Source: Haliotis rufescens (Eukaryota). Taken from it: a DNA stretch of 64,000 nucleotides. A model generated the notes under the pieces. The model was given only the letters and a program-made list of their open reading frames with translations. It did no database searches and was not told where the DNA came from. The stretch lies in assembly GCF_023055435.1 (NCBI RefSeq), contig NW_025963802.1:3348001-3412000 (forward strand), written 5' to 3'. Both the position numbers and the translations under genes were made by a program. Shown here in pieces: positions 1 to 64,000 of the stretch. Every line of letters starts with the position of its first letter. The first letter of the stretch is position 1.

Positions 1-144
1 AGTAAAATAAAAAAGAGTATTCAAAGCGCGACAAATGGCCAAAATGTCGCGTTGTCACGCTTTGGTTAATTTTGACACTTTTTGCTTGTTTTTGTAAGGG
101 CGACAATGCGTCAAAGCGACAGTGTGCTTTCTTGGATTCCATAG
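1..144. mobile_element. Right part of a palindromic MITE-like element (same family as 10713-10938), truncated by the window start
   Basis: Shares gcgacaatg/ttgtcgc motifs, gctttggttaattt...tgcttgtttttgta and the terminal ggattccatag with 10850-10938. Confidence 0.7.
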
Positions 145-881
145 TTTATATACAATAGTATATGTATATGCAATGTTACCTCAAGCATATGGTAATGGGT
201 ACCTTTTTTCAAAGCTCCATTGAGGTATTCCATCTACAAACATCGAAGGACTGTATAACTAAATCCTTCGTCGAGAATCAATGGCCAGTCACATGTAACT
301 CGAGCTCAAGACGAGATTGACTTTAGAGATGTGATATGCACCAGCACTCAATATATGCCTGATTTGCAGGGTTTAATGAGAATATGATCCTCTGTGATTT
401 GGTAGCAGCTTTGATAAACTGTTTTCTAATATAGCAAGTGTCAATATGAATTGATTAAACTATTAGAGCGCAGCGATAATAAATATGGAGGCGAATTTTA
501 ATGAACGTTTGTGCATGAGTAATGATAGAAATACATACTTGTGGAAAACCTTGTGACAAAATAACCGCACACAAGCTTTTACAAAATATATTGTAAATAA
601 GGTGGTGGATGTAAAAAATCATTTTCTTCTGAAACAACATGGATTTCAGGCTAGGAATAATTCCAGTGAATGGATGTTGACCTGGGAATAACTGAACGCC
701 CTTAGACACATCGCCTCCACACCACGTGCATCTTTGGCGGTTCTTTGAACCCGTAGGGTTGCATTTCGGATTGGAACACTTTTATTGAGTGAGTGTGCAG
801 ATTTAAACACTTGTATTGAGTTAGTGTGTAAAGTTTAACACTTGTATTGAAAGTGAACAAAAAGGTAATACAGGCCTTTAG

Positions 882-1085
882 TGTTTGTTTGTTCAACGCC
901 GCACTCAGCAATATTCCAGTTACATGGCGGTGGTATGTAGATAATCGAGTCTCGACCACACAATCTAGTGATTGACATCGCGAGCATCGATCTACGCAAT
1001 TGAGATACGATGACTTGCATCAACCAAGTCAGCGAGCCTGACCACCCGATTCCGATTTCCATTTTAACCCGGATCTTCACGGGCC
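882..1085 (-). mobile_element. Short retroposon family C copy (internally deleted)
   Basis: Reverse complement reads cccgtgaagatccgggtt...gggtggtcaggctcgctgacttggttgatgc...gaatattgctgagtgcggcgttgaacaacaaac. Confidence 0.8.
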
Positions 1086-1354
1086 ATAGCCATTCTTGGA
1101 TATCCCGTATTTTAAATATATAGCATACCTCACTGAATTAATTGGGGGTACATTACCATACAATCTCTTCATGTTGAATGATGTATATTCATGTTGAATG
1201 TGAGATAAATACCACAAATACATTCTTGCCAGTGATGACTTAGTACGAAAACCGCCCCTTACTTATTTCCTCCAGGAGTTATAAAAAGTCTTTCTAGAAT
1301 TCTGAAACAGCAGCAACAGCGAGTGGGTGCCTGAGAGATGTTATATACGCAGTG

Positions 1355-1436
1355 GACACACACGTACATGCACGTCGCTATATAAGTGCAATAATCTTGG
1401 ACGCGACGTTAAACCCCATTTCACCTCACCTCACCT
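1355..1436 (+). mobile_element. SINE family B, 3' fragment
   Basis: acgtacatgcacgtcgctatataagtgcaataatcttggacgcgacgttaaac plus (cacct)n tail, near-identical to 46910-46985. Confidence 0.8.
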
Positions 1437-1857
1437 GCCCACCTGAGGGCGTGGCAGGCCTACATAGTAACTCTGATATATACCCTGGTAATGAGATCCT
1501 GCCATCTGGAAGAAGTCTTCATATACAGAAGTCTGAGTGATATAAACCAATCTGTGGCAGCAGACCTCACACATTTCAACTTCTGATGCCAACAATCATG
1601 TCTTATCTAGCCTACATGCCCGTATCTCCGGGGCCTATTCCTTCTGACCAGACTGTACACTTTCAAAATCCACGACACTTCTAGGACAGGGGGATGGTGC
1701 AGGGTCGGGGTAGGGTATTTGTGTGTTGTGAGGGGGACGGAGAGGACTAGCTTGGGGGTGGGAATGTCGGTGGCAGGTGCTTGGCATGCACCTGACTCAT
1801 AGCCGAAAATTGTAGAAAATAAATTACAAATTTAGAATAAACTGTCAATGAATGTAA

Positions 1858-2371
1858 ACCAGCGCGGATTCCGTGGAGGGGCTGTCTGCCAAGAGAGCGG
1901 AATGTCAGTGGTTCGAACCCCCTAGGCCTGACCGTACCATACCAAAAAGCGCTAAAAGATGGTACTTGTTGTTAACTTACCCTCCGCTCTGCATTAAGGG
2001 GGAAAACAAGGACTGGTCGGCTCTGAGTTAGTGTTATGGTTTGGTTTGGTTAGTTATTTAACGCTGCACTCAGCAATTGTCCAGCTATATGACGGTGGTC
2101 TGTAAATAATCGAGACTGGACCAGACAACCCAGTGATTAATATCATGAGCATCGGTCCACGCAATTGGGATCGATGACATGCATCAACCAAGTCAGCGAG
2201 CCTGACCCCCCGATCCCTCTTAGTCGCCTCTTACGACAAGCATAGTCAGTAAGTGTAATGTGTCTGAGTGGAGCACCCATGCTAACCTGCGATATGATTT
2301 CTCTTTAGGCTAATACTATAGACCCGGCATGCGTCCAGAGCTGAAATAATCTTGAAAGCGACGTTAAACAC
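1858..2371 (+). mobile_element. SINE family B (diverged), interrupted by a minus-strand family C copy at about 2035-2247
   Basis: B head with ggttcgaacccc and ...aaaagatggtacttgttg. The body resumes after the insert. Imperfect duplication agttagtgttatg/agtaagtgtaatg flanks the C copy. Confidence 0.75.
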
Positions 2372-2724
2372 GGTGGCAGCTCGTGAATGCGATATATGTT
2401 CAGGACGTGCCATGGCTACATAGTGCTATTGGTGTTTATATCACTCAACAGGAGTATATAGATGGTTGTAAGCACATCTTTTTCATCAACTTAACATCTA
2501 TTTAACCATACGTACAGACACGTACAATCAGATAGGGTACATATTCCCGTGGGTGATTAATATGAGAGCTGATATACCCACAGGCCTATCATAACCACCA
2601 CACACACAAAATGGAGATAATGTCATCTATGTTCGTGACGTTACCGTAGATTTTATATCACGTCGTTCCAAGGAGGGTCTGACTCAGCTGAGCTCCAGAC
2701 ATACCTTCTTCTACATCTTCTTGC

Positions 2725-2990
2725 GTCCCGTGAAGATCCGGGTTAGAATTGGTCTTCAGCAACCCGTGCTTGCCGTAAAAGGTGACTATGCTTGTCGGAT
2801 AGGAGGCGACTAACGGGATAGGGTGGTTGGGCTCGCTGAGTTGGTTGATGCATGTCATCGTTTCCCAATTGCGTGGATCGATGTTCATGATGTCAATCAC
2901 TGAATTGTCTGGTCCAAACTCGATTATATACAGACCGCCGTCATGTTCTTGGGTTATTGCTGAGTGCGGCTTTAAACAATAAACAAACAA
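2725..2990 (+). mobile_element. Short retroposon family C, full length
   Basis: cccgtgaagatccgggttagaattggtcttcagcaaccc head, (aaac)n tail, TSD acatcttctt on both sides. Confidence 0.9.
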
Positions 2991-3564
2991 ACATCTTCTT
3001 ATCAAACTATTGATAATATACAGCCAACCTACAAGTTGTAAGTGAATTCCTTTTAATGAATGCCGCAGGTCCGTCCATGGAGCCCTGGACGTACAAAGTT
3101 AATTCAGTGGGAATAGATATTCTGGAAATATATCATACGTTATGCTCTAAGTATGTGTTCTCCCATGCACTGATCTCATAAACCATCCCCTTCCTTTATC
3201 TGCTCCATCAACGGATGGTATATCCTGTCTTGTCTCAACTTTCCACTTATCTGCACAAACTCCGTACACAACACGGAATCAAACTTTGTAAACCTTCATT
3301 AACTTCAAGACAAAACGCACCCAGACCGAAATCATACAAGTAGGATCAAAAGTTGTTACTTCCGCAACCGAAACCTCGCGAGAGTTCATTAACGGCGCAC
3401 AATGTCCCTGCAACCGCACTCTTCAAAGAGTTTAGGGGGTGTAGTGAAGTTCACTACATGACTAGCACATGTGTTTTGTCGAGAGCAGTATGTTATATGT
3501 AAGAATACACAGGAGTCTTCACTGACAGTTGTAGCGGTCGGAATGTGGACGACTAGTACATATA

Positions 3565-5036
3565 CAATACTGTATAATGGTCAAGCAATACTGTGTAAAG
3601 GTCAAGACAATGTTGTGTAATGGTTTAAGACAATACTGTATAATGGTCAAGGCAATGCTGTTTTATGGTCAAGACATGCCTGTGTAATGGTTTAAGACAA
3701 TACTGTATAATGGTCAAAACATGCCTGTGTAATGGTTTAAGACAATACTGTATAATGGTCAAAACATGCCTGTGTAATGGTTTTAGACAATACTGTATAA
3801 TGGTCAAGACATGCCTGTGTAATGGTTTTAGACAATACTGTATAATGGTCAAGACATGCCTGTGTAATGGTTTTAGACAATACTGTATAATGGTCAAGAC
3901 ATGCCTGTGTAATTGTTTAAGACAATACTGTATAATGGTCAAGACATGCCTGTGTAATGGTTTTAGACAATACTGTATAATGGTCAAGACATGCCTGTGT
4001 AATGGTTTTAGACAATACTGTATAATGGTCAAGACATGCCTGTGTAATGGTTTTAGACAATACTGTATAATGGTCAAGACATGCCTGTGTAATGGTTTAA
4101 GACAATACTGTATAATGGTCAAGACATGCCTGTGTAATGGTTTTAGACAATACTGTATAATGGTCAAGACATGGCTGTGTAATGGTTTTAGACAATAATG
4201 TATAATGGTCAAGACATGCCTGTGTAATGGTTTAAGACAGTACTGTATAATGGTCAAGACATGCCTGTGTAATGGTTTTAGACAATACTGTATAATGGTC
4301 AAGACAATGCTGTGTAATGTTTAAGACAATACTGTATAATGGTCAAGGCAATGCTGTTTTATGGCCAAGACATGCCTGTGTAATGGTTTTAGACTATACT
4401 GTATAATGGTCAAGACAATGCTGTATAATGATCAAGACATGCCTGTGTAATGATTTTAGACAATGCTGTATAATGGTCAAGGCAGGCCTGTATACTGGTT
4501 TAAGACAATATTGTATGATGGTCCAAGACAATACTGTATAATGGTAAGACAAGCCTGTGTAATGGTTCCAGACAAGGCTGTATAATGGTTCAAGACAAGG
4601 TTGTATTCTGGTTTAAGACAATGGTATATATTGGTTCAAGACACTGGTGTATAATTGTTCACGACAAGACTGTACATTGATTCAAGACAATAATGTATAA
4701 TGGTTTAAGACAAGGCTGTATATTGGTTTAAGACAAGGCTGTATAATTGTTCAAGACAAGGCTGTATAATGGTTTAAGACAAGGCTGTATAATGGTTCAA
4801 GCCAAGGCTGTATAATGGTTCAAGACAATGGTGTATAATGGTTTAAGACAAGATTATATACTGGTTCAAGACAAGGCTGTATAATGGTTCAAGACAATGG
4901 TGTATAATGGTTCAAGACAAGATTATATACTGGTTCAAGACAAGATTATATACTGGTTCAAGACAAGGCTGTATAATGGTTCAAGACAATGGTTTATAAT
5001 GGTTCAAGACAAGGTTGTATACTGGTTGAAGACAAG
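3565..5036. repeat. Minisatellite: 45-bp unit (22+23-bp dimer) grading into a 23-bp monomer array
   Basis: aagacaatactgtataatggtc+aagacatgcctgtgtaatggttt with period 45 (15-aa repeat in the ORF track). From about 4560 the unit is aagacaaggctgtataatggttc. Confidence 0.95.
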
Positions 5037-5525
5037 TCTGTGTCTGGAAGTTAAACCTTTATCTACATACTGATACAAGAACCATCCGCCACACAATTAC
5101 ACCATCTCACCTGTCAGCACGTGCAGGTCACGTGACATGGACGCATACTTGCAATGATTTATACTCCACATTCTTCATCATTACACGTGCAGCAGGTGCG
5201 TGGTGGGTCTAAACCGCCGAACTGTTGTACCTCATTGCAGGGCATATCCATCAAGTATTCTATTACCAGAGATTTGTCTCGTAAACATTATAGTCAAGGA
5301 CAAACAGGAGTAACATACTGTCCGCTAATACTACAAGGAACGTGCAATGAATTAATGCGAGTACCTGTTATCCACGTGTGAGACAAAGCACGACTGCATG
5401 AGCCAAAGCATGATTGCATATGAGCTGTTTAAAATTTCTTCGTTCCTGTTTTTTTTCAAAGGAAATGTTTGTGGTGATTTATGCAGGATTCATTTCTAAA
5501 GTTTTCTAAATGTTCACACTGAAAG

Positions 5526-5878
5526 AGGTGAGGTGAAATGGGGTTTAACGTCGCGTCCAAGATTATTGCACTTATATAGCGACATACATGCACGTGCACG
5601 TGTGTGTGTGGCTGCTTGTACTAGTCAGGACTGATGCCGATTTATAGTGGTAGCTCACTGAGATACCATGCCGCAGTTTAACATGAATATCCCACTCAGA
5701 CACAGTATACTGACTCCGAGCTGACCAGTCCTTGTTTTAGCCCTTTAATGCTGAGCGCCAGACAGGGTTACAACAATTGCCATCTTTTAACGTCTTTTGG
5801 TATGACGCGATCGGGGATCGAACCCCGGACCTTCCGCTCTCCGGGCGGACGCTCTACCATTCGACCACGGAGGCGGTC
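5526..5878 (-). mobile_element. SINE family B, full length
   Basis: Reverse complement of the 46629 copy with tRNA-like A/B boxes. TSD tcacactgaaaga. Confidence 0.9.
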
Positions 5879-6148
5879 TCTCACACTGAAAGAATACAAG
5901 CGTACCAAATCAAATCTTTATTTTATGAGTTTCATGGGGCCAGCTGTGGTTCAAGAGTCGTGCTGAAAGGTTGGAAAAATTTAGTGATATGGCCTACACC
6001 CAGCACAGTGGAATTCCCTCTCTGCACACGTCAAGAGTATATCTTGATTAAACTATCCTGCCAAACAAACAATTTATAATTGAGTCAACATTGTTTAGAG
6101 CCCTGTGTATTTGTTACATAAAATCCAAATTTCCTTTTTATCAGGCCG

Positions 6149-6318
6149 GGACGGTCGGGTAGCTTAGTGGTTAAAGCGTTCTCTCATCACGCCGAAGACC
6201 CGGGTTCGATTCCCGACATGGGTACAATGTGTGAAGCCCATTTCTGGTGTCCCCCGCCGTGATATTGCTGGAATATTGCTAAAAGCGGCGTAAAACCATA
6301 CTCACTCACTCACTCACT
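6149..6318 (+). mobile_element. SINE family A (tRNA-Asp/Val-like head), full length
   Basis: A box tagcttagtgg, B box ggttcgattccc, tail gatattgctggaatattgctaaaagcggcgtaaaac(ctca)n. TSD ttatcaggccg. Confidence 0.9.
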
Positions 6319-6712
6319 GTTATCAGGCCGCTCGATGTCGATATTGCATACATTACATACAGTTCAGCGAAACACGAGACAGAGACATATTGCTTGTCCA
6401 ATGCGTTGAATAACTTTTCGATAAATTTCTGGATTTTAATTTTACGCGTTTTGATGTACAAAATACGTTTAGGTGCGTATATGTCAGGTCATTGTAAGTA
6501 TATATACAAGGGTTTACTTACTTCACATGGGAACATGGAATAAAACCAATGGCAGACACTTCATACAGTACAACACTGGATGTGTGACTACTTTCTGTTA
6601 CAGAGATATATTAAAGTGTCAATTACTGTTTGAAATATTGACAGTTAACTGCTACCTGAGAACACGTGACGCTTCCAATTGTGGTCGGTTCTGGTCCGAT
6701 GGTGTTTCTAGG

Positions 6713-7147
6713 AATGATAAATGAATGGAAAAACTATGATTACCATATTATTTTGCACTGTGAAATGTTTATGCCTGACAGAAATCATTTCTTCTCATGC
6801 CTGATTGATAAACTTGATGTAGATGTATATGTGAAAATAGATATGCTTGACGATGATGATATGCTTTCATTCTTTCTCGGTGCAGATGTCCATGACTTGA
6901 CTAACGAACTTGATTACGATATCTGGCAAAGCATCACGATGTCTTTCTGCCACTTCATATGGAATTTGAAGAAATACCTTTTGAATATCTACTAGACACC
7001 TTACTGCTCTCAAAATGTACATTGTAAATTGTTTATTCATATCACTGTATATAGTCAAGTAATTCCATTGGTGTATTGTAAATAATGTATTTGCCTATGT
7101 AAAATCTTCGGATTCAACTTTGGAGGAAATAAAGAAATTCATTCATT
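6713..7147 (+). mobile_element. 5'-truncated non-LTR retrotransposon 3' end (ORF2 C-terminus plus 3' UTR)
   Basis: ENYDYHIILHC-type remnant of a terminal zinc-finger region, then a stop, AATAAA and an (attc)n tail. Flanked by a 46-bp direct repeat (6667-6712 / 7148-7193). Confidence 0.65.
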
Positions 7148-7166
7148 TGACGCTTCCAATTGTTGT

Positions 7167-7341
7167 CGGTTCTGGTCCGATGGTGTTTCTAGGTTTGTCA
7201 GCACCATACCCGTGCTCCTGGGTTTCACCGAAGTGGTAAACGTCTAAGACCTGCATCACTTCGGGCTTTCCTCCCACATCAAGCTGACACGCCGTGATAT
7301 AACTGCATGGAATACTGCTCAAACCAAATCACTCACTCACT
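7167..7341 (+). mobile_element. SINE family D, 5'-truncated
   Basis: tttctaggtttgtcagcaccatacccgtgctc...ctttcctcccac...gccgtgatataactg plus (ctca)n. Confidence 0.85.
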
Positions 7342-8187
7342 CCAATTATGGTAGAATCGATCATACTGCCTACTGTATCAGTTCTCCTGGCGCAGGATAT
7401 CTCATACTAGCCATACTCCGCAAATAGAATCGTCTGATTTGTTTCTGCTACAGAAATATAAGTTAGATGCAGCATCAGATAAATTTTGCATTTCCGGTTT
7501 TTGCCTCCGCAGAACCAGAGAGAAGTGAGAGGACGTGGGCAGGAATACATTATACGGACGCAACAGGCTGGGTGTCATTAATAATCTATTTTAGAAAGTT
7601 TGCCAATTCACTTTTAAAGATTGCCAGGTATTTTGACACAAGGTTCCATCGCTCCTAGGGATGGTACCAGCCTTGTGTAAGGCTGGAAATACCCGTCTGT
7701 CTGACATGCCTGCTCGCGCCATGTCTGTGCATGTGCCTACCGACACGCTGTCAGCCCACTGCTCACGCTACAACCAGCTATTCTGAAGGCTGTCTGTTTT
7801 TAGTGTGGTGGTGTTGCAGGGAAAACGGCGATGCTACGTGGCGGAATATTTCAGAGATTGTCTTCTTGCTAACGTCCACTGTACAAAGAGTTGTGAGAAT
7901 AGGTTTGTTATGTATAGGAAGATTGCCGGCAGATTACAAAGAACAACAAAAACAACAACAAAATAACAAAAACAAAACCTATTAAAAAAGATGGATGGAA
8001 AGCATATATATATAAATATATATTCTGCCGGATGATTGTTTATATGTTGGTAAGTTTGTAGTCATATTTTATTAATCCTGATCAGTTGCAAGCCATAAAA
8101 ATATAGTATAAATATTTTGAAAAGTGTGATTAATTTTGATAATCTAATAAATATTTATGACGCGTAAGTATGAGCATTAAAATTCAG

Positions 8188-8523
8188 GTGGCTCAGCAGA
8201 CTGAGTTCCAGACAACTATCCCAGACAAGGTTTAACTAAAACTGCGAATGTTCGCAGAGGTATTTGGTATCCAAATTTGGACTTTCGACAGCGTTCCGTC
8301 AACATTGATGCGTCCGACACATCACCGGATGAACATGTTGATCTGTGATGTGACTATCCTGTGAAATATGGAAGAAATGAGTACGATTTGGGAAAACAGT
8401 ATCGGGTAGTGATATAAGCATGTCCTGTGGGTGACACACTCCGGTTGACGGGACATTTTACAGGAGCTTCAAATGGGGACAGTCAATATTCGTTCCTTGA
8501 TAAGGCGTGTCTGTACGGGACAA
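8188..8523 (+). pseudogene. Possible disabled coding exon (336 nt, phase 1-1), family unknown
   Basis: Bounded by ttcag and gtaagt, length divisible by 3. One frame reads as a complex peptide (GIWYPNLDFRQRSVNI...CPVGDTLRLTGHFTG) with three in-frame stops. Confidence 0.35.
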
Positions 8524-8798
8524 GTAAGTCTTTGAAAGACAGCCACAGTTACCAATGTGTACGTAGTTTAACTGCCAAACACATTCTTTAATATGTGTGG
8601 TCAAATTTTTTATTTTTTTTGTATCATCACAAACAGTTACCGTAAACCTACTAAGGATACATTATTTAAGCATGTGACCCAAGGGTGTAAGATTATTCTC
8701 ATCTCAAATATTAGCCGAATTTATAGATTTGTTGTTGAACAACGACACACACCGCCTGAGTACGATGGCGCTCAATCAGCAAAGTCCCCGAACATGAC

Positions 8799-9036
8799 TA
8801 CCCGTGAACATCCGGGTTAGAATTGGTCTTCCGCCACCCATATTTGTCGTAAGAGCCGACTAACGGGATCGGGTGGTCAGGCTCGGTGACTTGGTTGATG
8901 CATGTCACCGTATCCCAACTGCGTAGATCGATGTTCATGATGTCAATCACTGGGTTGTGTGATCCAGACCGACTATTTACAGACCGCCGTCATAGAGCTG
9001 GAATATGCTGAATGCGGCATTAAACAACAAATAAAC
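8799..9036 (+). mobile_element. Short retroposon family C (single-hairpin variant)
   Basis: cccgtgaacatccgggttagaattggtcttc...gtcgtaagagccgactaacgggatcggg...cggcattaaacaacaa. Confidence 0.85.
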
Positions 9037-9676
9037 ATAACGTCTAACACCTTGATTTACCTCGTTTACAACACGCATAGGTTGATGAGACCCCACGTGA
9101 CATCTACAGATTGTTTACCGGTATCCAGTAAACATTTACAAATGATTATTGCAAATGGAATCAAATATTATTCGTTTTCTTCATTCAAACGTTTTATTAG
9201 AATTCAGAATACAATGTTCACCTTTGGGCCGACGAAACGAGGGATTAAGTATGTCTTTTAAGTACTTCCACTCGTCTCTAATTCGATTTCATTTCACAAA
9301 TTAGAATTCCGATGGCGGTTCTTTATACGTAAATGCAGCTATAATTATAAATATATCTCTGACCTTTCTCCTCTACGATTGGTTGTAGCAGTTGTCTTTA
9401 ACGTTGGGACGTGGTTTGAATAAGCAACAGTGACGAGGAATGTTTTAACAGATTCGGGCGTTAGCCATTTGACATTTAAATGACCGTCTCTCCGTCATCT
9501 GAATGACATTACGTCCATTGCCTAAAGGTTAAAATACTGCGGTCCAGGCAAATGAATAATTAAACATTTGATTATTTTTAAAATGTGTAAAATATACATC
9601 ATTCTTCATCTATTTGCATTTTAACAGGACGTTTAATACGCGAGGTGTATACGAGGTAAACGAGTGTCAGAATCGG

Positions 9677-9708
9677 TGTTGTTTTTGTTGTTGTTGTTGT
9701 TTTTGTTG

Positions 9709-9754
<46 letters not shown>

Positions 9755-9897
9755 ACGCCACACTGAACCACACAATCCAGTGACTGACATCATAAGTATC
9801 GATCTACGCAACTGAAATACGATAACATGCACAAACCACTCGATCCCGTTAGTCGCCTTTACGACAAACATGGGTTGTTGAAGACCAATTCTAACCA
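9677..9897 (-). mobile_element. Deleted family C copy whose tail runs into (GTT)n/(GT)n microsatellites
   Basis: cgatcccgttagtcgcc...gaagaccaattctaacc adjacent to (gt)n at 9714-9750. Confidence 0.7.
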
Positions 9898-10392
9898 AGA
9901 AACTGTATTAACAAAACACGCGATGGACATGTTAGCGGCATAAACATAGATGTACGTCTAGCAGCTGCATAGATTTAACACTTTACAAACATGTCAAAAT
10001 CGTGAAGGTATCTCGTATAGAGTGATACCCACTGCTGATATAACTCGGTAATAAGGCTAACCCTTTGAAATTAACTTATACGATGTGTTCAAACGCTGCG
10101 TTATTTGATCTCTGGTGTGTTGATGGGCGTGTTGATTCAGCATGACAAAATCCCTTAGATGTGTAGATAAAGACCCAGGTAACTGTTTAACTGTTTCAAA
10201 TAGATCTTCACATCTCATTAACGTCTGGTCAGGAATACTAACTGCATGTTTGAAATAATCCCCTAGGTAGTTAAGCCGGGGGCAAAAGGCTACACAGGGA
10301 GATTGAACTGTACTGGTCGCTGTCCGTGAATAATCGAGTTGGAATTATTAATGAGCAGACCACCTATAGAGACCTTGAAGTTGTATATGTGT

Positions 10393-10491
10393 AGAAAGTG
10401 GGCTTCACACATTGTTCCCATGTCGGGAATCGAACCCGGGTCTTCGGCGTGACGAGCGAACGCTTTAACCACTAGGCTACCCGACCGCCCC
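10393..10491 (-). mobile_element. SINE family A, 5' half
   Basis: gggaatcgaacccgggtcttcggcgtgacgagcgaacgctttaaccactaggctacccgaccgcccc. Confidence 0.85.
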
Positions 10492-10712
10492 ACCAACGGT
10501 AAGAGAATTCTGGTATGCCTTTGGGACTCATTTCTGCAGTCGCCCTCAAGTAAGTGATTTCGTACGATTCCAGTTATTCAAAATAGATAAACTTCCGCAT
10601 CTGGAGCACGACTCGACTGTTCCATGAAACAATGAACATAATTCCTCCCCAAGAATTCCGAGACGAAAATAAACCCAAGTGCACGGGCACCATACCACTC
10701 TGTGTACGTGCA

Positions 10713-10938
10713 GTTGGAATTCTAGAAGGGACATTGTCGCATTGTCGCCCTTACCAAAACAAGCACAAAGTGTCAAAATTAACCAAAGCACGACCATGCG
10801 ACAATGCGACAACGCGACATTTTGACCATTTGTCGTGTTGTCGCATTGTCGCGCTTTGGTTAATTTCGAAACTGTTTGCTTGTTTTTGTACGGACGACAA
10901 TGCGACAACGCGACAATGTCCCTTCGAGGATTCCATAG
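10713..10938. mobile_element. Palindromic MITE-like element
   Basis: Arms gaagggacattgtcgc...aaacaagca...aaattaaccaaagc and gctttggttaattt...tgcttgttt...gcgacaatgtcccttc. A second copy lies at the window start. Confidence 0.8.
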
Positions 10939-11907
10939 TACAGGAATCTAAAAGTTGCATCAAATCCCTCTTCGACACATTGAAACATGTTATAATGACG
11001 CATGTTATTCCCGATGCGTTCTGTATGCCCTTGTCCTAGTCTTCTCCACACACAAACATGTATTTCCTTACACACCCGGAGAAATAGTGGTTTCATGCTT
11101 GGTAATTCCTAACAGGCCACCCCAATCGAGTCTTAATGGCCGCCCCAAGAGTGGTTATACCTATATATACCTACAGGCAGCCGTTGTTTATGTTGTTGTA
11201 GCCTCCAGGGCTGTTTGTGTTAGTGATTAGAATCTCTCGACATAACCGCAACAGCTTCTAACATGGCGACCCTGCTTGTGTAGTAAATAATACCAAACAG
11301 AGGAATCCTCCTCCGAGACAACCCAGAGACTGAGAGTCTCGGAGGGGTGGTCTGTGGTAACGGATTGGCTAGCTTATCAAGAATGCTGTAAGACGCTTCA
11401 TTCCTAGGAACACATTGTCCCAGAAATGCAACTCTTGGTGCGTCACCTCTTTAGCCTGTCTCACAGTCCCCGAACCATATTATTCCCCTTTCGACCAGGC
11501 CTTACTGTAATGTTATAGCTCTAAGTAAAGCAAGTCTAGATTTCCCCCAGGTTCAGGCACCTGAATTACTCATCTCACTGGGGTTCCTTTTCAATTTATA
11601 TGTAGATGCTTGTTTCTATCAAACTTTCTTTATTTTCAGAGACTATAAGCGTCTACCAACCAGCCACCATGGGATTACAATCTTGACATATTGCCAATTA
11701 CGAATTTTTTTGTCGTCTCTGTTTGCTGTTTTGTAAATTGCGTACACTTGTACTACAGGATATCGTCAACACCAAATTACATTAGGTGTTTTGAAACAGT
11801 AAACGCTGATATACATGTCGTTGAATTCATACTTGAAAATACAATAGAATAAAAAAAAATCGAAAAAAATAAAAGCGGTGGTCTAAATTTCACCTCAAAC
11901 CAACCAA

Positions 11908-12181
11908 GACCGCATCCGTGGTCTAGTGGTAGAGCGTCCGCCCGGAGAGCGGAAGGTCCGGGGTTCGATCCCCGGCCGCGTCATACCAAAAGACGTTAAA
12001 AGATGGTACTTGTTGTTACCCTGAGTCGGGTATTCATGCTAAACTGCGGCATGGCATCTCAGTGCTAGCACTATAAATCGGCATCAGTCCGGACTAGTAC
12101 AAACAGCCACACACACACACGTGCATGCACGTCGCTATATGAGTGCAATAATATTGGACCTCACCTTACCTTACCTCACCT
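11908..12181 (+). mobile_element. SINE family B with internal deletion
   Basis: Intact head. Lacks the segment between ttaccctg and agtcgggtattc. TSD cacctcaaaccaa. Confidence 0.85.
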
Positions 12182-13469
12182 CAAACCAATCACTGTGACT
12201 GACACTGACTGATCACGAAACAGCAATCCTCGCGCTGACCCGTCAACCATTGCAGATCAGCTGATAAGTGCAGAGGGTTTTACGCCGCTTTGAAAAGTAT
12301 TCAGTATGTGCCGGTATGTCAGCTCAGCATCAACAGAATCATGCATATATCAGGCGTTTACCAATTTGGTGGAAGCCACGAGAATGACAAACGCAAGATC
12401 AAAATCGGGCAAAATATTAATATCGAAAATACAACCAGTTTATCTTTCTGCACAGTGGGTTAAGGCTGATGCACGTGTATGATACGTTAGTTAGAAACAT
12501 GATGCAACACGGGCAGCCAATTTAAACATATACGTGCATCCTATTACTTATACCAGGGAGTCTATAGAGATCTTGTTTTGTCTCCATGCCTGTACGTAGC
12601 CGTGTGTAAGACGACGTGGTTGCCACGCAACAATTGACCCACCTGTTCTTTTTCCATCATTAAAACTGTCCGACAAACTTGTGAACGAAGCTCGGACCAA
12701 TTAACAGTTGTGGCAGGTTTTATCTAAATCTTTGAAAACCACATTTGTCCACAAGCTATGTACACGATCTTTCGCCACCAAATGGCTGTTCAGGTGTAAT
12801 GAAAACTTTAACGAAGTCATAGGCGAGACACAACTACAGTATAATTACGCCAGAAGAGCGGTTGAGTGGCGAAAGATGTTGTGTGCTTAAAGGAGCTGTG
12901 TCAAGCACAAATATCTGGACTCTGTTTTGGTATATTTAATGCTTATATACCTGAAGAGACCGTTATCCCTCTTCCGCGTATGGAATATACCGAGCTCCTC
13001 TGTCCATAGACCAACATTTAGTCAATGAAAACATGTCTTTAAAATATTTTTTTTCTTTTCCAAATAACCTTTCCTCTTCTGCTGTTTTCATAAGCAAACT
13101 AGACTTGGTTAGTTTGATCTAGACTTGCCTAGGCTTTTAGTAAAAGAAAATACCGAAAAAAAATATAAATTTCACAATCATGGTACAGGATTACTCTGTC
13201 CATAGCTTTCTGAGTTACGTAATTCTGGCAATAATAGACAACAGATAGTGTAGTTATTCATTAATGTCACGGAGGGTCCACAGCATTAGTATGTGGCCTG
13301 TCTGAAAGTGCCGTTCTCATTTTCTTTTGGATCATCGTCCGATCGACTCAATAAAGAATGATTCTCGATAATGTTAACAGACTGAATAATTTTGTTTCCC
13401 TATGAAAAATACGTCTAATGTCCGGCATTGCTGCTATACAAATATGAAGTAAAGTTGTAAATAACATAG

Positions 13470-13782
13470 ATGTGAAACACGAGCGTGAAACACGAGTGTG
13501 AAACAATATTATGAAAAGCGAACATGAAACGCGAACGTGAAACACGAACGTGAAACAACCTTATGAGGAAGCGAACGTGAATCAAACTTACAAAGACGCG
13601 AACGTGAAACACGAACGTGAAACACGAACGTGAAACAAACTTATAAAGACTCGAACGTGAAACGTCGACGTAAAACCAAAACGGGCAACAAAAACGTGAA
13701 ATTGGAACGTGAAACCCGAACGTGCAACAAAAAGATGAATCGCACACGTGAGACACGAACACGAAACACAAACGTGAAACTC
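13470..13782. repeat. Degenerate ~13-bp tandem repeat (cgtgaaacacgaa), possibly internal to a TIR element spanning 13201-13790
   Basis: Recurrent acgtgaaac motif. catagct..tgagtt at 13201 mirrors aactcagctatg at about 13779-13790. Confidence 0.7.
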
Positions 13783-15079
13783 AGCTATGAAGTATGCTGC
13801 TCTTGTGAGTCATGTTGTGTCTACTCTCCATGTTCACACCCTGCCCCTCCAACAATCTAATGATCCGCCATGTTTGTTGTAAACAACGCATCCTTTCACC
13901 TAAACACATCGCGAGCTGCCGCTTGTGTTTCTTTCAACGCTATCAGCTAAGGCTAGTATGATGTAATGAGACATTACATGTGTAGATGGAGTTAAAAAAA
14001 AGAAGTAGTATAAATGATGATGGCATTAATACGTAATCCTTTCGGATAAAATATATAATTTCTTGTAGAGTAATTTGACTGCCGCTTCCCTTGCAGTCAC
14101 TGTAACACAAAGACATTAACAACGTTTTTTGGACACATTTATCATTAAAAAACCTCGTTCTGTCACTGATGCACAGTGCCCCCGACGCGGCTCATATCAC
14201 AGAAAGGCGTTAATGGATCCTTGTAAACTGATCAACTTGTCTAATGTGTGATAATGACTATTTAATAAACGATCATCCTATCTGCCGTTGGAAGGTGTAT
14301 TACGGCAGGCCATTTCCATTGAAAATGTATGTATAAATAGAACCGAAACGCGAACACTGTTTGTATTTTTATATTAGAGACGCGAGTTTTGTCAATCGAG
14401 AATGTTAATCCGCGACAAATGAATTCTGGCAATGATGCAATCCGTCTTAGACTTTTATTAAATACAGCGGTTATCAACGACATAACAGCCCGACTGTGCC
14501 ACGGTACATGGAATCGTATGGGACCACTTTATTGACCCCCTTGGTCAGGTTCGGTGATTTGGTTGATTGTATGTCATCGGACCCTTTTGCGCGGTACGCT
14601 GCTCATATCATCAATCACTGGTTTGTCTGATCAGAACGGCGTAAACTAGCTGGAATATTGACTGGAGCACGACGTTAAACACCAAACAAACGAATCTTGT
14701 TGGAAAGTGTTGGATCAAGTTTCAGATGATATAGCAAAAAGAAAACAAAACAAGTCGATCAGTTGTCCATATTTTGTCTCTGACCACTTCTTTCTGACTA
14801 TAAATACCAAAGTACAGTACCTGCCTTTAACTGAACCATACTATCTACATATAGTACAGATATGTATTGCGTGATGAATGATTTCATAAATTATATATAA
14901 ATCTTCTTGGAACTGTTTTCTAGTTATTCCATGTCACGTTATAAGAAATCCGGATGTGACGTCATAGACGTCTACTGCTTTGATAAAACCGCATCAGCTT
15001 GATGGAATGCGCTGCTTGATGTGAAACCCCAAAACACGGGTCTAATGCTGACACAACTAGAAACATAATCAGAGTGTTA

Positions 15080-15291
15080 GTTTGTTTGTTAATTTGTTGT
15101 TTAACGCCGCACTCAGCAATATTCTAGCTATAGGACGGCGGTCTGTAAACAATCGAGTCTGGACCAGACAATCCAGTGATTGACATAACGAGCATCGATC
15201 CAACCAAGTCACCGAGCCTGACCACCATATTCGCCATTTACGGCAAGCATGGGTTGCTGAAGACCTATTCTACCCCGGATCTTCACGGGTC
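15080..15291 (-). mobile_element. Short retroposon family C (internally deleted)
   Basis: gaagacctattctaccccggatcttcacgggtc at the right end, tttaacgccgcactcagcaatattc at the left end. Confidence 0.85.
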
Positions 15292-16219
15292 TGCGTTGAG
15301 TGACAAGGTGATAAAAGTCTACAAGAGTGTTGGTATCAGCAGTTGTCTGTACACAGATATAACACGACCTCTGTTATTATACACGTCTTCTGAAGGAACA
15401 CTCCGCCCGGACACACATGACTACAATGCAAGTCGTTGTGATGTGACTAATATTGCAAAACACCCAGTCTCAGTTTCATCTTTAAGCATGCGTCGTCGAA
15501 CAAGTTGTAATAGAGATATGTTTCTACATAGCACATACATTCAAACAGCAAGCTTAATGTCTTGTGATATGGCGCGTTACCCATACTCTTACATTTACAC
15601 GATTGTGTGAAGAACATGATTTGTCTTAATCGGTACAGTTCCCACTGAAATAGTTCAGATTAACGATTAACGACAGGGGGGATTGGAGGAATAATCCAAT
15701 AATGATTGTATGTAAAAGTTAACAGTTATCTTCCGGTTTGGGGGAGTCCGTTTTAGCGAGGTGTCACTGTATCATATAAGAAAAGAGAGATAACATTATT
15801 TGTTATTTGATAAATTACCCATCGCATAATGTGTATGATGTAAAAGGATATTGCACCACAAGTGAACGATATAAGTGAACTGGAACGAAGGTGGTTTTTT
15901 GTACGGCTAGTGGAGGCCAATATGCCAAAATAAACGAGGATAAACAATGGATGGCAGCAGAGAACATACAGCGGGAATTTGGCAAATTATTTGAAAATAC
16001 AGGGGTTAATTCAAGTAACAGCTAAACATCTGTAAACAGTGGATATTCCTATCCTTAAAAGTTTAAGATTTTGTCATTTATCTACATCTTTAATACATAC
16101 AGGAAAGTTTCATCCTTAAAAAAGTTCCGGTGTTTAAGGATGGCCACGGTAGCCTTCTTTGCAATTCTTCACAATCTGTATCTCAGTATCAGGACAATAT
16201 ACAACTCACGATAAAAACT

Positions 16220-16368
16220 NNNNNNNNNNNNNNNNNNNNNNNNNNNNNNNNNNNNNNNNNNNNNNNNNNNNNNNNNNNNNNNNNNNNNNNNNNNNNNNNN
16301 NNNNNNNNNNNNNNNNNNNNNNNNNNNNNNNNNNNNNNNNNNNNNNNNNNNNNNNNNNNNNNNNNNNN
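16220..16368. other. Assembly gap (N run)
   Basis: Run of n. Confidence 1.
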
Positions 16369-16709
16369 TGCCCGGTCCAGTGTTACCGTGGTTTTTAGTA
16401 CGTGTTACCCCCTCATCAAACACACACGCCGCCTGCTGGTCACGTGCAACATCAATGCAGGTACCTCGTTATTAGACGCGTGTATATGTGCTGGAGTGGG
16501 TTGAAGATCTCTGGCAGTGCTGCTTCTGTTGTGGAATAAATGGGAAGCACATATGGATGATTGGAAGAATGTTCAGGTTGGCATCAGTTGATGAAAAAAA
16601 CATCAAAGATTCTCAGACACAGCATCAGGAGCTGTAAATATGTCATTGGCATTGCGATATTTGTGCTCCTTATAGAATCTGTGTCAGTAAATCAGACTGC
16701 GAGAACAGT

Positions 16710-16780
16710 CATATTGAGCATATGCTATTGAACATAGGCTATTGAACATATGCTATTGAACATATGCTATTGAGCATACT
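16710..16780. repeat. 14-bp tandem repeat catatgctattgaa (about 5 copies)
   Basis: Directly visible. Confidence 0.85.
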
Positions 16781-16974
16781 GTTTTGATGGTATGGTGACG
16801 GTATGATGATTTATTGTTGAGTGATGGAGTAAAAGGTGTTTAAACGCAATGCCACCATTGTGTGACCTCGCCGTTCCATGGAAGCATTTTACATATCGTG
16901 CTACGGTAACAGGCAAATAATGTATACGATTAGGGGCATACTAGTATAACTGTTATTGTACAATTAAAATTGTC

Positions 16975-17692
16975 ATGCATCCACATGCCCCACCCCCATG
17001 CATCCACATGCCCCACCCCGTACATCCACATGCCCCACCCCATGCCCCACCACCATGTCCCACCCTCATACATCCACATGCCCCAACCCCATGCCCCACC
17101 CTCATGCATCCACATGCCCCACCCCATACATCCACATGCCCCACCCCCATGCCCCACCCTCATGCACCCACATGTCCCACCCCCACACATCCACGCCCCC
17201 ATATCCCCCACCCCCACATATCCACATCCCCACCCCCACCATCCACATCCCAACCACCACCCCAAAACATCCACATCCCTGCCCCCATTATCCACATCCC
17301 CCACCCCCACACATCCGCATCCCCGCCCCCGCCATCCACCACCACCACCATCCAGATCCCCGCCCCCACCATCCCCTACCCCAACACATCCACATCCCCG
17401 CCCCATCATCCACATCCCCCACCCCCTCCATCCAGATCCCAGCCCCCACATCCATACTCCTCACACATCCACATCATCGCCCCCACCATCCATATCCCCC
17501 ACGCCCACCATCCACATCCCCGCCCCTACATCCCCCACCCCCACACATCCACAATCTCCCCCCCCCCCCACCCCCCACCATCCACATCCCCCACCCCCAC
17601 CCATCCACATCATCGCGCCCACCCCCACATCCCCACCCCCACATCCCATACCCCGTCACATACACATCCCCGCCCCCCACACACCCGCATCC
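16975..17692. repeat. C/A-rich low-complexity repeat (catccacat + cccc runs)
   Basis: Extreme C skew on the + strand. Gives His/Pro ORFs in all three + frames. Confidence 0.9.
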
Positions 17693-17753
17693 TTTAGTAA
17701 ATGGTTTGGAGTCTGACATTCATAGCAATTTTTGTCTTAACTTTGAAAACACT

Positions 17754-18033
17754 CAATCAGGACCCAGGTGTTTGTCTGGGAACACGGCCACCTGTCTATA
17801 CACAACTACGGTACACTTTCGTACATCACAGTTTATATAGAAACCCAAGTTTTGTTCACAAATAAATCCTATCTCAGAATAGACACCACACATGTACTTG
17901 CTGAGCTGTACAACACTGAGTGGCTAAATTTAAAGATCTACTGCCCATGTCCCGAATCCTGACGTTTATTGACGAATGTATCCTGACATTTAAGAAATAC
18001 ACTTCCCCGACTTGGCTCCCTCCTTCTGACTCA
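17754..18033 (+). repeat. Unclassified dispersed repeat, second copy at 29279-29544 plus 29981-29993
   Basis: aatcaggacccaggtgtttgtctg..aacacggccacctgtctata...agaaacccaagtt...aatcctatctcagaat shared between both loci. Confidence 0.75.
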
Positions 18034-18754
18034 AGTGGTCACGAAAGGGCACGCGGAAGTGTATAAACATCGGGAACTGTAGCCGGTGGTGCTAAAAAAA
18101 CACGACTAACCAAATATAACCAGTGTTTGAGACTTAAACAGACTCTTCGAGCATCACTGATGTACTAATTTAACGGTTTCAAAATAAATTTGATATAAAT
18201 ATGTTAAGAGCTGAACCAACGTTTTTCTATGTACAAATCTCAACAGTGATACTTATTACGAGACAGAATGACTCTACTCAAAACGGGTTCACCCTTACAT
18301 ATGATAAAGCTGTCGTAGCGCAAGTAAAGACGGTAACCAGTCTATAGGAGAGATGATGTAATAAAGCGGATGACACATTCATCCTACGACAGGTTTAGGG
18401 AATTGGAAGTCGTACGGAACTGGGAAACTGGGTTCACGCATAACTGAGACGAATAAATGAGGCTGGGTCTAGCCTTGAATTAAACAAGCTCGGTGGTCGT
18501 GACAAAATGTGCTGCCTTGAATAAACACCGGGTGATATTACAATATGTTTTTGTCCGTACAGTGCACTGAAATTTTGAAGAGTGAAAATACCGTGAATGC
18601 CACCAATTAATGTCTGCAAGGATGCATACCGTATACCATCAGTTTGAGGTGCAGAACGTGTCAAGAAACACAAGACTTCGATGTAAAAATCTCCTCCTGA
18701 GAAAAAATACACGTCTACCTTGGAAAGACACCGGTCATGGGACCTTCCGAAATA

Positions 18755-19076
18755 GACCGCCTCCTTGGTCTAGTGGTAGAGCGTCCGCCCGGAGAGCGGA
18801 AGGTACGATCCCCGGCCGCGTCATACCAAAAGACGTTAAAAGACGCTCGGCGCTCGGCATCAAAGGGCTAAAACAAGAACTGGTTGGCTCGGAGTCAGTA
18901 TACTCTGTCCGAGTAGGGTATTCATGTTAAACTGCGGCATGGTATCTCAGTGAGCTAGCACTATAAATCGGCATTAGTCCGGACTAGTACAAGCAGCCAC
19001 ACACACATGCATGCACGTCGCTATATAAGCGCAATCATCTTGAACGCGACGTTAAACACAATTTCATCTCACCTCA
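18755..19076 (+). mobile_element. SINE family B with small deletions
   Basis: Head gaccgcctccttggtctagtggtagagcg. TSD accttccgaaata. Confidence 0.9.
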
Positions 19077-19827
19077 CCTTCCGAAATAAATACACGCCTG
19101 TCGTTCGTAATTAAAGGATTTACGGTAGGTCATGCGAAAATAACATTCACCATTCACAATGGCTCACAAAATCGGCATTATTTTAAAAATGATCACGTTC
19201 CTGTCAACACCCGTAGGTTTGAACGTAAAATAGGTAAGGCTACAAGAACCCTCTTGTGGTGTGATAGTGCTGGAATGTACATACAACAAGTGTTTGTAGA
19301 TATATATCTCTATATCACACTCGTAGTGGACTTGTCTACGTTCATCAGCTACTACGTAACCGGCTCTTTCGGCATAAGAAAGAAAGGCATTCAATGTATT
19401 CTATGAAAAGACTTCATGAGATCAGACGAGTCATGCGGAAAACGTCGCATTTGTTTACGTCAATATAAACTTCCCTTGGGGTGTAAATAATACCCTAACC
19501 CAGTGTTGTCGATGTTGTGTACATCCCGGTCATCATCTCGTTCAGGAAATATGATACATCTCAGTCCTCTGTGTCATATCGACCCTGACCTACAGGTTGC
19601 AAAATACTTTCCTGGACGACGTCACGTGGCACCTCATGGTCTGACAATTGGGTGGAGTCTGCGATGCCTACAGTGTGATATAACCAAATTTATGCACCAG
19701 TGGCTTTCTCTATGTCTACCTTCAACTTTTGATAAAGTGGTATATACTTGGTCTGGTGGACAAATGCCTACATCAATTAGTATTAAACTAAAATGGTTAA
19801 GGATGTTATGTGATATATTTTATTCAT

Positions 19828-20277
19828 ATAAGGGTAACGCTATTTTTCAGGGCATTATCATTTGCAGAAGCCCGAGGTCTTTCATTAACTGCCCGACGAA
19901 GGAGGGCAGTCGAAAAGACCGAGGGCTTCTGCAAATGATAATACCCTGAAAAATAGCGTTACCGTTATTATAGCTAAAATGGATGGAATTTGTTATCAAA
20001 TAAAAAGAAACAACAATATCGGTTTTGAAACATTTACTGCAATCAACACATATGTTACTGACCCACTTTTACAAATATGGAACGTCATAGAACAAACCAG
20101 ATGACGTCACTATGGAATGTGACGTCACATATCCCTATCCTATGACGTCACCTAACAACTGGCGTGATAATGGCCCGTCGTCAAGCAATATGAGGGCATT
20201 ATCAAGTTACAGTGGCCCGCTCATTTCTGATAACATGCCGGCGTTTTTATGATAATTCTATCCATTTTAGCTATAAT
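19828..20277. mobile_element. Non-autonomous DNA element: long hairpin plus short inverted repeats (Crypton-like architecture, tentative)
   Basis: Hairpin 19833-19963 with apex ctgcccgacgaaggagggcag. IR attatagctaaaatggat (19967) / atccattttagctataat (20277). Confidence 0.5.
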
Positions 20278-20439
20278 GGCTGGTAGAAGTCAGGAACAAA
20301 TTGGAGTCTTCGATCCTGCTTGGAACTGGTCTTTCGGTCTGACAGCCTCTGGTAGTATCACTGTCTTGTAGGGTGGTGGGGAGTCTGTCATTCAGACCTT
20401 GAAACAAATATCTCAAATACAGCCCATGCAAGTCTATAA

Positions 20440-20822
20440 TGTTTGGCAAGTCTAGATTACTGCAGTATCAGGAAATGAAGAAAGTCCTTGGGCACCTTTT
20501 TATTATATTTTCTAACCGTAATTTAACAACTATTTTTTCTGTAAAATATGTTAATTTCAGAGACTAGATGTTAGTCTAGGTGGTGGGCGACCATGGACCC
20601 CCTGGGCCATTCACAGCATGTTGCTTAGCCTTGCTCCTAGGCTGTACTGGGCGATAAGTCCAAGGATATATAGTTATTCTATCCTTATAATAGGCAAGTC
20701 TAGATAGGCAAGCATCCAAGGATAACAGTCTTATAATAGAGACAACTTGTTCTTATTATTCATATAATCTAGGAATAATGATTTAAACTAAAAATCTTTC
20801 CTTAGAGACTTGTGCAAGTCTA
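20440..20822 (-). mobile_element. Fragment of repeat family F (terminus tagacttgcac.agtctctaagg, possibly Academ-like)
   Basis: ccttagagacttgtgcaagtcta end matches 25698-25719, 25816-25835 and 38368-38390. The gcaagtctaga motif recurs. Confidence 0.5.
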
Positions 20823-20834
20823 CATGTAGCTATG

Positions 20835-21079
20835 ATGTTTGTTTGTTTGTTGTTTAACGTTGTTTAATAGTCCAGCTATATGACTGCGGTCTGTAAATAA
20901 TCTAGTCTGGACCAGACACTCCAGTGATTGACACCACGAACATCGATCTATCCATGCAATTGGGATGCGACGACGTGAATCAACCAAGTCAGCGAGCCTG
21001 ACCACCTGATCCCGTTAGTCGCCTCTTACGTCAAACATGGATTGGTGAAGACCAATTCTAACCCGGATCTTCACTGGTA
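20835..21079 (-). mobile_element. Short retroposon family C (single-hairpin variant)
   Basis: gatcccgttagtcgcctcttacg...gaagaccaattctaacccggatcttcac with a (gttt)n tail. Confidence 0.85.
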
Positions 21080-21769
21080 CCAATGACAAGATCGACTTTA
21101 TCGTTTGTGTAAATTGGTGTACGATTTGTCTCGATCATAATGAAAGATAACTCGTTTGAAATCTAAAATTTGCCGATTCTAGTCAGCCAATGTTGTTCTT
21201 AACATTATAGCTTGTCCAAAGGTCGGCAAGTTGAAATTATTGGAATGTCTTTTTTTGTGTTGCAACAAACATGAAACTGCTTCACAATTTAATCAAGTAA
21301 CTTTACTCCTGTGTGATAGTGTTGTGATCAACACACATGGATACCAAGCGCGTTGGAATGTCGCCGAATTAGGGCTCCCGCCTCATGGAGCCAATCACGG
21401 CTCCCCTGGAACCGAAATATCAAGTATTTATACACATGCTGCTATTTGTGTTATCTGACATTTGGATCTTTGAATCCAAGGTGAAGCGCAACAATGTCTG
21501 GAGTGTAATGTTCTCGACATTAGCTGGATTGCGAGGAAATTCTGAAAATAGCGCCCTCCATTCACACGATCACGACCTTACAAACAGATCATTTCCCCAA
21601 CTAACCTCTTGTCGTCAAGTGCCCGGATGACGCACACATGAAATCACCCGGCCCACATGCGGAAGTTGGACATTTACAGACAACATCCAAACATGTTATT
21701 GGGTTTCCTGTTTATCCATTATGCAGTTTCCTTCGCTTTGGAATCTCGCTGAATCTGCGATGAGCAGAA

Positions 21770-22452
21770 CACCACGGACCCTCTCTTCAGCGCACAATAC
21801 GCTACGGAACCTCTCTACAAAGGACAATACGCCGCCGACCCTCTCTACAACGGACAATACGCCGCCGACCCTCTCTACAACGGACAATACGCCGCGGAAC
21901 ATCGCTACAACGGTAAATACGCCGCCGACCCTCTCCACAACGGTTAATACGCCGCGGAACATCGCTACAACAGTAAATACGCCATGGAATCTCCCTACAA
22001 TGGACAATACCCCGCGTAACCTTTCTACAACCGACAATACCCCGAGGAACCTCCCTACAACGGACAATACGTCGCGGACCCTCTCTACAACGGACAATAC
22101 GCCGCGGACCCTCTCTACAACGGAGAATACGCCGCGGAAATCTCTACAACCGATAATACGCCGCGGAATCTCGCTACAACGGAAAATACTCCGCGGAACC
22201 TCTCTACAACGGACAATACGCCGCGGAATCTCACTTAGACAGGAAGAAAACCGCGGACCCTCTCTACAACGGACAATACGCCGCGGATCCGCTCTTCAAC
22301 GGACAAGACGCCGCGGACCCTCTCTACAACGGACAATTCGCCGCGGACCCTCTCTACAACGGACAATACACCGCGGAATCTCGCAACAACGGACAATTCC
22401 CCTCGTAACCTTTCTACAACGGACTATACGCCGCGGAATCTCTCTACGACGG
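21770..22452. repeat. 30-bp minisatellite (acggacaatacgccgcggaccctctctaca)
   Basis: About 22 units in register, with a 1-bp slip near 22140. Confidence 0.9.
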
Positions 22453-23382
22453 TGCAAATACAGTGCAGTCTCTCACATCGAAGTGAACCGCGTTCTGTTT
22501 TTCACGGGCAGAAAGGCCAAAGTAGTTCTTGCTGACTCCGGGATCCATTACACTTTTAATCAATTGCATAAAAAGATTTTCGAAAGCTTGTTGCATAGTG
22601 TGGTGTCTGAGTATAAATTCAACTCTCATTGAACACATAATGATTCTGATAGGTTTGAGCTGTAGTCTTTGGTGAACATAGAATACTTGGCTTCAAATGT
22701 AAATGCAAAAGTTTTGGAAAGAACATAGTCATAAAAAAATCGATCATATCCGTTGAGGACGAATATACTCAATATACATGTATATAACATTATTATACTT
22801 GTAACAAAGCATTGCCGTGTCCTTTGAGATCAATTGAGTGTGGCAAGTCTAGATTTCTCCTGAAAAATAATGTACAAGTTAAAAGTCTTCAAATGTTTCC
22901 TAAATGTTAGTCTACAATAAGCAGGACCAGGTGCTGTGTTGCCCATGGCTGAGCGTACACAGACATTGAGCTGCTCCTTGTTTCAACTGGTGGCGCTATA
23001 GGAATGCGCTGTATTATTAGACGGAAACCCAGTCCACTCCCATTTGACTGGCCCGGGGGTAGGTTCGAATCTGTTGGGTGTCTGTTACCCCCTTATGTCG
23101 GGTCTGTATACATCCCGCTTTGTCTGTGAGTTCATCTGCTGCTGTTGGCGTTACAATGGGGGCGGGAGGAGTATTACATCATTACTTCCAGTGGAGTTAA
23201 GACAGATGGCGCCACACGACCACTCCACGTTATTCTGTGTTTAATGCAAAATAGTAGTCTGTCTCACAGCACCTTAACTGATCCCTTCAGCTCTTAGATT
23301 GTCCACAGGTTTTGAAATTCCCTTTTCTCTGCGGCTCCTTTTCAATTTAAATGTCATTGAGAGGCATTTAGAAGTTGTAGTA

Positions 23383-24346
23383 TTAAGTAAGGATAAGATA
23401 TATGGATGAAGAACTTCTGTATTACTATTAGGAGCGACGTTTCGATGTAGATTCTAACACCGTTATCCAGTAAGTGATGTACAGAGTGGAGAGAAGCCCA
23501 GGTACAGGTATGAGGTAGTGTTAATGCAGCTGAGGAGATTGGGATGTAATTACACTGGGATGTAAGATTATTACCTTATATCACCCTTTTTGTGCACATA
23601 ACAGGCGCCCACTCCAGTGTAACTACATCCTAATCTATTCAACCGCATTAACACTACCTCATACCTGTAAATATGCTTGTCAACAATTCTCTGTACATCA
23701 CTTGCTTGATACCGGTGTTATAACCGACACCGAAACGTCGCTCCTAATTGTCGCTCCTAAAAGTTCATCCATATATCTTATCCCATCTTCCCGAGGCAAG
23801 AGCGTTAACTGACTTTACAAGTCCAATTTCCACCCTTGGCGAACTTGGCTGGAATTCCTGGGCTCGATCGTAGCGCTACCAGGGGCTATTACGAGTTATG
23901 TCCATTCTATGTCTCTCCCATATGGACCAATCAGATTCCACCTCTCGTGTCACATGCATTTGTTTCAAACAAAATGGTGGCGCCCAGTCAAGACGATCTG
24001 AACGACAATCAAGATCTATTTTGTGATAAAACGGTTCTTACTTCGCGAAGTACATCAAATCACGTGAGCACCTTAATTAAAGACATGAAAAGATTTGGAA
24101 ATAGCTGTTAACAACGAGTTGGCGATGCACATGCTTTGCAAATCCTGCAAGCGACCGAACTCTGCGTGACAGTTTACAAACCGGATTTCGATTTCGGTGC
24201 GCCATTTTGATTGGACTATGCATAGACTCGTTAGTCCAGCCAAAATGTAACTCCATAATCCCAGCCAAGTTGGGCAAGGGTGGAAACTGGACTTTTATAG
24301 TCAGTTATATCTCTTGCCTCGGGAAGATGATCTTATCCTTACTTAA
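23383..24346. mobile_element. Fold-back element with two outward-facing Penelope-like pLTR/hammerhead-like ends; right tip split by a family E insertion
   Basis: Arm 23383-23558 is the reverse complement of 23614-23783 plus 24330-24346. Each arm carries CT(T/G)GATA(A/C)-stem-loop-GAAACGTCG. Confidence 0.6.
23784..24329 (+). mobile_element. TIR DNA transposon derivative (MITE family E), 546 bp
   Basis: TIRs catcttcccgaggcaagag... / ...ctcttgcctcgggaagatg. Perfect 9-bp TSD atcttatcc. Confidence 0.92.
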
Positions 24347-24888
24347 ATGTAGTTGCTTGTTTCTATCTAAATTATTTATTTTCAGTGACTACGCGTTAGT
24401 CTAGCAAATAGATGTACCCTTTGATTTGAAGACAAAGGCACACGGAAACATTTTGAACTGTTTTCTGCCGTTCACGACTCGGTGGTCTTGTATCGTGCGA
24501 GAGTCAAGTGTACTTTCACTATGGGTTCCTGCTGGTGCTGACCCAGAGCCTATTGGGCCCAGTGTGTCGGTGTTTGACAGGGAGCTGTGAAATACATGGC
24601 AACAATGTCGGCCATTCGTTCTACGACGCCTGTACATGTCGTGTGTGATCACGTGGAATGGCGGGAAGGCGGGGAATGTGCACGCACCGCAGGATTCATA
24701 TGATGTATCTTCAATGTCCCGCGGGGCAGAAATGCTAGAACGGGTACAACGTTGTCTTTGTCCTTTTACTTGCTGGTCTAGATTGGTGTTCGATCTCTGT
24801 TTGGTCGATCTCAGTCCATCTATGTCAGTGACGGAGCGCCTGAACCGTTGCAACACTGGCCTAGCATTATTTGTGTGACTGATTGTCT

Positions 24889-24971
24889 TGGGCCCTGGTT
24901 ATAGCGGTACGACGATCTTTATCCTATGTTACGATCACATTAGTGCTAAACTTGCTTTGTGGAACAGGGCC
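24889..24971. mobile_element. Small GGGCCC-ended MITE (PIF/Harbinger-like termini)
   Basis: gggccctggtt...ggaacagggcc. Related copies at 35734-35844, 47081-47186 and 63959 to the window end. Confidence 0.5.
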
Positions 24972-25008
24972 TTAGCCAATAGGACGGGTGTGACCCGCGG
25001 ACTGTCTC

Positions 25009-25077
25009 TCAGCCTGGTTCCATGGGTATGCGGCGCTGGCGCTACACTGTAGCTACAATTCCCAGAGAACCAGGCTG
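25009..25077. mobile_element. 69-bp mini TIR element with 8-bp TSD (hAT-like)
   Basis: cagcctggttc / gaaccaggctg flanked by actgtctc on both sides. Confidence 0.65.
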
Positions 25078-25455
25078 ACTGTCTCAATGTTCGGAACGCC
25101 TAGATTTCATTTGTGTCTGTAGCCTTCATCAATGATCATCTGCGCCAATGTCCACCAACAGCCTGTGAGCATTACGTGGGTCGTTTGGTAGCCCAGTGGT
25201 TACAATGTTTGCTAGTCACGCCAAAGACCCGTGTTCTGTTCCTAGCACTGGAACAGCTGTGCACAATGGTATGTGACCTGCTGTCATACTGCTTACTAAG
25301 ACGCCGTGTGCAACACACATCACTTGGACTACGTAGGCTGTCCCTCCCCTATTAAATAGATAGTGTGAGTGAGTGGGGTTCTCCTAGCACGAATTGTCTT
25401 GTCATTTAAATCGTAAGGAAACGGAAAGGTTGTACTTGCTACCATACTAACTGAT

Positions 25456-26071
25456 CACTTTCCCAACTAACGCCGGAAGATGGACGCCTGTGTCGTGTCT
25501 CTAAGGCAATAATTATTAGTTGTACCTAAAAGAGACTGGAGTCTTTTAGGCCTTTTAGGAGGATACATTGTTACACATCCATTATCTTTCAGTACAGCCT
25601 TGGAGCAAGGATAGGCGGATGTGTAGTAATTCTATCCTCCTAAAAGGCAAATCAAGAAGGACTCCAGTCTCTTTTAGGTACAACTAATAATTATTGCCTT
25701 AGAGACCTGTGCAAGTCTACTAATCGACTGCTACAAGCCGTTACTATAAATCGTGCTTGTGAAGTTTGTAATGCTCACGGTGCGATTTATAGTAACGCTT
25801 GTAGCAGTCGATTAGTAGACTTGCACAGGTCTCTTAGACAATAGTTAACAGTTAAATCGTAATTTCTAGATGATATAAATAATAAGAACAAGTTGTACGT
25901 AAAGGAGACTGGAGTCCTTCTTGACTTGCCTATTAGGAGGATAGAATTACTACCTATCCGGTATCTTTCAGTACAGACTTGGTGCAAGGCTAGGCGATTA
26001 GCTGCACCTCCAGATTTGCTTCAGTATCACACGACACAGGCGTCCATCTTCCGGCGTTAGTTGGGAAAGTG
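25456..26071. repeat. Nested inverted-repeat complex built from family F ends
   Basis: Outer 43-bp IR 25456-25498 / 26029-26071. Inner palindromes at 25499-25704 and about 25700-25835. Confidence 0.85.
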
Positions 26072-26547
26072 TATTTAACATTATCTTAAACGTTACCAAT
26101 ACAATCGTCATCTCGTGCGGCGGAACGTGTTCGTATCACTCCACTGATATTCTCGGTAACAGATACTTGAATACGATACACGGGGTGAACTACGAAATCC
26201 CGACGAGATAAGTCTATGCGCACCTCGCACATCCAGGTGTAGCTTGAGGAAGCCTACTTCAGATACCATCACTCATCACAACAAGGTCTGATTGCCGCAC
26301 TCTCGACTCTACTCCGTGTCTGATAATACAATTCACTTGCCGGTTACGGCATGTTGAGAGAATGGTGAAGACGACACTTGGGAATCTCTCCAAGATTCCA
26401 AATCCACGAATGCCATTGTTGTTACTAATGTAGATGTTCTTACGTATGTATATGCAAGTCCTTGGGCGTTTTATCTTTGATGTATGCTACGTGTTTAGAG
26501 AAATATAAGGGGATCGGAAATATGATGCACTCGAAGACTTGCAACTG

Positions 26548-27717
26548 CAATCTCATTAAAATCAGAACTTAGTTCTCGCTACCGCTAAACAAGGATCTGA
26601 GGACATCCCATTACGGGTCACGTCAGAACGACCTCTCATCCGATCCATCTTACCGAGGTAAGGGGGTTAACTGTCTGTAAAAATCCATGGCCAGTTTCCA
26701 GGTAAGCGGGTTAAATGACTGTAAAAGTCCAGTTTCCAGGTAAGGGGGTGAAATGACTGTAAAAGTCCTGTTTCTAGGTAAGGGGGTTAACTGACTGTAA
26801 AAGTCCTGTTTCCAGGTAAGGGGGTTAACTGACTGTAAAAGTCCAGTTTCCAGGTAAGGGGGTGAAATGACTGAAAAAGTCCAGTTTCCAGGTAAGGGGG
26901 TTAACTGACTGTAAAAATCCATGGCCAGTTTCCAGGTAAGGGGGTGAAATGACTGTAAAAGTCCAGTTTCCAGGTAAGGGGGTTAACTGACTGTAAAAGT
27001 CCAGTTTCCAGGTAAGGGGGTGAAATGACTGTAAAAGTCCAGTTTCCAGGTAAGGGGGTTAACTGACTGTAAAAAATCCATGGCCAGTTTCCAGGTAAGG
27101 GGGTGAAATGACTGTAAAAGTCCAGTTTCCAGGTAAGGGGGTGAAATGACTGTAAATGTTTCCACTGGACTTTTAAAGTCAGTTAACTCCCTTACCTCGG
27201 GAAGATGCATCCGACCAAGCAAAGCGTCGCTTATCAGAACAGTAAAGTGACAGGCGGAATGCATTTTCTAATCATGTAACCTCGAAAAGGGTAACACGAG
27301 GTAATCCGACCGACAGTTACGGGCTGCACGACTGATTCCGTCAAAATCACCGTCCATCTCTTGCTTTAACGGGATAAATATTTGAACGGAAGAGACGTTC
27401 CATAGCCTGTGGGAAGTACTGCCATTCAATCTCAACCATCAATTAGATATTCAAGAATGTTTGTTTTGTTTTGTTCAGTTATCAAATTTTGAATCGAGAA
27501 CTTCAAAGCGTAGTCTGGAATGGAAGTTGCCAGTTTGAAATTAGGGCCGTATAGCTCGAGAAAGCTGCACTCTGATTGGCTAATGTCGACTTCTTCTTTA
27601 TCATTTCATTGGTCGGTCAAAGTTCGCGAAAGGTCGTTTTAACGTGACTCGTCATGGGATGTCCTCAGATCTTTGTCTAGCGGTAGCGAGAACTAAGAAC
27701 TGATTTTAATGAGATTG
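26548..27717. mobile_element. TIR element (~85-bp TIRs starting caatctcattaaaatcag) hosting a family E insertion
   Basis: caatctcattaaaatcag..ttagttctcgctaccgcta..aaggatctgaggacatccca mirrored at 27632-27717. The same terminus occurs near 57636-57652. No clear TSD. Confidence 0.8.
26646..27207. mobile_element. Family E-related TIR element whose interior is a 38-bp tandem array
   Basis: Ends catcttaccgaggtaag / cttacctcgggaagatg. TSD catccgatc/catccgacc. Unit ccagtttccaggtaagggggtgaaatgactgtaaaagt. Confidence 0.85.
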
Positions 27718-27909
27718 GGGCATTACACCTGTATCCTTACAATTCCCCTGTCCGTTTCTTATAATGTACCATATTCTCAAGATATAAATGGGTAAGGCAA
27801 CGTAAGTGGGTCATGTAGTACAATTCAAAAACACAATTATTTGACGAGCGTGTCTGTTTTAATACACTATTAATCAAAATCTTAACATACTCATTAAAAT
27901 ACCCCTGAT

Positions 27910-28175
27910 ATGGGGTCGCGTTAGGAGCCGCAATGCGTGGTGCAGAGTTGCGTCCCTTCGGCACGCCAGAAACCTTTGATTGTGTGTTTGTGTTCCGGTG
28001 CGCCCTAACTATGTTTCTAGGTTTGTCAGCACCATACCCGTGCTCGTGGGTTTCAACAAAGTGGCAAACGTCTGAGAGCTACATCACTACGGGCATTCTT
28101 CCCACATAACGCTGACACACCGTGATACAACTGGAAAACATTTCTATGTGGCGTTAAACCCAACTCACTCACTCA
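27910..28175 (+). mobile_element. SINE family D (diverged)
   Basis: gtgcagagttgcgtcccttcggcacgccagaaacc...gtggcgttaaacccaactcactc. Confidence 0.8.
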
Positions 28176-28345
28176 TCCCCCTTATAATGACGAATTCAAA
28201 GTGACGCAAGTCGTTTATCTTTACCATTTTGAAAAGAAACACACAAGTAGTTGACAAACCAACGTCATAATCAGGGGAGTGTGGGATTTAAACCAGGACA
28301 GGTGCGTCTTTGTACGGCCAAGGAACACAAATGCACAGTAAAAAG

Positions 28346-28542
28346 GACCGCTTCCCTGGTCTATAGCGGTAGAGCGTCCATCCGGAGGGCGGGAGGTCTG
28401 GGGTTCGATCCCCGGCCACTTCATACCAAAAAGACGTTAAAAGATGGTACTTGTTGTCACCCTGCCTGGCGCACACACACAATGCAAGTGAACATAAGTG
28501 CAATAATCTCAGACTCATCGTTAAACCAATTACACCTCACCC
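28346..28542 (+). mobile_element. SINE family B with large internal deletion
   Basis: Head through ccctgcctggcgc joined directly to the (ca)n/3' tail. Confidence 0.8.
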
Positions 28543-28617
28543 CACAATAAATTGTGGCACATACATCTGTGTCCTTCGCCTATACTGTTGACCCCTCACG
28601 ACCATCCTATACTTGTG

Positions 28618-29155
28618 CATCTTCCCGAGGCAAGAGAGTTAACTGACTATAAAAGTCCAGTTTCCACCCTTGCCGAACTAGGCTGGTAGTTAGATTTTGG
28701 CTGGACTAACGAGTCTATGCATAGTCCAATCAAAACCGCGCAACGAAATCGAAATCCGGTTCGTAAACTGTCATGCAGAGTTCGGTCGATTGCAGGATTT
28801 GCAACGCATGTGCATCGACAACTCGTTGTTAACCGATATTTTCCAAATTATTTCAAGTTTTTAATCAAGGTGCTCACGTGATTTGATGTACTTCGCGAAG
28901 TAAGACCCGTTTTATCACAATACAGATATTGATTGTCGATCAGTTCGTCTTGACTGGGCGCCGCCATTTTGCTTGAAGCAAATGCAAGTGATACGAGAGG
29001 TGGAATCTGATTGGTCCATAGGCGAGGCATAGAAGGGACAGAACTCCTAACAGCCACTGGCGGCGCTACGATGGAGCCCAGGAATACCAGCCTAGTTCGG
29101 CAAGGCTGGAAACTGGACTTTTAAAGTCAGTTAACTCTCTTGCCTCGGGAAGATG
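28618..29155 (-). mobile_element. MITE family E, 538 bp, opposite orientation to the 23784 copy
   Basis: Same TIRs. Perfect 9-bp TSD atacttgtg. Interior is the reverse complement of 23850-24260. Confidence 0.92.
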
Positions 29156-29544
29156 ATACTTGTGACAATAAAACGCGTTTGATAATAGCTGGTACTTAAA
29201 TACATTGGGGCCTTGTTTTGGAATATTGCTGACTTCGTCCTAATTTAAAAATCCACTCCCTAACTTCCCTACACACACAATCAGGACCCAGGTGTTTGTC
29301 TGATAACACGGCCACCTGTCTATATCTATATATATGTATATCTCTGTCACAGAGAAACCCAAGTTCTGTTTACAAATGAATCCTATCTCAGAATTGACGC
29401 CAACATGTACTCTCTGACCAGTTTACTGCTGACTGGACAAATATTATGACATAGCAACCCCAACCCATCCTCCCGATTCTTGACGGTTTTTGTTTAAAAA
29501 ATAAATATTTTGGAACACACCTTCCAACGTGGGACACTCCTTCT

Positions 29545-29981
29545 TTGTTTTGTTTGATTGTTTTTTGTTTGTTTTTTGTTTAACGCTGCACTTAGCAATA
29601 TCCTAGTTTTATGACCGCGGTCTGTAAATAATCGTGTCTGGACCAGACAATCCAGTGTTTGAAATCATGAGCATCGATCTACGCATTTGGGATGAGATGA
29701 CATGCATCTCCCAAGTCAGCAAGAATGACCACCCGATCCCGTTAGTCGCCTCTTACGACAAGTATAGTCCGCGGTTTGTAAATAATCGTGTCTTGACCAG
29801 ACAATCCAGTGAATGACATCATGAGCATCGATCTACGCATTTGGGATGAGATGACATGCATCAACCAAGTCAGCAACAATGACCACCCGAGCCCGTTAGT
29901 CGCCTCTTACGACAAGCATAGTCGCCTTTTATGGCAAGGGTGGGTTTCTGAAGACCCTTCTACCCTGGATCTTCACGGGTC
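29545..29981 (-). mobile_element. Short retroposon family C with an internal ~150-bp tandem duplication
   Basis: gtaaataatcgtgtct...acgacaag appears twice. TSD ctccttct. Confidence 0.85.
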
Positions 29982-30152
29982 TCCTTCTGACTCGGGTTCT
30001 CAGGGCACATGGAAGTGGAGTTATTGTGCTGCGTAGCTTATAGTTCAATCAGACCACGATTAACCAAACACAAACTATGTCCATGAGATTAAAAGGGACA
30101 CTCCCAGCGCCGTTACTGTTGGGCGTGTGTTTGATAGTGATTCCTAAACAAA

Positions 30153-30209
30153 ATCTCCCGGAGGCAAGGAGTGGAAACTGTTACAGTCAGTTATCTTGCC
30201 TCGGGATGC
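30153..30209. mobile_element. Family E TIR-only remnant
   Basis: atctcccggaggcaag...cagtcagttatcttgcctcgggatg. Confidence 0.55.
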
Positions 30210-30298
30210 CTACACATCATTTCTTTACATTATGGAAATGGTTTGTGTCGCTGTTATGTATTTTCATTGTCACATATTTGTATCTGATTTAAGACAGG

Positions 30299-30415
30299 TA
30301 CAGTAAACTACAGTTATAACGAACTCAAAGGGACTGCTAATTTTAGTTCGTTATAACCGTAGTTCGTTATATGTACATATACAGCATGACTACAGCAAGT
30401 AGTCGGGACCAAAAA
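30299..30415. mobile_element. Tc1/mariner-pogo (Tigger-like) MITE end
   Basis: TA followed by cagtaaactacagttataacgaac...gttcgttataaccgtagttcgttata. Confidence 0.45.
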
Positions 30416-30437
30416 GTACGTTTACATTTTTGGGTGT

Positions 30438-30590
30438 AGCCCACGAGCACGGGTATGGTGCTGACAAACCTAGAAACATAATTCGGGCGAACCAGGATAC
30501 GAACCCACAATCTCAGGTTTCCTGAGACCCAAGGGACGCAACTCTGTACAGCGATTTGCGGCGCCTCAAACGACTAGGCCACCCGTGCGC
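30438..30590 (-). mobile_element. SINE family D, 5' half
   Basis: cccacgagcacgggtatggtgctgacaaacctagaaacataat...agggacgcaactctg. Confidence 0.8.
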
Positions 30591-31114
30591 TCTGCGGATT
30601 AAAAGTATAATTAAAACAAACACACATGTCAATCAATTGCATTTTCAAATTGTCTGATACGTTAAATAAAGACGCTTTTTTAAGCTGGGTCAGCTATATA
30701 CCAGTGACAGAGCCTCGCAAGTTACTATTGTTGTTATTGTGTTAAATTGGTTCAGCTGTGCTTAAGTATTATTCCATGAGATGTAGCTGAAGGATGGTCC
30801 TAGTTGGAATAGGGCGAAATGGAAGCTTGTCTGAGGCGACTTTCTGTGTGGTCAGACTCGGTGATAGCGTGCCGTCGTACCCCGACGGCGTGGGACGGTG
30901 CTCATTACATCAATCACCTGTTTGTCTGGTCAAGACACAATCATTTAAAAGGCATCTTGATATAGCTGGAACACTGCTGAATGCGGCGTTAAACTACAAT
31001 CAAGAAAGTAAGCTTGTGATTTTGTTATTGCTAAAACTGCGTAAACTCCGATTCAGAATTTTTATTTCAAGCGTATCCTGCATCGTATCATCTTTCATCG
31101 TGCATCAACACGCA

Positions 31115-31209
31115 GTTACATTGTAACATGTAGGATTCGCTACACACCGTTACATTGTAACATGTAGGATTCGCTACTCACCCTTAACTTGTAACATTGA
31201 GGATTCGCT
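31115..31209. repeat. 34-bp tandem repeat (about 3 copies)
   Basis: gttacattgtaacatgtaggattcgctacacacc. Confidence 0.8.
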
Positions 31210-31869
31210 GCGCCACTAATGCTCTCGTCTACAGCCAACAACTGGACCCTGCTCGTCGTCTTATCAACAGATCTTGCGGCAACTAGATCTTCAGATCTCC
31301 TGCACTGTTGATAACTTTATATCAGCTGGGTTAATTGGTCGGTCTTGCTACAGTTAATGAGGCTATCTTGATGTGGATAATGAGGCTTTCTGGGTGTAGT
31401 TGATGAAGGTATGTGAATGAGGACTTGAAAAACACTGAGTTATTAGTGTGGCGTAGATTTGAGCAAGGTAGGGTAATGAGGAAAGCTAGTCAAATTGAAC
31501 CACCAAATATACAGACGGTCCACGGTATCTCGAACCGTAGTGACCGTGGTGTAACTTCGATACATCCAGATATTCGAGATAGCGAGATAAGGACAGCCAG
31601 AGCGATCAAGTAACAATATAATAGATCCATATCAATAAGATTGCACACACGAGGAATTAAGAACACACCCTTAAAAGAAATGCTCATTTGCGCTTCCCAA
31701 AACTGATAAGGCGGCAATGCATGAATTCAAAGTTGAGACCAAGGTGCCAGATAGGACCACGTATTGTTATCTCGAATTCGAGTTAAGCGGTAAAATGTAT
31801 ATGCATTTATATAGTGAGGGGGTCTGGACCGGGAGGAGGGTGTACCGCCAACTGGGCGTCGACAGATAG

Positions 31870-32165
31870 TTTGCAAATCCTTTCATGTTTTTAATCAAGG
31901 CTCACATGATTTGATGCACTTCGCCGGGTAAGACCCTTTTTTATTACAATATAGAAATTGATTAACGATCAGATCATTTTGACTGGGCGCCGCCATTTCG
32001 TTTGAAGCAAATGCAAGTGATATGAGAGATGGAATCTGATTGGTCAATGGGAGGGAGGCAGAAGGGGCATAACTCGTAATAGCCCCTTCTGGCGCTACCA
32101 TATCGAGCTGGAAATTCCAGCCTTGTTCGGCAAGGGTGGAAACTGGACTTTTACAGTCAATTAAC
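31870..32165 (-). mobile_element. MITE family E, partial
   Basis: Matches 28845-29135 (gactgggcgccgccatt...ggaatctgattggtc...gaaactggactttta). Confidence 0.8.
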
Positions 32166-32426
32166 GAATCGAATCGATTTGTTTTAGGGATTTTGTCTGA
32201 TTTTGCCAGCAACACAAACTGACCTACCTTTCAGACGAATCGTGGAGGTTAGTAAACATGGCGGTTATTGTGTTTCCTCATCACACTGAATACCCGGGCT
32301 CGACCCCCCTCATATGAAAATAGATACGATCCTTATGTCTAAATTGATCTGAAACGTTTTCATATGATACATGAAAAACGAGCTCCACACAGATTGTGGA
32401 ATATGTGTGACCTTTACAACATGAAT

Positions 32427-32957
32427 AGCAGGCCAATATGTGCCCTTGTTAAACTAGGTATTTTACCCATAACAACTGGTGTATGTATGATGTGTGTAGC
32501 AGGCCAATATATGCCCTAGTTAAACTAGGTATTTTACCTATAACAACTGGTATATGTATGATGTGTGTAGCAGGCCAATATATGCCCTAGTTAAACTAGG
32601 TATTTTACCTATAACAACTGGTGTATGTATGATGTGTGTAGCAGGCCAATATATGCCCTAGTTAAACTAGGTATTTTACCTATAACAACTGGTGTATGTA
32701 TGATGTGTGAAGCAGGCCAAGATATGCCCTAGTTAAACTAGGTATTTTACCCATAACAACTGGTGTATGTATGATGTGTGTAGCAGGCCAATATATGCCC
32801 CAGTTAAACTAGGTATTTTACCCATAACAACTGGTGTATGTATGATGTGTGAAGCAGGCCAATATATGCCCTAGTTAAACTAGGTATTTTACCCATAACA
32901 ACTGGTGTATGTATGATGTGTGAAGCAGGCCAATATATGCCCTAGTTAAACTAGGTA
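32427..32957. repeat. 71-bp tandem repeat (about 7.5 copies)
   Basis: agcaggccaatatatgccctagttaaactaggtattttacccataacaactggtgtatgtatgatgtgtgt. Confidence 0.95.
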
Positions 32958-33294
32958 ACTGTTTGATTTACTGTGCCTTAACCAGTATCTTAGAATAGAA
33001 GATTGTACAGACAACGAAGTGAGAGTTGTGACACTTCTTGGTGGCATTACGCATCTTGTAGAGGAGATGACACTAGACACATGAGCTCATTTCTTATGCA
33101 CAGTCAGCAGAGAAATAAGCTCATGGTAGCTGACGTCTATTCTCTATCTGTAACCTGACTATATGCATATCTGTTATCATGCATGTACATACTGATTAAT
33201 TACTCTCCGATACTAATGGTGGAAATAAAAATTATTCATTCATACACACATACACGCAGGGATGCTCGCACGCACGCACGAACGCGCGCACACA

Positions 33295-33477
33295 NNNNNN
33301 NNNNNNNNNNNNNNNNNNNNNNNNNNNNNNNNNNNNNNNNNNNNNNNNNNNNNNNNNNNNNNNNNNNNNNNNNNNNNNNNNNNNNNNNNNNNNNNNNNNN
33401 NNNNNNNNNNNNNNNNNNNNNNNNNNNNNNNNNNNNNNNNNNNNNNNNNNNNNNNNNNNNNNNNNNNNNNNNNNNNN
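33295..33477. other. Assembly gap (N run) preceded by a CA/CG microsatellite
   Basis: Run of n after cacgcacg...cacac. Confidence 1.
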
Positions 33478-35491
33478 TTGAATTGTACCTCTATAGTCAC
33501 CGCTAGCGACCTGGGTGTAAATAAAGTTCCGTTTATTCAGGTAAACAACGGGAAAGTTCCTGACTGCGGTCAGGGGGTCCTGTAAACAGCGGTTATTTAG
33601 GTCCGTATTGCGGCGTTAGACAATACTCACTCCCATGTGTCGTACAGTTTTTCATAAAGCCACTTCAAGTAAAGGTTACGTCTTCTCAGCGATCGTGTTT
33701 ATATATATAGATAAGGTCAATGTTTACTTGGATGATATGAACATTCCACTGACACGTAGTCATCGTTCCATCTTTATGTCTATCTCCGTCTAGATCGTAA
33801 CCAGGCCCCCATAATGGCTGTTTTATATGCTGGTAATTAGCATGTGATTCGAGGGGTGTAAAGTAATCACGGAGAGAGCGGATATATCGCACCTACTTCT
33901 ACTCACTTGTAATGTGTGTTTGAGATGATGTGATAGACGGCTCGGGGAACACAGTCAGACATACCGCTAATAAATGACAAGTACCAACAGTGAGGACGTA
34001 TCCGTCAGCATAGATCTACCAGCCAATGTTTTGATGGGTGGGCGAGTGATGGAGTGAGTGAGTGGTTGGTAGGGTGGTTGGGTTTGAGTGAGTGAGTGAG
34101 TTGTGTGGGTATTCCGGGTTAGAATATGTCCCCAGTAAGAGATGTCAGGTTTATGGCTTGTCATCGTGCCCCGATAGCAAGGGACGTTACTCTAATATCA
34201 ATCACTGGTTTGTCTGGTCCATTTTCGGTAAATGACAGGTCGCCGTTATATAGTTCGATGGTGTGGCAAGACATAACATTTAAATAAACCTTCTTAGTAA
34301 TACAATAGGAATTCAATATAGTCTTTCTTAAGATATTGTGAGATTTTCCTCAAAGTTGATGTCCAATTTATTTTTCAAAAATCGAATAAAGGCTGTCAAG
34401 GAAAAAATAAAAAAAAAATAAAAAAAATAACGTCAATAACACCTCAGTTACAAGTGGTTCGTCCAGTGGTTTGGTGTTTCTTACCCAATGAATGACCCTG
34501 CTACATACACTTCCGGGTCATAAATTAGTTCCCAGGATCCTGTAATCAGCTCAGACTATGATAAGCTACCTTTCGTTTAAATGTCAACCACACGGAAACA
34601 CGTAATTTTGAAACTTTATTGATATAATAAAAACAAATAATACATGAAGCTCTTTGAAATAGAAAAGGAAGTTGGAGTATTTGGTAATTAATTACAACAT
34701 TAATATCCAAACATGCCAGAAATAGACACAAGACATTATACCCGAAAGAAAACAAAGGTATGACGTCAGCATTAACCACGGATGACGAGAGTCTAATTTC
34801 GGATCCTCCACAAAAACAGTCCACCACACCGGCGTAATCCATCCCGAGGTGCAGCATGGGAAACAACTTAGCGTCTAAATGTCGGTGTTTTTCTGCCCAA
34901 AGAGCTGGGCACTTGTCGATTGACTATTTATTGTGTTATGCTAAATAAATAGTTCTTTTTGAGATCCTTCCGCCTGAGAAATGGGAGTGAACAGAATGGT
35001 GAGTAGAGCCACACAGCGCAGGGGAGAAACTACAGCCGAGAACTGAAGATCTGAAACAAGAAATGTGTACTTTGAGTTACGATACAGGTTGATCTATGGC
35101 ATCGACAAATTCCAATTCCAGGAATCAGGAAGTAATAAGAATTGACATCAATATTTGGTTCATTTATGCGAAATTGTTTGGTTAGACATACAAAGGTCAC
35201 GTCATTACTGGCAATTTAAGAATTGTTTTCAATATGTGTGTGTTAACGTGAAAACCGGGCAGGGGATTTGCGTGTGCACACCACGTTTAAGAATACCTCC
35301 ATAAACGCAAGGACATATTGAAGCTAAATCGTATGACAACTTAAGTCATGAATAATACATTCACAATTATCATATGTCATAAATTCATAATTAATCATCA
35401 AGACACACACGCGCGCGCACGCACACACACACACTGTCGTTTAAAAAAACCTATAAACGAAGGAAGCAAAATATGATGCAACACATCGTAA

Positions 35492-35930
35492 ACATGCTAT
35501 CGTGAACTACTATTGGTTGTCCTAGTGGACACAGTAGTCAAGTATCCCGGGGACCTATTCTAACCAGGAATACTCACGGGACATGCTATCGTAAACTACT
35601 ATTGGTTGTCCTGGTGGACACAGCTGTCAAGTATCCCGGGGACCTATTCTTACCAAGAATACCCATGGGGCATGTTATCGTAAACTACTATTGGTTGTCC
35701 TAGTGGACACAGAAGTCATTAGGACAAGCTGCTGGGCCCCTTGTCACACAACGCGATCGTAGCGCTACGAGAGTCGTAAGTCGATGTTAAAGTATGGGAG
35801 TTACGATCACCTCAGCGCGACAATCGCTCAATAGACCGGTGTCCTGAGGTACCTATTCTAACCCGGAATGTCCAGGGGACACGCCATCTAACACTACTAT
35901 TGGCTATCCTAGTGGGAACATAAGTCATTT
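35492..35930. repeat. 89-bp tandem repeat, third unit interrupted by a GGGCCC-ended MITE (35734-35844)
   Basis: Units start at 35492, 35581 and 35670. The pattern resumes at about 35850. Confidence 0.75.
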
Positions 35931-35933
35931 AAT

Positions 35934-36046
35934 GGGGCGGTGGGGTAACCTAGCGGTTAAAGCGTTCACTTGAGCTCGATTCCCGACAGGGTTACAATGT
36001 GTAAAGCCCATTTCTGGTGTCCCCCGCCGTGATGTTGCTGGAATAT
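35934..36046 (+). mobile_element. SINE family A (deleted)
   Basis: ggggcggtggggtaacctagcggttaaagcgttc...cccccgccgtgatgttgctggaata. Confidence 0.8.
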
Positions 36047-36218
36047 ATTAGCTTTGTTAGTCAATTTGCAATTGTGGTCACCTGCAATAAATTTGTTCTG
36101 AAATATTGTTAAGACAGTTTTCAACGATGTGAAGAACGAAATTCAGAGCAGGTGTCTATCTCAAACTGTGGCAAGATCCACTTTAGCTTCACACCAATGG
36201 GTGGTCGATAATATAGGC

Positions 36219-36507
36219 GAAGGCCGGGGGTTCGATCCCCAGCCGCATCATACAAAAGGTGGTTAAACGATGGTACTTTTTGTTACCCAGCCTGGCGCTC
36301 GTCATTAAGGAGCTAAAATAAAGACTGGTCGGCTCGGAGTCAATATACTGTCTCTCAGAGGGGTATTCCTGTTGAACTGCGGCATGGTATCTCAGTGCGC
36401 TAGCACTATAAAACTGGCACCAGTATAAACAAACACGTGTGTCGCTGTATAAGTGCAACAATCTTAATAGCTGAACGCGACGTAAACCCAATTTCACCTC
36501 ACCTCAC
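36219..36507 (+). mobile_element. SINE family B, 5'-truncated
   Basis: gggttcgatcccc...gatggtact...ggctcggagtca...cacctcacc. Confidence 0.8.
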
Positions 36508-36781
36508 CAAACCTGATAATATAAGTAGTAATTAAGTAGCATAAGGAACTACTTGTTTCTAATCAGTGTATTTGAAGGTGGAATCTTTCACCGACGATCT
36601 CAACGATGTTTCTTTACAAATTCTGTATCTTAATGTAATGTGCTTGACGAGAACACGAGGACATAACCGTGAGTGTTTAACGGAGAATGTTTATAAGAAA
36701 GCAGTTCCCGGTGAAAATGTCCAGATCGGAACAAGGCGGTGGGGAATGGCGCATGGGTGTGCATCCTTCCAATTCCAAACA

Positions 36782-37057
36782 GGGGACATGGGTGGCCCAG
36801 TTGTCTAAGGCGCCGCGATTCGCTGTGCAGAGTTGCGTCCCTTGGGCACGCCAGAAACCTATGATTGTGGGTTCGAATCCCGGTTCGCCCCGATTATGTG
36901 TCTAGGTTTGTCAGCACCATACCCGTGCTCGTGGGTTTCACCAAAGTGGTAAACGTCCGAGACCTGCATCACTTCGGGCTTTCCTCCCACATTAAGCTGA
37001 CACGCCGTGATATAACTGGAATACTGTTAAAAGCGGCGTTAAACACAACTCAACTCA
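36782..37057 (+). mobile_element. SINE family D (tRNA-Leu-like head, V-domain-like core), full length
   Basis: tggcccagttgtctaaggcgcc ... gtgggttcgaatccc, core cgtgggtttcacc...gggctttcctcccac. TSD caattccaaaca. Confidence 0.9.
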
Positions 37058-37237
37058 ATTCCAAACAATTACTAAACAACTATATATTCGGAAGATATAT
37101 ACGTGATCGGTAAACTGCGAACGTATTTCAACACTATAACTCTTTTGGTTATACATTTCCTGCAGAAATACACGATTATTCAGCAAGAATCGACAAATTA
37201 ACATATCACGGCTGTATGCGTGCTTGTGGATTAACAG

Positions 37238-37387
37238 TGAGTGAGTGAGTGGGTATAGTTTTACGTCGTTATTAGCAATATATCAGCAATATCACGCGGG
37301 GCACACTCTCTACTCATGTGGGGAATCGAACCCGGGCCCTCGGCGTGACGAGCGAACGCGTTAACCACTAGGCTACCTCATAGCCCC
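37238..37387 (-). mobile_element. SINE family A
   Basis: (gtga)n tail, gggaatcgaacccggg. TSD gattaaca. Confidence 0.8.
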
Positions 37388-38039
37388 TATTGATTAACAA
37401 GTATCCGGATTAACGAATAATGATGTAGTTTTCCTCCGGAATGCGGTGTGTCTGTATTAACTATGTTCCACAGTAAAATATCTTCAATGATGAAGGCACA
37501 TGCAGGTGAGGCTATTGGAATGGCAATCACCTATACAGGGGAGGCTACTAGAATGGCCTTGTCCTATACAGGGGAGGCTACCGGAATGTCAATGTCTTGT
37601 ACAGGTTGTACATCAGCGCCGTCGGATTCTCAATAATGACGTTGGAGTCCCTGCTTCTTCATCTTGAACTACTCACGCGGAGCTGATTTACAGATGGAGA
37701 CGATACTTAGATGTTGAATATGCGAAATGCCAAATGTATCTTCCATATCTGTGTTGAATTGGCCAACCCACACACACAGCTTTGACCACAACCCTCGTGA
37801 TGACGTGGGGGGTTTGCAGGTTTGTATCGCACGAGGTCGCCATGACTGGGCCCGAGTTGGTGTTTCTCAGACGCCATTGGAAAGACTGGTTTACGAATAC
37901 TTCACCCTGTTTATCCTCTCAATTATCCATAAATACCAAGGTATGGACGCCATCATGCCTTACCGCTCCGTGTGTTGCGGCATCTGATAGACGCCCACTG
38001 CATAACGCTACACCCCATAAGCGTTTAATTCCTCACGAA

Positions 38040-38350
38040 CGCTACCTTTAATCGATAACGCTACCCCTATTTCAGCGTTAACCCATCTCCAACTACCCCA
38101 AATCGATAACGCTACCCCTATTTCAGCGTTAACCAATCATCAACTACCCCAAATCGATAACGCTACCCCTATTTCAGCGTTAACCCATCACCAACTACCC
38201 TAAATCGATAATGCTACCCCTATTTCAGCGGTAACCCATCATCAACTACCCCAACTACCCGATAAGGCTACCCATCGTTAACCCCCGACGAACGCTACTC
38301 CCACTCGATAACGCCACGCCCACAGGTACGTTACCTTTACTCGATAACCT
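38040..38350. repeat. 51-bp minisatellite (about 17-bp subunits) with degenerate flanks continuing to about 38780
   Basis: atcgataacgctacccctatttcagcgttaacccatcaccaactaccccaa. Confidence 0.85.
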
Positions 38351-40074
38351 CACACGAACCAACCACCTAGACATGCACAACTCTCTAAGGCAATAATTTT
38401 TAGCTTAAATCTTAAGTTCTAGATTATGTATATACTATGAACAAGTTGTCCATATAAGAGACTAAAGTACTGTCCACATATCTAGACTTGCCCATTGGGG
38501 GGGATAGAGTTACTAAACATCCAGGGACTTTTCTTTCCGTACATCCTTGTGGCAAAGCTAGCAACCACCACTCGGTAACGCTACAGTCATGTAACTGCTA
38601 CCCCTACTCGATAACGTTACCCGACACGAACGCTACCACGAATCGAAAACAGGACCCATCTCGAAAACGACACAGACAAACAATCCATACCTTACTCGAT
38701 AATGCTCCTTTCACTGAATATCGCTACCCCAGCACGAACTCTAACTCCTAACGAACGCTCCCCACACACGAACGCTACCCTACACAAGTGATATAAAAGT
38801 TTGCTCGAACCTCGGTAACCCGACCCTCGTTTATCCGGTCAAACTCACAACACCATGACAACGGAACGTAATAATTTCATTCAACGAATTGTTTAGTCGC
38901 GAGACGCGACACTCAGAAAATTTATAAAAAAAACTAATACAAACTGGCTGCGCATTTTTGCAATACACATCTTGTAGCTATTCACTGAGAAAATACGTAC
39001 TGAGGCCAATGCCACACCCCTAGACTGATATTCTAAAACAAATGGAAACAATGTGCCTCAAGAAAAGCAATACTGCCACGCCCACTTATCAATTGATGCA
39101 ACACTTCTACACCCATACATCAAAAGGCAAGGTGAGTTACTCCACACATTCTCCTTTAAAGGTTAACAAAATGGAATATAAAAATATGACACATGCTTAA
39201 AATTCCATCGACGGGGAGAGCACTAAACCGGTAGCTGTGTCGGTATATTTTCCTATGTAATGGTTCTCGCGTTATCCACTAGGGCTATTTGTACAATAAA
39301 CTCCACGAGGAGGAGCGACCGAAATAACGCATAGATTACATCTCAGCACATTTAGGAGACAAAAAAACATTTCATTGAGTCAAAGTAGAACGTTATCTGA
39401 GGATGTGAAAAAACACGCGCTGCTCCTGAGCCGAGCACCCACTGGCCGACCCCACGGAGCCAGCCCCTCTCCTACAGGTAATGAACCGTTAACCAGACGT
39501 TCCAATAGACCTGCCTTTAAGAAATCCGGGGGGAAATTCCCCAAATAAATGGAAATTCCTCTCGTTGGAATCGATATTATATGTTTCGATTATGGTTCGA
39601 TCCCGTGATTATTTTATCTTTAACATCAAGGCACAAACTCTACCGCAAGAATAGAGAGCTTGACATTTGTAGGACTTCGTTTGTATGACAAAATGGGCAT
39701 TAATACCCCCCGTTCTGTTCAGGGAGTATGGCTGCAGGGAAAACACCTTATTCGGCCAGACGAGAGGTGAAAAAAGGTAGAATGTTCATTTACAGCTGCG
39801 AGACACTGTGCTGTATATGTTCGGTGCCCCCAGTCGCGGTGATATTGCGGTCTGTTTATTTTGGGAAGCGACAATTGCTATAGCAGCTTGAATGTTAAAA
39901 AGGAGGAAGTGAGGTGGGAAGTAGTTGCATAAACAGCGAGAACCTGGGATTCCTGGGAAATAGTTGCATAAACAGCGAGAACACGCACTCTGGATCAGTC
40001 CAGACTGCCGTAGATTGCCACTGTTGTCTACACAATTGAGCAAACGAGCAAGGTTACCAAACTATGTCTACACT

Positions 40075-42240
40075 ATCGCCTTTCGAGCTATAGGTTACCA
40101 CGTTATTCTACAAAATCGTTTCCCGAACTATAGGTTGCCATTGTACTCCACACAACCGCCTCTCGAACTACAAGTTACCATTGTACTCCGAACAACCGCC
40201 TCTCGAACTATAGGTTACCATTGTACTCCACACAACCGCCTCTTGAACTATAGGTTACCATTGTGCTCCACACAACCGCCTCTCGAACTATAAGTTGCCA
40301 TTCTACTCCACACAACCGCCTCTCGAACTATAGGTTACCATTGTGCTCCACACAACCGCCTCTCGAACTATAGGTTACAATTGTACTCCACACAACCGCC
40401 TCTTGAACTATAGGTTACCATTGTGCTCCACACAACCGCCTCTCGAACTATAAGTTACCACTGTACTCCACACAACCGCCTCTCGAACTATAGGTTACCA
40501 TTGTATTCCACACAACCGCCTCTCGAACTATAGGTTACCATTGTACTCCACACAACCGCCACTCGAATTATAGGTTACCATTGTACTCCACACAACCGCC
40601 TCTCGAACTATAGGTTACCATTGTACTCCACACAACCGCCTCTCGAAGGATACGTTACCAATGTACTCCACAGAACCGCCTTTCGAACTATAAGTTACCA
40701 TTGTACTCCAAACAACCGTCTCTCGAACTATAGGTTACCATTGTATTCCACACAACCGCCTCTCGAATTATAGGTTACCATTGTACTCCACACAACTACC
40801 CCCGAACTATAGGTTATAATTGTACTCCACACAACCGCCTCTCGATCTATACGTTACGATTGTACTCCACACAACTACCCCCGAACTATAGGTTATTATT
40901 GTACTCCACACAACCGCCTCTCGAACTATAAGTTACCATTGTATTCCACACAACCGCCTCTCGAACTATAGGTTACCATTGTACTCCACACAACTACCCC
41001 CGAACTATAGGTTATTATTGTACTCCACACAACCGCCTCTCGATCTATACGTTACCACTGTACTCCACACAACTACCCCCGAACTATAGGTTATTATTGT
41101 ACTCCACACAACCGCCTCTCGAACTATAGGTTACCATTGTACTCCACACAACTACCCCCGAACTATAGGTTATTATTGTACTCCACAGAACCGCCTCTCG
41201 AACTATGAGTTACCATTGTATTCCACACAACCGGCTCTCGAACTATAGGTTACCAATGTACTCCACACAACCGCCTCTCGAACTATGAGTTACCATTGTA
41301 TTCCACACAACCGGCTCTCAAACTATAAGTTACCATTGTATTCCACACAACCGACCCCGAACTATAGGTTATTATCGTACTCCACCCAACTTCCTCTCGA
41401 ACTATACGTTACCATTGTAGTCCACACAACCGCCTCTCGAACTATAAGTTACCAATGTACTCCACACAACCGACTCTCGAACTATAAGTTACCATTGTAC
41501 TCCACACAACCGTCTCTCGAACTATACGTTACCATTGTACTCCAAACAACCGCCTCTTGAACTATAGGTTACCATTGTGCTCCACACAACCGCCTCTCGA
41601 ACTATAGGTTGCCATTGTACTCTACACAACCGTCTCTCGAACTATACGTTACCATTGTACTCCAAACAACCGCCTCTTGAACTATAGGTTACCATTGTGC
41701 TCCACACAACCGTCTCTCGAACTATACGTTACCATTGTACTCTAAACAACCGCCTCTTGAACTATAGGTTACCATTGTATTCCACACAATCGCCTCTCGA
41801 ACTATAAGTTACCATTGTACTCCACACAACCGCCTCTCGAACTATAAGTTACCATTGTACTCCACACAACCGCCTCTCGAACTATAAGTTACCATTGTAC
41901 TCAGCACAACCGCCTCTCGAACTATAAGTTACCATTGTACTCCACACAACCGCCTCTCGAACTAAAAGTTACCATTGCACTCCAAACAACCGCCTCTCGA
42001 ACTATAGGTTACCATTGCACTCCAAACAACCGCCTCTCGAACTATAGGTTACCATTGTACTCCACACAACCACCTCTCGAACCATAAGTTACCATTGTAC
42101 TCCACACAACCGCCTCTCGAACTATAAGTTACCATTGTACTCCAAACAACCGCCTCTCGAACTATAAGTTACCATTGTACTCCACACAACCGCCTCTCGA
42201 ACTATAAGTTACAATTGTACTCCACACAAGCGCCTCTAAA
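40075..42240. repeat. 40-bp satellite array (about 54 units)
   Basis: tccacacaaccgcctctcgaactataggttaccattgtac. Confidence 0.97.
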
Positions 42241-42469
42241 CAAAAGATTTTCACTGTACTTTACACAATCGCCTCCAAAATTATAGGTTACCATCGTATT
42301 CTACACAATCGTGTTTCCAGATATTGGTTACCGTCGTACTATATAGACTATGGCCTCTACAGGTTATTATCGTACTATATAACATATTGTGCTTAAAATA
42401 AATACATTACCATAGACAGTTGTGTCTAGAGGTGTAGGTTATTATTGTATTCAATCGATTGTTAAACAA

Positions 42470-43078
42470 CAGGTTACCAATATTTACTTCACAATCGCTT
42501 CTCAAACAGTAGGTTACTATTGTACTTTACACAATCGCTTCTCAAACAGTAGGTTTCCATTGTCCTTTACACAATCGTTTCTCAAACAGTAGGTTTTCAT
42601 TGTACTTTACACAATTGGTTCTCAAACAGTAGGTTACTATTGTACTTTACACAATCGCTTCTCAAACAGTAGGTTTCCATTGTACTTCACACAATCGGTT
42701 CTCAAACAGTAGGTTACTATTGTACTTTACACAATCGCTTCTCAAACAGGAGGTTACTATTGTACTTTACACAATCGCTTCTCAAACAGGAGGTTACTAT
42801 TGTACTTTACACAATCGCTTCTCAAACGGGAGGTAACTATTGTACTTTACACAATCGGTTCTCAAACAGTAGGTTTCCATTGTACTTTACACAATCGGTT
42901 CTCAAACAGGAGATTAGAATTGTACATTACACAATCGCTTCTCAAACAGGAGGTTACTATTGTACTTTACACAATCGCTTCTCAAACAGGAGGTTACTAT
43001 TGTACTTTACACAATCGGTTCTCAAACAGTAGGTTACTATTGTACATTACACAATCTCCTCTCGAGCTCTAGATTACC
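42470..43078. repeat. Related 40-bp satellite variant (about 15 units)
   Basis: tttacacaatcgcttctcaaacagtaggttactattgtac. Confidence 0.95.
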
Positions 43079-43839
43079 GCTTTATAGACAATCGTTTGTC
43101 GGGTATTAAAGGTTACTAAAGCACAACATACAACCGGCTCTCCAGCTCAAGCGTACCATTTGTATTCTAGCATTGTACATTGTACAAGTTACAACCTTCC
43201 AATGTCCACCAACATCATCCCGACCCAATCCCCGTAGTGCAGCACTGAAGATGTGCGTGGTTACACCAGTAACCCTCAAGCTTATAAGGAACTTCAAGTT
43301 TCGCCTTCGCAACAAGGAATTCTGGATAATTTCCCCAAATCTAACGATCTATGGCAGCAGATGTAAGGAATATTTCACTCCGGGAAGATGACTCACTTCT
43401 CTACTGGGGGTAATACCTTAGATACCAGACATCCGTCAGCCAATCAAATTGCACATATTGTTAAAGAGGAACTTAGACATACATTGTTATAGCTGTTTGA
43501 CTGAGCCTCAATGTTTGTTTGGATCGAGGAAGGGCTTGTTAATATATAATAAACTTGAACAGACTATAAAATGAACGTTTAAAGAAGACAACATACGATT
43601 TTCTTGTTTCAGAACAGAATGGCTGTGCAACGAAAACAGCGATGGACAGCGCTGGTCATGTCGTGGTCTCCCGTACAAGCTCACGAAGACTTCCCTCACT
43701 AAATATTTCACAATAACCTTGGGAAGTGATTTTAATTTTGCAATAATAGAGCAATAGAGAATTGGTCTCAGATTGAAAACCAGGAAATTCGGTGTGATGA
43801 GCGGACGCTTTCACCACTCGGCCACCAATATAGCATTAC

Positions 43840-43913
43840 CCCCGTGGGGAAGCGAACCCGGGTCTACGGGATGACGAGCGAACGCTTCAACCACTAGGCT
43901 ACCCTCCTGTCCC
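43840..43913 (-). mobile_element. SINE family A head fragment
   Basis: cgaacccgggtctacgggatgacgagcgaacgcttcaaccactaggctaccc. Confidence 0.7.
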
Positions 43914-45096
43914 GCAATAGTCCAGGGAGCACGTGAAGGCTACATACACATGTGTTAGGTATCGTGGAATTTCAATGTTTTTGCTTAACAGGCTCAGTCG
44001 GTATTAGGATTACTTACAACTTTACATCTGTGATGTCAGACAGCTGGTGAACTGTCATCAACACCATCTATTCAGATGAACCTGACAGCAGTCAGATACG
44101 TACGCCACCTATGGCGATAAGTGCCATCAATTAAAAAGGGGGAGATAAGCACGAAACATTCTCAAGAATCTGCGTTCGGATTAGATTAATTTGATGCCCT
44201 CGGGGATTCAATATTACCTTCAAATTTACGACGTGAATCATAACATTTATTGAAAGTAGTATATGTTTTTAAAAAAAAGAAGACATTTTTTAAAGATGTT
44301 TATGATATAGCTTCGTGAATGCCAGCCTCTTTATCGTGGTAGCCGACTTTCGATAAAGAGTAAAAAGATGTAGACTGGCCATATATAGCAACACGTGCAT
44401 ATGTACGAACATTCGTTCTGCACTACTTCGCGGGGTATGGAATGGGAAAACTTGCAATGCGGAATGCAGAAAGTCCGGGCCGTTGAAACAACGCCAGGTT
44501 GCGAGGTATCGCCCTCGCAACTAATTACACTGCTTTACACGTAGGCAACAGGAAACGGGCGGTAGGTATGGGCGACGGAATACCCCAGTAATTGTTGACT
44601 GCGGAAAAACTCATTTACTTATGGTAAATTGTGTCAACAGAGTCGTCGTGTATATTTAACCCGTTCTAGTAACTATTACAGGTTTAACATTCTTCGCTGC
44701 AGGACCAGATCGTGTGTTGCTGGTTACAAAGGATTTTACTCGGCGTAAATCTAATGGATTGTACTCTATTCTTATAAAACAGTTTTTGCTGTTGGCTTGT
44801 ACTGAGTGAATTTTATTTAATCTGTTAATATTTTTTTTAAACAAAAAAATTCATGTTTACTTTGAACATGATCTTTATCATTGCGAGTACAGTGTCGTAA
44901 TCATACTGTCTGTGTTATTAAAGACGACTTAATGGGTTTATACGGGGCATCAAGAACACATATCACATATATTTTGCAATTATAATCATCCAAACCACGC
45001 ACCTGTTTATATTTACAACCGAGGGACAGCTGTATTCTGCCCGCATCTCACTTACCGCCCCATAGCTGACATACCACGTGTTGGAGTCAGACCCCT

Positions 45097-45300
45097 CCAC
45101 ACACATGAGCACGCGCACGTGCACAACATACACGTACGCACACACAGACATACACACATGCGCGCGCATACGTACATTCGTACACACAGCCACAGTCACA
45201 CATTCACGCGCGCACACGTATACACAACCACACGCGCACACACAGCCACGCCCACACACGCACACACAAACGCGCGCACGCACACACACAGCCACCCACC
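45097..45300. repeat. Degenerate (CA/CG)n microsatellite
   Basis: Alternating purine-pyrimidine tract. Confidence 0.85.
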
Positions 45301-45508
45301 TTCCCTAAGTCAATATTTCGTTAGTTTATGAAACACTAAATGCCACTCTATACTGACTAACACAACCTTTGGACTTCAAGGCGGATCAGAGTTGTGGTAT
45401 ATTTCTATTATATGTATAATATAGACAGTCGCAACACAAATAAGACAATCGTACACTTTCGACAAAGCTATCCCTGTGCCATGATAGTTATCCTATGTTT
45501 TTGAAAGA

Positions 45509-45702
45509 TGTGAAGGATCCGGGGTAGAATAGCTCTTCAGCAACCCATGCTTGCCGTAAAAGGTGGCTATGCTTGTCGTAAAAGGCGACTAACGGGATCG
45601 GGTGGTCAGGCTCGCTGACTTGGTTGAATGCATGTCATCGATCCCAATTGCTTGGAACGATGCTCATGATATCAACCACTGGACTCGATTATTTACGGCG
45701 TT
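45509..45702 (+). mobile_element. Short retroposon family C (double-hairpin variant), followed by an A-rich tract
   Basis: gtgaaggatccggggtagaatagctcttcagcaacccatgcttgccgtaaaagg...gtcgtaaaaggcgactaacgggatc. Confidence 0.85.
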
Positions 45703-46206
45703 ACCCCCCCAACCCCCCCAAAAAAAACAAACAAACAAAACAAAAACAAAACCAAACAAACAATGAAAAAACCAAAAAAAACCCCGAAAGATGTGAAGAG
45801 TCTGTGACACTATAACACAACTGGCATATGTAGAGGGGCGGGGCTAGACTGGTGGTACAGGCCACATATTACTACATACGACATGTGATAAACAGTATAT
45901 CACCACCAATAAGGAATTGTTCCTGATCAAATATGACAAAGTGTATATATCCCCATCCAGATAATGGTATATCGGATATCATCTCAAATACTGAACACAA
46001 CAAACGCACAAATTGTAGTCTGTGCAAACTGTTCTCTCTAGTATTGAAGTATTTTCTCAAGGTGGCGTAGTTTCAAACATCAAACGATCTTGCATCATTA
46101 ACGGCATTTTCAGATGGAATAAACAGTCAAATCGCTGTATAAAGTAGTACAGGGACCTTATACACTATTATTTACACATTATTGCACATAGTACCAGAAC
46201 CAGAAT

Positions 46207-46368
46207 GGGTGAGTGAGGTTTTACGCCGTTTTTTTTGCAATATTCCAGCAATATCACGGCGGGGGACACAAGAAATGGCCTTCACACATTGTACCCATGT
46301 CGGGAATCGAACCCGAGTCTTCGACGTGACGAACGAACGCTTTAACCACTAGGCTACCCGACCGCCCC
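46207..46368 (-). mobile_element. SINE family A, full length
   Basis: Reverse complement of the 49307 copy. TSD accagaaccagaa. Confidence 0.9.
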
Positions 46369-46628
46369 ACCAGAACCAGAACAATATAGGCATAATATAG
46401 GCACGATATACGATCAGCTTGACTGTAATGTCACAATGGTTCTTCTGTAATTTAAAGAAAGTATGGAACAACCATTGAATGAATTGTAACCCACCGATAC
46501 ATTGCACGTCACTTCATGTATGTTTGCAACGTGATAATGTTTTTTACACACTGACAAGACAATATGGAGACATAATAGGGAACTTATGTTGACATAATGT
46601 TGCACGCAGCTTTCTTCACTGATGAAAT

Positions 46629-47013
46629 ACCGCCTCCGTGGTCTAGTGGTAGAGCGTCCGCCCGGAGAGCGGAAGGTCCGGGGTTCGATCCCCTGCCGCG
46701 TCATACCAAAAGACGTTAAAATATGGTACTTGTTGTTACCCTGTCTGGCGCTCGGCATTAAGGGGCTAAAACAAGGACTGGTCGGCTCGGAGTCAGTATA
46801 CTGTGTCTGAGTCGGGTATTCATGTAAAACTGCGGCATGGTATCTCAGTGAGCTAGCACTATAAATCGGCATCAGTCCGGGCTAGTACAAGCAGCCACAC
46901 AAACACACCCACGTACATGCACGTCGCTATATAAGTGCAATAATCTTGGACGCGACGTTAAACCCAATTTCACCTCACCTCACCTCACCTCACCTCACCT
47001 CACCTCACCTCAC
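46629..47013 (+). mobile_element. SINE family B, full-length reference copy with long (cacct)n tail
   Basis: A box tggtctagtgg, B box ggttcgatccc. TSD ctgatgaaa. Confidence 0.92.
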
Positions 47014-47554
47014 CTGATGAAACAAGAACACAAATTCAGTAGTGCAAGGGAACAGAGGCAAGCTGCGACCAGACGAACCAGGGCCCTGTTACACGAAGCA
47101 ATCTTAGCAGTGGTGATCGAAACGCCCACATTTTAACATTGTCTTGCGATTGCCGTAGCGCTAAGGATCGATTGTGGAACGGGGCATTCATGTCAACGCC
47201 GTGTGACGTTATCAATGAAGCAGGTCCCTTTAACGCCATGGCAAACATACGTTGCAGGATTGACGCCATGTGTAAAAACTAAATCCACAGCCAAGATACT
47301 TTCAGTTATGTGGCCCTCCCTGTAAATCCCTGTTTAACACCCCTTTAAGTAGTATTAACAGATATAACATTTAAGCTGAAAGTATTACCTGCTGGTAAAA
47401 TCCGATCTATCTGAGAGTACGCCATCCAATAAGTATCGATACAAGAGAAACACATGGACAGTCATGTAAACAGTATAAACAGTATGATAGCAATTCCAGT
47501 CAGAAGCATCTTGTGATACGTCCTTATGAAGAGGTTATGACAAAGATGAACAGT

Positions 47555-48214
47555 TTAAATCTTGTACTCCAGGAGGGTAGGATACGACCCTGACCCTTCA
47601 TCGAAGTTGGCGTTCAGGGTGACCTTGGCACCAGAATTTCTCAGCTTGTGAAGGTCATATGTTCCTGTAAAGCAACAGCCGGCTTTATCCAAATGCTTCC
47701 AATCTGATCCATTAATTACGATGGCGGCGGCCTTGGCATTGGGGATGTTGACCTTGAACTTGACCGACGTCAGTGAGCAATTGGAGTTGAGGACCGTTGG
47801 TTCTACGAGAGAGCAGCCATCTTTCCATTGCGCATACTGCTTGGGGAAGGCGTGGACGGCGTGGCACGCGCCTTCGACTTTGATCTTGTAGTTGAAGACG
47901 TTGGGCAAAGAGGTCTCCTTGGTGTCTCCGGGGAGAGCAAACAGTTGGAATTTGTAGCTTCCCGACTCGGGAAAATTGATGCAAAAGTGCATACAATCGT
48001 CGTACCGTTGGCTGAAGACGTATGAGGACAGGTCGTCCTCCTCGTCTTTGACGTTGACCATCTTTTGAGTAAACTTCACAGGCTTGGTTGATTTGAACCT
48101 GATTTCACATACATTTGTTTTCACTGTAAACTCATTTTCTTTATGAGACTGTACAGCCAGCCCGAGGGATGCAAAATCTCCTTGAGGGCCAAATTCTCCT
48201 TCGATCTGGGCCAT
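47555..48214 (-). CDS. KY (kyphoscoliosis peptidase)/hillarin/LTD-1-type Ig-like domain protein, 219 aa from the ATG; either a single coding exon or the terminal exon of a larger gene
   Basis: Non-repetitive ORF with GC3-rich codons. Motifs FGP..LGL...SH, INFPESGSYKFQLFALP, LPNVFNY, FPKQYAQWKDGC.L.EP, VKFKV.IP.A and Y.TLLEY resemble KY/hillarin C-terminal domains (recognised from memory). ATG in strong Kozak context gtcgccATGG, with an in-frame stop about 70 nt upstream. Confidence 0.85.
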   Translation of the reverse strand: MAQIEGEFGPQGDFASLGLAVQSHKENEFTVKTNVCEIRFKSTKPVKFTQKMVNVKDEEDDLSSYVFSQRYDDCMHFCINFPESGSYKFQLFALPGDTKETSLPNVFNYKIKVEGACHAVHAFPKQYAQWKDGCSLVEPTVLNSNCSLTSVKFKVNIPNAKAAAIVINGSDWKHLDKAGCCFTGTYDLHKLRNSGAKVTLNANFDEGSGSYPTLLEYKI

Positions 48215-48904
48215 GGCGACAGGGACAACACGGACAACACAAGCTGACAAACGACGTTCGGGTGGACGTACTGGCTCCTCTCACCGTAATGATAATCTGT
48301 CGTCTGCAACTCAGTAAATACCTGTCGGAATGTACCGATGTTTGCCGAATGGGCAGTTAGCCAATGAAATCGTTTTACCGACAGGAGGGTTTGTCAGTTA
48401 CAAATTCCTTCCAGCAAGTCATTATCTTCTCTCGCTGTGGATTTCGACTTCCCCGAGCAAAGCTACACGTCTAATTTTAGTCTGTCTTACCTTGCATCCA
48501 GAACCCTCTAACACTTCCCACTTTCATTCTGCAAAGCGAATCAAATTTCTTCAAGCAACCCCGCCGTTTTATCTCTACACTAAAGAACATTGATCAGCGA
48601 TACAGTTCTTCCCCTATCGCGCCCACCGTATCAAACGCCCATGAGCTGATAGACCGTGGTCCTACATTGACCACTACTCTATACTGTGTAGAGAGACATT
48701 GATCGCGTTACTGTATGCTGTATACAGATCCAGATTCAGATTGACAATTAATATGCACTGTATGCAAACGTGGTCCTACATGTACCACTACTCTATTCTG
48801 TTTGGAGAGACATTGATCTCGTTACAGTATACACGCTGTATACAGAAGCAGATTTACTATATACTGCATACAGTGACCATGATCTCTTTACTATATGCTG
48901 TCGT

Positions 48905-49077
48905 GATCGGGTGGTCAGGCTCGCTGACTTGGTTGATGCATGTCACCGATCCCAATTGCGTAGATCGATGCTCATGTTGTCAATCACTGGTTTGTCTTGT
49001 CCAGACTCGATTATTTACAGATCGCCGTCATATAGCTGGAATATTGCGGAGTGCGGCGTTAAACAACAAACAAACAA
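48905..49077 (+). mobile_element. Short retroposon family C, 5'-truncated
   Basis: gatcgggtggtcaggctcgctgac...gcggcgttaaacaacaaac. TSD tactatatgctgt. Confidence 0.9.
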
Positions 49078-49306
49078 TACTATATGCTGTATACATTGAC
49101 CGTGATCGCTTTATTATATACTGTAAACTGCATCTCAGATAGAACAAATATTGTGATTATACAGAATACGAGAAAATGCATTTATAGGAAGCAAATTCCA
49201 AGTTGAGAGTTACAAACTGTGCGGGAAATGTGACGTAAGTTGAGTATGTGAGATCGACATACATCACAATTCCTTCTCTTTTCCTCGTCGCATTCTACCC
49301 CCTTTA

Positions 49307-49474
49307 GGGGCGGTCGGGTAGCCTAGTGGTTAAAGCGTTCGCTCGTCACGCCGAAGACCCGGGTTCGATTCCAGACATGGGTACAATGTGTGAAGCCCAT
49401 TTCTGGTGTCCCCAGCCGTGATATTGCTGGAATATTGCTAAAAGCGGCGTAAAACCATACTCACTCACTCACTC
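49307..49474 (+). mobile_element. SINE family A, full-length reference copy
   Basis: ggggcggtcgggtagcctagtggttaaagcgttcgctcgtcacgccgaagacccgggttcgattcc. TSD approximately tctaccccc. Confidence 0.92.
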
Positions 49475-49667
49475 TACCCCCATTGTCTCCAAAGCTCCTT
49501 CCCTGTGAATAGATCCTCCAGTCCCCCAGCATGTCAGTAATGTAATACAGGTAATAATGTCGTGTTGCAAATGCCACACATCCTGGTTCAACCCACCCTA
49601 AGTCTATTTACACAATAGCTTACAATATTGCGACATCATCGTCGGTTATCGAGTTTCAAAGATACGA

Positions 49668-49948
49668 GGAGGCACGGGTGGCCCAGTCGTCTAATGCGCC
49701 GCGATTCGCTGTGCAGAGTTGCGTCCCTTGGGCACGCCAGAAACCTATGATTGTGGGCTCGAATCCCGGTTCGCCCCGATTATGTTTCTAGGTTAGTCAG
49801 CACCATACCCGTGCTCGTGGGTTTCACCGAAGTGGTAAACGTTTGAGACCTGCATCACTTGGGGCTTTCCTTCCACATTAAGCTGACACGCCGTGATATA
49901 ACTGGAATTCTGTTAAAAGCGGCGTTAAACCCAACTCACTCACTCACT
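49668..49948 (+). mobile_element. SINE family D, full length
   Basis: Matches the 36782 copy. TSD tcaaagatacga. Confidence 0.9.
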
Positions 49949-50322
49949 CAAAGATACGAATTAAAAAGGGCTTCAATTGGGAACGTATGTGATATATTTA
50001 TCAGCATTGTCAAGTTTTATTCTCACTGCCCAGATGAATGTCGCGAGAATATAATAATGGGTTTACCACGTGAACGGCAACACATCCGTGTAGTAATGTC
50101 GGGCATGTCATGAACATGACACTGTGTCGTTTATCGAACTCTGACTAAATCCACATTGTTTCCCGATTGCTGGACACGATGCCAATAACTACAGGTTTGT
50201 ATGAGGCTTATTCTTCAATCGGTCATTGAGGAAAGCATATATACACCACAGCATACAGATCTAGATAACACAACAGTACATCCTGGGTAGGAGCGTAACA
50301 TCAAAAGGCAGGGTTACCTCAT

Positions 50323-50583
50323 GAAGACCCGGGATAGAATAGGTCTTCAGCAACCAATGCTTGCCGTAAAAGGCGACTATCCTTGTCGTAAAAGGCGACT
50401 AACGGGATCGGGTGGTCAGGCTCGCTGACTTGGTTGATGCATGTCATTGGTCCCAATTGCGTGGAACGATGCGCATGATGTCAATCACTGGATTGTCTGG
50501 TCCAGACTCGATTATTTACAGACCGCCGTCATATAGCTGGAATATTGCTGAGTGCGGCGTTAGACAACAAACCAACCAACCAA
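50323..50583 (+). mobile_element. Short retroposon family C (double-hairpin variant)
   Basis: gaagacccgggatagaataggtcttcagcaacc...ttagacaacaaaccaacc. TSD acctcat. Confidence 0.9.
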
Positions 50584-50627
50584 CCTCATTTTATCATATT
50601 TATCAAATACCAGTTTATGATTTTGAA

Positions 50628-50950
50628 GACCGCCTCCGTGCTCTAGTGGTTGAGTGTCTGCCCCGAGAGCGGAAGGTCCGGTGTTCTATCCCCAGACGCG
50701 TCATACCAAAAGACGTTAAAACATGGTACTTGTTGTTACCCTGCCTGGCGCTGGGCATTAGTGGATAAAAAAGGATTGGTCGGCTTGGAGTCAGTATACT
50801 GTGACTGTGTGGGGTATTCATGGTATCTCAGTTGGCTAGCTCTGTAATATCAGCATTAGTTCGGACTAGCACAGACACACACATAAGCATGGACGCCGCT
50901 ACATAAGTCTAACAATCTTGAACGTGACGTCAAACTCCATTTCACCTCAC
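50628..50950 (+). mobile_element. SINE family B (diverged)
   Basis: gaccgcctccgtgctctagtgg...gtcataccaaaagacgttaaaacatggtacttg. Confidence 0.85.
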
Positions 50951-51103
50951 TACACATGTTAATTTTAAACAAGGCCAGTGTTAGCTCCCTTTTCTTTTGT
51001 GAAAGTTAGGCTGGGCGATTGACGGGATTAATTATTAAAAGGTTTTATAGGTGTTCGGGCAACTAGGCCCATTAACACCTTGCCCACAATAAAGGTTTGC
51101 TAA

Positions 51104-51480
51104 TTACCTAGATAGTTCATAGTGGAGTGAAACTGCCACACGCTTTAATACAAGCAAGAATGACATTCTGAACATCATGGCGAACGATATTTCCAGAACT
51201 GTTAGAGACTCCACCATTGCCTTACGCTGATTGACATATTTTTGGCAATGAAGTAAATACTGAGCCGCATTGTCAAGCTGATTACACACTGTACAATGTG
51301 CAGAAATGTCTTTATTAATAACATGGAGATAAGCACCAAGACCACAATGCCCAAGACGAAGTCTGGTTAATAGAACATCCTCTCTCCGATTGTTTCGAGA
51401 TATTTGGAATGTGTTTAAAAAAAGGCTCGATGCCAAAGAGATGACGTCCTTTTAAGGATGATGCCCATCTCTGTTGCCAT
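51104..51480 (-). mobile_element. Non-LTR retrotransposon ORF2 C-terminal remnant (I-group/Nimb-like CCHC region)
   Basis: RREDVLLTRLRLGHCGL..YLH......CTVCNQLDNAAQYLLHC matches the RLRxGH...CxxC...HxLxxC end of ORF2. Confidence 0.75.
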
Positions 51481-51831
51481 TTAGTTTTAACATGGATCTT
51501 ACTGATTGTGCCTAATTCTGCTGGGCGACGGACGGGATTGCTTGATTTTACGAATGCTTCGATTGCGCATCAAACACACAAAAAAAGGTGTCAGAATGTT
51601 TGAGAAGATTACATGGGGGCTTGGATCATGGGGATGAGTAATCGTTGGAAAGATGTAACCAAACTTTTAAAAGAAACTTTATCTATGTCTCAAATAAGTA
51701 TAGAGATATGCGTACATGCGAAATAGATAAATAATTATAAAAATATTTTTAAACATTCCTAACTGTAAAATAATTCACTAAACATGTTGATGTTATTCGG
51801 AAACAGTCATAACAGGGAGCCACCTCCTGTC

Positions 51832-51913
51832 CTAGACTGGTTTACATGCCCTAGAGCGCTTGCGCTCCTCGCCTGGGGCCGCTATAGGAAACGAAGGGCA
51901 GGATACCAGTCTA
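51832..51913. mobile_element. Small TIR element (tagactggt...accagtcta)
   Basis: ctagactggtttacatgccct / agggcaggataccagtctag. No clean TSD. Confidence 0.45.
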
Positions 51914-52468
51914 GCTCTATCCGACCTATTTCTCCACACATCGTTTCGATGCGGTAAAACGTTGACCCATTTCCGGGAAGCTTTCAGTATGTCGAGAGGG
52001 ACGGAGACAGGCCTACAGCATATCGCTATGCGTGAAACGTTGATCCATTTCCTTAAAGCTGGCCTGCCTGTCGAGAGGGTCAGGAACAGGTCCATAGCAT
52101 ATAACTATCGTTTACCCAGTTTCCGTGCAGTGAGATATTAGCACTTTTGGACAGTGTGAATATTTGATGTGTCAGGCTACAGGAGTAAACATATTAAAAA
52201 ATAGGTAGGTAGCTCTGACTGAGAAGTATGGTTCATGGTTAAGAATAACAAATGCACGAAAAACGATGTTGGTTTTAATTTTAACATTATCTGCATGTCT
52301 CTATGTGCAGATCTACTTCATTATAAAAAAGATATTACAACATTGTAACTATTACTTTGAAACGATTAATCATGAAAAAAAACCATTAATAACTTTACCA
52401 CTGTAGATATATCAATGTCAACAGTACCATGTATACCACAAGGATTGTGTCAACTTAATATCCCATGT

Positions 52469-52634
52469 GGGGCGGTCGGGTGGCCTAGTGGTTAAAGCGT
52501 TCGCTCGTCACGCCGAAGACCCTGGTTCGATTCCCGACATGGGTACAATGTGTGAAGCCCATTTGTGGTGTCCCCCGCCGTGATATTGCTGGAATATTGC
52601 CAAAAGCGGCGTAAAACCATACACACTCACTCAC
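52469..52634 (+). mobile_element. SINE family A, full length
   Basis: TSD taatatcccatgt. Confidence 0.92.
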
Positions 52635-53287
52635 TAATATCCCATGTTCCTTGAAAATAATAACAAATCTTTCCGGAAGTCATTGTTGTGGAAACATATT
52701 ACTCGTTTTGTTTTCATAATATGTTTGTTTTCTACTTATATATCACATCCATATTTAAACTGAAATGGGCCACATTCTCCTTCCTGCCACATGCAAATTA
52801 CAATTTGTTTACCTTCTGGGCGACACGTGAGCTTAATGACAGTATAGGTATTTGTATCAATAGGTTTCCTGCAACATGTCTTTGCGCCGTGTTGATCCTC
52901 TGGATCAAAGTTATTTTGTTCTATATATTAGCCATTGTCTCTCGGAGTGTACCGTACACCTGGTCCAACTGTATTTGGTTTTATGTTGTTGATTATAGGA
53001 CGATTTGGGCATTTTCTTCAGTTAAAGTATGAATTAGAAGGAAATTACTTTCTCCTCCCTGTGTGTAGCGGTGATGTAAGTGAGTAGTCCTCCCCGGTAC
53101 GTGGCGTGTAACAGGGGTATTTAACGGGTGTGAAGATTTGTTCATACTCGCTCTTATTGCAAGCACGGTCAGTATATTATTCTCGTCACGAGTATCGACG
53201 CCAAACTTGATACTATTCTTCAGCAATTAGAAACAAAGCCCATTTTGAATAGTGGATTAATGACCGCGTCAAAGCGTTGAGGGAAGA

Positions 53288-53442
53288 GTGAGTGAGTGAG
53301 TGTGGTTTTACACCGCTCTAGCAATATTACAGCAATATCACGGCGGGATACACCAGAAATGGGCTTCACACATTGTACCCATGTGGGGAGTCGAGCCCGT
53401 CTTCTGCGTGACGACCGAACGTTTTAACCACTAAGCTACCCC
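53288..53442 (-). mobile_element. SINE family A inserted near the 5' part of the YR retrotransposon remnant
   Basis: TSD ttgagggaaga. Confidence 0.88.
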
Positions 53443-55215
53443 TTGAGGGAAGAATTCAACCAGACCACTAAAGATATAAGCTGGAAAAGATTATACGTGG
53501 AGTCGGGAGGGCAACAGAGTCCAACACAGATTCAACGAAGAAACGGTAGATTCATTGAATCAAGTTCTGGAAGATATTCAAAATCAACGGTTCGAGGACT
53601 GTGAATCGCACATCATGTTAAAAATTGAAAGGCTCCAGAATCGAAACACAAATTGCAGATTCTTCCGAAGATGGGTGGGAGACGGTCCGGAACTCTGATG
53701 CCAATAAACTTGCGGATGATTCGGACGACAGGAAAATTACGAAGGCCAGTTCGGATATTCCGCCAGAACCGTGCACGTCAAGCACCGTAAGCAAGTAGGT
53801 CAGCCAGGCAATCAGCAACCTTTACCCGTCCCGTGCAAGGTGCTTTCTTCCTGCTTAGTCTGTGCAAAATATTCAACCAATCACCAACCAGCTGTTTCGT
53901 GTCAAAGGTCAGAAGACAGGTGCGTGTTTTATATGTGGAGACCTCAGTCACTGCAGGAGAAACTGTCCCAACAACGTCGGCTCAGAATGTCAAGTTTCGC
54001 AGCCGGGGGTTCATCCCAAGGGAATCAGTTGTTCTCAAGACTTGTTAGTTGAGTCTTTCAGTCATAATAGTTGACTATAATGAGTATGAGCGGGGTACAT
54101 CTGAAATTGTGGTTAGGGGGCGTCTCAAGAGCAGTTTGCAATTCTGGATAAACATTGGTTCTTCACATTTTGTTGTAGACTTGATTGCTAATGGGTATAA
54201 AGTCCCATTTATTTTTCAACCACATATGTTTGTAAAACATAACCAATCTGCTTTCAAACACAAAGACTTTGTTACAAAGGCTATTGATGAGCTAGAAAAG
54301 AAAAGTCTGATATGCGAGTGTGATACACCTTCTACGATGGGATTCAATGTTTATTCCACAAGTTAAAGGTGTAGATATTTGAAAAGTTCCAGAGGGTCAT
54401 ATATAGCTAGTAGGATTCCAGGAGGGGTGTTTGGTGAAGCAGATTTACTATTTAACATGCTTGCTTTTCTTGTCGATTATCGTGGACAGACGTTTTCAAT
54501 GTAGCAGATGTGTTCCAGTGTACAGATAAAAATTATAGAGTGAGTATGGTTTTACGCCGCTTTCGGCAATATTCCAGCAACATCACGGCGGGGGAACACC
54601 AGAAATGGGCTTCACACATTGTACCCATGTGGGGAATCGAACCCGGGTCTTCGGCGTGACGAGTGAACGCTTTAACCACCAGGCTACCCCACCGCCCCAG
54701 ATAGAATTTAACGGAGCTTGATCATGTTCCTGTTCGTCAGTTGGCTTGTCAGAGTCGAGTGCCAAGTCCACTATCAGGAAATTTGAAAATTTAAATAATA
54801 TGCCTGATGAATTACCAATTCGCACCAGCTGTCTATCTTTTATCTTCTCAACTGATTCATATTTCTCATCCTGATATAATATTTTATGAATCACACATGT
54901 TGTTTTAGGACTAAAACAGATGCACATAGACGGGGCGTGGCTTGTTATCAGTAGAACCAGAGATGTATATAGATATGTACGGCTTTGCTTAACTCACTCG
55001 AAATTGTGTCCAGTTGATTGTTTGGAAAGATACCTAAGATATGCATGTATCCGGCAGACAGTGATCAGTACATGTTCAGAAACCTCAACAAATGTTCGTC
55101 TGGTTATGAGAAAAGGCAACAAGTCTGTCTAACAATGGCCTAAGGGAGCTTTCCTTGGAACGGATTATCTCCCTTTGGGACGAACATTAAAACATGGCCT
55201 GCACTGTCTATGGTA
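53443..55215 (+). mobile_element. Decayed DIRS/Ngaro-type tyrosine-recombinase retrotransposon (gag, zinc knuckle, RT start, YR fragments)
   Basis: In order: WSREGNRVQHRFNEE, IADSSEDGWETV...LADDSDDRKI, zinc knuckle CFICGDLSHCRRNC, VRGRLK...FW..IG....V...I..GYKVPF (RT N-terminus), DGAWLVISRT...LCPVDCLERYL and HGLHCL (YR). Frameshifted, most of RT/RNase H missing. Confidence 0.8.
54538..54698 (-). mobile_element. SINE family A inserted in the YR retrotransposon
   Basis: Full-length reverse-complement match to the 49307 copy. Confidence 0.9.
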
Positions 55216-55779
55216 GCTGACGTTTGAGATTTGAATTGAATACCGTGTGCGAAATACGCATAATGTCGGAAAGCGCACGTTAAATCTCCAATAGTAAATA
55301 AGTAATGAATTGTTCATTCGCGGTGCAAGTGCAGTCACGGCCAGTATATTTATTTCTAATTCTTTAATGTGCGAAACATTGCATTTTCAGTTTTGTAACC
55401 TTTGTATGTTTCAGATTCGTGACAGTGGAGACATCTGTTGTAATTTCGGCTGCAGAGCGGCTGTAATACAAATGTAAGCTGCTGTATGTGCAGTCACACG
55501 ATGGTGTCCTGGACTGAAGAGCCGTTATTATACAGGGAGCGTTTATGCCCTAACACAATATGTACAGTTTTTGTGTGTTTTATGGTCTGTACAATGTGAT
55601 TACTGTGGGTGTGTTTATAGGCTAGCGGCCATTATAACACACCATGACGTGATTAAGTGATGCAGCTATATATATCACACTTATTAAGTCTGTTAACTGT
55701 GTGCGTGTGGGCTACCGAGCCAATATTATAATATTTAAATGTTCTGTACATGTACATATATAGATTGATGAATATATCA

Positions 55780-56136
55780 GGTGGCCCAGTCGTCTAAGGC
55801 GCCGCGATTCGCTGTGCAGAGTTGCGTCCCCTAGACACGCCAGAAACCTATGATTGTGGGTTCGAATCCCGGTTCACCCCGATTATGTTTCTAGGTTTGT
55901 CAGCACCATACCCGTGCTCGTGGGTTTCACCGAAGTGGTAAACGGCTAAGACCTGCATCACTTTGGGCTTTTCTCCCACATTAAGCTGACATGCTGTGAT
56001 ATGACTGGAATACTGTTAAAAACGGCGTACAAGTCAGGACAAGTACAAGCGGACATAAACACACACACACGAGCATGCACGTCGCAACAAAGTGCAACAA
56101 CTTTGAACACGACGCTAAACCCCATTTCACCTCACC
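55780..56136 (+). mobile_element. SINE family D joined directly to the 3' end of SINE family B
   Basis: D sequence to ...aaaaacggcgt (56028), then gtcaggacaagtacaagc...gcacgtcgc...tttcacctcacct. Confidence 0.8.
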
Positions 56137-56260
56137 TATTAATTTTTGTTCTGTTTTGTTTAAAGTTCGTTTGACTGGGAGACGGACGGGATTACTTGAT
56201 TTTATGAATGCTTCGATTGCGCATCCAACACAGAATGTGTCGGTATCCACCTGTCCAGTT

Positions 56261-56329
56261 TATCTTCTCGAGACAAGGGAGTTAACTGACTACAAAAGTC
56301 AAGTCAGTTTGCTCCTTTGCTTCGGGTAG
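56261..56329. mobile_element. Family E TIR-only remnant
   Basis: atcttctcgagacaagggagttaactgact...agtcagtttgctcctttgcttcggg. Confidence 0.6.
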
Positions 56330-56544
56330 CCGGCACAGACATAAAAATGCCTTTTTGTTCAGTAGGACAGATATTTTATTTCGAGTACGAGTAGGTTATT
56401 CTGTATTAACATTGTCATTTAAAGACAAATAATGAAGAAAAACGAAGGAAATTTCACTGGTGTTAGCTAATTGTTCAGATGACGTATAATGGTATCAATT
56501 TGTGACGTCATGAACAATGAAGATTAAACAACCACATTTGCATG

Positions 56545-56642
56545 TCTTTCCCAGGCAAGGGCGTGAGCTGAATATGAAAGTCCCGTTTCCACGTGGAAAC
56601 GGGACTTTCAAAGTCAGTTAACGCCTTTGCCTCAGGAAGATG
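56545..56642. mobile_element. Family E TIR-only hairpin
   Basis: gaaagtcccgtttccacgtggaaacgggactttc centre, ending gcctcaggaagatg. Confidence 0.7.
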
Positions 56643-56725
56643 TGACATGTCATGTAATATTATATAGAACAAGAGAAAAAAACGCGGCTGGTTTTGTAAA
56701 AGTTGAAAAAAACCTATCGAGCGGT

Positions 56726-56841
56726 AGTTGGTTAGTTGGTTGGTTTGTTGTTTTACGCCGCACTCAGCAATAGTCCAGCTATATGACGGCGGTCTGTAAA
56801 TAATCGAGTCTTGACCAGACAATCCAGTGATTAATATCATG
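56726..56841 (-). mobile_element. Short retroposon family C, 3' fragment
   Basis: (ggtt)n + ttttacgccgcactcagcaatagtccagctatatgacggcggtctg. Confidence 0.85.
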
Positions 56842-58802
56842 TGCTGAGGCTAGGTAGGCCTCGTGCCCTCGCAAAATTGTTTCGAAATTTATATCTCCAA
56901 AGTTGCCATAACTTATAAAATGCCTTTGCTACGTCACAGTTAGACACTGATTTTCTGTATATTAGACTGTTCTTTTGATAATGATACCAATTATCCCTGT
57001 AGTTTATCCAGATTCCCGATGGTTAATTCTGACTCGATCCTTGAATGACGAGGGCGACGCAATGTTTGTTTATAAACAGTGAAAGTAGTCCCTACTTGAC
57101 CTTTGATATTTGCATCTCTATCCCCATACGAACCCAACGGATATCGTTTTTATCCGTTGGCTTTATCCTGCCGAGAAACGTATCCATTATATGATAAATT
57201 GCTATCTGGATATCAATTTTAGCCCGCAAGAACAGAAACTAAGTGATGTAAACACGTGGCTCGTCTCTCTACTAAACATATTATAACCACCTTGACCCCA
57301 ACCCCACCACACACACACACAGACACAGACACACACACACACACACACACAATTCCATCCTCATCCCATTCTCAGCTCTATGACTTACAACTCATCTCCT
57401 TTTCAGCTCTGTCTGAAAGTACCAGTGACTTAGCTTCTAAATAGCACAATAAAACCCCAATTACTTTGAAATCATTTAATATGATTATGCGTTCTTCATT
57501 CTGTCGTTTTGGTATAGCTTACATGATCTTTTGGTTAATTTACTGGTTGACGAAATCTGATTACACTCAATTCTTAGTTCTTGCTTCCACTGAACAAAGA
57601 TCTATGTTTAACTAACGCAAGCGAAACCTAACATATGATTTTAATGAGATTGCATGTTGACGCGGCTACTAACTACTACTATGAAAATTGTCGTTGGCTC
57701 GATATTGTTGTCTGCTTGTTGGTGTAGGTTTTGAGGCTTAATTAATACATGAAGGTCCATTTATGGAATTAATTTTACTTATTGCTTTTGTACATATAGC
57801 TTTTAGTTCGGGGATTACAGGAACGAAGGAAAAAGTACATATCCAATTTCCTTTGTAGTTGCAGCACAATAATCTACCCCCAACAACCAACACAACAATC
57901 CACAACCAACCATCCTGATCGGTGAGGTCACTAAAATCCACATACAGGCCCACTCAGTGAGCAGAGGCGCAATCTGGAGCCCGATATATGTGAAAGTGAG
58001 CGCAGTCCGATGGTGAGGGCGGATTGAACGTCGGCAGATGCACGGGGGTTACGAACCTAACGGCGATCTTATCTTGCTGCGAGAAATACGCCGTAATTTC
58101 GGATCCGCACGGAGCACGCGTGGCGTCAGCGAGGTGACCGGTGTTAACCGCCCGTCTCCGACCGTTAAGCTGATATTAGGTAGTGGTTGTACACTTTTAC
58201 CAACATAGCGAACAATTTTCGGATCTCTACCGAGTTTCGGATCTGTACGGACTAAGCTCGCTGGGAGCGGTAACTTCGGATCCTTTCAGATTAATCTCAC
58301 GCACGTCAGTTGTCGGAACTGAAGACAAAGGACCGCGTGTTCCCGCTACCTCAACGTGACGAAATTGCCCCGCATCGTCCATGCGCTCGCAGACCTTGCG
58401 GCTTCTGCTGGTCTCAGCAGTTGCCCGGATATATAGATAGTAGAAGCCCTGCACATTCTATGAGCCAATGTAATTCAGTGCATATTAATCCCAAACTGTT
58501 TGACCATGTACATCATATACAAAATGTGCTTTCGATAATTATATAGATTCTAAAGGGTCACATAAATATTATCGATTCATGTAGCATGCAGATTACTTAC
58601 TATAAATGGCTTACGATGTAGATCTAAACACCAATTAATGTTAACACATGTTCCCCATGTTGCAATAAGGGCTAAAACTTTATATAAACCATTATATTAT
58701 TAATAAATACATAAAATGAAAATTATATACCTGAATACTTCCTAGGACTGAAAAAAAGAAAGTTGTACGAATGTAAACTCTAATTTCTTCTACACTGTCA
58801 GG

Positions 58803-58897
58803 GCCCGGATAGCTCAGTCGGTAGAGCATCAGACTTTTAAGCGGTCTGTGACATCAGAGTGATCTGAGGGTCCAGGGTTCGAGTCCCTGTTCGGGCG
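58803..58897 (+). tRNA. tRNA-Lys-TTT: tRNA-Lys(UUU) with a 22-nt intron at canonical position 37/38 (58840-58861)
   Basis: Removing 58840-58861 gives GCCCGGATAGCTCAGTCGGTAGAGCATCAGACTTTTAATCTGAGGGTCCAGGGTTCGAGTCCCTGTTCGGGCG, the conserved 73-nt animal tRNA-Lys(UUU) with intact stems. Confidence 0.95.
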
Positions 58898-58904
58898 GCC
58901 TATC

Positions 58905-58912
58905 TTTTTTTT
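58905..58912 (+). terminator. RNA polymerase III terminator (T8) of the tRNA-Lys gene
   Basis: Oligo-T run 7 nt after the discriminator base. Confidence 0.85.
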
Positions 58913-59392
58913 GTTTTTTAATCTTAATTGTCGAATTGTTTTCACAACATAAATTTATCCACTCACATTAAACAAATTACAATATTTAAAAAATAAATGA
59001 ATTAGGTTTAAATGGAACATTTAAATTATATCAACTGGATTCTGAAGATGTGGATGTCAGCAGTGTTTAAAGTGCCCAACAGTATGATATAGGCTGGTTG
59101 AATTTTGGTCTAGCTTGAACTAATAAACTAAAGGATATTAACTATATTGTGAGTGGGATTTTGATGATGCAATTAACTAATTATCACAGAAAACATGCAA
59201 TAAATATTCCACCTAGAGAACAACAATGCGATATCTCAGTTATACTTATGTGTAGTTACGTCTTTATTGTTCAGGCAAGTGGACAAGAAATCTGGACTGG
59301 TAATTAATTAGGCTGGCTGGTATTTGTCTGAATGTTTTTGCCTCCCTGAAATAAATTGTAACATATTTTTGTCACAAAGAAACTGTTTATGC

Positions 59393-61168
59393 GCATTTGT
59401 CACCTTGAGGTACTTGTACGCCAGTATTCGTCACGATGTGTACACAGGCATTTGTCACCTTGAAGTATTTGTACGCCAGTATTCGTCACGATGTGTACAC
59501 AGGCATTTGTCACCTTGAAGTATTTGTACGCCAGTATTCGTCACGATGTGTACACAGGCATTTGTCACCTTGAGGTACTTGTACGCCAGTATTCGTCACG
59601 ACGTGTACACAGGCATTTGTCACCTTGAAGTATTTGTACGCCAGTATTCGTCACGACATGCGTACACAGGCATTTGTCACCTTGAAGTATTTGTACGCCA
59701 GTATTCGTCACGATGTGTACACAGGCATTTGTCACCTTGAGGTATTTGTACGCCAGTATTCGTCACGACGTGTACACAGGCATTTGTCACCTTGAGGTAT
59801 TTGTACGCCAGTATTCTTCACGACATGTGTGTACAGGCATTTGTCACCTTGAGGTATTTGTACGCCAGTATTTGTCACGTGTACACAGGCATTTGTCACC
59901 TTGAAGTATTTGTACGCCAGTATTCGTCACGACATGTGTACACAGGCATTTGTCACCTTGAGCTATTTGTATGCCAGTATTCGTCACGACGTGTACACAG
60001 GCATTTGTCACCTTGAGGTACTTGTACGCCAGTATTCGTCACGACGTGTACACAGGCATTTGTCACCTTGAAGTATTTGTACGCCAGTATTCTTCACGAC
60101 ATGTGTGTACAGGCATTTGTCACCTTGAGGTATTTGTATGCCAGTATTTGTCACGTGTACACAGGCATTTGTCACCTTGAGGTATTTGTACGCCAGTATT
60201 CGTCACGACGTGTACACAGGCATTTGTCACCTTGAGGTATTTGTACGCCAGTATTTGTCACGTGTACACAGGCATTTGTCACCTTGAAGTATTTGTACGC
60301 CAGTATTCGTCACGACATGTGTACACAGGCATTTGTCACCTTGAAGTATTTGTACGCCAGTATTCGTCACGATGTGTACACAGGCATTTGTCACCTTGAG
60401 GTACTTGTACGACAGTATTCGTCACGACGTGTACACAGGCATTTGTCACCTTGAAGTATTTGTACGCCAGTATTCGTCACGACATGCGTACACAGGCATT
60501 TGTCACCTTGAAGTATTTGTACGCCAGTATTCGTCACGATGTGTACACAGGCATTTGTCACCTTGAGGTATTTGTACGCCAGTATTCGTCACGACGTGTA
60601 CACAGGCATTTGTCACCTTGAGGTATTTGTACGCCAGTATTCTTCACGACATGTGTGTACAGGCATTTGTCACCTTGAGGTATTTGTACGCCAGTATTTG
60701 TCACGTGTACACAGGCATTTGTCACCTTGAAGTATTTGTACGCCAGTATTCGTCACGACATGTGTACACAGGCATTTGTCACCTTGAGCTATTTGTATGC
60801 CAGTATTCGTCACGACGTGTACACAGGCATTTGTCACCTTGAGGTACTTGTACGCCAGTATTCGTCACGACGTGTACACAGGCATTTGTCACCTTGAAGT
60901 ATTTGTACGCCAGTATTCTTCACGACATGTGTGTACAGGCATTTGTCACCTTGAGGTATTTGTATGCCAGTATTTGTCACGTGTAGACAGGCATTTGTCA
61001 CCTTGAGGTATTTGTACGCCAGTATTCGTCACGACGTGTACACAGGCATTTGTCACCTTGAGGTATTTGTACGCCAGTATTTGTCACGTGTACACAGGCA
61101 TTTGTCACCTTGAAGTATTTGTACGCCAGTATTCGTCACGACATGTGTACACAGGCATTTGTCACCTG
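59393..61168. repeat. 55-bp minisatellite (52/55/57-bp variants, about 32 units) with an 826-bp higher-order duplication
   Basis: aggcatttgtcaccttgaggtatttgtacgccagtattcgtcacgacgtgtacac. ORF patterns recur at an offset of 826. Confidence 0.95.
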
Positions 61169-61934
61169 GAGATACTTGTGCATGGGTTTTAGTCACATGG
61201 TTCATATAAAACTTAACCCAACAATTTTAAGGCCTTTTAAGGCAATGATCACATTTCATAAGGATAAATATAAAACACAACACTACCTTTGAACAGCTCC
61301 CTTAGGAAATAATACTCATATTTAATTGTGATAAGGACGTAAAAAAAGACCACATTATTAAAATATTTATGTCCACACAACTGTGTTAATTTTATTATCA
61401 ATAGGCTAATTTTGTCATCATGCTTAATTTGAGAAAGAGATATTAAACAGCAGAAAAAATGGTTGCCAAACTCAAGGCATTTTGAAAGCATCCTATCCAA
61501 TTCTGATAGCTTTTATAGTGCTCGCCCATCAACGTACCATGCCGCAGTTTAACATGGATACCCGAGAGAAAATCCTGGTTTAACCATAATGCCAAGCACA
61601 GGCAGGGTAACAACAGATACATCTTTTAACTCTTTTAAGGTTTTGTCAAGGCAAGTCCAAATTTCAGGTCTGTTTCAGGTCTGAAAACAATATTTAATGC
61701 CTTTTCACCTTGAGACGTGTACATTGAGGTTGGCTTCCCACAAACATTGCACGAGATTTCATCTGGAGATATTTATGTGTAAACTTCAGTTGTTGTCCAT
61801 GTGAAGGCTTGTTCTAATAAGGTTAAATATATCAAAACAATATGCAGAATAAACATTTTTGGCCATGGTAAAACATTGCACCACTGGTCACATAAGCTGT
61901 CAAAGTTGACTAAAAGTGCCTCCTTCACCTTATG

Positions 61935-62130
61935 GGGTGAGGTGAAATGGGGTTTGAATTCAAGATTATCGCACTTAAATGGTGATATGCATATACTTGT
62001 ACTAGTCTTAACTAATGTGGTTTTAGTGCTAGCCCACCATGATACCGTGCCTCAGTTGAACATGGACAGTAGACAGATTCCGTGGCAACCAGCCATTGTT
62101 TTCTCTCTTAATTGCTGAGCAACTGGCAGG
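61935..62130 (-). mobile_element. SINE family B, old diverged copy (another fragment at about 61515-61635)
   Basis: ggtgaggtgaaatggggttt...caagattatcgcactt...tagtgctagc...gataccgtgcc. Confidence 0.6.
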
Positions 62131-62652
62131 GTCATGACATGTTCTATTGTGTGCCAGTCTTTCACGTTTGATACAAAATGTGCCATGATCGAAATATCAA
62201 TCATAACCCAATGAATTTGTTAAAGGAAAAATATTGTTTAAAATATATTTAAAGCGGCACATTCTTGATGGCCTGAAGCCCATGTCAAGTCTAGATGGTG
62301 ACAATGTTATTACTGGGGAATATTCTGTATATAAAACTTAGATATTATCTTTGTGTATTAAGAGCATTATTAAATGCCCGATTTAAATGTGATAGACACA
62401 AAGAGTGAAGTTTGATGGACAAAAATAAAATTGTGCCAAACCCTGTCTACCTTTTTAAACAAAGAGCAAGAAAGTATTTCTTTTAACGTAACCTTTATTC
62501 AAGTTCAACAAATTTCATTATGACATATAATTGGGGTACCGACATCATCTGTCGCACAATAAATGCAGAAGTTTCATGCATAATGTCGTCATAATACACA
62601 TCGTTTACAATCTGTAAATACAACAGTAACTTTGTACAAATATACTCCCTCA

Positions 62653-62805
62653 GTGAGTGAGATGGCGTATACACAGCTCTTAAGCACTATTTCAGCAATA
62701 TCAGGGCATGGGACACCAGAAATCAGCACATTGTACCCATGTAGGGAATTGAACCCGGCCTTCGACGTGACAAGCGAACACTTGAACCACGAGGCTAGAC
62801 CACCT
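62653..62805 (-). mobile_element. SINE family A (diverged)
   Basis: gggacaccagaaatc..cacattgtacccatgtagggaattgaacccgg. Confidence 0.75.
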
Positions 62806-63029
62806 TCAGTACTCCCTCAGGCATGGAGGCAATGTCTCGTACAAACTGCAGGAAGCCCTGTAATCACATGAGTTGTCCATGCTTTGAGACAAGTGAATTC
62901 CAATATTAGATAAGTGACAATGAGTTTTCTGCCATAACCATAAAGTTTGTTGTTAAACGCCACACTGGGCAATATTCCAGCTCTATGAAAGCAGTCTGGA
63001 GCAGACAAACCAGTGATTGATATTATGAG

Positions 63030-63186
63030 TGAGTGAGTGAGTATGGTTCTACGCCGCTTTTAGCAATATTCCAGAAATATCACAACAGGGGACACCAGAA
63101 ATGGGCTTCACACATTGTACCCATGTCGGGAATCGAACCCGGGTCTTCCGTATGACAAGCGAACACTTTAACCACTAGGCTACCCG
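63030..63186 (-). mobile_element. SINE family A inserted into a decayed family C copy (about 62945-63265)
   Basis: TSD gattgatattatgag derives from family C sequence (ccagtgattgatat.atgag). Confidence 0.88.
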
Positions 63187-63526
63187 ATTGATATTATGAG
63201 AATATCCCACACTGTCGGAGTATGATGAAACCTGAAACCCTGATCTATTTAATCGCCTCGTACACCCAGCATAGGCTGCTACAGTATGTCCCGACAACAC
63301 CACAGTGACGGTTACCTCAAGCCATAAGTTGAAATAATGGAGTCTGACTCCACAATGTATCTGTACTCAAGTGCTAATGCTTACTCAATGATGTAACAAA
63401 AGTCAATATCTCTTCTTGTTTGACAATTCATTGCATGACATGATCCAAAATAACAAACAATATGAAATATTTCATTAACAACACAATTCTGGGAATTGGA
63501 GGCGCCATGATAACAACTGGGATGAG

Positions 63527-63819
63527 TGAGTGAGTGAGTGAGTGAGTTGGGTTTAACGCCGTTTTTAACAAAATTCCAGTCATATCATGGTGCGTCAGCT
63601 TAATGTTGGAGGAAAGCCCGAAGTGATGCAGGTCTTAGCCGTTTACAACTCCGGTGAAACCCACAAGCACGGGTATGGTGCTGACAAACCTAGAAACATA
63701 ATCGGAGCGAACCGTGATTCAAACCCACAATCATAGGTTTCTGGCGAGTCGAAGGTCGAAGGGATGCAACTCTGCACAGCGAATCGCGGTGCCTTAGACG
63801 ACTGGGCCCCCCGTGCCCC
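63527..63819 (-). mobile_element. SINE family D, full length
   Basis: Reverse complement of the 49668 copy. TSD aacaactgggatgag. Confidence 0.9.
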
Positions 63820-64000
63820 AACAACTGGGATGAGGTTGCCTGGCAACATGTGCCGTCACACAGACAGCCACAGGAGATGTCAAGTTGTAAACTCATGGCG
63901 ACATGGTGGTTTTAACAAATCGTACATTGTTCTTGTAAGACGAAGTTATAAAGAGTGAGGGCCCCGTTCAACGAAGTGTACTTATCTCTGTGACTATTGC

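Follow-up and report, generated by a model that had tools for sequence, protein, structure and literature searches.

SINEs headed by a domain of 'Nimb-17 homology' have been described as LP-SINEs, and a promoter role was proposed for their 'LP' domain (Matetovici et al., 2016; PMC4758252). In the accessible portions of that paper the head is LINE-derived and about 70 nt long, is found in SINEs of Haliotis, Littorina, oysters and scallops as well as in the LINEs Nimb-17_LMi, I-3_DR and RTE-9_CPB, and is reported from molluscs and a fruit fly and from LINEs of locust, zebrafish and turtle (PMC4758252). The same portions hold no structure, virus link or ribozyme tandem, the word 'pseudoknot' is absent from the main text (PMC4758252), and the head goes unmentioned in the accessible part of PMC5786205. 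Our literature search, which was largely confined to openly accessible articles, found no follow-up on LP-SINE function and no account of the fold, of virus copies or of an HDV-like ribozyme in tandem with the head. Among the xrRNAs, Xrn1 halts at the base of P1 on those of plant viruses (PMC12397905) and one nucleotide before the first stem on coremin (PMC10520033), and xrRNAs in cellular RNAs have been named as still to be found (Vicens and Kieft, in the available part of PMC8374639).

Here, the head of a retroposon family, family C, was analysed in the window, that is, the whole stretch of 64,000 nt of Haliotis rufescens DNA, and followed into the host genome, viruses and metagenomes. What is new with respect to the above is a newly resolved pseudoknot, an unreported virus link and, among LINE copies in the genome, a natural experiment that speaks against both a ribozyme and a promoter.

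Family C and its LINE relatives

Family C, which the earlier note had picked out as a retroposon family with target-site duplications (TSDs), a consistent start and no tRNA head, proved to be real: a copy lies at 2725-2990 (+), and BLAST gave 21 pieces at about 18 places within the window, five of the pieces being weak fragments, with about 13 clear copies. It is a SINE of ~250-270 bp with a head of ~75 nt and 3' ends of (AAAC)n/(AACC)n. Alignment of the copies gave a 5' start as sharp as claimed, TSDs flanked 9 of 26 full copies as compared to 0 of 78 swapped-flank controls (5 of 25 copies in a stricter search for exact TSDs), and neither a tRNA nor an Rfam family was found on any family C head. 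The pattern of the small hairpin of the head, P4, occurs 8 times in the window against 0.05 expected, and a covariance model recognized 10 heads there. In the whole genome, the search gave at least 6,081 first-look candidates, and evenly chosen stretches adding up to 200 kb contained 20 heads recognized by the covariance model, which would correspond to roughly 100,000 heads genome-wide if the 200 kb are representative. The GAAGACC reading of the copy at 50323 was confirmed. The consensus quoted earlier does not fit the 2725 copy, in which the small hairpin has undergone a tandem duplication of 22 nt and both resulting units have decayed; among 19 body-anchored copies, two hairpin units are present in 10, one in 7 and none in 2. 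The copies and their parts are as follows.

2713-2722, + strand: left target-site duplication, an identical 10-mer lying at 2991-3000
2725-2990, + strand: full family C copy (LP-type SINE)
2820-2935, + strand: SINE body of the 2725 copy, without convincing match to the LINE 5'/3' UTRs examined
2936-2990, + strand: 3' tail of ~35-40 nt, Nimb-like, with the (AAAC)n repeat; match to LINE 3' ends, measured with copy L010
8799-8874, + strand: motif head of another copy, without duplication, 61.4 bits; training row of the model
21004-21079, - strand: motif head of another copy, 57.1 bits
50316-50413, + strand: motif head of another copy, with duplication, 56.0 bits
45505-45603, + strand: motif head of another copy, 49.4 bits
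15216-15291, - strand: motif head of another copy, 48.7 bits
29885-29981, - strand: motif head of another copy, 46.6 bits, then a second partial copy at 29564-29770
9838-9913, - strand: motif head, 5'-truncated, 31.0 bits
2041-2248, - strand: 5'-truncated copy that begins at the hairpin unit

The window further contains a tRNA gene at 58803-58897 (+), with 61.6 bits in Rfam and about 23 extra nt in the anticodon loop, which ARAGORN calls Leu(TAA) and whose alignment reads like Lys(UUU) with an intron. Weak tRNA matches of 29-35 bits at 46632-46703 (+), 63118-63189 (-), 10422-10480 (-) and 46292-46363 (-) are probably the heads of other, tRNA-derived SINE families. GC skew is strongly negative, down to -0.45, at 16001-18000 and 38001-44000, probably owing to C-rich simple repeats, and N stretches occupy 16220-16368 and 33295-33477.

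Comparison with the LP-SINEs showed that family C combines a LINE-homologous head, lack of a tRNA-derived head, variable TSDs and a 3' tandem repeat, that the same motif is present in the scallop and Pan_3 rows of the published supplement (PMC4758252) and that Hmi_LP, at 255 bp, has the size of family C (PMC4758252). Family C is likely the same as Hdi/Hmi_LP, although the hexamer that precedes the repeat in the accessible text of PMC4758252 is not obvious in family C. The earlier description of the head as an undescribed element therefore holds for its structure, which is new, and not for the sequence domain and the SINE group, which were published in 2016 (PMC4758252).

The LINE side was approached with a LINE ORF1 located behind the motif in L250, which as a query gave 150 scored matches in the host genome; 40 of these 150 loci, with long open frames and varied scores, were taken for study. 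With APE, RT and RNase H and a zinc-knuckle ORF1, these elements agree with the I/Nimb group. The motif lies 400-560 nt before ORF1 in 37 of the 40 Nimb-type loci and is lacking in three, which bears out the suggested origin of the head from a LINE 5' end. Identity between the family C head and the 5' UTRs of Nimb-type LINEs of the same genome amounts to 75-81% over about 60 nt, and that between its tail and LINE 3' ends to 78-88% over 21-36 nt (copy L010). Since the terminal repeat of family C differs from the LINE repeat and its body is unrelated to the LINE loci examined, the exact LINE partner would be a relative not yet found. The proposed bipartite LINE-5'/LINE-3' make-up is thus right as to the shared head and tail and falls short in the middle body, for which the loci examined gave no LINE match and which makes family C tripartite, not simply bipartite. 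Dense clusters of full-length LINEs were seen in the host genome (C445:31.1-32.1 Mb and C101:8.4-9.1 Mb), several copies apparently being inserted in the ORF2 of other LINEs.

Fold of the head RNA and the element start

The conserved pseudoknotted RNA that had been read from the window was supported by covariation across 19 families. Of the four helices drawn for it, two were mis-paired, namely a CCCGU/ACGGG closing helix and a GGGUU/AACCC pseudoknot, the strands of which pair the other way round. The covarying fold consists of a 5' H-type pseudoknot (S1, S2) followed by a two-part hairpin (P3, internal loop, P4), and its strands run in the order S1 (4-6 bp), one U, S2 5' strand (7 nt), S1 3' strand, loop 3, S2 3' strand, a short linker and P3/P4; loop 3 comprises 6-23 nt with AGAAU at its end. 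In the 2725 copy these parts are positioned as follows.

2725-2730, + strand: S1 5' strand and element start, from covariation and start position
2731, + strand: loop 1, a single U, invariant in 14/14 rows
2732-2738, + strand: S2 5' strand, from covariation
2739-2744, + strand: S1 3' strand, from covariation
2745-2750, + strand: loop 3 with conserved AGAAU, a conservation partly imposed by the search patterns
2751-2757, + strand: S2 3' strand, from covariation
2763-2767, + strand: P3 5' strand, pairing with 2813-2817
2772-2786, + strand: P4 copy 1, decayed, part of the 22-nt duplication
2794-2810, + strand: P4 copy 2, with a 2-nt insertion in the 2725 copy
2813-2817, + strand: P3 3' strand

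In shuffle tests on the 19 families, which ignore relatedness with some families being akin and in which S2 was picked for best pairing, 125 of 133 S2 cells were paired against 81 with shuffled partners, 82 of 95 S1 cells against 70, with G-C/C-G flips at two positions, and the P3 helix sum was 87 against 69 (P about 1e-4 in each case). The same test on the same families gave 49 versus 47 for the CCCGU/ACGGG closing helix (P 0.20) and 59 versus 57 for the GGGUU/AACCC pseudoknot (P 0.29), that is, no better than shuffled partners. Seven of 26 candidate rows (F6, F7, F9b, F10, F11, F15 and F16) had been left out of this test as degenerate, mis-parsed or redundant. On a 14-row alignment the revised pairs were 91% paired, with a covariation score of 0.40 versus 0.175 that was reached in 0 of 500 shuffles, whereas the pairs drawn earlier, for which the mapping onto the alignment is approximate, were 59% paired and were matched in 94 of 500 shuffles. 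A free-register test for the longest helix in 26 rows, superseded as too noisy with G/C-rich strands and with 5 rows mis-parsed, had placed the revised fold ahead in 19, tied in 3 and behind in 4. P4 never varies in the rows used, a constancy partly imposed by the search patterns, and is for this reason without covariation support; LINE copies found by protein have loop variants and nearly always keep the P4 stem. The 7-nt loop of P4 in intact copies has what we take to be a T-loop-like look. The folding energy of 2726-2823 is unremarkable (z -0.58, single copy), and support for the fold comes from comparison, not from energy. The pattern of pairing suggests selection on the head fold at the RNA level. 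The analogy with an HDV fold lacking P1 that had been drawn for the head was not supported, the covarying fold being an H-type pseudoknot plus a hairpin.

The start of the elements was measured with the loop-1 U as a ruler in F2 (n=45), F3 (n=16), F4 (n=11), LINE_B (n=22) and SINE C (n=39): at -6 the commonest base accounts for 64-95%, and at -7 for 33-43%, which is near random. F9 (n=8) was less clear in this count and the H row (n=5) continues into a ribozyme. The base at -6 is able to form the first S1 pair in LINE_B, F3 and SINE C. TSDs end 3-7 nt ahead of the loop-1 U, and scallop copies from the PMC4758252 supplement begin 3-5 nt upstream of this U. The start thus falls at the base of S1, 6 nt ahead of the pseudoknot junction, in five families, as read from DNA copies and not from mapped RNA ends. 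The first base is U in 21 of 22 LINE_B copies and G in 66% of SINE C. A start with U is unlike a typical transcription start.

Sister LINE subfamilies, viruses and metagenomes

In the host genome, the motif heads two sister Nimb-type LINE subfamilies, H and B, the 5' starts of which were counted with queries placed downstream of the motif in order to avoid bias. Subfamily H starts at G1 of an HDV-like ribozyme in 29 of 30 loci, the remaining one being truncated inside the motif, and none of the 30 starts at the motif edge. With the query from subfamily B, which has no ribozyme, 24 of 30 loci start at the motif (3 of these share flanks with another copy), and the other six comprise four truncated copies, one odd variant and one member of subfamily H. 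The protein-found set has the HDV-like ribozyme directly before the motif in 35 of 37 loci (34 start at G1, one is cut inside the ribozyme), while in the remaining two, one of which has a clean TSD, the motif itself is the start. In the upstream element of subfamily H, P1 has 7/7 bp with G-U as first pair, P2 7/7 and P3 3/3, GG follows P1 for L3/P1.1 and a C is present in J4/2; the score against RF02682 is 28.5 bits at a cut-off of 44. It appears to be a complete, minimal HDV-like ribozyme. A ribozyme of this kind, scoring below the Rfam cut-off and nearly lacking P4, makes up the 5' terminus of a young LINE family of Nimb type (L297:1273-1330 and some 90 further loci).

Because subfamily H keeps the upstream ribozyme and never starts at the motif edge, this edge is unlikely to be a self-cleavage or promoter site, and the suggestion in the earlier note of a self-cleaving ribozyme is disfavoured by the retention of the HDV-like ribozyme directly before the motif in 29 of 30 copies. 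Comparison of the starts in B and H therefore indicates that the motif alone can mark the element start and that there is no cut or initiation at this place when the ribozyme is present. Moreover, subfamily H keeps the fold, with a compensatory change in S2, and since 0 of 30 loci start there, a second function of the motif is indicated.

Some further observations were made in these loci. Five twister-P1-like repeats (L274-L278) score 42.7-45.3 bits at a cut-off of 67.2; the three viewed share both flanks, and the two scanned had no adjoining motif. Three small-RNA runs from a related organism yielded 69 reads, which is not enough to place 5' ends. In one run of a related organism, 40 antisense small-RNA reads share a single start over the LINE H motif (L337:1536, - strand); these may be copies of one molecule, or piRNA.

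Among virus records, the 18-nt hairpin pattern matched nine contigs of IMG/VR, seven of which also have the upstream part, with wholly different stems, and six of which are distinct. Five are distinct RNA viruses, namely L014 (RdRP_4), L018 (RdRP_3), L016 (nodavirus-type capsid), L012/L017 (Peptidase_A21 capsid) and L011, for which Pfam and PDB gave no match and for which the closest clusters in Atlas consist of RNA-virus proteins, RdRp families being present in several of them; the remaining contig, of 212,482 bp, belongs to a DNA virus and carries an NAD-dependent ligase. In each of the six viruses the motif follows a stop codon at a distance of 4-119 nt on the sense strand, and in the RNA viruses it lies 27-119 nt from the contig end, a location that by analogy is the usual position of xrRNAs. 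A covariance model trained on the 14 animal rows only scored the seven virus loci at 38-72 bits as compared to <28 bits for pattern-only chance matches, and on 72 further pattern-only virus loci it gave one weak partial match. Looser patterns revealed no further members in the virus data, and the phage records gave no match to the motif. One structured RNA being common to retrotransposons and several unrelated virus lineages, exchange at the RNA level is implied. Tandem pairs of the motif were observed in the 3' UTR of an RNA virus (L011, second copy cut off) and in a metagenome contig (L062:1393-1520).

A metagenome scan gave at least 122 matching stretches, a few samples dominating, among which at least about ten repeat families with flanks that differ per copy were seen, the hosts of which we infer to be animals. 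Together with the published elements (PMC4758252), these repeats bear out the earlier suggestion of similar motifs in other invertebrate retroelements, among which the motif is widespread. In one repeat family (L045, L079, L086, L096, L100 and L148) the motif is directly followed by a tRNA-like head with an A-box-like stretch (by eye), and a related arrangement is described from scallops (PMC4758252). Prokaryote genomes gave 18 matches, seven of them with the motif (L240, L244, L245, L246, L249, L250 and L251) and all seven in eukaryote-like DNA, and no genuine prokaryotic copy was found among the 18. Accordingly, the bacterial copies were rejected as animal DNA in MAGs or in a symbiont scaffold (microsatellites, contig ends, one LINE ORF1), due to contamination or mis-joins, and L241 and L242, inside bacterial genes and at <24 bits, as chance matches. 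In L249 the motif heads a short element that ends in (GAA)n and whose body we take to resemble RTE 5' sequence. A link of the head to RTE is also found in PMC4758252.

Readings of the head and comparison with known RNAs

From the comparisons made here, we propose, at about even confidence, that the head is likely a barrier to a host 5'-to-3' exoribonuclease that would trim read-through RNA to the base of the first stem and so define the 5' end exactly, no promoter within the element being needed. Following this, transcription from a host promoter would run through a copy, the transcript would be decapped or cut upstream, Xrn1/Xrn2 would degrade it up to the S1/S2 junction and be braced there, its channel holding about 6 nt of S1, and, in the last step, the protein of a Nimb-type LINE would copy the surviving RNA via the common 3' tail. 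A stop at this point in virus RNA would yield a short 3'-terminal fragment, and a host protein bound to the head may form part of the barrier. Such a barrier would account for the zero leader, the fixed 6-nt distance and the position in viruses, and also for subfamily H, because the RNA cleaved by its ribozyme would have a base-paired 5'-OH end. Xrn1 cannot take a base-paired 5'-OH end unless it is phosphorylated. The barrier does not explain well why subfamily H, in which it seems unused, keeps the fold, and the constancy of the hairpin sequence, which would befit a protein-binding site, far exceeds that of most xrRNA stems; the coremin xrRNA is sequence-conserved as well (PMC8374639, PMC10520033). 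The 3' strand of S1 and loop 3, closed by S2, would form a putative ring of about 14 nt in the shortest forms, and the rings of xrRNAs measure 15-16 nt (PMC8374639). The wider proposal, that of a new xrRNA class which would have passed among RNA viruses, a large DNA virus and LINE/SINE elements and would be the first in cellular genomes, with roughly 100,000 copies here, is one to which we give slightly less than an even chance.

The main rival to the barrier is an element that substitutes for a cap or poly(A) tail by binding a translation factor or the ribosome, aids the translation of uncapped LINE and virus RNA in the manner of a cap-independent translation enhancer and places SINE RNA close to newly made LINE protein. 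The bound factor would then block decay and only incidentally sharpen the 5' end. Such an element would explain the retention of the motif in subfamily H, where it is kept behind a ribozyme that leaves uncapped RNA, and it fits the presence of the motif in 3' UTRs of RNA viruses. The virus groups concerned are generally not polyadenylated. The hairpin and AGAAU are near-invariant from animals to viruses, which also speaks for such an element, although this invariance is partly imposed by the search patterns and protein-found LINE copies have loop variants. Moreover, ORF1 is separated from the motif by 9-17 AUGs in all six LINEs checked, so that the motif is not a simple launch site for scanning, and non-coding SINEs retain it at their exact start. 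On balance we regard this reading as unlikely.

Under self-cleavage, under RNase P-type cutting and likewise under a promoter, starts at the motif would be expected in subfamily H, and all three are disfavoured on this account. An unrecognized self-cleaving ribozyme, cutting just 5' of S1 and silenced by an abutting helix, would agree with 5' ends that are sharp to a single nucleotide at a fixed distance from a conserved core, the motif occupies the position of the ribozymes of other LINEs (PMC8256844), and UTRs of linear RNA viruses do contain ribozymes (PMC13725137). It is nevertheless improbable, as cleavage would strip subfamily H of the HDV-like ribozyme that is kept in 29/30 and 35/37 loci and would take the last 100-200 nt off RNA virus genomes, and the first S1 pair and the start of loop 3, beside the would-be site, vary freely. 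Nor does the motif match an Rfam ribozyme: scans of the window, the genome copies, the virus loci and the contaminated MAG loci placed no family on it, and in agreement with the earlier impression there was no twister, hammerhead, pistol or other Rfam ribozyme at gathering or at E up to 5-10. The idea of a rearranged pistol was dropped, such permutations being reported for hammerheads only in the accessible text of PMC10085705. An internal promoter that acts as DNA (the 'LINE promoter' of PMC4758252), with the RNA fold secondary, would suit a motif at the starts of both SINEs and LINEs, has a precedent in the dual promoter/ribozyme Pr77 of L1Tc (cited in PMC4758252) and could be reflected, by way of the cap, in the G that is first in 66% of SINE C. 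We give it a low probability, since RNA viruses, which have no DNA stage, carry the motif, the fold has compensatory pairs, subfamily H never starts at the motif and subfamily B starts with U. Very improbable is a tRNA-like substrate that a host endonuclease such as RNase P cuts at the base of S1: the cut at the first paired base, the about 12-13 bp of S1+S2 and the T-loop-like hairpin favour it, whereas the head received no tRNA call and the objections to self-cleavage apply here too, namely the ribozyme kept upstream in subfamily H and the cutting of virus genomes. RNase P substrates have stem lengths and a loop shape comparable to those of S1+S2 and the hairpin.

Comparison of the head with known systems, for which the published sources were available in part, shows resemblances to the class 3 xrRNAs of dianthoviruses, poleroviruses and ST9a (PMC12397905), in which an apical loop pairs with a 3' strand as in S2, the 5' end lies at the base of the first stem, as the element starts in DNA copies would suggest for the head, the location is a 3' UTR or intergenic region and the fold contains a T-loop (PMC12397905). 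In contrast to these, which have stacked P1-P2 and a T-loop within the loop (L2B; PMC12397905), the motif has a single short S1 and a loop made up only of the U and the S2 strand; it carries its T-loop-like loop on an extra downstream P3-P4 hairpin, is without Rfam or sequence match and occurs in animal retroposons and in invertebrate and environmental viruses. The class 1/2 xrRNAs of flaviviruses possess a three-way junction and two pseudoknots (PMC8374639), an arrangement that the motif lacks. With coremin (PMC10520033) it shares a small sequence-conserved hairpin found across unrelated RNA viruses, although coremin has no pseudoknot and another loop and spacer, elements with the motif start at the pseudoknot and not at the hairpin, and in a comparison by eye with the 20-nt hairpin-spacer sequence of coremin only a 3-bp stem is alike (PMC10520033). 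The HDV-like ribozymes at the 5' ends of LINEs (R2, L1Tc/ingi) likewise give read-through RNA an exact 5' end (PMC8256844), whereas the motif has neither an HDV-type P3/L3, for which there is no room, nor P1.1, and its strands are in another order. Should the head bind the translation machinery instead, animal viruses would possess in it a kind of cap-independent enhancer that is described as plant-specific in PMC12397905. If the barrier is true, these retroposons would be processed by host decay instead of by their own promoter or ribozyme, and the head would be a compact new stabilising module for uncapped RNA; as a new class of xrRNA it would add a further route to an exact 5' end, beside internal promoters and self-cleaving ribozymes.
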